Shown here piece after piece: positions 1 through 40,716 of a stretch of 40,716 nt of DNA. The notes below the pieces were generated by a model. It was not told the DNA's origin. It saw only the letters and a list, made by a program, of their open reading frames with translations, and did no database searches. Source of the DNA: a virus. Lineage: Duplodnaviria; Heunggongvirae; Uroviricota; Caudoviricetes. The stretch lies in IMG/VR virus record IMGVR_UViG_2636415959_000005. The stretch is one strand, 5' to 3'. The first letter of the stretch is position 1, and each line of letters starts with the position of its first letter. The position numbers were made by a program, and so were the translations under genes.

Positions 1-477
1 ATGAAACTCATCAGTAATGATCTGCGCGATGGCGATAAGTTGCCGCATCGTCATGTCTTTAACGGCATGGGTTACGATGGCGATAATATTTCACCGCATC
101 TGGCGTGGGATGATGTTCCTGCGGGAACGAAAAGTTTTGTTGTCACCTGCTACGACCCGGATGCGCCAACCGGCTCCGGCTGGTGGCACTGGGTAGTTGT
201 TAATTTACCCGCTGATACCCGCGTATTACCGCAAGGGTTTGGCTCTGGTCTGGTAGCAATGCCAGACGGCGTTTTGCAGACGCGTACCGATTTTGGTAAA
301 ACCGGATACGATGGCGCAGCGCCGCCGAAAGGCGAAACCCATCGCTACATTTTTACCGTTCACGCGCTGGATGTAGAGCGTATTGATGTCGATGAAGGAG
401 CCAGCGGCGCGATGGTCGGGTTTAACGTTCATTTCCACTCTCTGGCAAGCGCCTCGATTACTGCGATGTTTAGTTAA
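1..477 (+). CDS. ybhB: PEBP/UPF0098-family kinase-inhibitor-like protein YbhB (host gene)
   Basis: Full 158-aa ORF; translation matches E. coli YbhB as I recall it; lies immediately outside the att core. Confidence 0.9.
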   Translation: MKLISNDLRDGDKLPHRHVFNGMGYDGDNISPHLAWDDVPAGTKSFVVTCYDPDAPTGSGWWHWVVVNLPADTRVLPQGFGSGLVAMPDGVLQTRTDFGKTGYDGAAPPKGETHRYIFTVHALDVERIDVDEGASGAMVGFNVHFHSLASASITAMFS

Positions 478-567
478 TCACTCTGCCAGATGGCGCAATG
501 CCATCTGGTATCACTTAAAGGTATTAAAAACAACTTTTTGTCTTTTTACCTTCCCGTTTCGCTCAAG

Positions 568-582
568 TTAGTATAAAAAAGC
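568..582. repeat. attR core (15-bp lambda att common core, reverse orientation: ttagtataaaaaagc)
   Basis: Reverse complement is GCTTTTTTATACTAA; flanked on the left by host B' arm (cgctcaag) and on the right by lambda-like P-arm sequence. Confidence 0.9.
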
Positions 583-740
583 TGAACGCGAAACATTAAA
601 AAACATTAATATCAATGTGTTACAATATCTTTAGTCTAAAAAATAGACTACATGATGCTACAAAACACAACATATCCAGTCACTATGAATCAACTACTTA
701 GATAGTATTAGTGACCTGAGACAGAGCATTAGCGCAAGGT
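583..740. other. lambda attP P-arm region (arm-type Int/IHF/Xis binding region of attR)
   Basis: Sequence recalls the lambda P arm (…cagtcactatgaatcaactacttagatagtattagtgacctg…); recognised from memory, not aligned. Confidence 0.65.
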
Positions 741-778
741 GATTTTTGTCCTCTTGCGCTAATTTTTTGTCAACGCAC
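741..778 (+). terminator. sib/tI-like hairpin with T-tract (retroregulation element for int, separated from int in the prophage state)
   Basis: Stem gcgcaag…cttgcgc followed by taattttttg; sits in the P arm on the strand of int transcription, as in lambda. Confidence 0.5.
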
Positions 779-1022
779 TGGGTTAGTTGAATTTACAACC
801 ATGCTCAGTATCTCGATAAGCGCAGAGAAATGATGCAGTGGTGGGCGGACTGGCTTGATGAAAAGGTAGAGTGAGCGACCTTAAACTATCGAATAGAACA
901 AAGTCTTGCAATCCAGTGCAAAGCTTTGTGTGTCTCCGTTTTGTTTCATCAGTTACACATAACTATATGATCATTAGCTAAAAGTCAGTATACTTGGAGA
1001 AATTTTAATTGCGTAATAGAGC

Positions 1023-2195
1023 ATGCATATGATTGAAATTAACAGTTTATTATTAATAACATCCGTGATATTGATGTCGTTATTAGCTGTGGGGTTATTT
1101 GATAAAATTTCCCCAATAAATCTTGTTGAGCACGGCAGGAATAATCAAATAGATGGAATGCGGGGGTTCTTAGCAATTTTCGTGCTTATTCATCACGCAG
1201 CAATTTGGAATGGATACTTGTCATCTGGAGTATGGGAAGCACCTTCATCAAATCTGTTAGCAAATTTAGGCCAAGTTGGTGTGTCATTCTTTTTTATGAT
1301 TACTGGTTATCTGTTCTTTTCAAAGATTATCTCTGGAGATCAGGACTGGACAAGGCTTTATGTATCAAGATTACTACGATTAACCCCAATGTTCATAGTT
1401 AGCCTATGTCTCATTTTTATCATTGTAGGTTTTAAGTCTGGATGGAGAATGCAGGTATCCACAGAAGAGCTTTTTGTGTCAATAATGAAGTGGTTGCCAT
1501 TCACTGCGCTAGGTATGCCGAACATTAATGACGTAAAAGATTCATTTACTATCAATGCCGCTGTAACATGGACACTTGTATATGAATGGTTCTTTTATTT
1601 TTCTCTTCCGGTAATTTCCGCGCTCATAAAAAGAAAAGTCAGTATTTACATGGTTATGATTAGCGCAATATCGCTATTTGTTTTCATTTTATTTTTCAGT
1701 AAAATACACATAGTATCATTTCTTTTTGGGCTCCTGGCATTTTTGCTAAATAAATCAAAGATAGTCAATGGAATTGCCAAAGCAAAAGTAACACCAATCA
1801 TAATAACTGCGATAATGATTTTTGAAATGACGTATTTCAAAACAACTTACGCACCGCTACCACTGATTCTTTGTGGAATAACATTTATCATTATCGCATC
1901 AGGTTGTGATTTGTATGGAATATTAAGATTAAATATAACCAGAAAGCTAGGAGAAACTACCTACAGCGTTTACCTTCTGCATGGGATATTCCTTTATTGC
2001 CTAATGACGTGGATTATTCCTAATAATTACACTGAAAATACATTTATCATACTGGTAAGCACAACTGCATTTCTTATTACGTTCACATCATGCCTAACTT
2101 TTAAATTAATAGAGACGCCATTCATCAAATTAACAAAACAAACCACAACTTTAGTAAAAGAATTAATACCCACATTAACAAACAACAATCAATAA
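1023..2195 (+). CDS. oac: O-antigen acetyltransferase, acyltransferase-3 family integral membrane protein (serotype-conversion moron)
   Basis: 390-aa polytopic hydrophobic ORF with the N-terminal motif (…NQIDGMRGFLAIFVLIHH…) typical of this family; visibly AT-rich. Exact start (1023 or 1029) uncertain. Confidence 0.75.
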   Translation: MHMIEINSLLLITSVILMSLLAVGLFDKISPINLVEHGRNNQIDGMRGFLAIFVLIHHAAIWNGYLSSGVWEAPSSNLLANLGQVGVSFFFMITGYLFFSKIISGDQDWTRLYVSRLLRLTPMFIVSLCLIFIIVGFKSGWRMQVSTEELFVSIMKWLPFTALGMPNINDVKDSFTINAAVTWTLVYEWFFYFSLPVISALIKRKVSIYMVMISAISLFVFILFFSKIHIVSFLFGLLAFLLNKSKIVNGIAKAKVTPIIITAIMIFEMTYFKTTYAPLPLILCGITFIIIASGCDLYGILRLNITRKLGETTYSVYLLHGIFLYCLMTWIIPNNYTENTFIILVSTTAFLITFTSCLTFKLIETPFIKLTKQTTTLVKELIPTLTNNNQ

Positions 2196-2208
2196 ACAAT
2201 AAACATAA

Positions 2209-2240
2209 GCCGCCCTACATATATGTCCCAATAGGGCGGC
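2209..2240. terminator. Bidirectional hairpin between convergent oac and tailspike genes
   Basis: Inverted repeat gccgcccta…tagggcggc with a 14-nt loop; T/A-rich flanks on both sides. Confidence 0.5.
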
Positions 2241-2248
2241 GAATGTAT

Positions 2249-3960
2249 TTATAGTAGTCTGGTAATGCTAAATGCAAACGAACTGGAGATTCCTGCTCCG
2301 CTAAGCGTATTGCGCAGGGTCACCCTAAATGTATCTACGCCAATATAAGTAACATCACAACTAACTGAATCAGGCGCAGATATAGGTGTTATCTGAACCA
2401 CATAACCATTAGTAGCTGCTGCGAGCGGATGAGAAAACGTTACATCATACACACCAGTAGCTACCACGCTTACTGAGGACACACCTGGAGCCACATCAAT
2501 GCTGCCATTCGAGTTAATCCTTCCAGAACGAGTAATACTTCCAGCAGAGACAGAAGTAGCCTTGCTGGTTTGCTCCATGAAAGTACAGCCAATATCAATT
2601 ACTTCGCAGTTAGAGCCTGTAACCCAATACGGTCGCGAGGCGCTTGGGACGTAAGAACCTACGCTCTTGAATGTCGTACCATTGAGAATTACAGTTACTT
2701 TTCCACCGCCAGAGCTTGTAATATTTAAGTTGTTTATGGTGTACATCGTACTGCTAACACGATGGAAGTTGCCGCCGTTAATAATTACGGTGACGGGGCG
2801 CGTTCCCGTGTTATCAATGCCAAGGTCAGAACCACCAGCGTTAGCCTCAAAATATGGGTTATTAAGTACCAAAGCACATGACCCATTAAGACCGTTCACG
2901 GCAATCTGCATACCGCCAGTGCCAGTATTACCTTGCGTGCCGTTACCCTCACAGGTAAGGCTATTGATGGTAGTCCCTGCGCCCCATCTGTCACCAAGTA
3001 TACCCCATTGTGTATTCTGGCTTGCGGTTAATCTGTTGACAGTAATTGCATTAAGTTCTGAAAAATCATCAGAATTAAGCACTCGCCACCCAATACGATT
3101 TGCCTGCAGGTACACATTATCCAATTCAGAAGTCAATACAGCGTCTGTTCGTAAACCTTCGCCGTTGGTATGTCCGTAAGATACTATATTCTCTAACTTG
3201 GCATATGCTTTCTTGGTTACGAGAAGACCGTAAGACGTTGCTGAGCCTTTAAGCGTAATATTTCCGAGATAATCATACGCATGTACTCGCTGTGTGCCAC
3301 CAACTGTATCACCGAGCATCTTTAAGTTGAAATCCGAGGCATGGCAGTTAAATATCGTTTCTGCCATATTTTCTCCGGAATAATGAGCACGGACTCCTGT
3401 CGAACCAATAAATTTAGCGTCATAGTTGCCGTAATCAAGAACGAGTGGTGACGCGATATCGTACACCCCTTGCTTTATTTTTAATGTTCCACCGAAAGGC
3501 CACGATGTAAGCGGGTCTTGATATATTTCATTTTTTATTGCAAATAGCTCCTCTTGGAGATTTTTGCCGCTATTAGTGCCAATGTGAGCAGCTCCTTCAT
3601 CTGATTGAAGTAACTGCTTTAACTGATCAGGATCGTACTTCAGCACATTCTGAAAATAGAACTGCTGCGAACCATACGCATCATATACAGCCATTGAATG
3701 GCCTTGCTCAGTTACAAATTTGGCAATCTGCCCGTTGTACACAGGATATCCGGCAGCATTGATAACAATTGGCTGAGAAACAGGGACGTGAGATCCGTCT
3801 TCATTCTCTACATAAACCTGAATCTGGTTTTCAGGATTTACCGGGTCAGTGTCAATTTTTCCGATATAAATTTTGCCATTGGCTACGGCTTTAAAAGAAC
3901 GCGCCATAGTGAAGAGTTGCGAAGGCATGCTTACCACAATATTTGCGGTGATATCTGACA
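2249..3960 (-). CDS. Tailspike protein (P22 gp9-like N-terminal head-binding domain, distinct receptor-binding domain)
   Basis: N-terminus [13 protein letters not shown]…[13 protein letters not shown]…LKYDPDQ matches the P22 tailspike head-binding domain; start set at MSDITAN (track ORF runs to 4009). Confidence 0.85.
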
Positions 3961-4082
3961 TTTCATTGCTCCAGACGAATGATATGATGCAACCATGATG
4001 TGATTGCATACCGAAATGGTACTATTGAGTATTTATCCAGTAAGTTACGATGCCATTCCACCCAACTGGTGAGGCATCAAGG

Positions 4083-4343
4083 ATGTACAGCAAATACGAC
4101 GAGGCGCAGTTTCACTTGAGACTTCCGCATGAACTCCACGCGAAAATTAAACAGCGCGCGAAGATGAATAACAGGTCGCTGAACTCAGAGATAATTGCAG
4201 CGATTGAAGAATCATTGGCTAAACAAAGCTCTGCATCAGTTTACATTGACGATGCAGAGCGTATGGCAGAACAACAATCCGATATGGTTAAGAAAATTGT
4301 CTTTGATACGCTCAAAGAGCTATATAAAAAAGACAGCAGCTAA
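4083..4343 (+). CDS. mnt: Mnt-like ribbon-helix-helix repressor (P22 immI-type), orphan
   Basis: Aligns with P22 Mnt as I recall it (…NNRSLNSEIIAAIEESLAK…DAERMAEQQSDMVKKIVFDTLKELYKKDSS); start set at MYSKYDE. Confidence 0.8.
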   Translation: MYSKYDEAQFHLRLPHELHAKIKQRAKMNNRSLNSEIIAAIEESLAKQSSASVYIDDAERMAEQQSDMVKKIVFDTLKELYKKDSS

Positions 4344-4363
4344 CTATCAGTTACGGAGGATTT

Positions 4364-4441
4364 ATGCAAAGAGATATGCTGAATATTGCGTTCTACATAT
4401 TTGGTTTTTGCACGTTCCTGGTGTTTGCGAAGCTATTCTGA
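4364..4441 (+). CDS. Possible 25-aa hydrophobic peptide (MQRDMLNIAFYIFGFCTFLVFAKLF) downstream of mnt
   Basis: ggagga Shine-Dalgarno 4 nt before the ATG; single predicted transmembrane helix; overlaps the 3' end of the gp16-like gene on the other strand. Too short to support by homology. Confidence 0.25.
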   Translation: MQRDMLNIAFYIFGFCTFLVFAKLF

Positions 4442-6430
4442 CAACGCATCAGACTTGGCACCTTGAGTCAGGGCGTTAATGGCCTTTTGCGCCTGCTGCA
4501 TGGCTTTCTCAAACGCTGTTGATCCGCGCGGGGTGTTTGCCATTCGGAGCATTGCATTTCTGAATGGCTCGCTCTCATAGGCGCGAGTAAGAAGTCCGTA
4601 GCTTACTGCTGCGCCAGTTGTCGCCGGGTTCATTGCCGTCCCATACCCAATAATGAACGGGATAGTTTGCTGCCCTGTGGGTGTTGTTACTGCCGCTTTT
4701 GCAGCCTGCTGCGTGGATTGCAGGTAGTTTTTTAATCCCTTCAGATAAGCAGCGTCCTGCCCCTTAAATGTGATGCCAGTCTGGTTTTGCAGGATGTTAA
4801 GCTGCCGAAGGAACTGGTCAGGGGATCCGCCAGATTTCTCCATCGCCTTTCCAATGATGCCATTGCGCATTTGCGCCCTGCCAACACGACCAACTGAGTT
4901 ATACAGCGTCTTAATTTCAGATTTGTTCTTGCTGAATAGCATGTTGTTGACAACTTCCGGCGTCAGATCGCCTTTCATGAGAACATTCTTCAGCCTGGTA
5001 TTCTTTAGTTTCGCTGCTTCGTCAGCGTAGACGGCATTGGCCTGCTGATATTTACGGAGAGTATCGTTGCCAAGATTCTGACCAATGGCACCATTGATAT
5101 CGTCGGTCATTGCCTTGTAAACGCGCTGAATGGCAGCATCGGAACGGTTTGGTAACACTGGTCGCTCACCCTTCACGTCCATTCTGAACTGGCTGCGCAG
5201 ATCGCTTAATTGCTTCAAATCCAGATTAACCGGACCATCAGGGCCAGCATTGCGAACAAGCTCATCACGATATGACTGAAGTTTTGAAATTGTCTCGTTA
5301 TCAGCTACCTTACCAAGCTTCTGCAGATTAGATATTTCTGTATCAATCTGCTGAATTGCTCGCGCAGGCTGAATGTTTACTCCAGCCATAGCATTCTGAA
5401 CCTGCTCCAGTCGATTACCGGCGGCACGACGAATTCCTGATGTTTTCGCTTTAAGACTGTCAATAACAACAGATGGATCATACTCACCGAATTTATCAGC
5501 AAATCTCTGCACCAACTGGCTTCTCGCTTCCTGTTGCGTTGCTCTCATTCCGCTTGTGCCAGCCAGGGGGATATTTTCTGCTGTAGTCTGCGCCATTTTT
5601 CCGACGCGGGAAGTGGGTTGTAACAGGTCTGTGGTGTGCAGAGGAACTCCTTCACGCTCTGCAAATCTGATAGCCTGCTGCGCTTCTGGCGCGATAGCAC
5701 CACGAACGCCACGATAAGCAGCACCTAATCCACGTCCGGCAGCGTTAATAGCACCGCCAGCAAGTACACCAACGCCTAAATCGGTGGCGAGTGCTTCCGC
5801 ATCATCTTTCGCACTATTTGCAGCAAGTGATCCAACTGCGTTTTCTGCTAGAAGGCGGGTTGCCCCCTGAGCAATTCGACCAGCAAGTGTTGGTGCCTGT
5901 GCTGCCGCTCTCTCAACGCCAGCAGGAGTGAGGTAAGGCAATGCTTCAGCAAATACCCTTCCCTCTGTCGTTTGTGGAGTCAGCGCACCTTGCTGAAGGC
6001 CAAAGTCCTGCTCTAATCCCTGCGTTGTTACTCGTGGTGCTGGTTGATATGTTCCATCGCCAATACCGAGTTTACCTCCGGCCCAAGCCGCCGCGCTTGT
6101 TACAGCATCGGCAACTGATGCAGGTATGTTTGCCACGTTCACGCCAGCCTGCACCAGTCCGCGACCAGTTTCTTTCACGGCTTCACCAAGATCAGACATA
6201 AATCCACTTTGCTGTGGTTGTTGCTGTGATACTGGTTGTTGTGTCTCCACTGGCTGCACAGATGGCAATGGATAGGCAGCATAGAAAGCTTGCTTAGCCT
6301 GCTCTGCATTTTCTCCGGCTTGCGGGGCAACGACTTCATTGAAGTATTGCTCCTGAGCCTGCGCTTTTTGTTCTGGTGCTAACGCCTGATACTGTGGAGA
6401 GGCGATAACATCTTTCCATGCTTTAGCCAT
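4433..6430 (-). CDS. Ejection/DNA-transfer protein (P22 gp16-like)
   Basis: 665-aa ORF in the conserved position and order of the P22 ejection proteins; Ala/Gly/Gln-rich. Confidence 0.7.
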   Translation of the reverse strand: MAKAWKDVIASPQYQALAPEQKAQAQEQYFNEVVAPQAGENAEQAKQAFYAAYPLPSVQPVETQQPVSQQQPQQSGFMSDLGEAVKETGRGLVQAGVNVANIPASVADAVTSAAAWAGGKLGIGDGTYQPAPRVTTQGLEQDFGLQQGALTPQTTEGRVFAEALPYLTPAGVERAAAQAPTLAGRIAQGATRLLAENAVGSLAANSAKDDAEALATDLGVGVLAGGAINAAGRGLGAAYRGVRGAIAPEAQQAIRFAEREGVPLHTTDLLQPTSRVGKMAQTTAENIPLAGTSGMRATQQEARSQLVQRFADKFGEYDPSVVIDSLKAKTSGIRRAAGNRLEQVQNAMAGVNIQPARAIQQIDTEISNLQKLGKVADNETISKLQSYRDELVRNAGPDGPVNLDLKQLSDLRSQFRMDVKGERPVLPNRSDAAIQRVYKAMTDDINGAIGQNLGNDTLRKYQQANAVYADEAAKLKNTRLKNVLMKGDLTPEVVNNMLFSKNKSEIKTLYNSVGRVGRAQMRNGIIGKAMEKSGGSPDQFLRQLNILQNQTGITFKGQDAAYLKGLKNYLQSTQQAAKAAVTTPTGQQTIPFIIGYGTAMNPATTGAAVSYGLLTRAYESEPFRNAMLRMANTPRGSTAFEKAMQQAQKAINALTQGAKSDALSE

Positions 6431-7818
6431 TAATCACCCCATAGTGAAGAAAAATTACTGCTGGCTGCTGGCTGTGATACCTGTGCAGGTTGAGATTGCT
6501 GCCGCTGAGATTTACCAACATTAACGTTATATTGTTGGTTGTAATTGTTGGTGTATTCCTGAATCTCACGAATCGACTGCTGCATAGCCTCCGGGCTTGA
6601 ATAGTCAACCTGCGGCATCCCCTGAAAATACATCTTCGCTTCTGCAACGGTGTTAATACCACTGGCACCCATGTCCCTTGCTGCCGCCACACCCTGATTC
6701 TGCATTCTGCCCTGAATACGTTGTGCTGAGTTATATAACTGGCGCTGCTCTTTTCCTGTTAATCGGCTGCGAACATCAGCACCAATTGCCGGGTTACCTG
6801 CGCCGCCGGTCATTCCTGTCATGAAATCGAGAGCAGAAGCGTCTGCATTTGCGATCGCGTCGATATCCTTCTTCATGGCATAGTTTTGTGCTGATGCAGA
6901 CGATGTTGCAGGCGCTGCGATTGAACTGGCAGGAACGCGAACCATATTCCCCTCGTTGTCGATACCTTCGTAGAACGCATTTGCCCCAGCGCCGTGAAGT
7001 TTCCCGCCAACCGTTACAGTTCTGCCATCTGATAACTGAACTGTACGCTCATCATTCCCAGCGGTTCCTCTTGTTGACGCTCGCTGCATTGCCAAATCCT
7101 GCCCGCGTCGCGCAGTAGAAGCAGATAAATCCTGACCGCGCATCGTGATGTTCTGACCTCGTGCTGTTAGCGCCTCGCCAGCCTGATTGCTGCGGATTGT
7201 CTCTGCCAGCCTGCCTCGGTCAATTTCACGACCAGCCATCTTGTCCTGAACATTGAAGTAGTCAATAGGACCGAGAGCAGCCATCCCAAGGTGATCAACA
7301 AACTCACCAAATCCTGAAGGGTTCTGCTGATACATCTGAGCAACGCTGTTAGGGTCAACACCGACGCGAGTCAGTTCCTTGGCGTTGTTTTGCAGCCATG
7401 ATTGCATTGCTTCTGGAGACGAGGCCGCAAGGCGTGCGCCAGCCGCTAAGGTGCCGATAGAATTACGCTGGTCTTCATCAATGAATCCCATGCCTTTACG
7501 AACGGATTCAATCTGGTCTGGATATTGAGTAGCCAACTGACGCAAAGCACCGCGATCACCAGACGCATAAGCATTAGCGTACGCCTGCTGAAATTCTTTC
7601 TGCCGCTGAGCCTGCTTTTCCTGCTGAAACACCCCTGCAATACCTGAAAGGCCTTGCAAAGCAGTCAGCCCAACATTGTTAGCGCCTGAACGCTCAATAT
7701 CATTGTTCTGCCTGATAAGCTGAAGCGTATTGCCGATGTCATTTACGCTCGGAGCGTTTGAGTTGACGCCGCCGATACCAGCCAACAATCCGCCGTTTGT
7801 TCCTTGCCAAGTAGCCAT
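6430..7818 (-). CDS. Ejection/DNA-transfer protein (P22 gp20-like)
   Basis: 462-aa ORF; size and position match P22 gp20; overlapping start/stop with neighbours. Confidence 0.7.
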
Positions 7819-7827
7819 GATTACCCC

Positions 7828-8520
7828 TTAAAACAACGAGCCAAGCAATCCGATACCAGCACCAATGCCAGCGCCCCAAGGCGTTGATGTTTCCAAAAGG
7901 CTGGCAAGACCTGCACCGGCAATCGCACCAGACGTGCCGCCGCTAATTGCAGTCTGAAGACTTGATGGTTTATTGGCATTAGCAGCGGCAAGTGCTGCGC
8001 TTTGCTGTGCAATGCTGCTCATGTTGTTGGCGTACGTCTGCCCGGCGTTTGCCTGACCTTGCAGCGCACCAAGCCCAACGTTTGCCAGATTGTTGTAATT
8101 GCTCATCTGATTTGATAACCAAGACTGACCGAGTGTCGGCGCGATCGTAGCCAGTTGATTGCTTGTGGCTGTCGAACCAAGGCCACCAGTCGCCTCCGCA
8201 GCAGCAAGACTCTGGTAACGAGCCTGACCTGCAAGGTCTTTATACTGCTGAGAGTTGTAATACTGATTAAGTGCCTGCCCCTGACCTTCTAAACTGGAAA
8301 GATTCTGAAGCTGGTTAACATACTGCTCCGCAAGCGGCGTGAACGGAGCAAGGTTTTTCATGATCGTCTGCCACTGCTGATTTTGCAGGTCTGCGGCATA
8401 CTTCTGAGCTTCTGCTGCATACTTTGCGCTTTTATCAGAGCTGCCACCTTTCCCGCCTTTTTCAGGGCAATAAGGTTCCTCGCCACGCAGTTTTCTGCCT
8501 AGCTTAAATGCATATAACAT
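7828..8520 (-). CDS. Ejection/DNA-transfer protein (P22 gp7-like)
   Basis: 230-aa ORF with Gly/Ala-rich hydrophobic C-terminus; size and position match P22 gp7. Confidence 0.7.
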   Translation of the reverse strand: MLYAFKLGRKLRGEEPYCPEKGGKGGSSDKSAKYAAEAQKYAADLQNQQWQTIMKNLAPFTPLAEQYVNQLQNLSSLEGQGQALNQYYNSQQYKDLAGQARYQSLAAAEATGGLGSTATSNQLATIAPTLGQSWLSNQMSNYNNLANVGLGALQGQANAGQTYANNMSSIAQQSAALAAANANKPSSLQTAISGGTSGAIAGAGLASLLETSTPWGAGIGAGIGLLGSLF

Positions 8521-8522
8521 GG

Positions 8523-8981
8523 CTATCTCCTGTGATTCAGGAAGTCGATTAGTTCTTCGCGTGTGGCGCTGTAAAACGTCACGTCATCCACGCCTTTGAA
8601 GTATTTCTTGATGGTTCCTACACGCTTAAGGCCAATCATTGCGCAGTACATCTGCCCGTGGCGGAATTTGCGTGCAGCGAACGATGTGACGCACTGAACG
8701 GTGGTGTTAGTCAGAATGTATCGCCAGAACGCCAGCCCGATTTCCTTGCTGAAGCCGCGAATCTCTGGCAGGTACATGGCGTGGCAATCGAATGTCAGCG
8801 GCTGAATCTCCTGATAGTAAACAATGCCGCCGAACTGCCCGTGCACGTTCACCTCAAAGTAACGGCAATCAGGTTTGTAGTCGTATCCATCACCGTTGTT
8901 GCTCCCGGCGATAATGTCAGGGTGATTTCCTACTGCTTCGATCAGGTCGATGTTTCGCGTTGGTTTGAACTGAATCATCAC
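8523..8981 (-). CDS. Virion assembly/injection-associated protein (P22 gp14-like position)
   Basis: 152-aa ORF between the tail needle and ejection genes; assigned by synteny only. Confidence 0.5.
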
Positions 8982-9826
8982 TGCTCCGCAATGATTTTGA
9001 TGGTTGTGGCAGTAAACGCCGCCCCATTTGACTGAATGGTTAACGTACTGCCATTTGTGGCAAGAAAGCCGTCTTTATCCACGCTGAAGAACGTAGCTAA
9101 CAGGATGTTGTCGGTTGTTGTCGCCGAGTTGCGACTGCTTACCAGTGTGTCAGGAACAGAACCGGAAAATGTTAGCTGCATTGACCTGTTGGCGGTTCCG
9201 CTGGGCCACGTCCCGACAATCGACAGCTTGAAGAACAAGGTTTTGTTCTCGTTGAACACAACCATCTTGTTGTTAACAGTGTCGAAGAATGGTGCCAACG
9301 TCCCGGATGACGGCGTGAGCGTTTTCAGCAGGCTAACAAGGTTGGTCGGCGCTGTCGGGATGGTTACTGATACGCCAGAGTAAACAACCTCTGACTTCTT
9401 GCGTTTGGTTGCATACTCCAGAGCATCAATGCGCGTTTCATGGTCTGAAACCTGCGACTCCAGCGACTGAACTCTGGTATCAAGCGACGCAATATCGCTT
9501 TCATTCTGAGCGATTCGCGTTTCATGGTCCTGAAGAGTTGATTCTGCCTGGCTGATTCGCTCCTCATGATTAACAAGCGTTGCTTCCGCAGCAGAAATTC
9601 GCTGCTCATGGTCAGCGAGAATCACATCCTGCTCATCGTTCCTGACTTGTGCGTCATAAGCGCCCTGTCCGGCCTCGTTGGCCTTGTTAGCCACGTTACC
9701 AACATCAGTGCCCTGTGCGATAACGTAAAGCAGATACGACTGCGAGAAGATATTGCGTGGAAGGACTGATGTGTCGAGCCGTGTAGCCTGAATGATTACC
9801 GGCACATTGAGATTCGAATCCGCCAT
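8978..9826 (-). CDS. Tail needle protein (P22 gp26-like coiled coil with C-terminal knob, Sf6-type)
   Basis: N-terminus and heptad-like repeats (…[38 protein letters not shown]…) followed by an extra globular C-terminal domain; 282 aa. Confidence 0.8.
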
Positions 9827-11244
9827 TACTCAATCCTTATCTGAGCGCCAGACAGAGTGACAGGTGACTTCGTGATAACGCGCAATTTGAAGCCGACATT
9901 TTTCCTGATGCGCCCGACTCGCTTCCACAAAACACGTTTGTCGTAAACGAACGGTTCATTCTGTTCAATCATCTGCTCACGTCCGTAATTTATGCCGTCA
10001 GTGGTTGCAGAGAGGAACAGGCGGTCGGCGTACTGAGCTACGCCAGTGGATGATTCCACCTCCAGATCGAAGCATCTGGCGTTATCCGCTTTGAACAACG
10101 GAGTAAACAGCAGGTGTTCCTGTTGCTTGTCGTACTGGCTGCTGATGTCGAACTGCAATTTCCCGGTCACCGATTCCAGCTTATCGCCGCACGTTATCTG
10201 ATTGCCTTCGTAAATGAAGTCGATAGCGCGGTACACATCGTCATACAGGCCAGTTTTCAACACACACCATTGCGGACCATTGGCGCTTGAAGATGCGTCG
10301 TACACGAGAACATGGCGCGGAAGGTGGATAATCAGCAACTCATGAGCATCAAATCGCAGCGATTCCATCACACCATCAGCCAGTTCATCAGCAGTGTAGG
10401 AGCGGAGGATTTTCTCAATGCTCGCGCTGGCGATTGGTGACACCTGACCGGAGCCGATGATGTATACAGACGGCGCACCTGTTGCCGGATTGCTTATGAA
10501 CGCATACGAATCAGCAAACGGCGTTTTGCAGTAAGTCCCGGCGATGCCTTTTTGCACCATCAGTGATGGCTGTGCGACATACAAAGCGGCACCAACGGTG
10601 GTTGCGCCAGTCAGGGAGAAATATTCAATCGTCGATGAGCCAAAGCAAACGATGAAGTCTCGCCATGTACCTATGCCGATGATGCCGTCCGGCTGCGATT
10701 CTGCGCGATATTGTGCACTGTATCGGTCAGGGTGCGATTCGTCTTCAAGGTCAGTGATAAACCATGAATCAGTTCCGTCTTTTGACCACGCATAACGCCC
10801 ACGTAAGCGCGTAATGTCGCGAACTGAACCTAACTCATACTGTGTGAATCCGCTGTCTGTAGGCCAGTTTGAGACGGTTCTAACCGTGCCATCATAGCGA
10901 TACTCGACCAGTTGCCCGTTAACGCCAACCGCCTGTGATGTCCGACCATGTGCCATTGATACGCGACCACTTCCGGCAACATCACCAACCTCACTTTCTC
11001 CTTTGTACAGTTTGCCACCACACACGCGATAAACAGCACTCTGCGCCATGTTGTACTCGACGCCGCGAGATACACCGTTCACATCAGAACGTTTGGCAAT
11101 GCCCGGGAATGAGCGAAGATATCCGCTGCTGTTGAGGATTTCTTTGGGTGTAGCCAACATATTCACTGGCAGATAGTCGATATAGTCGGCGTTTCTAAAG
11201 TCTTTGCCGACACCTTTCATAAGCGGAAGTTGCTGAATCGGCAT
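9826..11244 (-). CDS. Tail hub/accessory protein (P22 gp10-like)
   Basis: 472-aa ORF, the length I recall for P22 gp10, in the conserved position. Confidence 0.75.
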
Positions 11245-11253
11245 TTATTCACC

Positions 11254-11715
11254 TCACGTACTCGGATCATCTTTCTCGATGTAAAACCGATTCCACGTAA
11301 ACGCGCTTTTGTTACCACTACCGCGAGGCATATCATTTCGCCGCTCAAGTGGTGGTATTTTGGTTAAAGCGATACAGATTGTCTGATATGCACTGTCAGC
11401 AGCGGTAAGGAGAGCGTCTGACGGCTGAATGACGTTATCCATGCACACTTGCACAGCGAGTTTCAAAGCGACGCCATCATTTGCCCATGCAGGGATACCT
11501 GAATCATCGTCAGGTAACGGCATGATGCCGTTTTCTGTATCCGCAAACTGATATCCAAGCTCGATACCTTTCGCCTGCCATGCTGCCATCATGTCTTCGA
11601 GGTCATTAATGGCATCTTCAATTGCCTGAGGGTCGGCATCTGTCAACGTGGCATTGGAATACAGCCCGGCTTTTCGTAAAGCCTTAAGAACGAGATCACC
11701 CTTCGTTTTCGCCAT
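11254..11715 (-). CDS. Head-to-tail adaptor (P22 gp4-like)
   Basis: 153-aa ORF in the conserved position after the coat gene. Confidence 0.65.
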   Translation of the reverse strand: MAKTKGDLVLKALRKAGLYSNATLTDADPQAIEDAINDLEDMMAAWQAKGIELGYQFADTENGIMPLPDDDSGIPAWANDGVALKLAVQVCMDNVIQPSDALLTAADSAYQTICIALTKIPPLERRNDMPRGSGNKSAFTWNRFYIEKDDPST

Positions 11716-11884
11716 CTTCTTCCGCCTTAGCCACTTTTTGCTTCGTTGCGGTTTCTTCAGGGGTTTTTACCCAGCCTTTTTTCAGGTGAGATTTAACTTC
11801 TCCGTCATCAACAATGATGTAATCGACAGCAAACTGACCACAGGTGATCATGTTGCCAGGCTTATAGAGCATTGTTCGTGCCAT
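11696..11884 (-). CDS. Small hypothetical protein downstream of the coat gene
   Basis: 62 aa from MARTMLYKPG…; gggag-type RBS upstream; lies just after the coat-gene terminator hairpin. Confidence 0.45.
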   Translation of the reverse strand: MARTMLYKPGNMITCGQFAVDYIIVDDGEVKSHLKKGWVKTPEETATKQKVAKAEEDGENEG

Positions 11885-11895
11885 TGTCTTCTCCC

Positions 11896-11920
11896 AATAA
11901 AAATGGGGCCGAAGCCCCAC
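11896..11920 (-). terminator. Hairpin plus T-tract immediately after the coat gene (likely attenuator)
   Basis: Minus-strand GGGGCttcgGCCCC followed by ATTTTTATT, directly after the coat stop codon. Confidence 0.6.
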
Positions 11921-11925
11921 TAAAA

Positions 11926-13179
11926 TTACTGCCCGGCAATAACGATGCCCGTATATTCAGGAACCAGTACAGAGCAACCGTACAGAGTGGTGAAACGCGC
12001 AGTGGTTACGCCTTTGATATGGTCGAAGGCGTAAGACATGATCAGCGTAGCGCCCTGCTCGGTGGTTGCTGTCATTACCTGTGGACCCTGACCAGTCGGG
12101 AACGCCAGTTTGCCGTACATCAGTTCAACAGAACCATCAGCCCAGAACAGGTTAGCCGGTGCGGCATTTTTGTTGAGAATGGTGATTGCTGCGCTACTTG
12201 CCGCATTAGCATCAACGTTTGCATATGGTTGGCTGGCGACATCCGCGTTGTCAGGCGGCAGAATTTTCGGGGAGATGGTTACTGTCGTTCCGCTCACTGC
12301 CAGAACGCGGAATACCTGCGGCTGCCCGGTGGTATCTTTGGTGATCTGGTGTACAGAATTCACCCCTGCGATGGTAAACGCATCGCCAACCTGCAAACCT
12401 TCAGCAGATACCGTAATGGTCCCCTGTCGGTTATCCACTGGCATATCGTTAGCATCTTTCGCTTCAACCTTGTGCGCAGGTGCTGCCGCCAGCGTAATGG
12501 AAGTTGCTGTACCCTTCGGAACACGACCAGAAATATCGGTCTTGTAGCTATCGAAGGACGCAACCGGAGGGATCTGCGCTTTTTCGTATGCTGTCAGGGT
12601 TGCGCCCTGAGCATAGGCACGGTGACCAAGCTCGCCAGCAAGGTCTTTGTAGTTGAAGGGATTCCAGAAAGAGCGACGGTTGATACCCTGAGGTACACCA
12701 ATCGCCGTCATGGTGGCATCAATACCTGCCGCGCAGTTCCACAAATCACGGCCCTGTGTACCTGTGGTTGAGTCAGCCATCGTGATCACGTTAGTAGCAC
12801 GCTGCGTGACCATGGAAATCAGGTCAGAGTCAATCTGTGCAGCAAGGCGCATACCTGCGGCTCGACCAGCTTCAGTTTTATGTTCCGGGTCACGCATTTC
12901 ACGCGCATCCAGAGTGTACAGAATGTTTTTTGGCTCCTTGAACACGGAAGGAACAAGGCGCTGAACCAGTGCGGTAGGCGTTTTGCTGCTGAGATCGAGG
13001 CCTTCCTCAATGTTCATGTGGTAATGCTGCGGACGATACAGAACATCGCCTGCTCGCTGCATTGCAGTATCACCGGGACGGAATTTTTTAGCGTTACGGG
13101 AAACTACGCAGGCGGCCTCAAAGCCTTCAACGTAGTTTTCGAACATGATTTCAAGGTCTTTTGCTAATTGGTTAGCCAT
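11926..13179 (-). CDS. Major capsid (coat) protein, P22/Sf6-like
   Basis: 417-aa ORF following the scaffold gene; size and order match the P22-like coat protein. Confidence 0.85.
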   Translation of the reverse strand: MANQLAKDLEIMFENYVEGFEAACVVSRNAKKFRPGDTAMQRAGDVLYRPQHYHMNIEEGLDLSSKTPTALVQRLVPSVFKEPKNILYTLDAREMRDPEHKTEAGRAAGMRLAAQIDSDLISMVTQRATNVITMADSTTGTQGRDLWNCAAGIDATMTAIGVPQGINRRSFWNPFNYKDLAGELGHRAYAQGATLTAYEKAQIPPVASFDSYKTDISGRVPKGTATSITLAAAPAHKVEAKDANDMPVDNRQGTITVSAEGLQVGDAFTIAGVNSVHQITKDTTGQPQVFRVLAVSGTTVTISPKILPPDNADVASQPYANVDANAASSAAITILNKNAAPANLFWADGSVELMYGKLAFPTGQGPQVMTATTEQGATLIMSYAFDHIKGVTTARFTTLYGCSVLVPEYTGIVIAGQ

Positions 13180-13197
13180 GCTTAATGCTCCGATAGG

Positions 13198-14091
13198 TTA
13201 TTTTTTTGCCTTTTTAGCGGCGAAATACGGCGTCCAGTCACCAGTTTCCAGCGCCTTGGCTTTCAATTTGTCGAGGTTGTTGATTACTGCGCCGTTGCTC
13301 CCCTTAACTGTCGGGGTTGTGGCTGCCGTGGTTTTTGCTTTTGGCATGATTCTGGCCTTCGATTCGATACGTTCCAGCAGACGACCAATTACTACGGGGT
13401 TGGTAGCTTCTGCCAGTTGCTTGCGCAGTTCAGCGTTGCGACCGAGTGCCAGAACAACGATTTCCGGCTTCTCTGACTCAAACAGGATCGCGTTTTGTGT
13501 CTCGATGGGGATTTCCTCGAGTACGGCCTGTTCTGCTTCCTGATAGCCAGGAACCTTGAGAGCCTTAACACGTTGCTGATATTTGGATAATCGCTCTTGA
13601 TAAGCAGCCTGAAGCTCCTGCTCCTTCTGCTTGCGAGCCATCTCCTGTTGCTGGTACTTTCCGTTATCCTCTGCCCACTTAGCCATGCGTTGCTGATAGA
13701 TTTCTTCATCGAAACCGATGTCCTCATCATCCAGTTTTGGCATTCGCGGTGGTTGAGTGATTACCGGCTGCTGCTCGACGGGTTTCTGAGACTGACGCAT
13801 CAGCTCTTTCAGCTCGCGGTCTTTCTCTTTAATCGTCTTGCGCAGGTGTTTTACCAGTCCATGCTCTGCGCTATCTTCGCTGGTTGGCGAATCCAGCTTT
13901 TCGTCACCAAAGTAGAATTCCTGTTCTGATTCGTCGTCATCAGTTTCAGTAGCTTCCTCTGCATCATTGCCGGAGGACTCACTGCCATCTTCTGTTTCGA
14001 CTTCTTCAGCCAGTTCGACATCATCAGGAATCTGCTCTGACGCGTCGGTTTCGATTTCAACTTCTGGTGTGTTTTCTGCCATCTGGTCCAT
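13198..14091 (-). CDS. Scaffolding protein
   Basis: 297-aa ORF with acidic N-terminus, charged coiled-coil middle and basic C-terminus (…AKKAKK); sits between portal and coat. Confidence 0.8.
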   Translation of the reverse strand: MDQMAENTPEVEIETDASEQIPDDVELAEEVETEDGSESSGNDAEEATETDDDESEQEFYFGDEKLDSPTSEDSAEHGLVKHLRKTIKEKDRELKELMRQSQKPVEQQPVITQPPRMPKLDDEDIGFDEEIYQQRMAKWAEDNGKYQQQEMARKQKEQELQAAYQERLSKYQQRVKALKVPGYQEAEQAVLEEIPIETQNAILFESEKPEIVVLALGRNAELRKQLAEATNPVVIGRLLERIESKARIMPKAKTTAATTPTVKGSNGAVINNLDKLKAKALETGDWTPYFAAKKAKK

Positions 14092-14181
14092 TTGTTACCC
14101 CTGTTTACTCGATGTTCAGCCCATCGGAAGGCAATAGGGTGCCAGGCCTCATAAAGACAGCCATTGCACGTTATGGGTTAA

Positions 14182-16380
14182 TTACTGCTGTGGTTGTTGC
14201 TGAGTTGGTTTTTGCAGGATGCTGCTGATGTCCATGCGCTGCGCATGGCCCTGTGCCTGACTTTTCAGGACAAGCTCTGCATCAGCACGGGCATTATCTC
14301 CTTGCTGTTGCTGGAACTGTCCGAGCAGTTTCAGCGCCTCACGGATATCAGATTTTTGCTGGCTATCGGCAGATGCGAGGATTTTCACAACATTTGCCGC
14401 AGCAACCTGAGCATCCGTCTGTGCCTGGAATGCTTTAACCTGAATGGCTGCCTGCTCGTTCTGCGCTTTCTGCAATTCAGCCTGACCAGCAAGAAGCTGA
14501 CCTTGCGCAGCAACCATAGCCGGATCTGGCTGGCTGGCCTGTTGTTGTTTCGCCTGCTCAACCATCTGCTGTTCTTCTGGCGTTCTCGGCTTGATAACTC
14601 CAGACAGAAGCAACTGATTGCGGTTGTATTCTTTAAGGTCGTCCATCCCTTCGCCGTCCATATTGTCGAGGATCATCGACGATACAAGGTCGTGTTTCGG
14701 CGTTCCGGGCGGGATAAGTGCCAGCATGGAAAGTAACGACTTAACCGTTGCATCACGGCGAGTAGCGAACGACTGACCAACATCGACAGTCACTTCATAG
14801 TTACCCTGCGAAAGGTCGTTAAGCGCGATAACCTGCCCTGTCTGACGGTCAACCACTTCACCAGTCATCAGCGCCACATCATCGCTGCCGTCCTCATTAA
14901 CGATACGCATCGGCGTATCACTGCCATAGACCTCACGCGCCATAGAAAGCCACACAACGCCAGCGCGACGCATGGATTTAGCCATGTTGTCCATGTAGAT
15001 ATAGGACTGCGTGTCCATCCGGTTAAAAATGCTATCAACGGTATCGGTGGCGACGTTGCTCGGCATGTTCTCAAGCTGCGACGCACCTGTAATTTGCTGA
15101 ATAGCCGTTCCGGTGTACTGCAATAGCCCGGCAAGAGCAGGAGGCATTTGTGTCGGAGGTGTCCAGCCAGCAACCTGAGCCTCTGAAATGACCGTTCCGT
15201 TTTTGTCCTTCTTGCTGGTCATGGGAAGAACTGCAGGCCTTTTCTTATTTCTCTCTGCCCAGTGATTCATTAATGGACCGGGAATGAAATCAACATCCAC
15301 GATAGGAATGCCATCACCGCCAGCCTGAGTAGCGTTATCTGCAATCATGGAAACCATCAGGTTCTCAAGACGCTGTGCATCCATCGCTTTTGCTGCGTGG
15401 CCTTCGATTCGCTCCTGATTATCAACAAATGAGCGACGCCCATATACCGGGATGAGAGGAATATGTTCGCCCGGAATACGCTTCGGTTCTTCCAGCCATT
15501 CAGCGCCAGACAGAAGACCGCAATAAACTCTGCGTTTCTTCACTGTCCGCTCACCAATCAGTTCGAATGCGCCATCGGTCAGCTCGTCGACAATATCTTT
15601 GATTTGCTCTTCATCATAGATTGCCGTTTCTCCGCTAACAGGGTTGCGCCATGCCGTGAGCTTCACCTTCTCTATGCGAACTTCGTAGTAGCGTCCAACA
15701 TAGATGGCATCGGGCGTTGACCAGTCATACTGAGTACCAGTGTCATCACGAGAAAGGCTTGCTGCGATGGAATCAGGGTATTCAGCCTCGAACGCTTTGG
15801 GCGTCATGGAGAACATTTCCATAGCCCACATAGCATCAGAGCGGTCATATTGCTTGCTGTCCTGATCGAAGAAGACGCATGTCGCTGGGTCGTAAACAGG
15901 AAGAAGGCTGATGCGTCGCTGCTCGTTACTCGGATCCATTTCATCTTCGTAATCGGCACACATGCGGAAACAACCGAATCCGCCCGTTACAGCATCATCA
16001 AATGCGTTATCACACGCTTCACCACCGGATGTTTCCTGATAGTCAGCGCGGAATTTACCATTCATCTTTTCGGCTAACGCTTCCGATGCCTTATCGTCCT
16101 TCGGCCTGAATTTAACGCTGATGCGATTCTGTCGATACTCGCCAATGATGCGATCACATTCACGGGCAATCTTATTCAGTTCAAAGCGCGGGTAATGCTC
16201 AAACCTGCCTTCATCAAATGAGTAACCAGCGTTTGTGCTGCCTTCCCACTGTGCGCCGGACACCCGGACGAAACGTTGAGCCTCAATAATCTGCTCACGC
16301 ATATCCTGCGTTGCTGACCAGGCATTATCAAAGTTGCACAGCACCTTGCGATGCCAGTCAGTCATCTTTTTTTCTGCCAT
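14182..16380 (-). CDS. Portal protein (P22 gp1-like)
   Basis: 732-aa ORF immediately after the large terminase; long C-terminal Gln/Ala-rich helical tail as in P22 portal. Confidence 0.85.
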   Translation of the reverse strand: MAEKKMTDWHRKVLCNFDNAWSATQDMREQIIEAQRFVRVSGAQWEGSTNAGYSFDEGRFEHYPRFELNKIARECDRIIGEYRQNRISVKFRPKDDKASEALAEKMNGKFRADYQETSGGEACDNAFDDAVTGGFGCFRMCADYEDEMDPSNEQRRISLLPVYDPATCVFFDQDSKQYDRSDAMWAMEMFSMTPKAFEAEYPDSIAASLSRDDTGTQYDWSTPDAIYVGRYYEVRIEKVKLTAWRNPVSGETAIYDEEQIKDIVDELTDGAFELIGERTVKKRRVYCGLLSGAEWLEEPKRIPGEHIPLIPVYGRRSFVDNQERIEGHAAKAMDAQRLENLMVSMIADNATQAGGDGIPIVDVDFIPGPLMNHWAERNKKRPAVLPMTSKKDKNGTVISEAQVAGWTPPTQMPPALAGLLQYTGTAIQQITGASQLENMPSNVATDTVDSIFNRMDTQSYIYMDNMAKSMRRAGVVWLSMAREVYGSDTPMRIVNEDGSDDVALMTGEVVDRQTGQVIALNDLSQGNYEVTVDVGQSFATRRDATVKSLLSMLALIPPGTPKHDLVSSMILDNMDGEGMDDLKEYNRNQLLLSGVIKPRTPEEQQMVEQAKQQQASQPDPAMVAAQGQLLAGQAELQKAQNEQAAIQVKAFQAQTDAQVAAANVVKILASADSQQKSDIREALKLLGQFQQQQGDNARADAELVLKSQAQGHAQRMDISSILQKPTQQQPQQ

Positions 16381-16381
16381 A

Positions 16382-17797
16382 TCAACCTACACCACAAGGA
16401 ATTGAGTAACTGGAATAGTCGGGTTGCGCAGCCGACTCCGGGCAATGCATACACATCATCAACGCATCAGCCAGGTTAGGAGATGGAATACCGAGCTTCT
16501 GCTTCATTTCGACCTTAGTCATTAGCTCCAGCTTCCCGTTGTTATTGAATTTGCGCTGAATCTGCGTCAGTTCTGCAAACAGCTTCTCCAGTATCTTCTC
16601 GCCTATCGCTTCTTTGTCGAAACTCAGCATGTCGTCGGGATCTGCATACTCACCGTGAACAACCGCCCGATATGTCAGATACAGCCTGTCAGCCAGCGCG
16701 TAATAGAATTGCGCTCGCTTATTGCGGAATACATCGCCAATAGTGCGAACGTTGTCACCCTGTACGACTTCATCAGCCCATGCTCCGGCCTGATATGGTG
16801 CATCTTCATCGAATGGCGATTCACTGCCCTTGAACATCGTGGCGGTGATTTTCTTGCCGGAGAACGCTTCCGTTGTCTGTCTGCGTAGCCCCGCACCGAC
16901 GCCATCACCATCCCACAGGTAATGGTCAGCGCCGTCTTCAATCGCCAGCGAAGTAGCCCAGTCAGCACCCTCGTTGATGTCCATCAGCAGACCTTCGGCA
17001 ATGCGCTTAACTACCGAACCGTGACGCGATGCGTAACCTTTAGCATCTGGCCCTGTATCTGATGGGTCATGCGCAGAGACAACCGCGCCCTTCGCTTTCC
17101 ATCCGAGTTTCTTGTGCGCATCGGTTGCGGCTTCAAGCCATTCACGTTTGATGATTGCCATATCACTTGCGCTTACTGGCTCACCAAGCCAGATGTGACG
17201 ATACAATGTCGGATTTCTGCGTTTGCACTCTTCCATCTCCAGACGGAGAACTTCAGGAAAGTGCGGGTTGTCGGTGTAGTTCACCGTCAGCAGACAAATA
17301 TCATTGGGAGGGTTTACTACGAATCGCTGATAGGTATCGTCGAGGATGTTTTTCGGGTTGAAGCTCACCCATATTTCGGAAAATGGCTTGCGGATGGTTG
17401 GTATCAGGATATCCCATGATTCCTTCGTTACCGCTTCCGCTTCCTCCACCCAGCAGATATCAATACCTTCGAGCGATTTAATCTTCGTCGGGTTGTTTTT
17501 GATGCCGTAGAACATGAATTCAGCGTTCGTTCCGAGATGACGAATCATGGAACGCTGAATTTCAAACTCGGCCGAATACCCTTCCCGCTCTATGGTGTCT
17601 TCAAGCAACCGGATTACCGAATCGCTGATACTGTTTTGCAGTTCACGAGCGCAGAGAATACGCACAGGCTGCCGACGCGCCGCTTCAACAAGCAGTCTCG
17701 CAATTGCCCATGATTTACCGCTACCTCGACCGCCTTTGGCGACTTTGTAGCGATGCGCCTCAATGAACGGTTCAAAGATAGGATTAATCGAGGTCAT
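16382..17797 (-). CDS. Terminase large subunit
   Basis: 471-aa ORF with Walker A-like N-terminus (VAKGGRGSGKSWA); size and position match Sf6/P22 large terminase. Confidence 0.9.
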   Translation of the reverse strand: MTSINPIFEPFIEAHRYKVAKGGRGSGKSWAIARLLVEAARRQPVRILCARELQNSISDSVIRLLEDTIEREGYSAEFEIQRSMIRHLGTNAEFMFYGIKNNPTKIKSLEGIDICWVEEAEAVTKESWDILIPTIRKPFSEIWVSFNPKNILDDTYQRFVVNPPNDICLLTVNYTDNPHFPEVLRLEMEECKRRNPTLYRHIWLGEPVSASDMAIIKREWLEAATDAHKKLGWKAKGAVVSAHDPSDTGPDAKGYASRHGSVVKRIAEGLLMDINEGADWATSLAIEDGADHYLWDGDGVGAGLRRQTTEAFSGKKITATMFKGSESPFDEDAPYQAGAWADEVVQGDNVRTIGDVFRNKRAQFYYALADRLYLTYRAVVHGEYADPDDMLSFDKEAIGEKILEKLFAELTQIQRKFNNNGKLELMTKVEMKQKLGIPSPNLADALMMCMHCPESAAQPDYSSYSIPCGVG

Positions 17798-18222
17798 TTT
17801 CCGAATAGAGTACTCATCGGTGATGTTTCAATCTGGATTGCGCCGCCGTCCTTACCGACAAGCTCGTTAGTTACCTTGTCGCCATACTTACGGGGATTCA
17901 TTCGGGCCAACGCCCATTTGCGTGTATCAACGCGAAGTCTTGCCTTTGCCACCTCAGCAGCATCTGGAATCGCATTGTCAGCAATTTCGAATATCTCTTC
18001 GAAAATAGAATCAGCTCGTGCCTCAGTTGCCTTCGCGTACTTGTCGCGAAAATCCTCATGCTTTGCCAACCAGCGGAAAACAGTGGACTTATCCGGCATA
18101 CCAGGACGCTTACATACTTTCAGCAAACTTTCGCCAGAAGAAAGCAACGAGCAGATATCGTCAGCCACCTCCGGCATATAATCAGAGGGGCGACCAGCTT
18201 TTGGTTCAGTCGCCATATTCAT
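17794..18222 (-). CDS. Terminase small subunit (Sf6 gp1-like)
   Basis: Translation (…MATEPKAGRPSDYMPEVADDICSLL…) matches my recollection of Sf6 small terminase; overlaps the large-terminase start. Start may be MATEPK (18216). Confidence 0.8.
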   Translation of the reverse strand: MNMATEPKAGRPSDYMPEVADDICSLLSSGESLLKVCKRPGMPDKSTVFRWLAKHEDFRDKYAKATEARADSIFEEIFEIADNAIPDAAEVAKARLRVDTRKWALARMNPRKYGDKVTNELVGKDGGAIQIETSPMSTLFGK

Positions 18223-18239
18223 CTCACTTAATTGTCATT

Positions 18240-18419
18240 TCAGGCTGAGGACTCTTTCGCGCCTTCAATCAGTGACTGCTTCAGCAATTCGAGTGTACCA
18301 ATCGCCTCGCATAAACTGATTTCACCATCGTAATCATGGATGACGCTTTCCAGCCGCTCGTATAGCTCTTGAGTAATTGGGAATTTCTTCTCCTTACCCA
18401 AATTGATTACGCGGCTCAC
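18240..18419 (-). CDS. Possible small protein with GTG start (59 aa)
   Basis: Open frame VSRVINLGKEKKFPITQELYERLESVIHDYDGEISLCEAIGTLELLKQSLIEGAKESSA with a ggag RBS 7 nt upstream of the GTG; no in-frame ATG. Confidence 0.3.
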   Translation of the reverse strand: MSRVINLGKEKKFPITQELYERLESVIHDYDGEISLCEAIGTLELLKQSLIEGAKESSA

Positions 18420-18420
18420 A

Positions 18421-18663
18421 TCATGCTCCGGTGGTGAACAGGTCTAACGCTTCCTTCGATTTACGCACCGCTTCGAATGTGCGGATCGTGATATCTGAAT
18501 TAGCGCCGCCTGACTGGAAGTGAATTTTGAATAGCTCAAGCTTCAGCTCGTCAGTGCCAATGAACTGAAATGCTTCCTCTGCGGCTGCGTTCTGGTTCAT
18601 GACCAGTTTGTAAATCTCTAACTGGAATTTCTGTTCTTCAGTCATGGGAATAATCTCTGCCAT
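18421..18663 (-). CDS. Hypothetical small protein (80 aa)
   Basis: ORF with a ggag RBS about 9 nt upstream of the ATG; no homolog recognised. Confidence 0.5.
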   Translation of the reverse strand: MAEIIPMTEEQKFQLEIYKLVMNQNAAAEEAFQFIGTDELKLELFKIHFQSGGANSDITIRTFEAVRKSKEALDLFTTGA

Positions 18664-18685
18664 TGTTGGCTCCGTTTATCCGTTA

Positions 18686-18711
18686 AAAGGGATATCAGTT
18701 AAGATATCCCG
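18686..18711. repeat. Perfect 8-bp inverted repeat GGGATATC-agttaa-GATATCCC in a 287-bp non-coding spacer
   Basis: Read directly; on the minus strand it is followed by TTTTAACGG, so it may act as a terminator or attenuator. Confidence 0.5.
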
Positions 18712-18966
18712 TGTAGGGTATAAGCCATTGTCGAGACCACTCATTGAATGGTCTCTGCAATAACCGATGTCTTTCCATCAGTCCGCCACCACAAAGAATC
18801 TTTTTTGCCATAAGGCAGGAGGTTCATCTTTCAGTGGCTGCCAGTGTTATTTCCCCACTTTCTGGCTTGGGTTGTTTCGCTGTACTGCCGTTAACTGGTG
18901 ACCTAGAATAAATTCCGGTTTCATTATCAAGCCCACCCGTAGATGGGCTTTGTAATGCCTACATGG

Positions 18967-19488
18967 TTAAATGATTTGCCAGTCTTCTGCTAGAACATCA
19001 GTCTGACTAGCCAGCCACGGCACTAATTTATCGTCCGCTGTTTTCATGGCGATATACGGAAGTTGTTTCGGAGATCGTTTCGATTCTCCATGCGTACCTT
19101 CAGGCAACTCAAAGACGCGACTGCAAAAGCAAGGCGTACTGCCAGTATGAACAGCCTCAGTGTACGGTTTAACGTATGCCAGCCACATGCCCTTACCATT
19201 CCAGCCAGCACGGGCAACTTTATTCCCCAACTTGAGCGCTTCAATGGCAAGGCCGAAACTTAGCCCTGATACCGGACGATAAGCCTTTTCGAATACTTCT
19301 TTTGGACTCCAGCTAACGTAGCCATCAAAGCGATCGGTGTTAGGTTTTCCGCCATCAAGATATTCAACCAGATAGCCTTCATCCTCGCCGTTTTCTCCGG
19401 CAGGAAGCTGCCAGCCACGAAAATCGTTATATGCCTGTCTCGTCATCGGAAAGGCGTTAATCAGTTTTACGCCAATATGCTGGGTCAT
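18967..19488 (-). CDS. Two-domain hypothetical protein; C-terminal half resembles the DUF2829 family
   Basis: 173-aa ORF; C-terminal motifs (…ALKLGNKVARAGWNGKGMWLAY…PWLASQTDVLAEDWQII) resemble DUF2829 as I recall it. Not verified by profile search. Confidence 0.45.
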   Translation of the reverse strand: MTQHIGVKLINAFPMTRQAYNDFRGWQLPAGENGEDEGYLVEYLDGGKPNTDRFDGYVSWSPKEVFEKAYRPVSGLSFGLAIEALKLGNKVARAGWNGKGMWLAYVKPYTEAVHTGSTPCFCSRVFELPEGTHGESKRSPKQLPYIAMKTADDKLVPWLASQTDVLAEDWQII

Positions 19489-19566
19489 AAAATTACCTAT
19501 AGAGTTGGGAATAAAAAGCCCCGCATCGCGAGGCTCATTAAATGGACTTTGTGATTTGCAAAAAAA

Positions 19567-20043
19567 TTATTTCAGGCATTGCGTCCTGATGTATTCCTGA
19601 AGCGTTCTCAGTGCTGTTTGGTCGCGGATAATTCCGTCCCGGACACCGAGAACGTTTCGTCCAGCAACTGGAGAGAGTTCGACGGTGGCATCATTGCCCA
19701 TGCCGGAGGCGCTGGAGGCGCTGGAGGCTTCGGCTGAGGATGGCACAGGGCATTTTCCTTTGACGAGCACCCTGCCACCATTATCAAGCTTGCGCAGAAG
19801 AGCATCATTTTCAGCTTTCGCATCAGCTAATTCCTTCGTGTATTTAGCATCGAGTGCATCAGCATCACGCTGACGCTGCTGCATGTCAGCGATGGTGGCA
19901 GTCGCCTGCTTCAGCTCACTGACTTTTTTATCACGCTGTTCTTTGTAGGCGATGGCGTTATCACGGTAATGATTAACAGCCCATGACAGGCAAACGATGA
20001 TGCAGATAACCAGAGCGGAGATAATCGCGGTTACTTTGCTCAT
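19567..20043 (-). CDS. Rz: Spanin inner-membrane subunit Rz
   Basis: N-terminal about 100 aa match lambda Rz ([31 protein letters not shown]…); C-terminal part diverges. Confidence 0.85.
19608..19823 (-). CDS. Rz1: Spanin outer-membrane lipoprotein Rz1 (embedded in Rz, +1 frame)
   Basis: [21 protein letters not shown]… has a lipobox cysteine followed by a proline-rich stretch, as in lambda Rz1. Confidence 0.7.
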
Positions 20044-20516
20044 ACCTCAATCTCTCTTGCCGTTCCGCCTGCCTCTTTGAATTTTGCAATCAGGCTGTCA
20101 GCCTTATGCTCGAACTGACCATAACCAGCGCCCGGAAGTGAAGCCCAGATATTGCTGCAACGGTCGATAGCCTGACGAATATCACCGCGATCAATCATCG
20201 GTAAAGCGCCACGCTCTTTAATCTGCTGCAATGCCACTGCGTCCTGGCTTTTGGGAGAGAAGTCTTTCAGGCCAAGTTGCTTGCGGTAGGCATCCCACCA
20301 ACGTGAAAGAAGCTGGTAACGTCCGGCGGCTGTTGATTTGAGCTTTGGGTTTAGCGTGACAAGTTTGCGAGGGTGATCGGAGTAATCAGTGAATAGCTCT
20401 CCTCCTACAATGACGTCATAACCATGATTTCTGGTTTTCTGACGTCCGTTATCTGTTCCCTCTGACCACGCCAGCATATCGAGGAACGCCTTACGTTGAT
20501 TATTGATTTCCACCAT
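20040..20516 (-). CDS. R: Endolysin R (lambda-type lytic transglycosylase)
   Basis: 158 aa; translation matches lambda R as I recall it ([24 protein letters not shown]…). Confidence 0.95.
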
Positions 20517-20823
20517 CTTCTACTCCGGCTTTTTTAGCAGCGAAGCGTTTGATAAGCGAACCAATCGAGTCAGTACCGATGTAGCCGATGAACACGCTCG
20601 TTATATAAGCGAGATTGCTACTTAGTCCGGCGAAGTCGAGAAGGTCACGAATGAACCAGGCGATAATGGCGCACATCGTTGCGTCGATTACTGTTTTTGT
20701 AAACGCACCGCCATTATATCTGCCGCGAAGGTACGCCATTGCAAACGCAAGGATTGCCCCGATGCCTTGTTCCTTTGCCGCGAGAATGGCGGCTAACAGG
20801 TCATGTTTTTCTGGCATCTTCAT
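20500..20823 (-). CDS. S: Holin/antiholin S (lambda S107/S105 dual start)
   Basis: 107 aa; [35 protein letters not shown]… matches lambda S including the Met1-Lys2-Met3 dual-start motif. Confidence 0.95.
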
Positions 20824-21221
20824 GTCTTACCCCCAATAAGGGGATTTGCTCTATTTAATTAGGAATAAGGTCGATTACTGATAGAACAAATCCAGGCTAC
20901 TGTGTTTAGTAATCAGATTTGTTCGTGACCGATATGCACGGGCAAAACGGCATGAGGTTGTTAGCGCAGCCTCTTGCCACCCGCTTTCACGAAGGTCATA
21001 TGTAGAAGGCCGCAGCGTAACTATCACTGATGAATTCAGGATAGCCAGTGGCTACGGCTCAGTTTGGGTCGTGCTGTTGCTGGTCGGCGATGACGCCTGT
21101 ACGCATTTGGTGATCCGGTTCTGCTTCCGGTACTCGCTTAATTCAGCACAACGGAAAGAGCACTCAATGCATTTAAGCCAAGCCCCATAAGGGAGAATGC
21201 TCTTACCTGTTGCACAGATAT

Positions 21222-21413
21222 AAAAAATCCCGAAACCGTTATGCAGGCTCTAACTATTACCTGCGAACTGTTTCGGGATTGCATTTTGCAGACCTCTCAG
21301 CCTGCGATGGTTGGAGTTCCAGACGATACGTCGAAGTGACCAACTAGGCGGAATCGGTAGTAAGCGCCGCCTCTTTTCATCTCACTACCACAACGAGCGA
21401 ATTAACCCATCGT
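21222..21413 (-). ncRNA. Lambda-type 6S RNA (short pR' transcript ending at tR')
   Basis: Region between Q and S matches lambda pR'–tR' sequence from memory; tR' hairpin cccgaaac…gtttcggg followed by attttttat at about 21222..21277. Confidence 0.7.
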
Positions 21414-21420
21414 TGGGTCA

Positions 21421-21449
21421 AATTTACCCAATTTTATTCAATAAGTCAA
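21421..21449 (-). promoter_or_regulatory. Late promoter pR' (-35 TTGACT, -10 TAAATT) with overlapping qut site
   Basis: Minus-strand sequence TTGACTTATTGAATAAAATTGGGTAAATT as in lambda pR', immediately downstream of Q. Confidence 0.8.
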
Positions 21450-21491
21450 TATCATGCCGTTAATATGTTGCCATCCGTGGCAATCATGCTG

Positions 21492-22115
21492 CTAACGTGT
21501 GACCGCATTCAAAATGTTGTCTGCGATTGACTCTTCCTTGTGGCATTGCACCACCAGAGCGTCATACAGCGGCTTAACAGTGCGTGACCAGGTGGGTTGA
21601 GTAAGGTTTGGGATTAGCATCGTTACAGCGCGATATGCGGCGCTTGCTGGCATTCTTGAATAGCCGACACCTTTGCATCTTCCGCACTCTTTCTCAACAA
21701 CTCTCCCCCACAGCTCTGTTTTTGATATATCAACCGCACGGCCTGTACCGTGACAATCTCTGCATCTTGCGCCCGGCGTCGCGGCACTACGGCAATAATC
21801 CGCATAAGCGAATGTTGCGAGCACTTGCAGTACCTTTGCCTTAGTATTTCCTTCGAGCTTTGCCACACCACGGTATTTCCCCGATACCTTGTGTGCAAAT
21901 TGCATCAGATAGTTGATAGCCTTTTGTTTGTCGTTCTGGCTGAGTTCATGCTTACCGCAGAATGCAGCCATTCCGAATCCGGCTTGTGATTGCGCCATCC
22001 CCATAGCAGCCATCACATCAGTACCGGAAAGAGAGTCAGACGCCGTGGCCCGTGGTGAGTCACTCATCATCGGGCTTTTTGGCGAATGAAATTTAGCTAC
22101 ACTTTCGAGTCTCAT
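21492..22115 (-). CDS. Q: Late-gene antiterminator Q (lambda-type)
   Basis: 207 aa; translation matches lambda Q as I recall it (MRLESVAKFHSPKSPMMSDSPRATASDSLSG…). Confidence 0.95.
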   Translation of the reverse strand: MRLESVAKFHSPKSPMMSDSPRATASDSLSGTDVMAAMGMAQSQAGFGMAAFCGKHELSQNDKQKAINYLMQFAHKVSGKYRGVAKLEGNTKAKVLQVLATFAYADYCRSAATPGARCRDCHGTGRAVDISKTELWGRVVEKECGRCKGVGYSRMPASAAYRAVTMLIPNLTQPTWSRTVKPLYDALVVQCHKEESIADNILNAVTR

Positions 22116-22300
22116 GGTCTACCCCTCTTGCCCTGTTTGACCATCAGGACGCCGTTAACTATTACGTGACGCTCGCCTTTGCTGTCTCGGTTGTACTTGA
22201 GCACTGTTCCTCTTGCACAGGAAAGCCTCCTCGCCACTTCGGTCTGATTGCCTCGTGTCTGGATAAGAAGCTCTGGTATCGTTTGAATTGTGGCGTTCAT
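22112..22300 (-). CDS. ninH: NinH-like protein
   Basis: 62 aa; …GNQTEVARRLSCARGTVLKY… resembles lambda NinH; stop overlaps the Q start. Confidence 0.75.
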   Translation of the reverse strand: MNATIQTIPELLIQTRGNQTEVARRLSCARGTVLKYNRDSKGERHVIVNGVLMVKQGKRGRP

Positions 22301-22659
22301 GCGTTCTCCAGTTCGGTGATTTTTACTCCAAGCCTTCCGCCTGGTACTTTCACACCACGAATTACGCGAATGTCATCGAATTGCTCGTCGTCTTCCGCAA
22401 ATCCGGCGTGGATAAGGGAGTCGAGTAAACCCTTCAGGATGTTATCGAGGTCGCGGCGGCGGGAGTCTGGAACGTCTGCGATGACTTTGATGCGGAGTCT
22501 TGATTTGGTGAAAATGTCTAACTTGAGTTGGCGGATGATTTGCTGAACGTCTTTTCGGTATTTCTGGCCTTTATCGCTGATGTAGTATTGGCTTCCCCGT
22601 CTTCGCCAGTAGGTGTTCACCGACGGCGGGTAAGGAAGCACAAACTGATATTCGTTCAT
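22297..22659 (-). CDS. rusA: Holliday-junction resolvase RusA
   Basis: 120 aa; MNEYQFVLPYPPSVNTYWRRRG… matches the RusA family (DLP12 rusA-like). Confidence 0.9.
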   Translation of the reverse strand: MNEYQFVLPYPPSVNTYWRRRGSQYYISDKGQKYRKDVQQIIRQLKLDIFTKSRLRIKVIADVPDSRRRDLDNILKGLLDSLIHAGFAEDDEQFDDIRVIRGVKVPGGRLGVKITELENA

Positions 22660-22946
22660 GGCTTAATCTTCCCCTCCTTCAGCAGGATCGCCTGCGTCCT
22701 GATCACGCCTTCGAGGTGATAAAGTCTGGCGTCTTTGTTGTCGAGATTATGGGTGCGTCGGTCGATTTCATCGTGACACGCGCTACAAGCCCATGCGCCG
22801 TTCAGGTCGTCAGGCTTCATTCCCGTTCCGCAAATTCCAGCCATCCGGTAATGTGCCAGAACTGTAGTTTCAGGATTGCCATTGCATACGCCGTAAATAC
22901 GTACCTGGCATTCTCTTCCGCGCGCTTCTTTGCGTAGGTTAGCCAT
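22656..22946 (-). CDS. YbcO-like DUF1364 protein (putative nuclease, Cys-rich)
   Basis: 96 aa, Cys/His-rich; resembles DLP12 YbcO, which sits next to rusA. Confidence 0.7.
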   Translation of the reverse strand: MANLRKEARGRECQVRIYGVCNGNPETTVLAHYRMAGICGTGMKPDDLNGAWACSACHDEIDRRTHNLDNKDARLYHLEGVIRTQAILLKEGKIKP

Positions 22947-23151
22947 TTACCTTCCCTCGCAATTGAAGAATTGACTGAAGGTCTTTTTTAATAAATATGC
23001 GAGTGCGAATTGAGCAGTAGTTTTCCTTCATTCTGGCGTAGTAATAGTCCTTTCGTTGTTTAAGCTTGTTGGCATCCGCTGTCATCCAGTCTTTTACAGC
23101 AAACTTAATTAACCAGCGGTGGCAGAGATACCATTTCAGGTAATCACTCAT
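22939..23151 (-). CDS. Hypothetical nin-region protein (70 aa)
   Basis: ORF in the operon with 8-nt overlap with ninF; no homolog recognised. Confidence 0.45.
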   Translation of the reverse strand: MSDYLKWYLCHRWLIKFAVKDWMTADANKLKQRKDYYYARMKENYCSIRTRIFIKKDLQSILQLRGKVNG

Positions 23152-23320
23152 CGTCTTCTTCCTCGTACATTGAGCTATTCGGATCGCTCATCAGTTCTGC
23201 ACAGCAGTGCTCACACACGTGAACTTCCAGCACATGCAGCTTCTGACCGCAGTTAGCGCACGTTAAAGCTCGCTCGACGCTTTCTTTCTGGTATTGAAGG
23301 GATTGGGATTGGCTAAGCAT
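23144..23320 (-). CDS. ninF: NinF-like protein
   Basis: 58 aa read from the sequence ([44 protein letters not shown]…) matching lambda NinF; below the 60-aa cutoff of the ORF track. Confidence 0.75.
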   Translation of the reverse strand: MLSQSQSLQYQKESVERALTCANCGQKLHVLEVHVCEHCCAELMSDPNSSMYEEEDDE

Positions 23321-23681
23321 TATTAGCGACCTGCATCATTAGAAATACAATCATGGCTGCGCGGAGAGGCGATTCACCGCAGAAGCAGTAGTCAGGAACC
23401 CAACAACCTTCCTCTAAATCACCTCCTGACCATGCGCACCATTCTTTTTCCGCTGTCATCCACATGGTGCTAATTTTGTTTTCAGTGATGATCGGATATG
23501 CGTCAGCGGCCATATTACATGGGTCGAAATATCCGCAAGGCAAAAACTCACCACCATCAATTCCAGCCAAGTAAACTTCTTTCTTTTCTGGATCCCAGTC
23601 GTAATTGTTTTTTCCTAGCACGATATGCGCGACTTTTAAGTTAATTTCAAAATCACTTAACTGTGAATAATCCATAGTCAT
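23313..23681 (-). CDS. NinX-like nin-region protein
   Basis: About 123 aa from MTMDYSQL…; ATGA overlap with the ninE stop; sits between ninE and ninF as P22 ninX does. Confidence 0.5.
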
Positions 23682-23854
23682 TTCCTCGCACGATGTCTTA
23701 GCCACCGGATATCCCACAGGTGAGCCGTGTAGTTGAAGGTTTTTACGTCAGATTCTTTTGGAATTGGCTTGCGTTTATTTCTGGAGCGTTTCGTTGGAAG
23801 GTATTTGCAGTTTTCGCAGATTATGTCGGTGATACTTCGTCGCTGTCGTCTCAT
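23678..23854 (-). CDS. ninE: NinE-like protein
   Basis: 58 aa ([58 protein letters not shown]) matching lambda NinE; ATGA overlap with ninB. Confidence 0.8.
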
Positions 23855-24291
23855 GCCGCCCTGTCTCCCCATCGCGCTTTCCATTCGAGAGCTAGTCGCG
23901 CTTCGTCTGACCACTTAACGCCACGCTCTGTACCGAATGCCTGTATAAGCTCTAATAGCTCCGCAAATTCGCTTACACGCATCCTGCTGGTTGACTGGCC
24001 TATTACCACAAAGCCATTCCCGGCAAGGTTAGGAACAACGTCCTGCTGCTTTAATGCTGCTGTAAAAACGCACTTCCAGCTTTCTGCATCCAGCCAGCGA
24101 CCATGCCATTCAACCTGACGAGAGACGTCACCAAGGCAAGCCCAAAGCTTTCGGTTTTGGTCTAAGCTGCGATTGCGCTCCTGAATGGTTACTACGATTG
24201 GTTTGGTTGGGTCTGGAAGGATTTGCCGTACTGCGTGAATAGCGTTCTGCTGATGTGCTGGAGATCGAATTTCAAAGGTTAGTTTTTTCAT
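23851..24291 (-). CDS. ninB: NinB (Orf-family recombination mediator)
   Basis: 146 aa from [21 protein letters not shown]…; matches lambda NinB. Confidence 0.9.
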
Positions 24292-24310
24292 GACTTCCCT
24301 CTCCCCCAAA

Positions 24311-24342
24311 TAAAAAGGCCTGCGATTACCAGCAGGCCTGTT
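24311..24342 (-). terminator. tR2-like rho-independent terminator between the replication genes and the nin region
   Basis: Minus-strand hairpin caggcctgctggtaatcgcaggcct followed by ttttatttgg. Confidence 0.6.
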
Positions 24343-24364
24343 ATTAGCTCAGTGATGTAGATGG

Positions 24365-25741
24365 TCATACGTCAGCCCCTTGTGCATATCGTCTGCCACG
24401 CGCAGCAGGTGCATTTGATGCTGTGCAAATCTGTCTGGCTTCATCCTGGTCACATGCAACAAAGTGTCCGTTACAGAACCGCTGGTAAACCGTACCAAGC
24501 GAGCCAAAACGGTTTTTCGTCACGATGATTTCAGCAAATGGCGCGGCGCTACTGTTCTCGTCATATACCGCTTCCCGATAGAGCATGATGATTGAGTCTG
24601 CGTCCTGCTCAATGCTTCCTGAATCACGCAAATCTGCGTTTGTCGGGCGTTTGTTTGGTCGCTTCTCAACATCGCGCGAAAGCTGACTCAGGGAGATAAC
24701 CGGTGTTTTCAGGTCTTTCGCCATCGCCTTCAGGCTTCCGGAGATGTGAGCAATTGCGAGGTCGTTGCGGTCTGCTTTCGGCTTCTCAATCAGGCCAAGA
24801 TAATCCGCCATGATGAGTGAGAGGTTTGGATTTTCCTGTTTGTGCCGTTCTGCGATTGAGCGTATTTCTTCGACCGATAACCGCGAGGCATCGACTACCC
24901 ATACATCCAAATCTGCAAGCTGACTCATGCCGTTAGCAACACGTGCCCAGCCCTCGTCATCCATCGATGCAGGATTTCGCAGTACGCTAACCGACATCCT
25001 CCCGGCGTTGGCAATGCTTCGCTCTGCAATCTGCAATGCGCTCATTTCCATTGAGAAAATCAATACCCCGCGCCGGACGTCAGAACCAGGAATAACGCGG
25101 CTTGCAACGCCTTCGGCAATCTTCAGCGCCAGTTCGGTTTTCCCCATACCAGGACGAGCAGCGATTATCACCAGGTCTTCCGCGTTCATCCCTCCGGTGA
25201 TGGCATCAAGTTCTTCGATTCCGGTCTTCAGGGTATCTGACTCTTCTCCGTTTCTCAGACGCCTGTCAAGCGTGTCAGTGTAGTCAGTAATGATTTCCCC
25301 TAACCGTACAGGTTTTACCTCGTCACGGGGCTTTCTGATGGCTGAGAGACGCTTTACAAGCTCATCCATCGCCTGACTCGATGCGTCGATGGTTCCGCTC
25401 TGAATTGGTTCACGCATTTCATCCATGATTTCCAGCACCAGACGGCGGTGATAGTTATCCGCGACCATTCCGGCATATCCCTTCAGGTTTGCGGCACTCG
25501 GGCAGTTTTTGCTGGTCATCAGGATTGACGTGAAATGCTCCTCTCCGCACGCCTCGGCAACCATCAGCGCGTCGATTAGGTTTCTGTTTCGCGCCTGCTT
25601 GCGGATAACCTCGAAGGCTTTCCGGTAGAGCGGAATTGAAAACGCTTCCGGCTCAAGCGTTGCCAGAACGTCACTGGCAGTTGGTGTTAATCCACCAATC
25701 AGCAGGCCACCGATAACGCTCGCTTCGATATCCTGTTTCAT
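24365..25741 (-). CDS. Replicative DNA helicase, DnaB family (P22 gp12-like)
   Basis: 458 aa with Walker A ([16 protein letters not shown]) and DnaB C-terminal motifs; occupies the lambda P position. Confidence 0.9.
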
Positions 25742-26559
25742 GCAATCCCCCTGTCTGCAAACTTTCCTTCCCGTACTCCCGTTAACGAATCTTCCCTCAG
25801 CAGGTAATCAAAATCTGCCGTCCAGCCCGTGTCGTTGTCTCCGAAGTAAAACGGCTTGGCCTGATGCACAAACGCCCTGACATACGCTCTGAAACCGTCC
25901 ACGTTTGGCGTTTTCAGTTGCGGGATGATTTTCTTCAGGCGGCGTTTGCGTTTCTCGTTGACCGCAACAGCGTGTGGCAGTCTGTCACCGACTTCGGTGT
26001 TGTAGGCGTTCAGGAAGGATTCGTAGTCGATTTGTTCTGCCTTGCGACGTTCAGGTTTAACCTGCCCATCGCCGCCCCCGTTAGGGGGTAAGGGGGTATT
26101 TGTATTTATTGTCTTTTGTATATTGTCTTTTGTGTTTAGCTGACTTGGCTTATCCCCATTAGCCGACTTGGCTAATGTTTTATTAGCTGTTTTAGCTAAT
26201 GTTAAGCTGTCCTGGCTAATCCACTGCGAAACCACCTTGTTCACTCCGATTTTCACGCCATCAGCAATGAGGAATTTACGCTCAATAAGCTGGCGCTTGG
26301 CAGCGCAAACATGAGTGTGATGAATACCTGTCATGGCTGCTATCTGCGTGTTTGTGAGTCGATCCATCGGCTTATTGAATCCGTATGTCTTGCGCATGAT
26401 AGCGAGCATCACCTTCAACTGCCGGACGGTTAAATCAGCCATCAGCAGACTGTCGGTAATCTCGTTAGCAACGCGCATGAAACCATCTTCGGTATCTGCC
26501 ACGCGATGCTCCACGACCTCCAGTTGAGGCCTGTAATCAGCTAACTTAACGACGCCCAT
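25738..26559 (-). CDS. Replication initiator, lambda O-like, with internal origin
   Basis: 273 aa; N-terminal region (…[36 protein letters not shown]…) resembles lambda O (…LTKRQFKVLLAILRKTYGWNKPMDRITDSQL…); iterons inside the gene. Confidence 0.85.
26098..26225. repeat. Replication origin inside the O-like gene: four approximately 18–20-bp iterons plus AT-rich region
   Basis: Tandem imperfect repeats (tagctgacttggcttatcc / tagccgacttggctaatg / tagctgttttagctaatg / taagctgtcctggctaatcc) adjacent to ttgtcttttgt-ttgtcttttgt. Confidence 0.8.
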
Positions 26560-26707
26560 GTTTCACTCCTGCTTTGGCTAGTCTGTAAACACCAACAAGG
26601 CGCTCTGCGAACGCCCTGTTATTTGCTGCGGCTACCACTAATCCCTCAGGTGAATCAGGGTGTCGAATCTCTTCTTTTTCCTGGTATTTCTTACGACGTT
26701 TTGTCAT
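26546..26707 (-). CDS. Possible small basic protein (53 aa) between cII and the O-like gene
   Basis: [53 protein letters not shown]; caggag RBS 6 nt upstream; stop overlaps the O start. Confidence 0.35.
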   Translation of the reverse strand: MTKRRKKYQEKEEIRHPDSPEGLVVAAANNRAFAERLVGVYRLAKAGVKHGRR

Positions 26708-26717
26708 AATTACTCCT

Positions 26718-26794
26718 GTGGATTGATCCAGTAATTCCCTCAGAATTGCATATCAATTTGCTTAAAATCCTCGGTGGCGGCCGGGGATTTTTTC
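26718..26794 (+). ncRNA. oop-like antisense RNA overlapping the 3' end of cII
   Basis: Plus-strand sequence resembles lambda oop; terminator stem tcctcgg…ccgggga plus tttttt at 26768..26794. Confidence 0.5.
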
Positions 26795-27036
26795 TTTGTG
26801 ATTTCATCAAGCGCATACTTAAAAGCCCTGCTAATCGGACTGATGTCTGATGCCATTCCGAAAGCACACAAGACCGAAGCAATAAACCGCCAGTCCGTTC
26901 TGCTTATCTTCGATTCATGACAGCCAATCATCTTTGCCAGACCGCGCTGGGTAAGCGTTGACAGGTTGATGAGTAAATCAGTTTCAGCGCGATCAATTTC
27001 TCGCTGTGTTGGCTTGCTGTAGCTTGCTTGTGCCAT
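26740..27036 (-). CDS. cII: Transcriptional activator CII
   Basis: 98 aa; C-terminus (…KKKSPAATEDFKQIDMQF) resembles lambda CII (…KKRPAATERSEQIQMEF); sits between cro and O. Confidence 0.75.
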   Translation of the reverse strand: MAQASYSKPTQREIDRAETDLLINLSTLTQRGLAKMIGCHESKISRTDWRFIASVLCAFGMASDISPISRAFKYALDEITKKKSPAATEDFKQIDMQF

Positions 27037-27104
27037 TTGTTAATTTTCCTATATTGATATTGAGTTATAGCGGCACACCCAATGGATTTGCCGCTGATGT
27101 TTGC

Positions 27105-27145
27105 TCACCCGGTTAGAGGTGAAAGGCCATGACTGTTAAAGAGCG
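27105..27145 (-). promoter_or_regulatory. nutR (boxA cgctctttaac plus boxB hairpin with CUAACC loop)
   Basis: Minus strand: boxA at 27145..27133, boxB tcacct-ctaacc-gggtga at 27122..27105, immediately downstream of cro. Confidence 0.6.
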
Positions 27146-27153
27146 GGTACTGC

Positions 27154-27372
27154 TTAGGCGGCTTTGTTACTGGATGGAGGGAAAACATCATCCAAAGAAC
27201 ATTGGCACCCTAACTTCCTGAGGCCTTCTACGATCATTCGGCAATCGTTAAGGCCAGGAGTACGGATATTCAGCTCATAGTTGGCGATGCGGGATTGCCC
27301 CCAACCAATTGCTGAAGCTAGTACAGCTTGCGAAACTCCGATTTTTTTTCGCTGCTGGGCAATTTTGTTCAT
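27154..27372 (-). CDS. cro: Cro-like repressor (XRE-family helix-turn-helix)
   Basis: 72 aa from MNKIAQQRKKIGVSQAVLASAIGWGQSRIANYE…; gggag RBS; divergent from cI; unlike lambda Cro. Confidence 0.8.
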   Translation of the reverse strand: MNKIAQQRKKIGVSQAVLASAIGWGQSRIANYELNIRTPGLNDCRMIVEGLRKLGCQCSLDDVFPPSSNKAA

Positions 27373-27374
27373 TG

Positions 27375-27470
27375 CGGTCTCCCTAGCATTAATCACACAC
27401 CCATTACACACAATTTGTGATTAACAGTCAACCTCAATTCGTGTACAGAGTTCAATCACGTTGCGTGTTA
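27375..27470. promoter_or_regulatory. Right operator/promoter region (OR sites, pR and pRM) between cro and cI
   Basis: Repeated half-sites ttaatcaca / tgtgattaa and caatcacg…cgtgtta in the 108-bp divergent intergenic region. Confidence 0.6.
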
Positions 27471-27480
27471 CATTTAAGGG

Positions 27481-28128
27481 ATGAAAACGATGCATGAAAT
27501 TATCGGGGAAAGGATCAAGTCCCTTAGAGAAGCTAAAGGACTTAGCCAGGCTCAATTGGCCAAGCTTTGCGGCTGGGCTGCGCCTTCACGCCTGGGGAAC
27601 TACGAGTTAGGAACAAGAAAGGTTAGCGCGGATGACGCGCTGGTTCTTGGGGCGGCACTCGGCGTATCTCCGGCAAAAATAATGTTTGGCGAGGATTCAG
27701 ACGCCGTATTTCGCCAATATGAATACCCGTTATTTTCTTCAGTGCAGGCCGGGCCATTTTCGGAGGTGGGAAGCTACACAGCCAGCGATGCAAAGGCATG
27801 GGTCCCAACGACCACAAAAGCCAGCGAAAAAGCTTTCTGGCTTGAGGTGAAGGGGCATTCAATGACGGCGCCTCAGGGGGTTCGTCCAAGTTTTCCGGAA
27901 GGCATGCTGATACTCGTTGATCCGGCTGAGCCGGTAGAGTCTGGGGATTTCTGCGTGGCTTCTGCAAATGGTGATTCAGAGGCAACGTTCAAGAAGTATG
28001 AGAAGGATGCAGGGGTTAGTTACCTGGTACCTTTAAACCCGGCATATAGAACCCTGGATTGCGACCATAGCTGCCGCATCATAGGCAAGGTAGTTAAGGC
28101 GCAGTGGCCTGAAGAGACGTTTGGCTGA
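27481..28128 (+). CDS. cI: CI repressor (novel N-terminal HTH domain, lambda-like S24 C-terminal domain)
   Basis: 215 aa; C-terminal part (…[15 protein letters not shown]…[14 protein letters not shown]…QWPEETFG) resembles lambda CI; N-terminal part does not. Alternative start at 27490. Confidence 0.9.
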
Positions 28129-28240
28129 TCGGCAAGGTGTTCTGGTCGGCGCATAGCTGATAACAATTGAGCAAGAATCTTCATCGAATTAGGGGAATTT
28201 TCACTCCCCTCAGAACATAACATAGTAAATGGATTGAATT

Positions 28241-29080
28241 ATGAAGAATGGTTTTTATGCGACTTACCGCAGCAAAAATAAAGGGAAAGATAAGTGCTCA
28301 ATAAACCTGTCTGTTTTCCTTAATTCTCTGCTGGCTGATAATCATCACCTGCAGGTTGGCTCCAATTATTTGTATATTCATAAAATCGATGGAAAAACTT
28401 TTCTCTTTACCAAAACAAATGACAAGAGTCTGGTTCAGAAGATAAATCGCTCTAAAGCTTCAGTTGAAGATATTAAGAACAGCCTCGCAGATGACGAATC
28501 ATTGGGATTCCCATCTTTTTTGTTTGTTGAAGGCGACACCATTGGTTTTGCCAGAACTGTTTTCGGGCCGACCACATCCGATCTGACAGATTTTTTAATC
28601 GGGAAAGGAATGTCATTAAGCAGTGGAGAGCGCGTTCAGATAGAGCCACTGATGAGGGGAACCACCAAAGACGATGTTATGCATATGCATTTCATCGGCC
28701 GAACAACGGTGAAGGTAGAAGCCAAGCTACCTGTATTTGGCGATATATTAAAGGTCTTAGGGGCAACAGATATTGAAGGGGAGCTTTTTGACTCATTGGA
28801 TATAGTCATTAAGCCAAAATTTAAAAGGGATATAAAAAAGGTTGCCAAGGATATTATTTCTAACCCGTCACCTCAATTTTCAGACATTAGCCTGCGGGCA
28901 AAAGATGAGGCCGGAGATATTTTAACAGAACATTATCTATCAGAAAAAGGCCATCTCTCAGCGCCTCTGAACAAGGTCACCAATGCTGAGATAGCTGAAG
29001 AGATGGCATATTGCTACGCAAGAATGAAAAGTGATATACTGGAATGTTTTAAAAGGCAGGTGGGCAAAGTTAAGGATTAA
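28241..29080 (+). CDS. rexA: RexA (Rex abortive-infection/exclusion system sensor)
   Basis: 279 aa; translation matches lambda RexA as I recall it (MKNGFYATYRSKNKGKDK…QVGKVKD). Confidence 0.9.
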   Translation: MKNGFYATYRSKNKGKDKCSINLSVFLNSLLADNHHLQVGSNYLYIHKIDGKTFLFTKTNDKSLVQKINRSKASVEDIKNSLADDESLGFPSFLFVEGDTIGFARTVFGPTTSDLTDFLIGKGMSLSSGERVQIEPLMRGTTKDDVMHMHFIGRTTVKVEAKLPVFGDILKVLGATDIEGELFDSLDIVIKPKFKRDIKKVAKDIISNPSPQFSDISLRAKDEAGDILTEHYLSEKGHLSAPLNKVTNAEIAEEMAYCYARMKSDILECFKRQVGKVKD

Positions 29081-29095
29081 TTATCAGGAGTAATT

Positions 29096-29530
29096 ATGCG
29101 GAACAGAATCATGCCTGGTGTTTACATAGTAATAATTCCTTACGTTATCGTAAGCATTTGCTATCTCCTTTTCCGCCACTACATTCCTGGTGTTTCTTTT
29201 TCAGCTCATAGAGATGGCCTTGGGGCGACATTGTCATCATATGCAGGAACCATGATTGCAATCCTGATTGCTGCCTTGACGTTTCTAATCGGAAGCAGAA
29301 CGCGCCGACTGGCCAAGATTAGAGAGTATGGGTATATGACATCGGTAGTTATTGTCTATGCCCTTAGTTTTGTTGAGCTTGGAGCTTTGTTTTTCTGCGG
29401 GTTATTGCTTCTTTCCAGCATAAGCGGCTACATGATACCCACTATCGCCATCGGCATTGCCTCTGCATCGTTCATTCATATATGCATCCTTGTTTTCCAA
29501 CTATATAATTTGACCAGAGAACAAGAATAA
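29096..29530 (+). CDS. rexB: RexB (Rex system membrane protein)
   Basis: 144 aa polytopic membrane protein; matches lambda RexB as I recall it. Confidence 0.9.
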   Translation: MRNRIMPGVYIVIIPYVIVSICYLLFRHYIPGVSFSAHRDGLGATLSSYAGTMIAILIAALTFLIGSRTRRLAKIREYGYMTSVVIVYALSFVELGALFFCGLLLLSSISGYMIPTIAIGIASASFIHICILVFQLYNLTREQE

Positions 29531-29557
29531 CCCGGCCACCGAGCCGGGTTTTTTATT
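29531..29557 (+). terminator. Rho-independent terminator after rexB
   Basis: cccggc-caccga-gccggg followed by ttttttatt directly after the rexB stop. Confidence 0.8.
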
Positions 29558-29739
29558 GCCCGCCGATCACTATCAGGACAGCACCTGCCCGCCGGTCCAA
29601 ACTATTGATTAAATTACTATAATTCTTAATACAACTCCCATATCCCGCCATCTCGCCACCACCCCCTTCGCTCGTTTTTCGAACTTTTCAGCACCCATCC
29701 TGCTGTTGCCACCGACTTAAGTAAGCAAAACCATCGCGG

Positions 29740-29830
29740 GTAAAACTATTTACACAAAAAAATCATACACATAACGTGTCACACCTTTATTTTACACATT
29801 TTGTGATTGACCATTAAATCACAATATGTG
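29740..29830 (+). promoter_or_regulatory. Left operator/promoter region (OL sites, pL)
   Basis: Repeats of operator-like half-sites (ttacacattttgtgatt, aaatcacaatatgtgact) upstream of N, resembling those in the cro–cI region. Confidence 0.5.
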
Positions 29831-29883
29831 ACTATCATTTCCATCAGCAGGACGCTGAGACGCCACAAGGAACAGATTGGCAG

Positions 29884-29923
29884 GCTCTTTAACATCGACG
29901 AACTCTCAACCTAACCGTTGAGA
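29884..29923 (+). promoter_or_regulatory. nutL (boxA gctctttaaca plus phage-21-type boxB tctcaac-CUAACC-gttgaga)
   Basis: 7-bp stem with hexaloop CUAACC at 29904..29923, preceded by boxA; matches my recollection of phage 21 boxB. Confidence 0.65.
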
Positions 29924-30033
29924 CCAGAACTTGAGTGGTTTTGGGGATGGCGCGAATTGCAGCTGCAAGACAGCGATCGAGAAGATAAGCACCTCGACGC
30001 GTCATGCGCCAAAGCCGCTTAAAGGAGACCATC

Positions 30034-30339
30034 ATGGTAACCATTGTCTGGAAAGAATCCAAAGGTACGGCAAAAAGCCGCTACAAAGCTCGCAGAGCAG
30101 AACTTATTGCCGAGCGACGCAGTAATGAAGCACTGGCGCGAAAAATTGCGCTAAAGCTCTCTGGTTGCGTCAGAGCAGATAAAGCAGCATCACTCGGAAG
30201 CCTTCGCTGCAAGAAGGCAGAAGAAGTCGAGCGTAAACAGAACCGTATTTACTACCGCAAGCCACGCAGTGAAATGGGTGTGACTTGTGTTGGTCGCCAG
30301 AAAATGAAATTAGGCAGTAAGCTACTGTATGAGGGGTGA
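30034..30339 (+). CDS. N: Antiterminator N (phage-21-type arginine-rich motif)
   Basis: 101 aa from MVTIVWKESKGTAKSRYKARRAELIAERR…; aaaggag RBS; C-terminus (…YYRKPRSEMGVTCVGRQKMKLGSK…) resembles lambda N. Confidence 0.85.
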   Translation: MVTIVWKESKGTAKSRYKARRAELIAERRSNEALARKIALKLSGCVRADKAASLGSLRCKKAEEVERKQNRIYYRKPRSEMGVTCVGRQKMKLGSKLLYEG

Positions 30340-30342
30340 GAT

Positions 30343-30531
30343 ATGCATAAATGTCAGTTCTGTGGATACATGTTTGAATCAAATGAAATGCAACGTATTT
30401 CGTTAAACCTTATCGGTAGGCCATACAACATTTGCCTAGGATGTAGCGAGAAATACAAAAACAAAGACATGTGGGACGACAATAAAAACGATATCGACTG
30501 GAAATCACTTCCATGCGTCGATGAGACATAA
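30343..30531 (+). CDS. Hypothetical Cys-rich (CxxC…CxxC) small protein
   Basis: 62 aa; CQFCGYMF…CLGCSEKY suggests a zinc ribbon; first gene after N. Confidence 0.5.
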   Translation: MHKCQFCGYMFESNEMQRISLNLIGRPYNICLGCSEKYKNKDMWDDNKNDIDWKSLPCVDET

Positions 30532-30564
30532 CCGCATCAGCGGGTAACGACAGAGGGTAAGGGG

Positions 30565-30861
30565 ATGATCGACGACATCAAGCGCATCGACTCAATGATA
30601 AATGCGCTTCGCAATATGAAACAGGACATCAAGCGTCAGCAGAAACTAAGTGAAATAAACAGTTTAGACCTGTCGCCGAAGCAAGCTCAAAAGCGCAATG
30701 CCGATGCTGACTGGATTGCGATGGAACAGATTAAGCGTCGGCATGAGCTGCACGCTCTGTCTGTTGAGCTTGGGTTCGCTGAGCGCCGGGAAAGTTATGC
30801 TCCATTTGAATTAACTGACGGGTGGCACCGATTCGACCACAAGCCGCGCGAACCTCAATAG
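30565..30861 (+). CDS. Hypothetical protein (98 aa)
   Basis: ORF in the pL operon, followed directly by a terminator. Confidence 0.5.
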   Translation: MIDDIKRIDSMINALRNMKQDIKRQQKLSEINSLDLSPKQAQKRNADADWIAMEQIKRRHELHALSVELGFAERRESYAPFELTDGWHRFDHKPREPQ

Positions 30862-30882
30862 CCGCCTAACCAGCGGCTTTTT
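30861..30882 (+). terminator. tL1-like rho-independent terminator
   Basis: gccgc-ctaacca-gcggc followed by tttttcat. Confidence 0.7.
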
Positions 30883-31016
30883 CATACCTGGAGTCATTTA
30901 CGAGTGGCTCAAGTTATGACAACCGGCGGCCATCCACCGCCCATTGAAACACTGAATAAATGCGTTGAAGTCTTGTATTAACCGTTCCGTTCGCCGCGAT
31001 AAGGCCAAGAGGATTT

Positions 31017-31226
31017 ATGAGTGATTTGGAGTTGGGCTTAAAGATATACGCATTATGGTTTGTCGGGACGTTTCTGCTCGGCATAGCAATCAACTCGCTG
31101 ACGAAAAAAGAACATCGCCAGCCACTTTCAAAACTAGCCATTGACCATGTACGCATGTCTTCCGCAATAACCATTGTGGGCCTGATTGTGTGCGGTATGG
31201 GCTGGTTCTTATTCAAGGTGGTGTGA
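31017..31226 (+). CDS. Hypothetical small membrane protein (two predicted transmembrane helices)
   Basis: 69 aa with two hydrophobic stretches; preferred over the antisense ORF 30914..31216. Confidence 0.45.
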   Translation: MSDLELGLKIYALWFVGTFLLGIAINSLTKKEHRQPLSKLAIDHVRMSSAITIVGLIVCGMGWFLFKVV

Positions 31227-31227
31227 G

Positions 31228-31386
31228 ATGACAGTCACCCACAACGGCAAGCAGTACACCGCCAAAAAGCTCAACGATAACGAGTGGCAGCTGACGTCGG
31301 TATCTAACCCGCGTGAAAAGCTGACGATGAACCGCTGGCATATGAAGCTGGCTGGCCTCCTGGAACAGGTTGAGGTGAAGGCATGA
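31228..31386 (+). CDS. Hypothetical small protein (52 aa)
   Basis: MTVTHNGKQYTAKKLNDNEWQL…; ATG 2 nt after the upstream stop. Confidence 0.45.
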   Translation: MTVTHNGKQYTAKKLNDNEWQLTSVSNPREKLTMNRWHMKLAGLLEQVEVKA

Positions 31387-31592
31387 TCAACCACTACGGC
31401 ACCACCCCGCTCATTCGCCAGTGCGTCACGCCCGGCATGATGGCATTGCATGAAGGCCGCACATATCGCGTCTCAGCAGTCATTCAGGAGCGCAAATGGG
31501 TATACCTGCACACTGACGCAGAAATAATCCGACTCAGTGACTGCGTGATTGACGTCCTTCTTGACGGTCACGGCAACCCTATCCAGCACTAA
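31383..31592 (+). CDS. Hypothetical small protein (69 aa)
   Basis: ATGA overlap with the upstream ORF; no homolog recognised. Confidence 0.45.
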   Translation: MINHYGTTPLIRQCVTPGMMALHEGRTYRVSAVIQERKWVYLHTDAEIIRLSDCVIDVLLDGHGNPIQH

Positions 31593-31662
31593 CCACCCTA
31601 TTCAACCGTTCGGCCTGGCATTACGCGGGCGGGATCTGCACATCCAAATTTCAGGAGAAACC

Positions 31663-32664
31663 ATGAGCGAAGTAACGGACTTAACTGTCATCGAAATCAA
31701 GCCGGAACAGGCCCCAGTGCTTTACGTAGCGGGCGGCCTTGACGCGTACCTTGAGCAAATCCGCCAGGCTGTAAACGAAGTGCCGGACCTGTCCACGAAG
31801 AAAGGCCGTGATCGTGTTGCCTCTCTGGCAGCGCAGGTGTCCCGCAGCAAGACGGCAATCGAAAAGCCGGGCCGTGAGTACCTGAAGCGCCTGAAAGAGG
31901 CTGTGCGTCCGGCTGAGGCCGAAATTAAGCGATTCGTTGATGCCTGCGACGAGCTGCGCGATGCGACCCGCCGCCCACTCACCGAATGGGAAGCCGAGCA
32001 GGAACGCATTAAGGCTGAAGAAGCCATGAACGCGATGCACGCCGAAGCGCTGGAGATGAACATCAGGTTCGATCAGGAGCTGGCTGCCAAGTTCGAAGCG
32101 GACCACGAAATGGCTCTACTGATGAACAAGGATTTTGACCGTGACCGCGAAGAGCAGCGCCGTCTGGCGGAACAGGCTCAGCGTGAACGTGATGATCGGC
32201 TGAAACAGGAAGCGGCAGAACAAGCCCGCCGCGATGCCGAAGCAAAGGCAAAAGCCGAAATTGAAGCAGCAGCAAGGCGAGAAGCAGAAGCTAAGGCCGC
32301 AGCGGAACGTGCAGAGCGTGAACGCATTGAAGCCGAGCAACGAGCACAGCGCGAAGCAAAAGAGGCAGCAGAACGAGCTGAAAGAGAAAAGCAGGCGGCA
32401 ATTGAAGCAGAACGCCGAAAAGCACAGGAGGAGGCTGAACGAATCCGGCGCGAGGCTGAAGCAAAAGAGCAAGCCAGAATAGCAGAAGAAAAAAGAATCA
32501 AGGAAGAAGAAGAGTGTAGAGCAAAGGATAAAGCTCACCGGAAAGAAGTAAATAACAAAATACTTGCTGACCTTATCAAGGTTGGCGCATCAGAAGATGT
32601 TGCTAAAAATATCATAACAGCCATCGTAAAAGGCGAAGTATTCGCAACAAAAATAACCTACTAA
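31663..32664 (+). CDS. Hypothetical protein with long charged low-complexity (Ala/Glu/Lys/Arg-rich) coiled-coil region
   Basis: 333 aa from MSEVTDLTVIEIK…; aggag RBS; residues about 160–290 are repeats of the type EAKAKAEIEAAARREAEAKAAAERAE. Confidence 0.7.
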   Translation: MSEVTDLTVIEIKPEQAPVLYVAGGLDAYLEQIRQAVNEVPDLSTKKGRDRVASLAAQVSRSKTAIEKPGREYLKRLKEAVRPAEAEIKRFVDACDELRDATRRPLTEWEAEQERIKAEEAMNAMHAEALEMNIRFDQELAAKFEADHEMALLMNKDFDRDREEQRRLAEQAQRERDDRLKQEAAEQARRDAEAKAKAEIEAAARREAEAKAAAERAERERIEAEQRAQREAKEAAERAEREKQAAIEAERRKAQEEAERIRREAEAKEQARIAEEKRIKEEEECRAKDKAHRKEVNNKILADLIKVGASEDVAKNIITAIVKGEVFATKITY

Positions 32665-32688
32665 TAAAACCAACATAAGGAACCACCC

Positions 32689-32835
32689 ATGATTTACGCA
32701 ATCGCGGGAGGCGCTCGCATGGGTGCCTTCCAATTAAATGAATCTTTACTTGAACGAATCACCCGTAAATTACGTGACGGATGGAAACGACTCATCGACG
32801 TACTTAATCAGCCAGGAGTTCCAAAAAATGGATAA
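32689..32835 (+). CDS. cIII: CIII (FtsH protease inhibitor)
   Basis: 48 aa (MIYAIAGGARMGAFQLNESLLERITRKLRDGWKRLIDVLNQPGVPKNG) containing the conserved core I recall from lambda CIII; below the ORF-track cutoff. Confidence 0.8.
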   Translation: MIYAIAGGARMGAFQLNESLLERITRKLRDGWKRLIDVLNQPGVPKNG

Positions 32836-32941
32836 AACACTTATGGCTATTCAGACTAAATTCACTATCGCCACTTTTATTGGCGATGAAAAGATGTTTC
32901 GTGAGGCCGTCGAAGCCTACAGAAAATGGAGGTCTAAATGA
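32828..32941 (+). CDS. kil: Kil-like host cell-division inhibitor
   Basis: 37 aa (MDKTLMAIQTKFTIATFIGDEKMFREAVEAYRKWRSK) in the lambda kil position; aggag RBS; resembles lambda Kil as I recall it. Confidence 0.6.
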   Translation: MDKTLMAIQTKFTIATFIGDEKMFREAVEAYRKWRSK

Positions 32942-33126
32942 TTCCGGTAGAGCTGGCGAAAACTCCAGAGTTAAGTCGATTAAAAAGAGAATATCACATT
33001 GCTGAGGCTCGTTACTGGCGTAAAGCGGGAGATAAATCAAAGAAACAACTTTGTTTATGGCAAGCACAAAGAGAGCGCATGAATGAGCGCGAATTTCTTT
33101 CCTCCCCATCCGAATTACCATTCTGA
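32938..33126 (+). CDS. Hypothetical protein (62 aa) in the position lambda gam occupies
   Basis: Unrelated to lambda Gam as I recall it; ATGA overlap with the upstream gene. Confidence 0.45.
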   Translation: MIPVELAKTPELSRLKREYHIAEARYWRKAGDKSKKQLCLWQAQRERMNEREFLSSPSELPF

Positions 33127-33134
33127 GGTGAATT

Positions 33135-33842
33135 ATGGATTTGAATAAATTCGATGAGCCATTCAGCCCTGAAGATATCGAATGGCGAATACAGCAAAGC
33201 GGTAAAACACGCGATGGAAAGGTGTGGGCTATGGTGCTGGCTTATGTCACGAACAGGGCAATCATGAAACGCCTGGACGATGTTTGCGGCAAAGCAGGAT
33301 GGCGCAATGAATACCGCGATATTCCCAACAACGGCGGCGTTGAATGCGGCATATCAATAAAGATTGATTCCGAATGGGTAACCAAATGGGATGCTGCTGA
33401 AAACACGCAGGTAGAAGCCGTCAAAGGTGGTCGTTCCGGTGCAATGAAGCGCGCTGCCGTTCAGTGGGGAATCGGTCGGTATCTGTATAACCTTGAGGAA
33501 GGTTTCGCACAAACATCTATCGATAAAAAGCAGGGGTGGCACAGGGCAAAACTGAAGGATGGAACAGGATTTTACTGGCTCCCTCCATCGCTTCCGGGAT
33601 GGGCAATCCCAGCATCAGATAACAAACCATCACCAGAAAATACCAACCAGAAATCTCCATCGGTTGACTGCGAACAAATCCTGAAAGACTTCAGCGATTA
33701 TGCGTCAACAGAAACTGACAAGAAAAAACTCATCGAGCGTTATCAGCGTGACTGGCAATTAATGGCTGGCAACGAGGAGGCGCAGGCTAAATGCGTTCAG
33801 GTAATGAACATCAGAGTTAACGAACTAAAACAGGCGGCATAA
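33135..33842 (+). CDS. Single-strand annealing protein, Rad52/Sak-like (functional analogue of lambda Bet)
   Basis: 235 aa; motif …GGRSGAMKRAAVQWGIGRYLYNL… typical of phage Rad52-family annealing proteins; gaggtg RBS. Confidence 0.65.
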   Translation: MDLNKFDEPFSPEDIEWRIQQSGKTRDGKVWAMVLAYVTNRAIMKRLDDVCGKAGWRNEYRDIPNNGGVECGISIKIDSEWVTKWDAAENTQVEAVKGGRSGAMKRAAVQWGIGRYLYNLEEGFAQTSIDKKQGWHRAKLKDGTGFYWLPPSLPGWAIPASDNKPSPENTNQKSPSVDCEQILKDFSDYASTETDKKKLIERYQRDWQLMAGNEEAQAKCVQVMNIRVNELKQAA

Positions 33843-34310
33843 ATGTATCACTTGGACGGAATTATTAAAAGATTCGAGTCCAGCTACAAAGTTAATGAAA
33901 CAACAGGTTGCTGGGAGTCTACCTATTCAAAAAACAAAGGAGGATACACAAAATTTGTAGCCTTTGGCGTAACAATGCTTTCTCATCGTGTTGCTTTTGA
34001 GCTTTATCACTCCCCCATTCCATCTGGGAAGATGGTTTGCCACAAATGCGATAACCCATGCTGCGTTAATCCTGAACATCTCTTTTTAGGTAGCGCGCAA
34101 GAAAACATGGACGACAAGATAGCAAAAGGAAGGCATCGTGGAGCCAAGAAAGGTCATGCTCATCATGGTGCAAAATTAACAGAGTGGCAGGTTATAGAAA
34201 TTAGGAAAAGACTCTCTGAAAAAGAGAGTCAGTACAAGATAGCAAAAGACATGGGTGTATCTCAATCAATTATAAGCAACATAAAAACTGGCAAGAGGTG
34301 GAGCAAATGA
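33843..34310 (+). CDS. HNH endonuclease with C-terminal DNA-binding region
   Basis: 155 aa; HNH signature [44 protein letters not shown]; overlapping start and stop with neighbours. Confidence 0.85.
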
Positions 34311-34813
34311 GTTCTCGCGGGATAAATAAGGTGATTATCCTTGGTCGGGTAGGACAAGACCCGGAAGTTCGATACTCACCATCAGGAACAGCGTTCGCTA
34401 ACCTGACAATAGCCACGTCAGAACAATGGCGAGATAAAAATACTGGCGAGCAAAAGGAATTGACTGAATGGCATCGTGTTGCTGTATCCGGGAAACTGGC
34501 TGAGGTCGTGGGGCAGTATGTGAAAAAAGGTGATCAGATTTATTTCGAGGGAATGCTGAGAACCAGAAAGTGGAAAGACCAGTCAGGGCAAGACCGTTAC
34601 ACAACCGAGGTTCATGTCGGAATTAATGGCGTGATGCAAATGCTTGGCGGCATTGGCGACAGCAAACAACAAGCAGCCAGCAGGCAATCACAGAAGCCAC
34701 AGCAGCAATCATCACCAGCACAACACAACGAACCTCCGATGGATTTTGACGACAATATACCCTTTGCACCAGTAACTCTCCCCTTCCCTCGTCACGCTAT
34801 TCACGCAATTTAA
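34307..34813 (+). CDS. ssb: Single-stranded DNA-binding protein (SSB) with C-terminal extension
   Basis: [23 protein letters not shown]…TEWHRV…[17 protein letters not shown] parallels E. coli SSB; acidic tip [11 protein letters not shown] is followed by 15 more residues. Confidence 0.9.
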
Positions 34814-34826
34814 TCAGGAGAAAATC

Positions 34827-35123
34827 ATGCCAGCGCCTCTGTATGGTGCGGATGACCCGCGCCGCTGTTCCGGCAATTCCGTATCGGAGGTGCTGGAAAG
34901 TATCAAGAATAATCTCGGCGCGTTTCTTGCTCTGCCACCAGAAACAAAAGCAGAACGGAAGTACCGACGCGATATACAACTCGCAGAAAAACAGGAAAAA
35001 GACCGAATAAACGAAACATCAATCCGACCATTCCGCAAAGCCACATATACCCACTTCCCTGAATATATCGACCCGCGCCTGCGTAATTACCGCTCACGCT
35101 ATGGCGCTATCAGTAATGACTGA
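34827..35123 (+). CDS. Hypothetical protein (98 aa)
   Basis: ORF in the same operon with an RBS; no homolog recognised. Confidence 0.45.
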
Positions 35124-35133
35124 GGAATTTACC

Positions 35134-35298
35134 ATGAGAGGACTTGCATACAATCCCGGCATTCTTCCGGCAGAAATGATTATTCGACAACGCGTAAAGC
35201 CAATGCCATCGAGAGAGGAATTGCTTAAGAGAAATTCTTTTCCATCAGTGAATCAAAACAAGTATCTGAATGCGATGTTGCGGAGTGGGAAGAAATGA
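35134..35298 (+). CDS. Hypothetical small protein (54 aa)
   Basis: gagga RBS upstream of MRGLAYNPG…; the track ORF from 35101 probably starts too early. Confidence 0.4.
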
Positions 35299-35945
35299 AA
35301 CAAATGACACTAATTGAGATGGATGGATTTCTGAAAGGTAAATGCATCCCACGAGATTTAAAGGTTAACGAAACAAACGCTGAATATCTGGTGCGTAAAT
35401 TTGCTGAGATTGAATCAAAACTGGAAACGGCGTTGCGGGAGTGTCGTTCTGCTGGAATAACGATTGATAACCTTGAGGCCAAGTGCGCAGCGCTGGCTGC
35501 TGATAACAAGAAAGCAATGGAGGCAATGAGGCAGGCAGATGCAGCTGTTAAGTTGGCACACGAGAAGTTTTCGGCGCTGGCGGCGGAGAATGCGATGTTG
35601 AAGCAACGGACACAGCAACTTATCGACATCATTAGTAATACTGACAATGACTACTGCATGTGTGGTTCTGCTATGAAAGACCACGTGCACAGCGGATGTG
35701 GTTATCCTACTGGCATGTTCGATTATTACTACAACCAGTGGCTGGAGTCAGATAACAAAACCCCAGCCACCGACGATTTCCTGGCTGAAGTGCGGGCTAA
35801 GGCGTTTAATGACCTTTGCGCGGTGTTCGTTAAGGACGCGACGGTTATCGGGCTGGACGATGGCGACATCGTTACGGTGAAAGAAGCGACGGACGCCCTG
35901 TTGCATTGTGCGGAACAGCTTCGCAAAGGAGGTGAGCAAAAATGA
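35295..35945 (+). CDS. Ea22-like protein
   Basis: 216 aa with central coiled coil and Cys/His-rich C-terminal part; position between the recombination genes and xis as for lambda ea22. Confidence 0.5.
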
Positions 35946-36259
35946 CAATCACAAAACAACGTGTAGAAGAAATCATATCCCGTATTGAAATGTATGGGCA
36001 TGGTGCTGGGTATACAGCCGAAGAGGTTTATGACCTTGCTGTGCTGGCGCTGAATTTATCAAATATCGCAAACCTGAAGCGATACGAGCTTGATATGGGT
36101 GGTTGTGACTCGTTCGGTCAGGATTGTGGTGCTGACATGAGTGAAGATTCTGATGGCGATTATGTCCTGTTTGATGACGTGGTTAAGTTGTTTGAGTTTG
36201 ATACAACCACTCAGAAGTTAGAAGGCCCAGCAAAGGAGACAACCAGTGAGCGAAATTGA
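35942..36259 (+). CDS. Hypothetical acidic protein (105 aa)
   Basis: ATGA-coupled ORF; acidic C-terminal region. Confidence 0.45.
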   Translation: MTITKQRVEEIISRIEMYGHGAGYTAEEVYDLAVLALNLSNIANLKRYELDMGGCDSFGQDCGADMSEDSDGDYVLFDDVVKLFEFDTTTQKLEGPAKETTSERN

Positions 36260-36884
36260 CTATCAGGCACTGCGTGAGGCGGCAGAGAAAGCAACGTGGG
36301 GAGACTGGGACTCATATAAACCACACCGTGGCGCACGTGGTTATGAGGTCCGACTAAGTAGTCAGGCCATTGCGCAACACGTTCTGAAAAACAACGCTGA
36401 ATTTATTGCTGCCTTTAATCCAAAGGTTGCTTTGGCACTACTGGATGAACGGGAAAGGAACCAGCAATACATCAAATCCCGCGACCAGGAGAACGAGGAA
36501 ATTGCGCTAACGGTAGGGAAGCTGAGAGTTGAGCGTGAGAAAGCAAAATCAAAACTCAACGAGCAGCGTGAGTATTACGAAGGTGTTATCTCGGATGGAA
36601 GTAAGCGCATAGCAGAACTGGAAGCGCGGGAAATAAAACCAGCCAAAGGTGAAGTTCTGGTCGTTGTATCTGGTTTTACTGGTTGCGGAAAAAGCGCCAT
36701 TGCCGGGGAAATAGAAATCGCGATGAAGGCTATTGGTGTACCGGTTAAGTGGACTAATGGCGATGCAGAAAAGCGCATGACTGGCGCTGACTGGCTGACA
36801 GCAATTGAGATGTACAAACCAACTGTGCGCATCGTGGAAGTTAATGTGCCACGTGCCGCAGGCATTCGCATCAAAGGAGAGTGA
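36246..36884 (+). CDS. Ead/Ea22-like protein
   Basis: 212 aa; N-terminus MSEIDYQALREAAEKATWGDW… is the kind of conserved N-terminal module I associate with Ead/Ea22-like proteins. Confidence 0.55.
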   Translation: MSEIDYQALREAAEKATWGDWDSYKPHRGARGYEVRLSSQAIAQHVLKNNAEFIAAFNPKVALALLDERERNQQYIKSRDQENEEIALTVGKLRVEREKAKSKLNEQREYYEGVISDGSKRIAELEAREIKPAKGEVLVVVSGFTGCGKSAIAGEIEIAMKAIGVPVKWTNGDAEKRMTGADWLTAIEMYKPTVRIVEVNVPRAAGIRIKGE

Positions 36885-36886
36885 TA

Positions 36887-37077
36887 TGGACGGACAAATA
36901 TCAATCGTTCGACCAGGCTCATGTGACGATCGCGAAATACGAGTAATTATTCGTCTGGCAATGGGGAAAACAATAACTGCTCTCATTACCCCAGAAAATC
37001 TCGCATTAGCATTAACAGGAAAGTCAGACCTGCCAGTAGAGCTAAAGCTGCGAAATGTTGAGATTAAGGTGAAATAG
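36887..37077 (+). CDS. Hypothetical small protein (63 aa)
   Basis: Start at MDGQISIVRPG… 2 nt after the upstream stop; the track ORF from 36805 overlaps the previous gene. Confidence 0.4.
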
Positions 37078-37079
37078 CT

Positions 37080-40716: not shown

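What the first reader, a model, noticed from the sequence alone, without database searches (positions are those of the whole stretch)
31663..32664. 333-aa protein with an approximately 130-residue Ala/Glu/Lys/Arg repeat tract
The central third is almost pure EAKAKAE/AERAERE-type repeats, giving GAA/GCA-rich DNA that is open in several frames (the source of overlapping track ORFs on both strands). This resembles a charged single alpha-helix or TolA-like spacer. The N-terminal 120 residues are non-repetitive and could be the functional head.
Basis: seen in the sequence. Interest (0 to 1): 0.4.

Follow-up and report, generated by a model that had tools for sequence, protein, structure and literature searches.

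The report
Phage recombination-module protein with rigid helical spacer
This prophage gene encodes a member of a very large, uncharacterised phage protein family that almost always sits beside the phage's DNA-recombination genes; its Ala/Glu/Lys/Arg stretch has the sequence signature of a stiff single alpha-helix joining a conserved head to a small conserved tail domain.

Summary
The CDS at 31663-32664 (+) encodes 333 aa, and residues 162-291 are at least 90% A/E/K/R/Q. The tract is compositional, not a tandem repeat. It has the signature of a charged single alpha-helix: 6% hydrophobic residues, no heptad periodicity, and twice the expected i/i+4 opposite-charge pairs (z=5.6). There is no membrane anchor, so it is not TolA.

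The protein belongs to PHROG 1376 (unknown function). It is a chimera: residues 1 to about 195 match phi80 Agt ("antidote for GamL") and residues from about 196 to 333 match Sf6 gp33. The crossover lies inside the tract.

The family has 4,209 clusters at 50% identity and no Pfam model. Its plan is conserved: an N-domain of about 120 aa with a basic amphipathic helix, a charged helix of 50-241 aa, and a 42-aa C-terminal domain ending in I-x-Y that weakly resembles RuvA domain III/UBA.

In 241 of 265 loci from five phage clades the gene lies within 1.5 kb of a single-strand-annealing gene (RecT, ERF or Rad52 type), usually 8-11 bp away.

Best reading: an accessory head-spacer-tail tether of the phage recombination module. 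Its partners are unknown. It is a new chimeric member of a known but barely studied family.

The parts
31653..31657 (+). Shine-Dalgarno AGGAG, 5 nt upstream of the ATG
   Evidence: Read directly from the sequence.
31663..32664 (+). CDS of 333 aa. Member of PHROG 1376, the phi80 Agt / Sf6 gp33 family.
   Evidence: PHROG 1376 matches full length at E=2e-110. Homologues at 96% identity and the same 333-aa length exist.
31663..31797 (+). Residues 1-45: acidic N-terminal cap. It has a conserved hydrophobic stretch L7-x-x-I10-x-I12, two short helices, and the loop E-V-P-D-L-T-T.
   Evidence: AF2 gives H14-20 and H27-36. Column conservation is. pI is 4.05.
31798..31992 (+). Residues 46-110: the most conserved part of the family, a basic amphipathic helix with the motif KKGRxRIASLAAQVSRSKTAVEKPGREYLK...LRDEVRxPLTxWE.
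   Evidence: Nearly invariant residues (90% or more of 101 sequences): D42 T45 G48 R49 S54 S62 K63 G70 K78 D96 R103 P105 E110. For residues 46-104, pI is 10.2, net charge +7, and the hydrophobic 3.5-residue periodicity has p<0.001.
31993..32145 (+). Residues 111-161: clade-specific acidic helical segment followed by a predicted hinge at 155-164.
   Evidence: Not conserved across the family. pLDDT is below 50 at residues 155-163.
32146..32535 (+). Residues 162-291: A/E/K/R/Q tract, predicted charged single alpha-helix spacer. At 0.15 nm per residue this is about 19-21 nm if fully helical.
32167..32354 (+). Crossover zone of the chimera. Both the phi80-like and the Sf6-like sequence align here. 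At protein level the switch lies at about residues 186-197.
   Evidence: megablast, protein three-way alignment, local blastn.
32536..32661 (+). Residues 292-333: conserved C-terminal domain, HRKxVNNxxxxxLxxxGxxExxAKxIxxAIxxGxVxxxxIxY-COOH. It is the Sf6-type allele.
   Evidence: At least four alleles occur among close relatives. The domain is conserved family-wide, with G23 and the terminal Tyr at 90% or more. Weak similarity to RuvA domain III / UBA.
31383..31592 (+). Upstream neighbour: kil, phi80 type.
   Evidence: PHROG 294. 97% aa identity to phi80 Kil. Window 30532-31583 is 99.2% identical to phi80 DNA.
32689..32835 (+). Downstream neighbour: cIII.
   Evidence: PHROG 550, E=6e-29.
33135..33842 (+). 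Single-strand annealing protein. Pfam calls it Rad52/22; Sf6 annotates its counterpart as Erf-like.
   Evidence: Pfam PF04098, E=7e-26. PHROG 1097. 98% DNA identity to Sf6 gene 28.
34298..34813 (+). SSB gene of the recombination module.
   Evidence: The translation begins ...[20 protein letters not shown], read here as SSB-like from the sequence alone. It aligns at 70% DNA identity with the Sf6 SSB gene region.
34827..35123 (+). Abc2, the P22-type anti-RecBCD protein. The window has no gamL.
   Evidence: Pfam PF11043, E=1.5e-42. tblastn with GamL finds no hit in the window.

Best explanation
What it is. The gene encodes an accessory protein of the phage early-left recombination (Rec) module, built as head - rigid spacer - tail.

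The head (residues 1 to about 120) is a small acidic cap on a strongly conserved basic amphipathic helix. I infer that this helix binds nucleic acid or a conserved host protein, and possibly self-associates.

The A/E/K/R/Q tract is a salt-bridge-stabilised single alpha-helix. It is neither a coiled coil nor a membrane spanner. It holds the 42-residue C-terminal domain roughly 20 nm from the head.

The tail is a small protein-protein interaction module that may be UBA/RuvA-III-like.

How it would work. By analogy with phi80 Agt, the protein would act at recombination or DNA-end-processing sites together with the phage annealing protein. There it would modulate how host end-processing enzymes (RecBCD/SbcCD) or their phage inhibitors act.

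A second role of the tract. Its low-complexity DNA also serves as the recombination joint at which heads and tails of different phage lineages are reassorted, as happened in this gene.

Shown: the anatomy, the helix signature, family size and conservation, the linkage to annealing-protein genes, and the chimerism.
Inferred: the binding partners and the molecular activity.
For: Family membership and conservation:
- PHROG 1376 matches full length.
- The first 160 residues are 98.8% identical to phi80 Agt. GenBank annotates that gene "anti-toxin for Gam / modifier of Gam", and annotates gamL as "toxic without Mog".
- The N-domain alone finds 4,209 clusters at 50% identity with E<=1e-3. Nearly all listed full-length members share the head / charged tract / I-x-Y tail plan.

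Single-helix signature:
- In the window protein: 6% hydrophobic residues, no 3.5-residue periodicity (p=0.63), and i/i+4 ion pairs at z=5.6.
- Family-wide: median z=3.85, with 87% of members above 2.
- AF2 models helix 165-306 at high pLDDT.

Linkage to recombination genes:
- 241 of 265 loci (91%) from enteric, Pseudomonas, Acinetobacter, rhizobial and Vibrio-like phages have an annealing-protein gene within 1.5 kb. The median gap is 8-11 bp in the Pseudomonas and Acinetobacter clades and 5.5 bp in the rhizobial clade.
- Three different annealing-protein families are involved: RecT, ERF and Rad52.
- Annotated examples are D3, JBD44, phiLM21, TCUAN1, PhiPLPE and phiV039C.

Independence of head and tail:
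- They reassort freely, and the tail allele does not track GamL versus Erf modules. This points to conserved targets rather than phage-specific ones.

Length:
- The distance from the RxPLTxWE motif to the C-terminus has an interquartile range of 212-243 aa family-wide. It is 243 +/- 1 in 80 D3-type loci spanning 77-100% identity. This argues that spacer length is under selection.
Against: - No activity has been tested for this protein. The only experimental datum for the family is the phi80 agt/gamL cloning result, known here from a GenBank annotation and my memory of the abstract; the paper itself is not held.
- The window has no gamL, so that specific role cannot apply here.
- The RuvA-III/UBA resemblance is marginal, with E=0.03-0.09 against PDB and hits in 4 of 52 members against Pfam.
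- AF2 pTM is only 0.34, so the relative arrangement of the parts is not predicted.
- Close enteric relatives tolerate spacers as short as 31 aa, so a fixed distance is not essential.
- Gene adjacency is association, not mechanism.
Confidence: 0.5

Rival explanations
1. It is a dedicated antitoxin or modifier of the phage RecBCD/SbcCD inhibitor GamL, as annotated for phi80 agt, and has no other role.
For: The phi80 annotation reads "anti-toxin for Gam", with gamL "toxic without Mog". In about 59 of 80 enteric loci carrying this N-domain allele, gamL is present, and it starts 8 bp after the stop codon in the loci printed.
Against: The window has no gamL and uses Abc2 instead. About 20 of 80 loci with a near-identical head have Erf/SSB modules without gamL. 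None of 185 Pseudomonas, Acinetobacter, rhizobial, Vibrio-like or Iodobacter loci has a GamL homologue within the fetched flanks. The tail allele does not covary with gamL presence.
Confidence: 0.12
2. It is itself the anti-nuclease or DNA-end-protecting component of the module, a functional analogue of lambda Gam or Mu Gam occupying the "gam slot" of an X-annealase-exonuclease trio.
For: In D3, JBD44, phiLM21 and TCUAN1 the gene order is X - annealing protein - YqaJ/lambda-type exonuclease, parallel to gam-bet-exo. No GamL, Abc2 or lambda-Gam homologue occurs in 185 non-enteric loci, whereas 173 of them carry an exonuclease. In Firmicutes phages the same slot holds Mu-Gam-like, DUF2483, DUF1351 or Gp157 genes, which were proposed to be functional analogues (PMC8093625).
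Against: It co-occurs with GamL (phi80) or Abc2 (this window, Sf6), which would be redundant. hhalign against GamL and lambda Gam gives probability below 1%. The conserved helix is basic, not a DNA mimic. In phi80 it is reported to reduce, not add to, Gam toxicity. Mu-Gam-type inhibitors were not searched for.
Confidence: 0.2
3. The tract has no structural job. It is a tolerated low-complexity linker whose DNA merely provides homology for shuffling two independent domains, and its length drifts neutrally.
For: The chimera junction lies inside the tract. Spacers of 31-165 aa occur among proteins with near-identical heads. Heads and tails reassort.
Against: The i/i+4 ion-pair pattern is specifically maintained family-wide despite sequence divergence. 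Length is narrowly distributed in most of the family and invariant in the D3 clade. 97 of 100 representatives keep a charged tract of 50 aa or more.
Confidence: 0.13
4. It is a TolA-like or other envelope, structural or tail-fibre protein, as several database records call it.
For: Annotations include "TolA", "cell envelope biogenesis protein", "putative tail-fiber protein" and "fibrinogen binding protein". Its composition resembles TolA domain II.
Against: There is no transmembrane segment (maximum Kyte-Doolittle 19-residue mean 1.03). No TolA, Tol-Pal or structural-protein domain appears in Pfam, NCBIfam or PHROGs. The gene lies in the early-left operon between kil and cIII, not among virion genes. 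The database names follow from compositional matches.
Confidence: 0.02

Closest known systems
phi80 (Lula) Agt, PHI80_40, "anti-toxin for Gam / Mog" (Rotman et al. 2012, J Bacteriol 194:6802; GenBank JX871397)
   Same: Residues 1-160 are 98.8% identical, and the match continues to about residue 195. The architecture is the same. The position after kil in the PL operon is the same.
   Different: The C-terminal 140 residues come from another lineage (Sf6 type). The protein is 333 aa rather than 322. In phi80 the next gene is gamL; here it is cIII, and the anti-RecBCD gene is abc2.
Shigella phage Sf6 gene 33 protein (also mEp213/mEp234 "TolA", HK544, CUS-3, Sf101 hypothetical proteins)
   Same: Residues from about 196 to 333 are nearly identical, with 2 differences. 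The downstream context is the same: cIII ... erf-type annealase, ssb, abc2.
   Different: The Sf6 head is a different allele, about 40% identical over residues 1-160. No function is known for Sf6 gp33.
ER/K charged single alpha-helices (myosin VI/X, caldesmon) and engineered (EAAAK)n rigid linkers
   Same: High E/K/R plus Ala content, enrichment of i/i+4 ion pairs, no hydrophobic seam, and a long predicted helix. The comparison with these proteins rests on my own knowledge of them.
   Different: The context is a bacteriophage. The tract is more Ala- and Arg-rich than classical ER/K motifs. Monomeric stability is untested.
TolA domain II
   Same: An Ala/Lys/Glu-rich long helical spacer between two functional ends.
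   Different: No N-terminal membrane anchor, no TolA C-terminal domain, and a cytoplasmic early-operon context.
DUF1351 (PF07083), Sipho_Gp157, DUF2483 and Mu-Gam-like genes of Firmicutes phages
   Same: They occupy the gene slot directly next to erf/recT/sak4 annealing-protein genes, and their function is unknown (PMC8093625).
   Different: No detectable sequence relationship. Pfam gives no hit in 101 family members. hhalign gives probability 0.2-2% against an Enterococcus-phage DUF1351 clade.
RuvA domain III / UBA-like three-helix modules
   Same: The helix-Gly-helix motif xALxALvaLGxxxxxAxxxv aligns with RuvA domain III of T. thermophilus and E. coli and with the LATS2 UBA domain.
   Different: The scores are marginal (E=0.03-0.09). 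The third helix is replaced by a terminal strand-like V-x-I-x-Y. No RuvB link has been shown.

Membership tests
PHROG 1376 / phi80 Agt - Sf6 gp33 family | Full-length match to the family profile | tested here: met
   phrog_1376 at E=2.1e-110, protein 1-333 against profile 1-362.
PHROG 1376 / phi80 Agt - Sf6 gp33 family | Conserved N-domain motif (EVPDLTTKKGR...SKTAVEKPGR...RxPLTxWE) and C-terminal HRxxxN...G...I-x-Y-COOH | tested here: met
   All nearly invariant residues are present in the window protein.
PHROG 1376 / phi80 Agt - Sf6 gp33 family | Location in the early operon next to the recombination module | tested here: met
   Gene order is kil - X - cIII - small ORF - Rad52-type annealase - HNH - SSB - Abc2. 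Family-wide, 91% of loci have an annealase within 1.5 kb.
PHROG 1376 / phi80 Agt - Sf6 gp33 family | Neutralises GamL toxicity (the only reported activity, for phi80 Agt) | not testable with these tools
   This needs an experiment. The partner gene gamL is absent from the window.
Charged single alpha-helix (ER/K SAH) | Long segment dominated by E/K/R (with A, Q) and few hydrophobic residues | tested here: met
   Residues 162-291 are 90% A/E/K/R/Q and 6% ILVMFWY.
Charged single alpha-helix (ER/K SAH) | Excess of i/i+4 opposite-charge pairs and no heptad hydrophobic seam | tested here: met
   43 pairs against 21.6 +/- 3.6 (z=5.6), with other spacings at z<=0.8. The 3.5-residue periodicity has p=0.63. 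The family median z is 3.85.
Charged single alpha-helix (ER/K SAH) | Stable monomeric helix in solution | not testable with these tools
   Only an AF2 prediction is available: helix 165-306, pLDDT above 90 over most of it.
TolA | N-terminal transmembrane anchor | tested here: not met
   The maximum 19-residue Kyte-Doolittle mean is 1.03, and it lies in the C-terminal domain. The N-terminus is acidic and soluble.
TolA | TolA C-terminal domain III or any Tol family model | tested here: not met
   No Pfam or NCBIfam hit reaches its cut-off.
Canonical coiled coil | Heptad periodicity of hydrophobic residues in the tract | tested here: not met
   p=0.63 in residues 162-291. By contrast residues 46-104 do show it (p<0.001), so any self-association would be through the head helix.
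DUF1351 (PF07083) | Match to the Pfam model or profile-profile similarity | tested here: not met
   0 of 101 members hit PF07083. hhalign probability is 0.2% and 2.3%. The DUF1351 profile was shallow, from a single Enterococcus-phage clade.
Gam / GamL / Abc2 anti-RecBCD proteins | Sequence or profile similarity | tested here: not met
Abc2 is a separate gene in the window.
RuvA domain III / UBA-like | Significant profile match to the domain | tested here: inconclusive
   Against PDB: 1ixs E=0.028, 1bdx E=0.043, LATS2 UBA E=0.062. Pfam RuvA_C hits 4 of 52 members, best E=0.0018.
Known anti-phage defence proteins (PADLOC) | Match to any model | tested here: not met
   0 families at E<=0.01.

The most novel reading that the evidence does not exclude
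The family is a so far unrecognised, near-universal third (or fourth) component of single-strand-annealing recombination modules in phages of Proteobacteria. It would be a molecular tether whose basic head binds DNA or a conserved host end-processing or replication protein, and whose UBA/RuvA-III-like tail, held about 20 nm away on a rigid single alpha-helix, recruits or restrains a second factor such as RecBCD/SbcCD, RuvB or SSB. The tether would set how host nucleases and the phage annealase share DNA ends. The single helix would then be a functional ruler. Its low-complexity DNA would double as the joint that lets phages swap heads and tails.
Probability: 0.3. Interest if true: 0.65.

Novelty: new member of a known kind. 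Interest (0 to 1): 0.4.

Why it matters
Phage Red/RecET-type modules are the basis of recombineering and are central to phage mosaic evolution. Their accepted parts list is annealase, exonuclease, SSB and anti-RecBCD protein.

This family is found in thousands of phage lineages. It is adjacent to three different annealase families, and it has no Pfam model and no known function. That suggests a missing accessory part. Identifying its partners could explain the phi80 GamL/Agt toxicity puzzle and might improve recombineering systems outside E. coli.

The family is also a clean natural example of a bacterial-virus single alpha-helix spacer. For this particular window, though, the gene is an ordinary member of the family, distinguished only by being a fresh phi80/Sf6 chimera.

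Tried and rejected
1. Pfam, NCBIfam and PADLOC scans of the whole protein gave nothing above cut-off. A Pfam scan of 101 diverse family members gave no recurrent family.
2. Sequence and profile searches of PDB gave only compositional or marginal hits.
4. Homology to DUF1351 was rejected at the sensitivity available.
5. Homology of the head to GamL or lambda Gam was rejected.
6. RRF hits occurred in 7 of 20 heads (best E=0.0037). I judge these to be generic helical or compositional similarity.
7. I tested whether the tail allele tracks the downstream module (GamL versus Erf), which would have pointed to a phage partner. It does not.
8. I tested whether spacer lengths keep helical phase (period 3.6). 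This gave p=0.003 on the first measure and p=0.02-0.04 on a broader one among enteric relatives. It was not seen family-wide (p=0.18), so it is left as a hint only.
9. The Rotman 2012 paper could not be read. Literature searches found no other functional study of agt, gp33 or the family.
10. TolA membership was rejected.
Full report
OBSERVATION

The + strand ORF from ATG 31663 to TAA 32664 encodes 333 aa. An AGGAG lies 5 nt upstream of the ATG. The mechanical ORF list extends to a TTG at 31549, but every homologue starts MSEVTDL, so 31663 is the start.

The longest stretch with at least 90% A/E/K/R/Q is residues 162-291, 130 aa.

The same DNA is open in other frames. Four minus-strand ORFs of 57-140 aa and one +-frame ORF of 82 aa lie inside it. 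They are codon-composition artefacts.

The word "repeat" needs qualifying. Tandem Repeats Finder reports nothing. The repeat finder reports only dispersed, degenerate, in-frame matches at 70-88% identity.

WHAT THE TRACT IS

- Only 6% of its residues are hydrophobic.
- Hydrophobic/Ala positions show no 3.5-residue periodicity (p=0.63).
- Opposite-charge pairs at i/i+4 number 43, against 21.6 +/- 3.6 in shuffles (z=5.6). Spacings 1-3 and 5-7 show no excess.

This is the sequence signature of a charged single alpha-helix (ER/K type, here Ala- and Arg-rich, close to the engineered (EAAAK)n rigid linker). It is not the signature of a coiled coil.

AlphaFold2 with a 101-sequence alignment models residues 165-306 as one helix with pLDDT above 90 over most of its length. 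It predicts a hinge at 155-164 (pLDDT<50) and gives pTM 0.34.

No segment is hydrophobic enough to span a membrane (maximum 19-residue Kyte-Doolittle mean 1.03). No TolA model matches. The "TolA" labels in databases are therefore compositional.

WHAT THE PROTEIN IS

Pfam, NCBIfam and PADLOC give nothing. PHROG 1376, of unknown function, matches end to end at E=2e-110.

The gene is a chimera.
- Nucleotides 1-628 are 91% identical to phi80 agt.
- Nucleotides 505-1002 are 94-95% identical to Sf6 gene 33 and its relatives.
- At protein level, residues 1 to about 195 equal phi80 Agt and residues from about 196 to 333 equal Sf6 gp33, with two differences from Sf6 gp33 in the tail half and few from phi80 Agt in the head half.
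- The switch lies inside the charged tract, where all three sequences coincide.

The flanks agree with this. Window 30532-31583 is 99.2% phi80 (N to kil). From 32167 onward the window is Sf6-like (cIII, annealase, abc2).

Both parents are 322 aa. The chimera is 333 aa because it inherited the longer version of each half.

Of 5,426 complete E. coli genomes, 625 carry part of the gene but none carries 80% or more of it. Proteins of 333 aa at 96% identity do exist in the larger protein collection.

THE FAMILY

The head alone (residues 1-125) finds 4,209 clusters at 50% identity with E<=1e-3, and 1,139 with E<=1e-10, among 1.84 billion representatives.

Nearly all listed full-length members share one plan.

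1. An N-domain of about 120 aa. Its nearly invariant residues are D42 T45 G48 R49 S54 S62 K63 G70 K78 D96 R103 P105 E110. Residues 46-104 form a basic (pI 10.2, net +7) amphipathic helix with strong 3.5-residue periodicity. A small acidic cap precedes it (H14-20 and H27-36).

2. A charged tract of 50-241 aa, median 146. Its i/i+4 ion-pair excess is maintained, with median z=3.85 and 87% of members above 2.

3. A 42-aa C-terminal domain ending in I-x-Y-COOH. The terminal Tyr is present in 90% or more of sequences.

The tail profile weakly matches the helix-Gly-helix of RuvA domain III and a UBA domain. PDB E-values are 0.028-0.09, and Pfam RuvA_C hits 4 of 52 members. This is a lead, not a finding.

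Spacer length varies among enteric proteins with near-identical heads.
- The spacer ranges from 31 to 165 aa, with a mode of 125. The window protein has 136.
- At least four tail alleles are combined with the same head.

Family-wide, the distance from the RxPLTxWE motif to the C-terminus has an interquartile range of 212-243 aa. The window protein has 223. The value is 243 +/- 1 in 80 D3-type loci that span 77-100% identity. Length therefore looks selected but not strictly fixed.

CONTEXT

In the window the order is N ... kil - X - cIII - 62-aa ORF - Rad52-type annealase - HNH - SSB - Abc2. There is no gamL.

Other phages show the same association.
- In phi80, X (agt) is followed after 8 bp by gamL, recT and exo.
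- D3, JBD44, phiLM21 and TCUAN1 have X - annealase, followed in the first three by an annotated exonuclease, with gaps of 8-12 bp.
- PhiPLPE has recE-recT-X-rdgC.
- phiV039C has erf-ssb-X.

Across 265 loci from five clades, 241 (91%) have an annealase within 1.5 kb. The annealases belong to three Pfam families: RecT, ERF and Rad52_Rad22.

None of the 185 non-enteric loci has a GamL, Abc2 or lambda-Gam homologue in the fetched flanks, while nearly all have an exonuclease. In those phages X therefore sits where gam sits in lambda. Mu-Gam-type genes were not checked.

The tail allele does not covary with GamL versus Erf modules.

FUNCTION

The only functional information is the phi80 record. It annotates agt as "anti-toxin for Gam / Mog (modifier of Gam)" and gamL as a "host RecBCD/SbcCD enzymes inhibitor, toxic without Mog".

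From my memory of the abstract of Rotman et al. 2012, agt was found as the antidote that allows gamL to be cloned, and lysogens behaved as recD and sbcCD phenocopies. That phenocopy was reported for AB1157 and was not reproduced in MG1655 (PMC5862497). The paper itself is not held. A 2025 survey of lambdoid Rec modules does not list this gene (PMC12315714).

Most family members lack gamL, so "Gam antitoxin" cannot be the general role.

The best-supported statement is that X is an accessory protein of the recombination module, built as a tether. A conserved basic head and a small interaction domain are joined by a rigid single helix. It probably acts on conserved targets, either DNA or host end-processing and recombination proteins, because head and tail reassort freely between phages.

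The rivals are listed with their evidence in the rival-explanations section: a GamL-only antitoxin, a Gam analogue, a neutral linker, and an envelope protein.

WHAT FAILED

- Fold searches gave nothing informative.
- PDB sequence and profile searches gave nothing informative.
- Homology to DUF1351, the Firmicutes-phage gene in the equivalent slot (PMC8093625), was not supported.
- Homology to GamL or lambda Gam was not supported.
- RRF hits to the head are probably generic.
- A test for conservation of helical phase in spacer lengths gave p=0.003-0.04 among enteric relatives but nothing family-wide.

VERDICT

The gene is a new chimeric member of a known, very widespread but essentially uncharacterised phage family. 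Interest is moderate. It lies in the family's unexplained and near-constant association with phage annealing proteins, not in this particular copy.

Noticed in passing
window 33843-34310 (+): An HNH endonuclease gene (155 aa; PHROG 59 and others) sits between the Rad52-type annealase and SSB, overlapping the SSB start by 13 nt. In Sf6 the annealase is followed directly by ssb. Sf6-like DNA identity stops at 33845 and resumes weakly at 34323, so this looks like a homing-endonuclease insertion into the Rec module.
   Followed up: partly
window 31583-31597, compared with L001 (phi80) 3040-3938: The 278-aa phi80 gene PHI80_41 that lies between kil and agt is absent here. The 99%-identical phi80-like block ends at 31583 and the agt-like block starts at 31597, at only 88% identity. 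The phi80-like arm therefore contains at least one further mosaic joint.
   Followed up: partly
window 32536-32661; family alignment A3: The last residue of the protein is Tyr in at least 90% of family members (occasionally Phe), preceded by an alternating V/I-x-I-x pattern. A conserved aromatic C-terminus suggests that the free carboxy-terminus itself is recognised by a partner. That idea comes from my own knowledge of C-terminal tail docking in proteins such as SSB.
   Followed up: no
enteric relatives (P0001-P0240, L005-L084): Spacer lengths among close relatives cluster in phase with a 3.6-residue period. The Rayleigh test gives R=0.50, p=0.003 on the first measure and p=0.02-0.04 on a broader one. 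This would be expected if the azimuth of the tail relative to the head matters on a rigid helix. It is not seen across family representatives (p=0.18), several periods were tested, and the sequences are related, so it is only a hint.
   Followed up: partly
L090-L169 (Pseudomonas D3-type loci) compared with L005-L084 (enteric): In 80 D3-type loci spanning 77-100% identity the protein length is essentially fixed (354 aa +/- 1-3). Enteric relatives with near-identical heads range from 229 to 363 aa. The reason for the different tolerance is unknown.
   Followed up: partly
window 32938-33126 (+): A 62-aa ORF between cIII and the annealase matches PHROG 1723, which is labelled "recombinase". It may be a small accessory recombination gene in the position of P22 arf. 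It was not examined.
   Followed up: no
window 31681-32538 (- strand) and 32234-32482 (+ strand, other frame): Six minus-strand ORFs of 53-141 aa and one alternative-frame + ORF of 82 aa lie inside the gene. Their translations are low-complexity (Ser/Ala/Arg/Phe/Leu-rich), as expected for frames through GAA/GCA-rich DNA that lacks stop codons. They are not separate genes.
   Followed up: yes
window 29529-29550 and 30860-30878: A bidirectional GC-rich hairpin with T-runs lies just upstream of N. A terminator-like hairpin follows the 98-aa ORF at 30565-30861, in the region 99% identical to the phi80 N-tL1 segment. They probably correspond to the annotated phi80 tL terminators.
   Followed up: no
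complete E. coli genomes: 625 of 5,426 complete E. coli genomes (11.5%) carry a partial match to this gene, but none covers 80% or more of it. This particular head/tail combination is rare among sequenced complete E. coli genomes even though both halves are common.
   Followed up: partly

Follow-up and report, generated by a model that had tools for sequence, protein, structure and literature searches.

The closest described counterparts of the HNH gene analyzed here are I-HmuI of phage SPO1 and the I-HmuI-like HNH endonucleases of Skunavirus. I-HmuI has the same domain order as our protein (N-terminal sheet, HNH core, helical linker and C-terminal helix-turn-helix, HTH) and is its best full-length fold match in the PDB, yet the two are only about 16% identical in sequence. 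I-HmuI is furthermore intron-encoded, in a DNA polymerase gene, whereas our gene has no intron and belongs to a family with a Cys3His zinc site of the I-PpoI type. The Skunavirus enzymes are, like ours, free-standing in the phage replication/recombination region, and their phylogenetic clusters follow the insertion site (PMC12724721), as does the ssb-linked clade described below. Our gene differs from both systems in residing in a temperate lambdoid prophage and in its apparent target, ssb. The His-Cys box enzyme I-PpoI aligns with our protein motif for motif in the catalytic core, over about 50 residues only; it is a eukaryotic enzyme, encoded in an intron, that cuts both strands as a homodimer and has no C-terminal HTH.

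Intronless homing by T4-type free-standing endonucleases has been reviewed (PMC2988022, PMC2790892). The mobE and Seg genes of T4 resemble our gene in being inserted between or beside conserved genes, none of which is disrupted, and the likeness extends to a target in the carrier that is a few substitutions off, to flanking markers that may have been co-converted, and to a patchy distribution among close relatives. Unlike mobE and Seg, our gene overlaps the start of its putative target and supplies re-coded first codons and a putative new ribosome-binding site; its hosts are temperate, unlike those of the T4-type genes, and its activity is a predicted one.

Two further nuclease genes, ES18 gp47 and Sf6 gp26, belong to the same lambdoid Rec module and are regarded in the literature as likely genuine Rec functions (PMC12315714). 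ES18 gp47 shares with our protein the HNH_3 and zf-His_Me_endon domains and the HNH-plus-HTH layout, whereas Sf6 gp26 has no Pfam match and is unrelated to it in sequence. Both genes are found on the 3′ side of ssb, with abc2 beyond them, whereas our gene lies 5′.

Architecture of the recombination module

The window, by which we mean the whole 40,716-nt stretch of viral DNA that was analyzed, contains the following features:

33135-33842, + strand: gene for a Rad52/Sak-like single-strand annealing protein, 235 aa (Pfam Rad52_Rad22, PHROG 1097)
33843-34310, + strand: free-standing HNH (His-Me finger) endonuclease gene, 155 aa (Pfam HNH_3)
34293-34303, + strand: Shine-Dalgarno-like AAGAGGTGGAG within the last HNH codons (G-K-R-W-S), read from the sequence
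34307-34813, + strand: phage ssb, 168 aa from the ATG at 34307 (Pfam SSB, PHROG 44)
34310-34322, + strand: re-coded patch in ssb codons 2-6, from comparison with HK75
34766-34813, + strand: 15-codon extension beyond the SSB acidic tip (...DDNIPF), from sequence comparison with relatives
34827-35123, + strand: abc2 anti-RecBCD gene (Pfam Anti-RecBCD_p2, PHROG 656)

In a Pfam profile search the annealase matched PF04098 (Rad52_Rad22) over residues 4-136 with 91 bits (E=7e-26, cut-off 20.3 bits), so that the N-terminal annealing domain is present, and it matched PHROG 1097 with E=1e-129. SSB matched the N-terminal OB fold PF00436 with 125 bits (E=2e-36, cut-off 26 bits) as well as PHROG 44, and Abc2 matched PF11043 (Anti-RecBCD_p2) with 144 bits (E=1.5e-42) as well as PHROG 656. 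An earlier reading of this DNA from its sequence had proposed that an annealase and an SSB stand in place of exo/bet/gam. Both proteins are confirmed, but that reading overlooked Abc2, whose gene at 34827-35123 means that a Gam-like role is filled in the module. No exonuclease gene was found in the window's copy of the module. The module lies in a P22-like lambdoid prophage of E. coli.

The coordinates and tight packing of annealase, HNH gene and ssb are as first described: all three are on the + strand, the TAA of the annealase directly abuts the ATG of the HNH gene, and the HNH stop shares the ATGA at 34307-34310 with the ssb start. The ORF-finder had placed the ssb start at a GTG at 34298, which is less likely than the ATG at 34307; the latter is homologous to the HK75 start and is most likely the true one.

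The HNH gene is an optional insertion

In HK75, mEpX2, ECP1, Sf6, Huey and CurroJimenez the annealase and ssb genes are contiguous (...GGCGGCATAA followed directly by ATGGCAAGCAGAGGCGTA...) with no HNH gene between them, and the HK75-type empty junction reads ...GGCGGCATAAATGGCAAGCAGAGGCGTAAATAAGG.... With an 80-nt empty-junction probe we found this uninterrupted arrangement in at least 324 of 5426 complete E. coli genomes, against 40 that carry the HNH gene. These 40 hold 44 copies in all, each adjoining an annotated ssb; the four copies inspected closely are in prophage context, at chromosome positions that differ between strains. Among IMG/VR loci at least 120 are empty and 29 occupied. The empty-site alleles that the sequence-only reading had asked for among relatives are thus common.

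The start codon of the HNH gene sits where the ssb start lies in empty alleles. The flanks are close to HK75, with 8 differences in the 708 nt of the annealase gene, whose final 162 nt are identical, and with 2 differences in 491 nt of ssb outside the patch; but for the patch, this ssb is an HK75-type allele. Comparison of the alleles shows the HNH gene to be an optional, precise insertion at the junction of annealase stop and ssb start in a lambdoid prophage. The same alignments show that it reuses the old ssb start position and brings replacement, re-coded ssb codons 2-6.

Megablast of the gene against cultured phages gave no matches, and in tblastn against cultured phages Vibrio phage 1.079.O was the sole close relative. 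The HNH gene itself has been seen so far only in enterobacterial prophages and uncultured viral contigs. For a Cronobacter/Citrobacter-type copy (L011) there were no near-identical empty alleles among cultured phages.

A re-coded ssb start accompanies the HNH gene

In the patch the codons AGT TCT CGC GGG ATA stand in place of GCA AGC AGA GGC GTA in HK75, and 10 of 13 positions differ. Patch and intact HNH gene are linked in 41 of 41 loci. A patch directly following the annealase stop, as expected if the element had been lost and a resistant site left behind, had no matches in IMG/VR. We found neither decayed HNH copies nor empty re-coded sites, and thus no trace of a cycle of gain, decay and loss. 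We propose that the patch is an altered form of the target site that would be immune to the enzyme.

The Shine-Dalgarno-like AAGAGGTGGAG in the last HNH codons probably serves as a new ribosome-binding site for ssb, which is coupled to the HNH gene through the ATGA overlap. No promoter or terminator of the HNH gene's own was found on the + strand. An effect of the patch on ssb translation is conceivable. The patch can pair with the new Shine-Dalgarno sequence in a weak hairpin, but this is no better than in shuffled sequence, and RNA structure at the junctions in general was indistinguishable from that of shuffled sequence. We rejected a hairpin that sequesters the Shine-Dalgarno sequence as the purpose of the patch, mainly since the patch in Vibrio phages has different codons.

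These Vibrio phages are, as judged from their alleles, an independent replicate of an HNH gene joined to a re-coded ssb start. The HNH protein of the cultured Vibrio lentus phage 1.079.O is 61% identical to that of the window, and phages 1.067.O and 1.003.O have an empty site between ERF and ssb. Between occupied and empty Vibrio alleles there are 11 differences in ssb nt 4-18 and 2 in the next 200, and 1.079.O retains the original ssb start ATGGCATCACGCGG as a leftover ahead of the HNH gene. From empty to occupied, the Ser/Arg codons change from TCA CGC to AGT AGA in Vibrio and from AGC AGA to TCT CGC in E. coli. This reversed switch fits a patch that must differ from the local target, as target-site immunity would predict, and does not fit a fixed translational signal as the reason for the patch.

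The constant partner is the 5′-end of ssb

The sequence-only reading had placed the insertion in a conserved annealase-ssb pair. The site is exact here, but across relatives of at least 51% identity the constant partner is the 5′-end of ssb and not the pair. All seven clade proteins that we looked up (51-74% identical to that of the window) are encoded directly 5′ of ssb, with an ATGA overlap in five, an 8-nt overlap in one and a contig ending in the downstream gene in one. The clade loci have six different upstream genes (Rad52-like, ERF, RdgC-like, a 334-aa protein, Gp157-like and one unknown). In a tree of 166 members the ssb-linked HNH proteins form an exclusive clade, while only 4 of 159 distant relatives abut ssb and the rest have lysins, capsid genes or a wide variety of other genes as neighbors. 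GTDB species representatives yielded distant relatives only, at no more than 48% identity and in diverse gene contexts.

HNH copies at least 98% identical occur on both HK75-type and Sf6-type ssb, alleles that are about 70% identical. Three loci (L204, L208 and L219) carry the HNH gene on a Sf6-type or chimeric ssb, and the switch between alleles is no more than 28 nt from the ssb start in L208 and L219, compared with about 83 nt in L204. Such differing switch points are what variable co-conversion tracts would look like. However, similar chimeras of the same polarity exist without the HNH gene (3 of 84 loci), so this tract evidence is not unique to homing. As 21 of 24 window-type HNH copies are on one ssb allele, most of the spread could moreover be vertical or due to ordinary module shuffling.

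The HNH protein

The HNH ORF matched HNH_3 (PF13392) over residues 48-89 with 51 bits (E=1e-13, cut-off 24.8 bits), gave weak Pfam matches to zf-His_Me_endon and a C-terminal HTH_38, and matched PHROG HNH families with a best E of 2e-33. A search of the single protein sequence against the PDB gave nothing useful, and the fold relatives came from profile and fold searches. The AF2 model (pLDDT 92.6) has strands at 64-67 and 80-83 followed by a helix at 85-94, that is, a beta-beta-alpha fold. In the protein as a whole, an N-terminal beta sheet is followed by a Cys3His-zinc catalytic core, a helical linker and the C-terminal HTH. The best PDB matches to the model in Foldseek were I-HmuI (1u3e, E=1e-3) and, second, I-PpoI. 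A profile alignment with I-PpoI, which spans about 50 residues with an E of about 0.04, pairs H67 with H98, N88 with N119, and C69/C74/H79 with C100/C105/H110. In I-PpoI, H98 is the general-base His and N119 the metal-binding Asn of the beta-beta-alpha-metal motif.

Across 72 homologues H67, N76, H79, N88, C23, C69 and C74 are invariant, and all are kept in the window, with 21 residues from H67 to N88; loss of the catalytic His and Asn, which had been named as evidence against a selfish element, has not occurred, and the zinc residues are likewise intact. A GKxW motif is present family-wide in the same alignment, with W153 invariant. The dN/dS ratio of the gene is 0.07-0.18 for the few pairs in which dS could be estimated, dS being saturated for most. 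With its ligands invariant, its dN/dS low and its model confident, the predicted enzyme looks functional. The GC content of the HNH gene is 40.4% against 48% in the flanks, a base composition foreign to the module.

Discussion

We consider it likely that the 155-aa ORF encodes a free-standing HNH homing endonuclease akin to I-HmuI, of a lineage specialized in the 5′-ends of phage ssb genes. On this view it adds a new member to a known kind of gene, the free-standing homing endonucleases of the I-HmuI type. The gene would be transcribed as part of the early-left operon, and its product would bind an asymmetric site over the first codons of an HNH-less ssb by means of the N-terminal sheet, the zinc-stabilized His-Me finger and the C-terminal HTH. 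It would then nick or cut that ssb start in a co-resident related phage or prophage, and recombinational repair, possibly by the phage's own annealase and SSB, would transfer the HNH gene and the patch to the cut genome, together with donor flank of varying length. The re-coded patch would shield the carrier from its own enzyme. Both the common empty sites and the intact catalytic residues speak for the selfish element first proposed for this locus.

Alternatively, the HNH protein could be a working nuclease of the recombination module that acts with SSB and the annealase and is kept for the benefit of the phage, for example by a nick or cut that makes ends or single-stranded DNA for recombination-dependent replication. 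The tight packing, the ssb overlap in every clade member looked up and the strong purifying selection are all compatible with this; a partner of SSB might likewise have kept its translational coupling to ssb while the proteins diverged by 50%. P1 Ref and PhiNM1 Gp16 (PMC4713147, PMC12817073) are precedents for HNH nucleases acting together with recombination proteins. We nevertheless think this explanation unlikely, as about 89% of otherwise near-identical E. coli modules do without the HNH gene, its GC content is atypical of the module and distant members of the family are scattered over unrelated phage modules. Such a nuclease would furthermore have no need of a re-coded ssb start, let alone one with a codon switch reversed between E. 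coli and Vibrio. Modules with the HNH gene and modules lacking it have a DnaQ-like exonuclease gene after ssb at about equal frequency; the presence of the HNH gene is thus independent of the exonuclease, and we reject the idea of the HNH protein as a stand-in for a missing exonuclease.

It could also be that the nuclease is mainly a weapon against the ssb of HNH-less competitors or of the host, with spread of the gene as a by-product and the cutting of competing phages or prophages resulting in marker exclusion or superinfection exclusion. Genetic marker exclusion has been seen with the I-HmuI-like HNH enzymes of lactococcal Skunavirus (PMC12724721), and our gene lies in the early operon, where it would be expressed beside anti-RecBCD functions. 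The first 30 nt of the chromosomal ssb of E. coli K-12, a stretch that covers the part re-coded in carriers, match the empty site at 27 positions. Exclusion and homing are, however, two outcomes of one cut, which makes this a variant more than a true alternative, and the E. coli copies are all beside an annotated ssb, with those examined closely in prophages; as the main role of the enzyme we find it quite improbable. Homing endonuclease genes often decay once fixed, and the ORF could be an inactive relic carried along with the module. This we regard as very improbable indeed: all 41 loci examined carry the ORF at full length and intact, even beside a frameshifted annealase gene in prophages L010 and L202, the catalytic and zinc residues are all kept, and dN/dS is far below 1.

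An HNH homing gene is otherwise the expected kind of element in a phage genome. HNH genes have recently been placed among the probable working nucleases of lambdoid recombination modules, and our comparisons point to the ssb-linked HNH lineage being a selfish, ssb-targeting element that should not be scored as one. Occupied and empty alleles, which differ essentially only by the HNH gene and the 13-nt patch, amount to a natural experiment, and from the pairs in E. coli and Vibrio the recognition site can be predicted nearly to the base. Should the enzyme be active, it would offer a site-specific nickase or nuclease of compact size (155 aa) whose natural target is known.

The 3′-end of ssb is of interest as well. 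In E. coli SSB the free terminal Phe of the acidic tip (D-D-D-I-P-F) is important. The SSB of the window has a DDNIPF motif followed by 15 more residues, and the acidic tip is therefore not the free C-terminus. In relatives a second nuclease-like gene (Sf6 gp26 type) has its insertion point immediately behind the IPF codons of ssb, and 14 codons of the extension correspond to the C-terminus of that gene. The SSB of Vibrio phage 1.079.O carries a comparable C-terminal extension. We put forward, as a doubtful idea, that selfish nuclease genes could use phage ssb as a landing pad at both of its ends and rewrite its termini. Re-coding at the 5′-end seems to evolve along with the local target, the Ser/Arg swap being opposite in E. 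coli and Vibrio, and at the 3′-end insertion of the Sf6 gp26-type gene may decide between a free acidic tip and the conserved 15-residue extension. Given the likeness of the host ssb start to the empty site, the 5′ enzyme might in addition nick the host chromosome on induction. If this is true, occupancy of the 3′-end by selfish genes would toggle the protein-interaction tail of SSB.

Organization of the recombination module

A complete P22-like lambdoid prophage makes up the window. Its portal, terminase, major head and DNA-transfer protein genes are on the - strand, and it also encodes a cI-like repressor, RexA/RexB-like proteins, a DnaB-like helicase and an integrase. The two exclusion genes (28241-29530), RexA-like with 279 aa and RexB-like with 144 aa, adjoin the cI-like repressor gene. 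The early-left operon lies on the + strand and includes four tightly packed genes:

33135-33842, +, Rad52/Sak-like annealase (Pfam Rad52_Rad22, E=7e-26)
33843-34310, +, HNH endonuclease, 155 aa (Pfam HNH_3, E=1e-13; weak C-terminal HTH)
34307-34813, +, SSB (Pfam SSB, E=2e-36)
34827-35123, +, Abc2 anti-RecBCD protein (Pfam PF11043, E=1.5e-42)

The annealase and HNH genes abut (TAA followed directly by ATG), and the HNH stop overlaps the ssb start as ATGA. Both the ORFs and the Pfam matches thus bear out the sequence-only reading, which had described an annealase and an SSB gene split by an HNH gene with these junctions; abc2 was absent from that description. The GTG at 34298 called by an ORF finder is an unlikely ssb start, as homologues start at the ATG at 34307. 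Upstream of the module, window 31549-32664 encodes a protein of 371 aa with a very high content of Glu, Ala, Arg and Lys, which matches PHROG 1376 (unknown function) and has RefSeq relatives annotated as 'TolA'-like; AT skew is very high over this gene.

Empty junctions and the re-coded ssb start

Phages HK75, mEpX2, ECP1, Sf6, Huey and CurroJimenez carry the same annealase gene followed directly by ssb (...GGCGGCATAA joined to ATGGCAAGCAGAGGCGTAAATAAGG). Among 5426 complete E. coli genomes, the empty junction was matched in at least 324 (80-nt probe spanning the junction, match over at least 80% of its length), while the HNH gene is present in 40, at least 98.9% identical and adjoining ssb in every one, so that about 1 in 9 modules is occupied. 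IMG/VR holds 29 occupied loci versus at least 120 empty ones. The HNH-less relatives with a contiguous annealase-ssb pair that the selfish-element proposal called for are therefore not only found, in these six phages and both collections, but are the majority form.

With the HNH gene removed, the window and HK75 have almost the same allele. The annealase genes differ at 8 of 708 nt, with no difference in the last 162 nt, and the ssb genes at 12 of 507 nt, 10 of which fall within 34310-34322 and 2 in the other 491 nt. In this patch, ATG GCA AGC AGA GGC GTA has become ATG AGT TCT CGC GGG ATA, which changes the protein from MASRGV to MSSRGI and moves the Ser and Arg codons to the other codon family. 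An intact 155-aa HNH gene lies directly upstream of the re-coded start in 41 of 41 loci, and in IMG/VR the re-coded start was never found directly after the annealase stop. The insertion is thus a discrete one, accompanied by a re-coded ssb start.

The last HNH codons (GKRWS) read AAGAGGTGGAG; we infer that they supply ssb with a new Shine-Dalgarno sequence. The HNH gene itself takes over the weak, coupled start used by ssb in empty alleles. A search for a separate promoter or terminator for the HNH gene found none. A weak hairpin is possible at window 34298-34318, in which the new SD region (GUGGAGC) pairs with re-coded ssb codons (GUUCUCGC) and the start codon lies in the loop; energetically, this hairpin does no better than shuffled sequence. 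HNH residue 2 (33846-33848) is Tyr (TAT) in the window and Ser (TCT) in every other window-type copy examined.

A natural replicate in Vibrio phages

In Vibrio lentus phage 1.079.O, an HNH gene whose product is 61% identical to the window's lies between ERF and ssb, while the phage's relatives 1.067.O and 1.003.O (flanks ~95% identical) have ERF, an 11-nt spacer and ssb with no HNH gene. A remnant of the original ssb start, ATGGCATCACGCGG, is kept upstream of the HNH gene in 1.079.O, and ssb begins again 3′ of it as ATG AGT AGT AGA GGG ATA, with 11 differences from the empty allele in nt 4-18 and then 2 in the next 200. Here the Ser/Arg switch is TCA CGC to AGT AGA, the reverse of the E. coli direction, and since the direction is reversed, the patch does not look like a fixed sequence required for translation. 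What it appears to encode is a difference from the local empty allele, as target-site immunity predicts, and we regard the reversed switch as the strongest single argument for homing. The likely recognition site is thereby placed at or around ssb codons 2-6.

Over its first 30 nt, E. coli K-12 ssb (L191 326-355) matches the empty phage junction (L002 1681-1710) at 27 of 30 positions, with only one base different in the segment that HNH carriers have re-coded. Because of this match, the host chromosomal ssb could be a secondary target of the nuclease.

ssb as the constant partner

All seven homologues looked up (51-74% identity; from Cronobacter and other Enterobacteriaceae, Citrobacter, a Vibrio phage, Shewanella and metagenomes) directly precede ssb, although for one contig, which ends within the downstream gene, ssb was identified from N-terminal sequence only. 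The overlap is ATGA in five of the seven and 8 nt in the Shewanella copy. The upstream genes vary: Rad52-like, ERF, RdgC/FtsK-gamma-like, Gp157-like, an unknown 143-aa protein, and a 334-aa protein that adjoins a YqaJ exonuclease. One identical HNH protein (P0002) is found behind both ERF and Rad52-like genes, before ssb genes of differing length. The proposed insertion into a conserved gene pair thus holds for the annealase-ssb junction studied here, but among these homologues only ssb is constant.

The ssb-linked homologues form an exclusive clade when 166 family members are placed in a neighbour-joining tree. Among 159 more distant relatives in IMG/VR and GTDB genomes (36-54% identity), only 4 abut ssb and a fifth lies 2.3 kb from it; the remainder are followed by about 115 different genes, lysins and capsid genes among them. 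P0021 (47% identity) is located among structural genes. In Vibrio phage 199E37-1, a member with 32% identity separates a Sak gene from ssb and was annotated by the depositors as 'putative homing endonuclease'. ES18 gp47, of the same HNH_3-plus-HTH family, lies 3′ of ssb (L023 1897-2418). With an exclusive ssb clade and distant relatives elsewhere, this is a large mobile family with site-specific lineages; the ssb start is one of the sites and may have been colonised repeatedly.

Window-type HNH genes (at least 98% identical) are mostly found on HK75-type ssb (21 loci). Two loci (L208 and L219) carry one on Sf6-type ssb (~70% identical), with the switch at most 28 nt from the ssb start, and in a third (L204) ssb is HK75-type for ~83 nt and Sf6-type beyond. 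Such differing switch points are what variable co-conversion tracts would look like; chimeric ssb genes of the same polarity also occur in 3 of 84 HNH-less alleles, so ordinary mosaic recombination can give similar patterns. The chimeras seen (L232 and L295, HNH-less; L204, with HNH) are all HK75-type 5′ and Sf6-type 3′, and the reverse polarity was not seen.

Alternative genes at the ssb 3′ end

The window SSB continues after ...DDNIPF with a 15-residue extension (34766-34813), which was compared with the ssb-abc2 interval of L001, L003 and L004 and the ssb 3′ end of L020. In Sf6, Huey and CurroJimenez, ssb stops directly after IPF and is followed by a 155-161-aa 'endonuclease' (Sf6 gp26 type) that has no Pfam match and whose own C-terminus is a 14-residue segment shared with the window extension; in Huey, the last ~30 nt of ssb beside this gene are likewise re-coded. 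About 75 of the loci examined have the extension versus 22 with an inserted gp26-type gene. A comparable extension (APIGLMHNNNLMHCI) is found in the SSB of Vibrio phage 1.079.O, so these residues may serve as a conserved, functional tail, masking the canonical SSB tip. In relatives, the ssb-abc2 interval is occupied by at least three alternative genes: gp26 type, gp47 type and a DnaQ-like exonuclease.

Discussion

The main rival to homing is that the HNH protein is a true recombination-module nuclease cooperating with SSB. A 2025 survey leans toward a Rec function for tightly packed HNH genes of lambdoid Rec modules, while also cautioning on HNH mobility (PMC12315714); the literature names ES18 gp47 as a likely bona fide nuclease of this kind, and P1 Ref and PhiNM1 Gp16 are precedents for recombination-linked HNH enzymes. 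Yet the gene is missing from most near-identical modules, it occurs independently of the DnaQ-like exonuclease (~18-29% of occupied versus 28% of empty modules), and direction-reversed re-coding has no obvious cooperative role. The enzyme might also act as a 'weapon' in marker exclusion, an effect demonstrated with lactococcal I-HmuI-like enzymes (PMC12724721); such a role would be compatible with homing and not exclusive of it.

That the gene is an inactive relic is unlikely given its residue conservation and its intact ORF even in decaying prophages: in L010 and L202 the annealase is frameshifted and the HNH ORF is not. (The ssb start of L010 is GTG, not ATG, at L010 3465-3467; its annealase region is L010 2294-3000.)

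The window protein has every residue invariant in a 72-sequence alignment (C23, R49, H67, C69, D70, C74, N76, P77, H79, L80, F81, G83, N88, D91, K95, R97 and W153), and so keeps the catalytic His/Asn whose loss would have counted against the selfish reading. Its AlphaFold model is confident (pLDDT 92.6), with the homing endonucleases I-HmuI (full length) and I-PpoI as best PDB fold matches; by profile search, H67/N88 align with I-PpoI H98/N119 and C69/C74/H79 with C100/C105/H110, residues whose functional roles are established. For the HNH gene, dS is saturated and dN 0.14-0.44; dN/dS, where it is definable, is 0.07-0.18, and GC is 40.4% versus 48% in neighbouring genes.

Taken with the empty alleles, the linked patch, the ssb-tracking clade and the kept catalytic residues, the selfish reading put forward from the sequence gains support, and we consider it likely that this gene is a homing-type element. 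HNH homing endonucleases of the free-standing, I-HmuI-like type are already well known from phage replication and recombination regions, and lineages likewise track insertion sites in T4 mobE/Seg proteins, SPO1/SP82 and Skunavirus. We found no paper describing the ssb-linked lineage in the open-access literature. Less common are the ssb target, the temperate lambdoid prophage hosts, a cassette that swaps the first codons of its target gene for a re-coded copy and appears to provide the ribosome-binding site, and a natural replicate with the opposite codon switch. Specialists will not find the case surprising, but it is tidy, lends itself to direct tests and corrects the counting of such genes in Rec modules.

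Follow-up and report, generated by a model that had tools for sequence, protein, structure and literature searches.

A phage SSB with a host-like acidic tip followed by a conserved C-terminal extension at a putative homing-endonuclease insertion site

The window analyzed here is the whole 40,716-nucleotide stretch of DNA of a virus of the class Caudoviricetes (IMG/VR record IMGVR_UViG_2636415959_000005). Its ssb gene lies between a gene for a single-strand annealing protein, from which it is separated by an endonuclease gene, and abc2. The features of the locus are as follows.

33135..33842, + strand: gene for a Rad52/22-family single-strand annealing protein (Pfam PF04098, 7.1e-26)
33843..34310, + strand: HNH_3 endonuclease gene, exactly between the annealing-protein gene and the ssb start (Pfam HNH_3, 1.1e-13)
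34307..34813, + strand: ssb gene, 168 aa plus stop; endonuclease-free allele at the 3' end
34307..34324, + strand: recoded ssb 5' end (MSSRGI.. vs MASRGV.. in alleles without the upstream HNH_3 gene)
34322..34648, + strand: OB-fold ssDNA-binding core, residues ~6-114 (Pfam, AlphaFold2)
34649..34732, + strand: short disordered linker rich in Gln, Pro and Ser, residues ~115-142 (low pLDDT)
34733..34765, + strand: host-like acidic tip, internal, residues 143-153 (matches the E. coli SSB C-terminus)
34763..34768, + strand: inferred insertion point of endonuclease genes, between the Phe153 and Ala154 codons (allele comparison)
34766..34810, + strand: post-tip extension of 15 residues (154-168), beyond TIGR00621, conserved and predicted to be disordered
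34768..34813, + strand: 46-nt block, right-hand junction of the endonuclease insertion (megablast)
34816..34829, + strand: RBS (AGGAG) and abc2 start codon, directly after the ssb stop (sequence)
34827..35123, + strand: gene for the anti-RecBCD protein Abc2 (Pfam PF11043, 1.5e-42)

The ORF and its translation place the ssb start at the ATG at 34307, which is preceded by the RBS GAGGTGGAG and forms an overlapping ATGA with the TGA of the ORF before it, and the stop at the TAA at 34811-34813. The gene is 99% identical in nucleotide sequence to those of HK75, mEp235 and mEpX2. Residues 6-104 match the Pfam SSB family (PF00436, E=1.7e-36), and the protein also matches PHROG 44 (2.2e-65) and, above the cut-off of the model, TIGR00621 'ssb' (1.7e-48). 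AlphaFold2 predicts the OB core as a beta-barrel with one helix and pLDDT >90 at residues ~8-110, while pLDDT is <50 for residues 117-168, i.e. the linker, tip and extension. In an alignment of 33 SSB sequences, W41, W55 and W89 are invariant, and the position equivalent to E. coli F60 is Ser61 in the window SSB and I/V/M-S in most members of the clade. In E. coli SSB, the aromatics that stack on ssDNA are W40, W54, F60 and W88. The linker differs in sequence and length between homologues. In the tip region, 12 of the 13 residues are the same as at the C-terminus of E. coli SSB (PDB 1eqq); Asn150 (DFDDNIPF) is private to the window, and nearly all relatives have Asp here.

Compared with E. coli SSB (PDB 1eqq, 4mz9), the window SSB shares the OB core (which aligns to host-like SSBs at ~65-70% identity), a disordered linker and the near-identical tip NEPPMDFDD[DN]IPF. 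However, in E. coli SSB the tip is terminal, whereas in the window SSB it is followed by 15 residues, and the linker is much shorter (~28 residues). As a consequence of these 15 residues after F153, the last Phe of the tip has no free alpha-carboxylate. The window protein is still an SSB by fold and sequence, from which only the free terminal tip is missing. The internal position of the tip, as described in the original prediction, was borne out by the ORF, by the translation and by TIGR00621, in which residues 4-153 correspond to model positions 2-165 of 165; because the model ends at F153, the 15 residues after the tip fall outside the family model. NCBIfam gave generic SSB-family matches only, all ending at or before F153, and a PDB sequence search with the C-terminal region matched the tip alone, the extension having no match among solved structures. 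A PADLOC search with the SSB gave no match. A full-text literature search for the extension sequence and for a 'C-terminal extension' of phage SSB returned no description, and lambdoid SSB-1 proteins are described as not yet studied by experiment (PMC12315714).

The original prediction had proposed an alignment with the SSBs of related phages, and in this comparison the extension is conserved. It is identical or near-identical in HK75, mEp235, mEpX2, epsilon34 and g341c. Of the 120 closest protein clusters, which come from Salmonella, Klebsiella, Citrobacter, Enterobacter, Kluyvera, Pluralibacter and E. coli, 111 have it, and truncations or frameshifts are almost absent from these 111 clusters. 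In IMG/VR, the SSB tip precedes the extension in ~93 of the 120 loci that hold extension DNA. Among 5,426 complete E. coli genomes, extension DNA is present in 404; in 268 of these tip and extension are contiguous and annotated as ssb, and in ~136 there is no adjoining tip. The 47 unique variants of the extension give the consensus A-P-[VI]-[TG]-L-[PQ]-[FY]-P-R-H-x-I-[HY]-A-[IL], in which L5 is invariant, P2 is kept in 46/47 variants and an aromatic residue at position 7 in 44/47; 45/47 end in A/V/S/M/L/C followed by I/L, and the spacing from tip to extension is fixed. At the ends of ORFs, the motif occurs only after SSB tips (122 cases) or at the end of HNH proteins (27 cases), while the remaining 24,040 ORF segments are free of it. 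Tip and extension are also found together outside the main clade, i.e. in Proteus phage vB_BPM-V3 on a different OB lineage and next to RecT, in PVP-SE1 (gp39) and rV5 on SSB-like proteins with two OB domains, and in Vibrio phages and Pseudoalteromonas. We conclude from these comparisons that within this SSB clade the extension is the prevalent state and one of long standing, and that tip plus extension recurs as a module on unrelated SSB bodies.

Substitution patterns across 58 unique ssb genes point to selection on the peptide. In these genes, the OB core has a pS of 0.54 and a pN of 0.10 and the tip a pS of 0.55 and a pN of 0.015. Over the two samples analyzed, the tip is the most constrained segment of the gene (pS 0.55-0.65, pN 0.015-0.039, pN/pS ~0.03-0.06). 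Because of this constraint, the internal tip is probably still in use for something. In the extension, the 58 genes have a pS of 0.17 and a pN of 0.024. A sample that was picked independently of extension residues 3-15 gives an uncorrected pN/pS of 0.41; L5 does not vary, and the choice of residue is restricted at positions 2, 7, 12 and 15. Some haplotypes of the extension differ by 5-7 synonymous and no non-synonymous changes, one of them by 7 and none. These patterns argue that the extension is maintained by purifying selection on the peptide. In the P22-like/lambdoid group, the synonymous diversity of the extension is three-fold below that of the rest of the gene, and a single haplotype is common to 36 of 59 unique ssb genes, which points to recent recombinational spread and makes the argument for selection weaker in this group. 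As an alternative source of the conservation, a DNA- or RNA-level element was considered and rejected; the region is without promoter or terminator, and its RNA fold does not surpass that of shuffled sequences (z = +1.3).

The original prediction had also raised a recent loss of the stop codon and a sequencing error as explanations, and in both cases, as in that of a pseudogene, the true protein would end ...IPF. This is what is expected of SSBs, and a few database entries are indeed frameshifted here (e.g. P0006 and P0121). However, the codon after the Phe is GCA, and there is therefore no overlooked stop at the canonical position and no single substitution that would create one. Nor would a ribosomal frameshift restore the canonical end, since on inspection CCC-TTT-GCA is not slippery in frame and a +1 shift leads to ...IPFHQ*. 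An open run of 15 codons after a lost stop is not unusual by chance; what exceeds chance is the conservation. The codons GCA CCA GTA ... ATT (34766-34810) run on in frame from the tip, and the same frame and extension recur in phages that were sequenced independently of one another and across hundreds of genomes and metagenomes, which does not fit an error. Likewise, an extension that is widespread, old and under purifying selection at the peptide level does not fit a recent event, and we regard this explanation as refuted.

Several close relatives do have SSBs with a canonical end, and comparison of the alleles suggests how this end arose. In Sf6, Huey and N7, an HNH homing-endonuclease gene follows directly after the Phe codon. 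The ssb gene of Huey is 99% identical to that of the window as far as NEPP; in the tip, 9 of 30 nt differ, and a stop, an RBS, the HNH gene and the extension follow. Between Huey on the one hand and window and HK75 on the other, the flanks are 99% identical and there is a 438-bp difference at the Phe codon. The 46-nt block is 100% identical to the 3' ends of the HNH genes of Sf6 (gene 26), IME10, N7, CurroJimenez and Huey, and the megablast matches to these HNH-bearing phages for this block cover query positions 462-507 only. In Sf6, N7, IME10 and Huey, the identity extends over 63 nt comprising the extension, the RBS and the abc2 start, and the extension sequence ends both Sf6 gp26 and the protein of the Huey HNH gene. 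In all 28 HNH-carrying alleles surveyed, the SSB ends ...IPF* directly upstream of the HNH gene and the tip is recoded to MNFDD(S)[DE]IPF* or a close variant (MNFDDSDIPF, MNFDDEIPF), whereas endonuclease-free alleles have MDFDDDIPF, with DDIPFA in 88 of ~93. Within IMG/VR, an HNH gene is present at 24 of the 120 extension-containing loci. In five loci with the MKTCSRCNQQKE-type HNH, the Ala codon is kept (...PDE-A-PVTL; L021, L028, L042 and L110 of the 28, plus L215/L217). Degenerate copies also occur; phiKp_30 has kept the start and the end of the HNH ORF, including the extension, around an internal deletion, and the copies in loci L010 and L094 are truncated.

Based on these data, the window carries the endonuclease-free allele at the 3' site, and several canonical-looking close relatives are derived alleles in which an endonuclease gene was inserted after the Phe codon and the HNH ORF, as in Sf6, Huey and N7, borrows the extension as its own C-terminus. 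The opposite direction, in which the extension is native to the HNH protein and was left behind by a deletion, was discarded as the principal origin; both the profile of PHROG 2340 and the HNH homologues found by tblastn (492 phage records) stop at ~residues 131-139 of 155, before the extension, and diverged extensions are present on distant phage SSBs without HNH. In P22, the position upstream of abc2 is taken by Abc1, which was also considered as a source and has no similarity to the extension. The same insertion codon is used by an EndoVII-like gene in rV5-like phages and by a further HNH endonuclease in ES18. The boundary between tip and extension is therefore best described as a recurrent insertion site for putative homing endonucleases of several families, with the presence/absence polymorphism, the recoded target and the degenerate copies of a homing target; cleavage is putative.

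At its 5' end, the ssb gene of the window does carry an endonuclease gene. Only the flanks of the HNH_3 gene match HK75 and similar phages, megablast identity of ssb to HK75 begins only at gene base 17, and the HNH_3 gene is found in six IMG/VR loci at 99.4% amino acid identity. At this position, the ssb gene has a second site for endonuclease genes. Genes upstream of extension-bearing ssb genes differ by phage and code for Rad52-like, Erf, Sak4, RecT or YqaJ proteins, with Rad52-like, Erf or Sak4-type accounting for 61 of 75 unique genes. Because of this variety, no one phage partner co-varies with the extension, and gene neighborhood was ruled out as a means to infer a partner.

In SSB biology, a free C-terminal ...DDDIPF is held to be the universal docking handle for more than 12 genome-maintenance enzymes, and here is a class of phage SSBs in which this handle is under the strongest selection in the gene and yet is buried by a further conserved motif. 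In its partners, a pocket arginine anchors the C-terminal carboxylate of SSB, as shown for DnaG R452 with the same architecture in ExoI, RecO, chi and PriA (PMC5872125), and RecO R132 anchors this carboxylate (PMC3152348). Masking of the tip by the extension, as proposed in the original prediction, is a chemically reasonable idea. In the model that we favor, with a probability of roughly 0.55, a conserved disordered extension on a host-mimicking tip alters the choice of partners and makes the protein a 'private' SSB. The extension would take away the free alpha-carboxylate of the tip Phe that ExoI, RecO, chi, PriA and DnaG anchor, and binding to these host enzymes would therefore be expected to be poor. 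The conserved internal tip, perhaps with the extension as a composite motif, would engage in interactions for which a free end is not required; candidate partners are the neighboring annealing protein and the OB fold of the SSB itself. As a net result, the private SSB would coat phage recombination intermediates and host nucleases and helicases would not be called in. A tip that was simply inactivated by masking would be expected to decay, which it does not, and we favor a change in partner selectivity over inactivation of the tip. Back-docking of the extension on the OB core was considered as a variant and rejected because AlphaFold2 leaves residues 117-168 disordered and without docking.

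Several observations weigh against this capped-tip model. The extension is polymorphic in close relatives, and phages are viable without it on their SSB (Sf6, Huey, N7, JeffSchatz (vs rV5) and P0008); the extension is therefore not essential on the SSB, and any benefit would be conditional. The recombinational spread in the P22-like/lambdoid group weakens the selection argument, and upstream annealing proteins from at least four unrelated families, plus RecT, argue against a family-specific phage partner. In Vequintavirus, the tip is likewise recoded, with YEFDDSIPF* in endonuclease-carrying and YAFDDDIPF* in endonuclease-free alleles, and the extension is present in just one variant of the endonuclease-carrying allele, in which the start codon of the endonuclease gene overlaps the extension; the extension can therefore arrive as cargo of a mobile cassette.

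This traffic could mean that the extension is functionless, i.e. a tolerated by-product of endonuclease movement at the ssb 3' end, flanking or cassette DNA read in frame by chance, that spread by co-conversion and module exchange and was kept because it does no harm. The PHROG 2340 HNH gene, the EndoVII-like gene and the ES18 HNH gene occur in different groups of phages, in each case directly behind the Phe codon, the extension is gained and lost along with the endonuclease cassette in rV5-like phages, one haplotype sits on 36/59 otherwise diverged ssb genes, and phages without the extension on their SSB are viable. However, we consider a functionless extension unlikely, given that the 47 variants keep a position-specific pattern (L5, P2, aromatic at 7, hydrophobic last residue), that haplotypes differ by 5-7 synonymous changes alone, that there is hardly any truncation or frameshift in 111 clusters, that phages from several gamma-proteobacterial orders, both lytic and temperate, have diverged versions, and that extension loci in HK75, PVP-SE1 and the Proteus phage have no endonuclease nearby. 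Equally improbable, in our opinion, is that the extension is a positive signal, either a short linear motif that docks a specific factor (e.g. a clamp-like, replisome or phage protein) or a hydrophobic C-terminal degron that would expose the phage SSB to proteases, with tip masking being incidental. Like docking motifs and degrons in general, it is short, disordered, conserved position by position and always at the extreme C-terminus. Its distance from the tip is fixed, and the HNH endonuclease tolerates or profits from the same extension. Its core x-[VI]-[TG]-L-[PQ]-[FY] is loosely like hexapeptide clamp-binding motifs (QLSLPL). Beta-clamp-binding motifs have a Gln at position 1 and hydrophobic anchors; [VI], L and [FY] fit loosely to QL[SD]LF / QLxLxL, whereas the Gln is present in 0 of the 47 variants and position 2 is Pro in 46/47. 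The non-polar ends (..H-A-I, ..Y-A-L, ..C-M) resemble tail-specific degradation signals and are compatible with an ssrA- or MuA-like signal for ClpX, ClpA, FtsH or Lon. However, phage gene neighbors vary widely and solved complexes match the tip alone.

The capped-tip model can be taken further, and we speculate, while regarding this as doubtful, that there is a widespread class of phage SSBs with a mobile module of tip mimic and conserved cap, which turns the SSB from a recruiter of the host SSB interactome into a selective shield or decoy and is exchanged by homing endonucleases. ExoI, RecJ and RecQ would be denied phage recombination intermediates, or be sequestered; the tip-coding DNA would be the landing pad at which homing endonucleases swap the module between unrelated ssb genes, and insertion of an endonuclease gene would toggle the SSB between a capped and a free tip. 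Extended SSBs offer a natural experiment on which partners need a free end. They are relevant to recombineering, in which phage annealing proteins depend on SSB tails, and to phage-host conflict, in which SSB-like phage proteins trigger defenses such as DRT10 and DARNA. For annotation, the extended proteins are routinely named plain 'ssb' and the adjoining HNH genes are read as recombination nucleases and not as selfish insertions. A multi-family homing-endonuclease hotspot at the ssb 3' end would also help to explain the mosaic junctions in lambdoid and P22-like recombination modules.

In T7 gp2.5, partner binding depends on the acidic tail and on the Phe at the C-terminus. That SSB genes can be homing sites has a precedent in T4, whose homing endonuclease SegG acts at gene 32, the gene for its SSB. 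These protein families differ from that of the window SSB, and to our knowledge a conserved post-tip extension has never been described for T7 gp2.5 or T4 gp32. Deletion of F232 in T7 gp2.5 blocks the interaction with the polymerase (bioRxiv 10.64898/2026.02.22.705581). The HK620 SSB (HkaK), which is at the same genomic position as the window SSB, needs its last six residues, NDYPPF, to stimulate the cognate annealing protein Sak4 (PMC5928155) and is a precedent for annealing proteins reading SSB C-termini; however, HkaK is not homologous to bacterial SSB and has an aromatic tip at the very C-terminus. Among the rV5/PVP-SE1 SSB-like proteins (PHROG 4477), some end ...DFDDDIPF followed by APIGLQYGRNFIHCI or APVGLQYGKSRIHAL, similar to the window SSB, although they have an unrelated N-terminal body, only some members bear the extension and, in Vequintavirus, it is linked to the insertion of the EndoVII-like homing-endonuclease gene. 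Bas52_0087, a reported trigger of DRT10, appears to belong to this PHROG 4477 family; its FDDDIPF motif was noted as a host-SSB-like tip and the extension was not discussed (10.64898/2026.04.29.721553). Sf6 (gp27/gp26), Huey, N7, IME10 and CurroJimenez have in common with the window the module of annealing protein, SSB and Abc2, the SSB family and the 46-nt block, which lies directly upstream of the next gene; unlike in the window, the Sf6-type SSB ends with the recoded ...NFDD(S)[DE]IPF* and the extension is the C-terminus of the inserted HNH protein. The Sf6 record mentions that gene 26 has in common with an E. coli SSB a run of 14 contiguous identical amino acids, which is left uninterpreted there.

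In the window, the SSB tip is internal. The features to which this refers are the following.

Features of the ssb gene and its upstream neighbour
33843-34310, +, HNH_3 endonuclease gene, lying exactly between the Rad52-like stop and the SSB start (ATGA overlap)
Upstream of ATG 34307, +, ssb ribosome-binding site, GAGGTGGAG
34307, +, ssb start codon (ATG), in an ATGA overlap with the stop codon (TGA) of the ORF before it
34811-34813, +, ssb stop codon (TAA), giving a product of 168 residues

The Pfam SSB match covers residues 6-104 (E = 1.7e-36), while positions 2-165 of the 165 in the NCBI family model TIGR00621 'ssb' align with residues 4-153. Because the last position of this model aligns with F153, the SSB family ends exactly there. 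The tip (residues 143-153) is the E. coli SSB C-terminus except for one Asp-to-Asn change, and the Phe codon is followed by GCA, the first of 15 more codons. Thus, the ORF, the tip match and the GCA codon all bear out the original prediction of an internal tip with 15 further residues; its caveat of a sequencing error or a canonical stop falls away, since GCA follows Phe and relatives encode the same extension. In an AlphaFold2 model (33-sequence alignment), the OB core is confident and residues 117-168 are disordered. The Asn at codon 150 (34754-34756; tip DFDDNIPF, Asn for the third Asp) reflects one G-to-A change relative to HK75 and was absent from the other close relatives examined, while one distant cluster has DWDDNIPF. 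Codon 61 (34487-34489), at the position equivalent to the ssDNA-stacking aromatic Phe60 of E. coli SSB, encodes Ser; most of the phage clade has I/V/M-Ser and host-like members have Leu-Phe.

A recent stop-codon loss, also considered originally, does not account for the extension, because many phage and bacterial-genome ssb genes encode it. Comparison with related phages found it in coliphages HK75, mEp235 and mEpX2 (99% identity to the window gene) and in Salmonella phages epsilon34 and g341c (88.8%). Among the best 120 protein clusters from a search of 5.8 billion proteins, 111 have the extension and seven a canonical end; their sources are Salmonella, Klebsiella, Citrobacter, Enterobacter, Kluyvera, Pluralibacter and E. 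coli. The extension DNA is present in 404 of 5,426 complete E. coli genomes, in 268 of them contiguous with the tip in a gene annotated 'ssb'. The 47 distinct 15-residue versions give the consensus A-P-[VI]-[TG]-L-[PQ]-[FY]-P-R-H-x-I-[HY]-A-[IL], in which Leu5 is invariant. In a search of 24,040 ORF segments, the motif ended ORFs 122 times after SSB tips, 27 times after HNH endonucleases and nowhere else. By its distribution, the extension is not a recent accident.

Nei-Gojobori counts for 58 unique genes
OB core: pS 0.54, pN 0.10
Tip: pS 0.55, pN 0.015
Extension: pS 0.17, pN 0.024

Between the common extension haplotype and some others, all 5-7 changes are synonymous. A second sample was chosen by the tip and Ala-Pro only and is, therefore, unbiased for extension residues 3-15; here, the extension has pS 0.58 and pN 0.24. 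In a sample chosen by the extension only, tip pN/pS is 0.06. These substitution counts show constraint on the extension peptide and, within the protein, the strongest constraint on the internal tip, which is, therefore, no dead relic. In the P22-like and lambdoid group, the extension DNA is unusually uniform, with one haplotype common to 36 of 59 unique genes, which indicates recombinational spread. The extension coincides with no promoter, terminator or stable RNA fold.

The final 46 nt of ssb (34768-34813) recur with 100% identity at the 3' ends of endonuclease-annotated genes in Sf6 (gene 26), IME10, N7, CurroJimenez and Huey. In these phages, the SSB ends in NFDD(S)[DE]IPF, whereas the window SSB continues past the tip. 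In the same five phages, the HNH ORF begins a few bases after this end and itself ends in HKHNKPIYPDE[EA] plus 14 residues. The Huey and window SSBs are 99% identical up to NEPP, but their tips differ at 9 of 30 nt; in Huey, the recoded tip is followed by a stop, a ribosome-binding site and the HNH gene, while in the window the extension follows directly. The tip is altered in every HNH-carrying allele (28 loci). Because five loci with a MKTCSRCNQQKE-type HNH retain the Ala codon (PDE-A-PVTL), the HNH insertion lies exactly after the Phe codon. This HNH family is PHROG 2340, some relatives of which are annotated as intron endonuclease I-KsaII; its members in 492 phage records, like the family profile, stop at about residues 131-139, and we therefore rejected the extension as a native part of the HNH. 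Among canonically ending clusters, the close relative P0013 is followed by this HNH, and P0008 lacks both HNH and extension. On comparison of these alleles, the ssb 3' pattern is typical of a homing endonuclease with an empty-site counterpart, and the window's allele is the empty site. phiKp_30 (L008 2351-2554) has a decayed HNH copy between SSB and the gene that follows; its start and last ~20 codons persist, mutually out of frame, on either side of an internal deletion.

Other endonucleases and carriers occur at this site. The PHROG 2340 HNH family lies directly 3' of an SSB or SSB-like tip in IME_EC2, Klebsiella phages K54_rec3 and ZCKP1 and Pseudomonas phage PsgM04F. In ES18 (L221 1785-2815), the SSB ends in Huey-identical recoded tip DNA (ATGAACTTCGACGATGAGATCCCATTTTAAT) followed by gp47, an HNH endonuclease that differs from Huey's and lacks the extension, which suggests that one endonuclease has been replaced by another at a single site. 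Vequintavirus (rV5-like) SSB-like genes have three states at the Phe codon (116 records).

States of the Vequintavirus SSB-like gene
State 1: endonuclease-free, ends YAFDDDIPF (JeffSchatz, L212)
State 2: EndoVII-like 'putative homing endonuclease', recoded end YEFDDSIPF (HeinrichReichert, L213)
State 3: ORF continues YDFCDDIPF-APVGLQYGKSRIHAL, a 15-residue extension, to its stop (rV5, EmilHeitz, L214)
SSB-like locus of rV5_ev168: L211 2381-3067

In state 3, the endonuclease start codon lies inside the extension in another frame. The tip-plus-extension module also ends PVP-SE1 gp39, a 409-aa protein with two OB folds, and a Proteus phage SSB whose OB domain is of a different lineage and whose gene adjoins RecT; it is found as far as Vibrio phages and Pseudoalteromonas. 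Across these carriers, comparison of alleles marks the tip/extension boundary as an insertion hotspot and the module as mobile.

In the SSB-tip pockets of DnaG, ExoI, RecO, chi and PriA, an arginine anchors the C-terminal carboxylate (PMC5872125, PMC3152348). The 15 extra residues would remove the free carboxylate of the tip and recruitment of host partners should, therefore, weaken. Because the tip is under very strong selection, it would still have to make contacts for which it need not be terminal. One candidate user is the adjacent annealing protein, by analogy with phage annealing proteins that read SSB C-termini (PMC5928155); another is the SSB's own OB fold, and tip and extension may work as a single composite motif. 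We favour altered partner selectivity, the SSB being 'private' to phage recombination intermediates, with a probability of roughly 0.35; the description of the extension, its conservation and the endonuclease site is very probably correct. Alternatively, the extension could be a functionless hitch-hiker of endonuclease traffic, a reading that has the mobility of the module on its side and has to be weighed against the constrained peptide, or a positive docking or degron signal.

The 75 unique genes upstream of extension-bearing SSBs include Rad52-like (45), Erf (11), Sak4-type (5) and, as in the window, HNH_3 (4). The HNH_3 insertion is common to six IMG/VR loci (99.4% amino acid identity) and was found in none of 50,697 phage records at megablast level; it resembles a second site for homing endonucleases on ssb. 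The first 18 nt of ssb (34307-34324) are recoded, giving MSSRGI in the window versus MASRGV in HK75. Over its final ~40 residues (33720-33842; KKLIERYQRDWQLMAGNEEAQAKCVQVMNIRVNELKQAA), the Rad52-family annealing protein of the window is near-identical to the C-terminus of P22 Erf (L208 1350-1470), which belongs to a different annealing-protein family, and this common C-terminus suggests a shuffled partner-interaction domain. Abc2 (34827-35123), encoded next, has 95.9% identity to Abc2 of Salmonella phage VSe13 and only ~74% to that of HK75-type phages, with which the window shares identical first abc2 bases and ribosome-binding site; the comparison points to a mosaic junction a short way into abc2.

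These ssb sequences became public two decades ago and are annotated simply as SSB, and full-text literature searches returned no description of the extension. The Sf6 record gives a 14-residue identity between gene 26 and 'E. coli SSB' without interpretation. A survey from 2025 on recombination modules of lambdoid phages describes these SSB-1 proteins as so far without experimental study and lists the HNH and DnaQ genes next to them as probable nucleases of the module (PMC12315714), and a 2026 preprint on Bas52_0087 (SSB-like, two predicted OB folds) gives the FDDDIPF motif only (10.64898/2026.04.29.721553).

Two variants of the arrangement were observed. In cluster P0001 (Salmonella; 588 members; 165 aa), the extension is 12 residues long and closes with PFPRHAI, which looks like the loss of a single unit from the HAI-HAI repeat (CACGCTATT CACGCAATT). 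Other phage SSBs carry a second, 9-residue post-tip family, AP[LM]HHL[AN]G[AG] (e.g. APLHHLAGA, APHHHLNGA, APMHYLAGS; IMG/VR loci L129-L205, such as L130, L146 and L162), with pN/pS 0.31 and mostly YqaJ exonucleases or Sak4-type ATPases encoded upstream.
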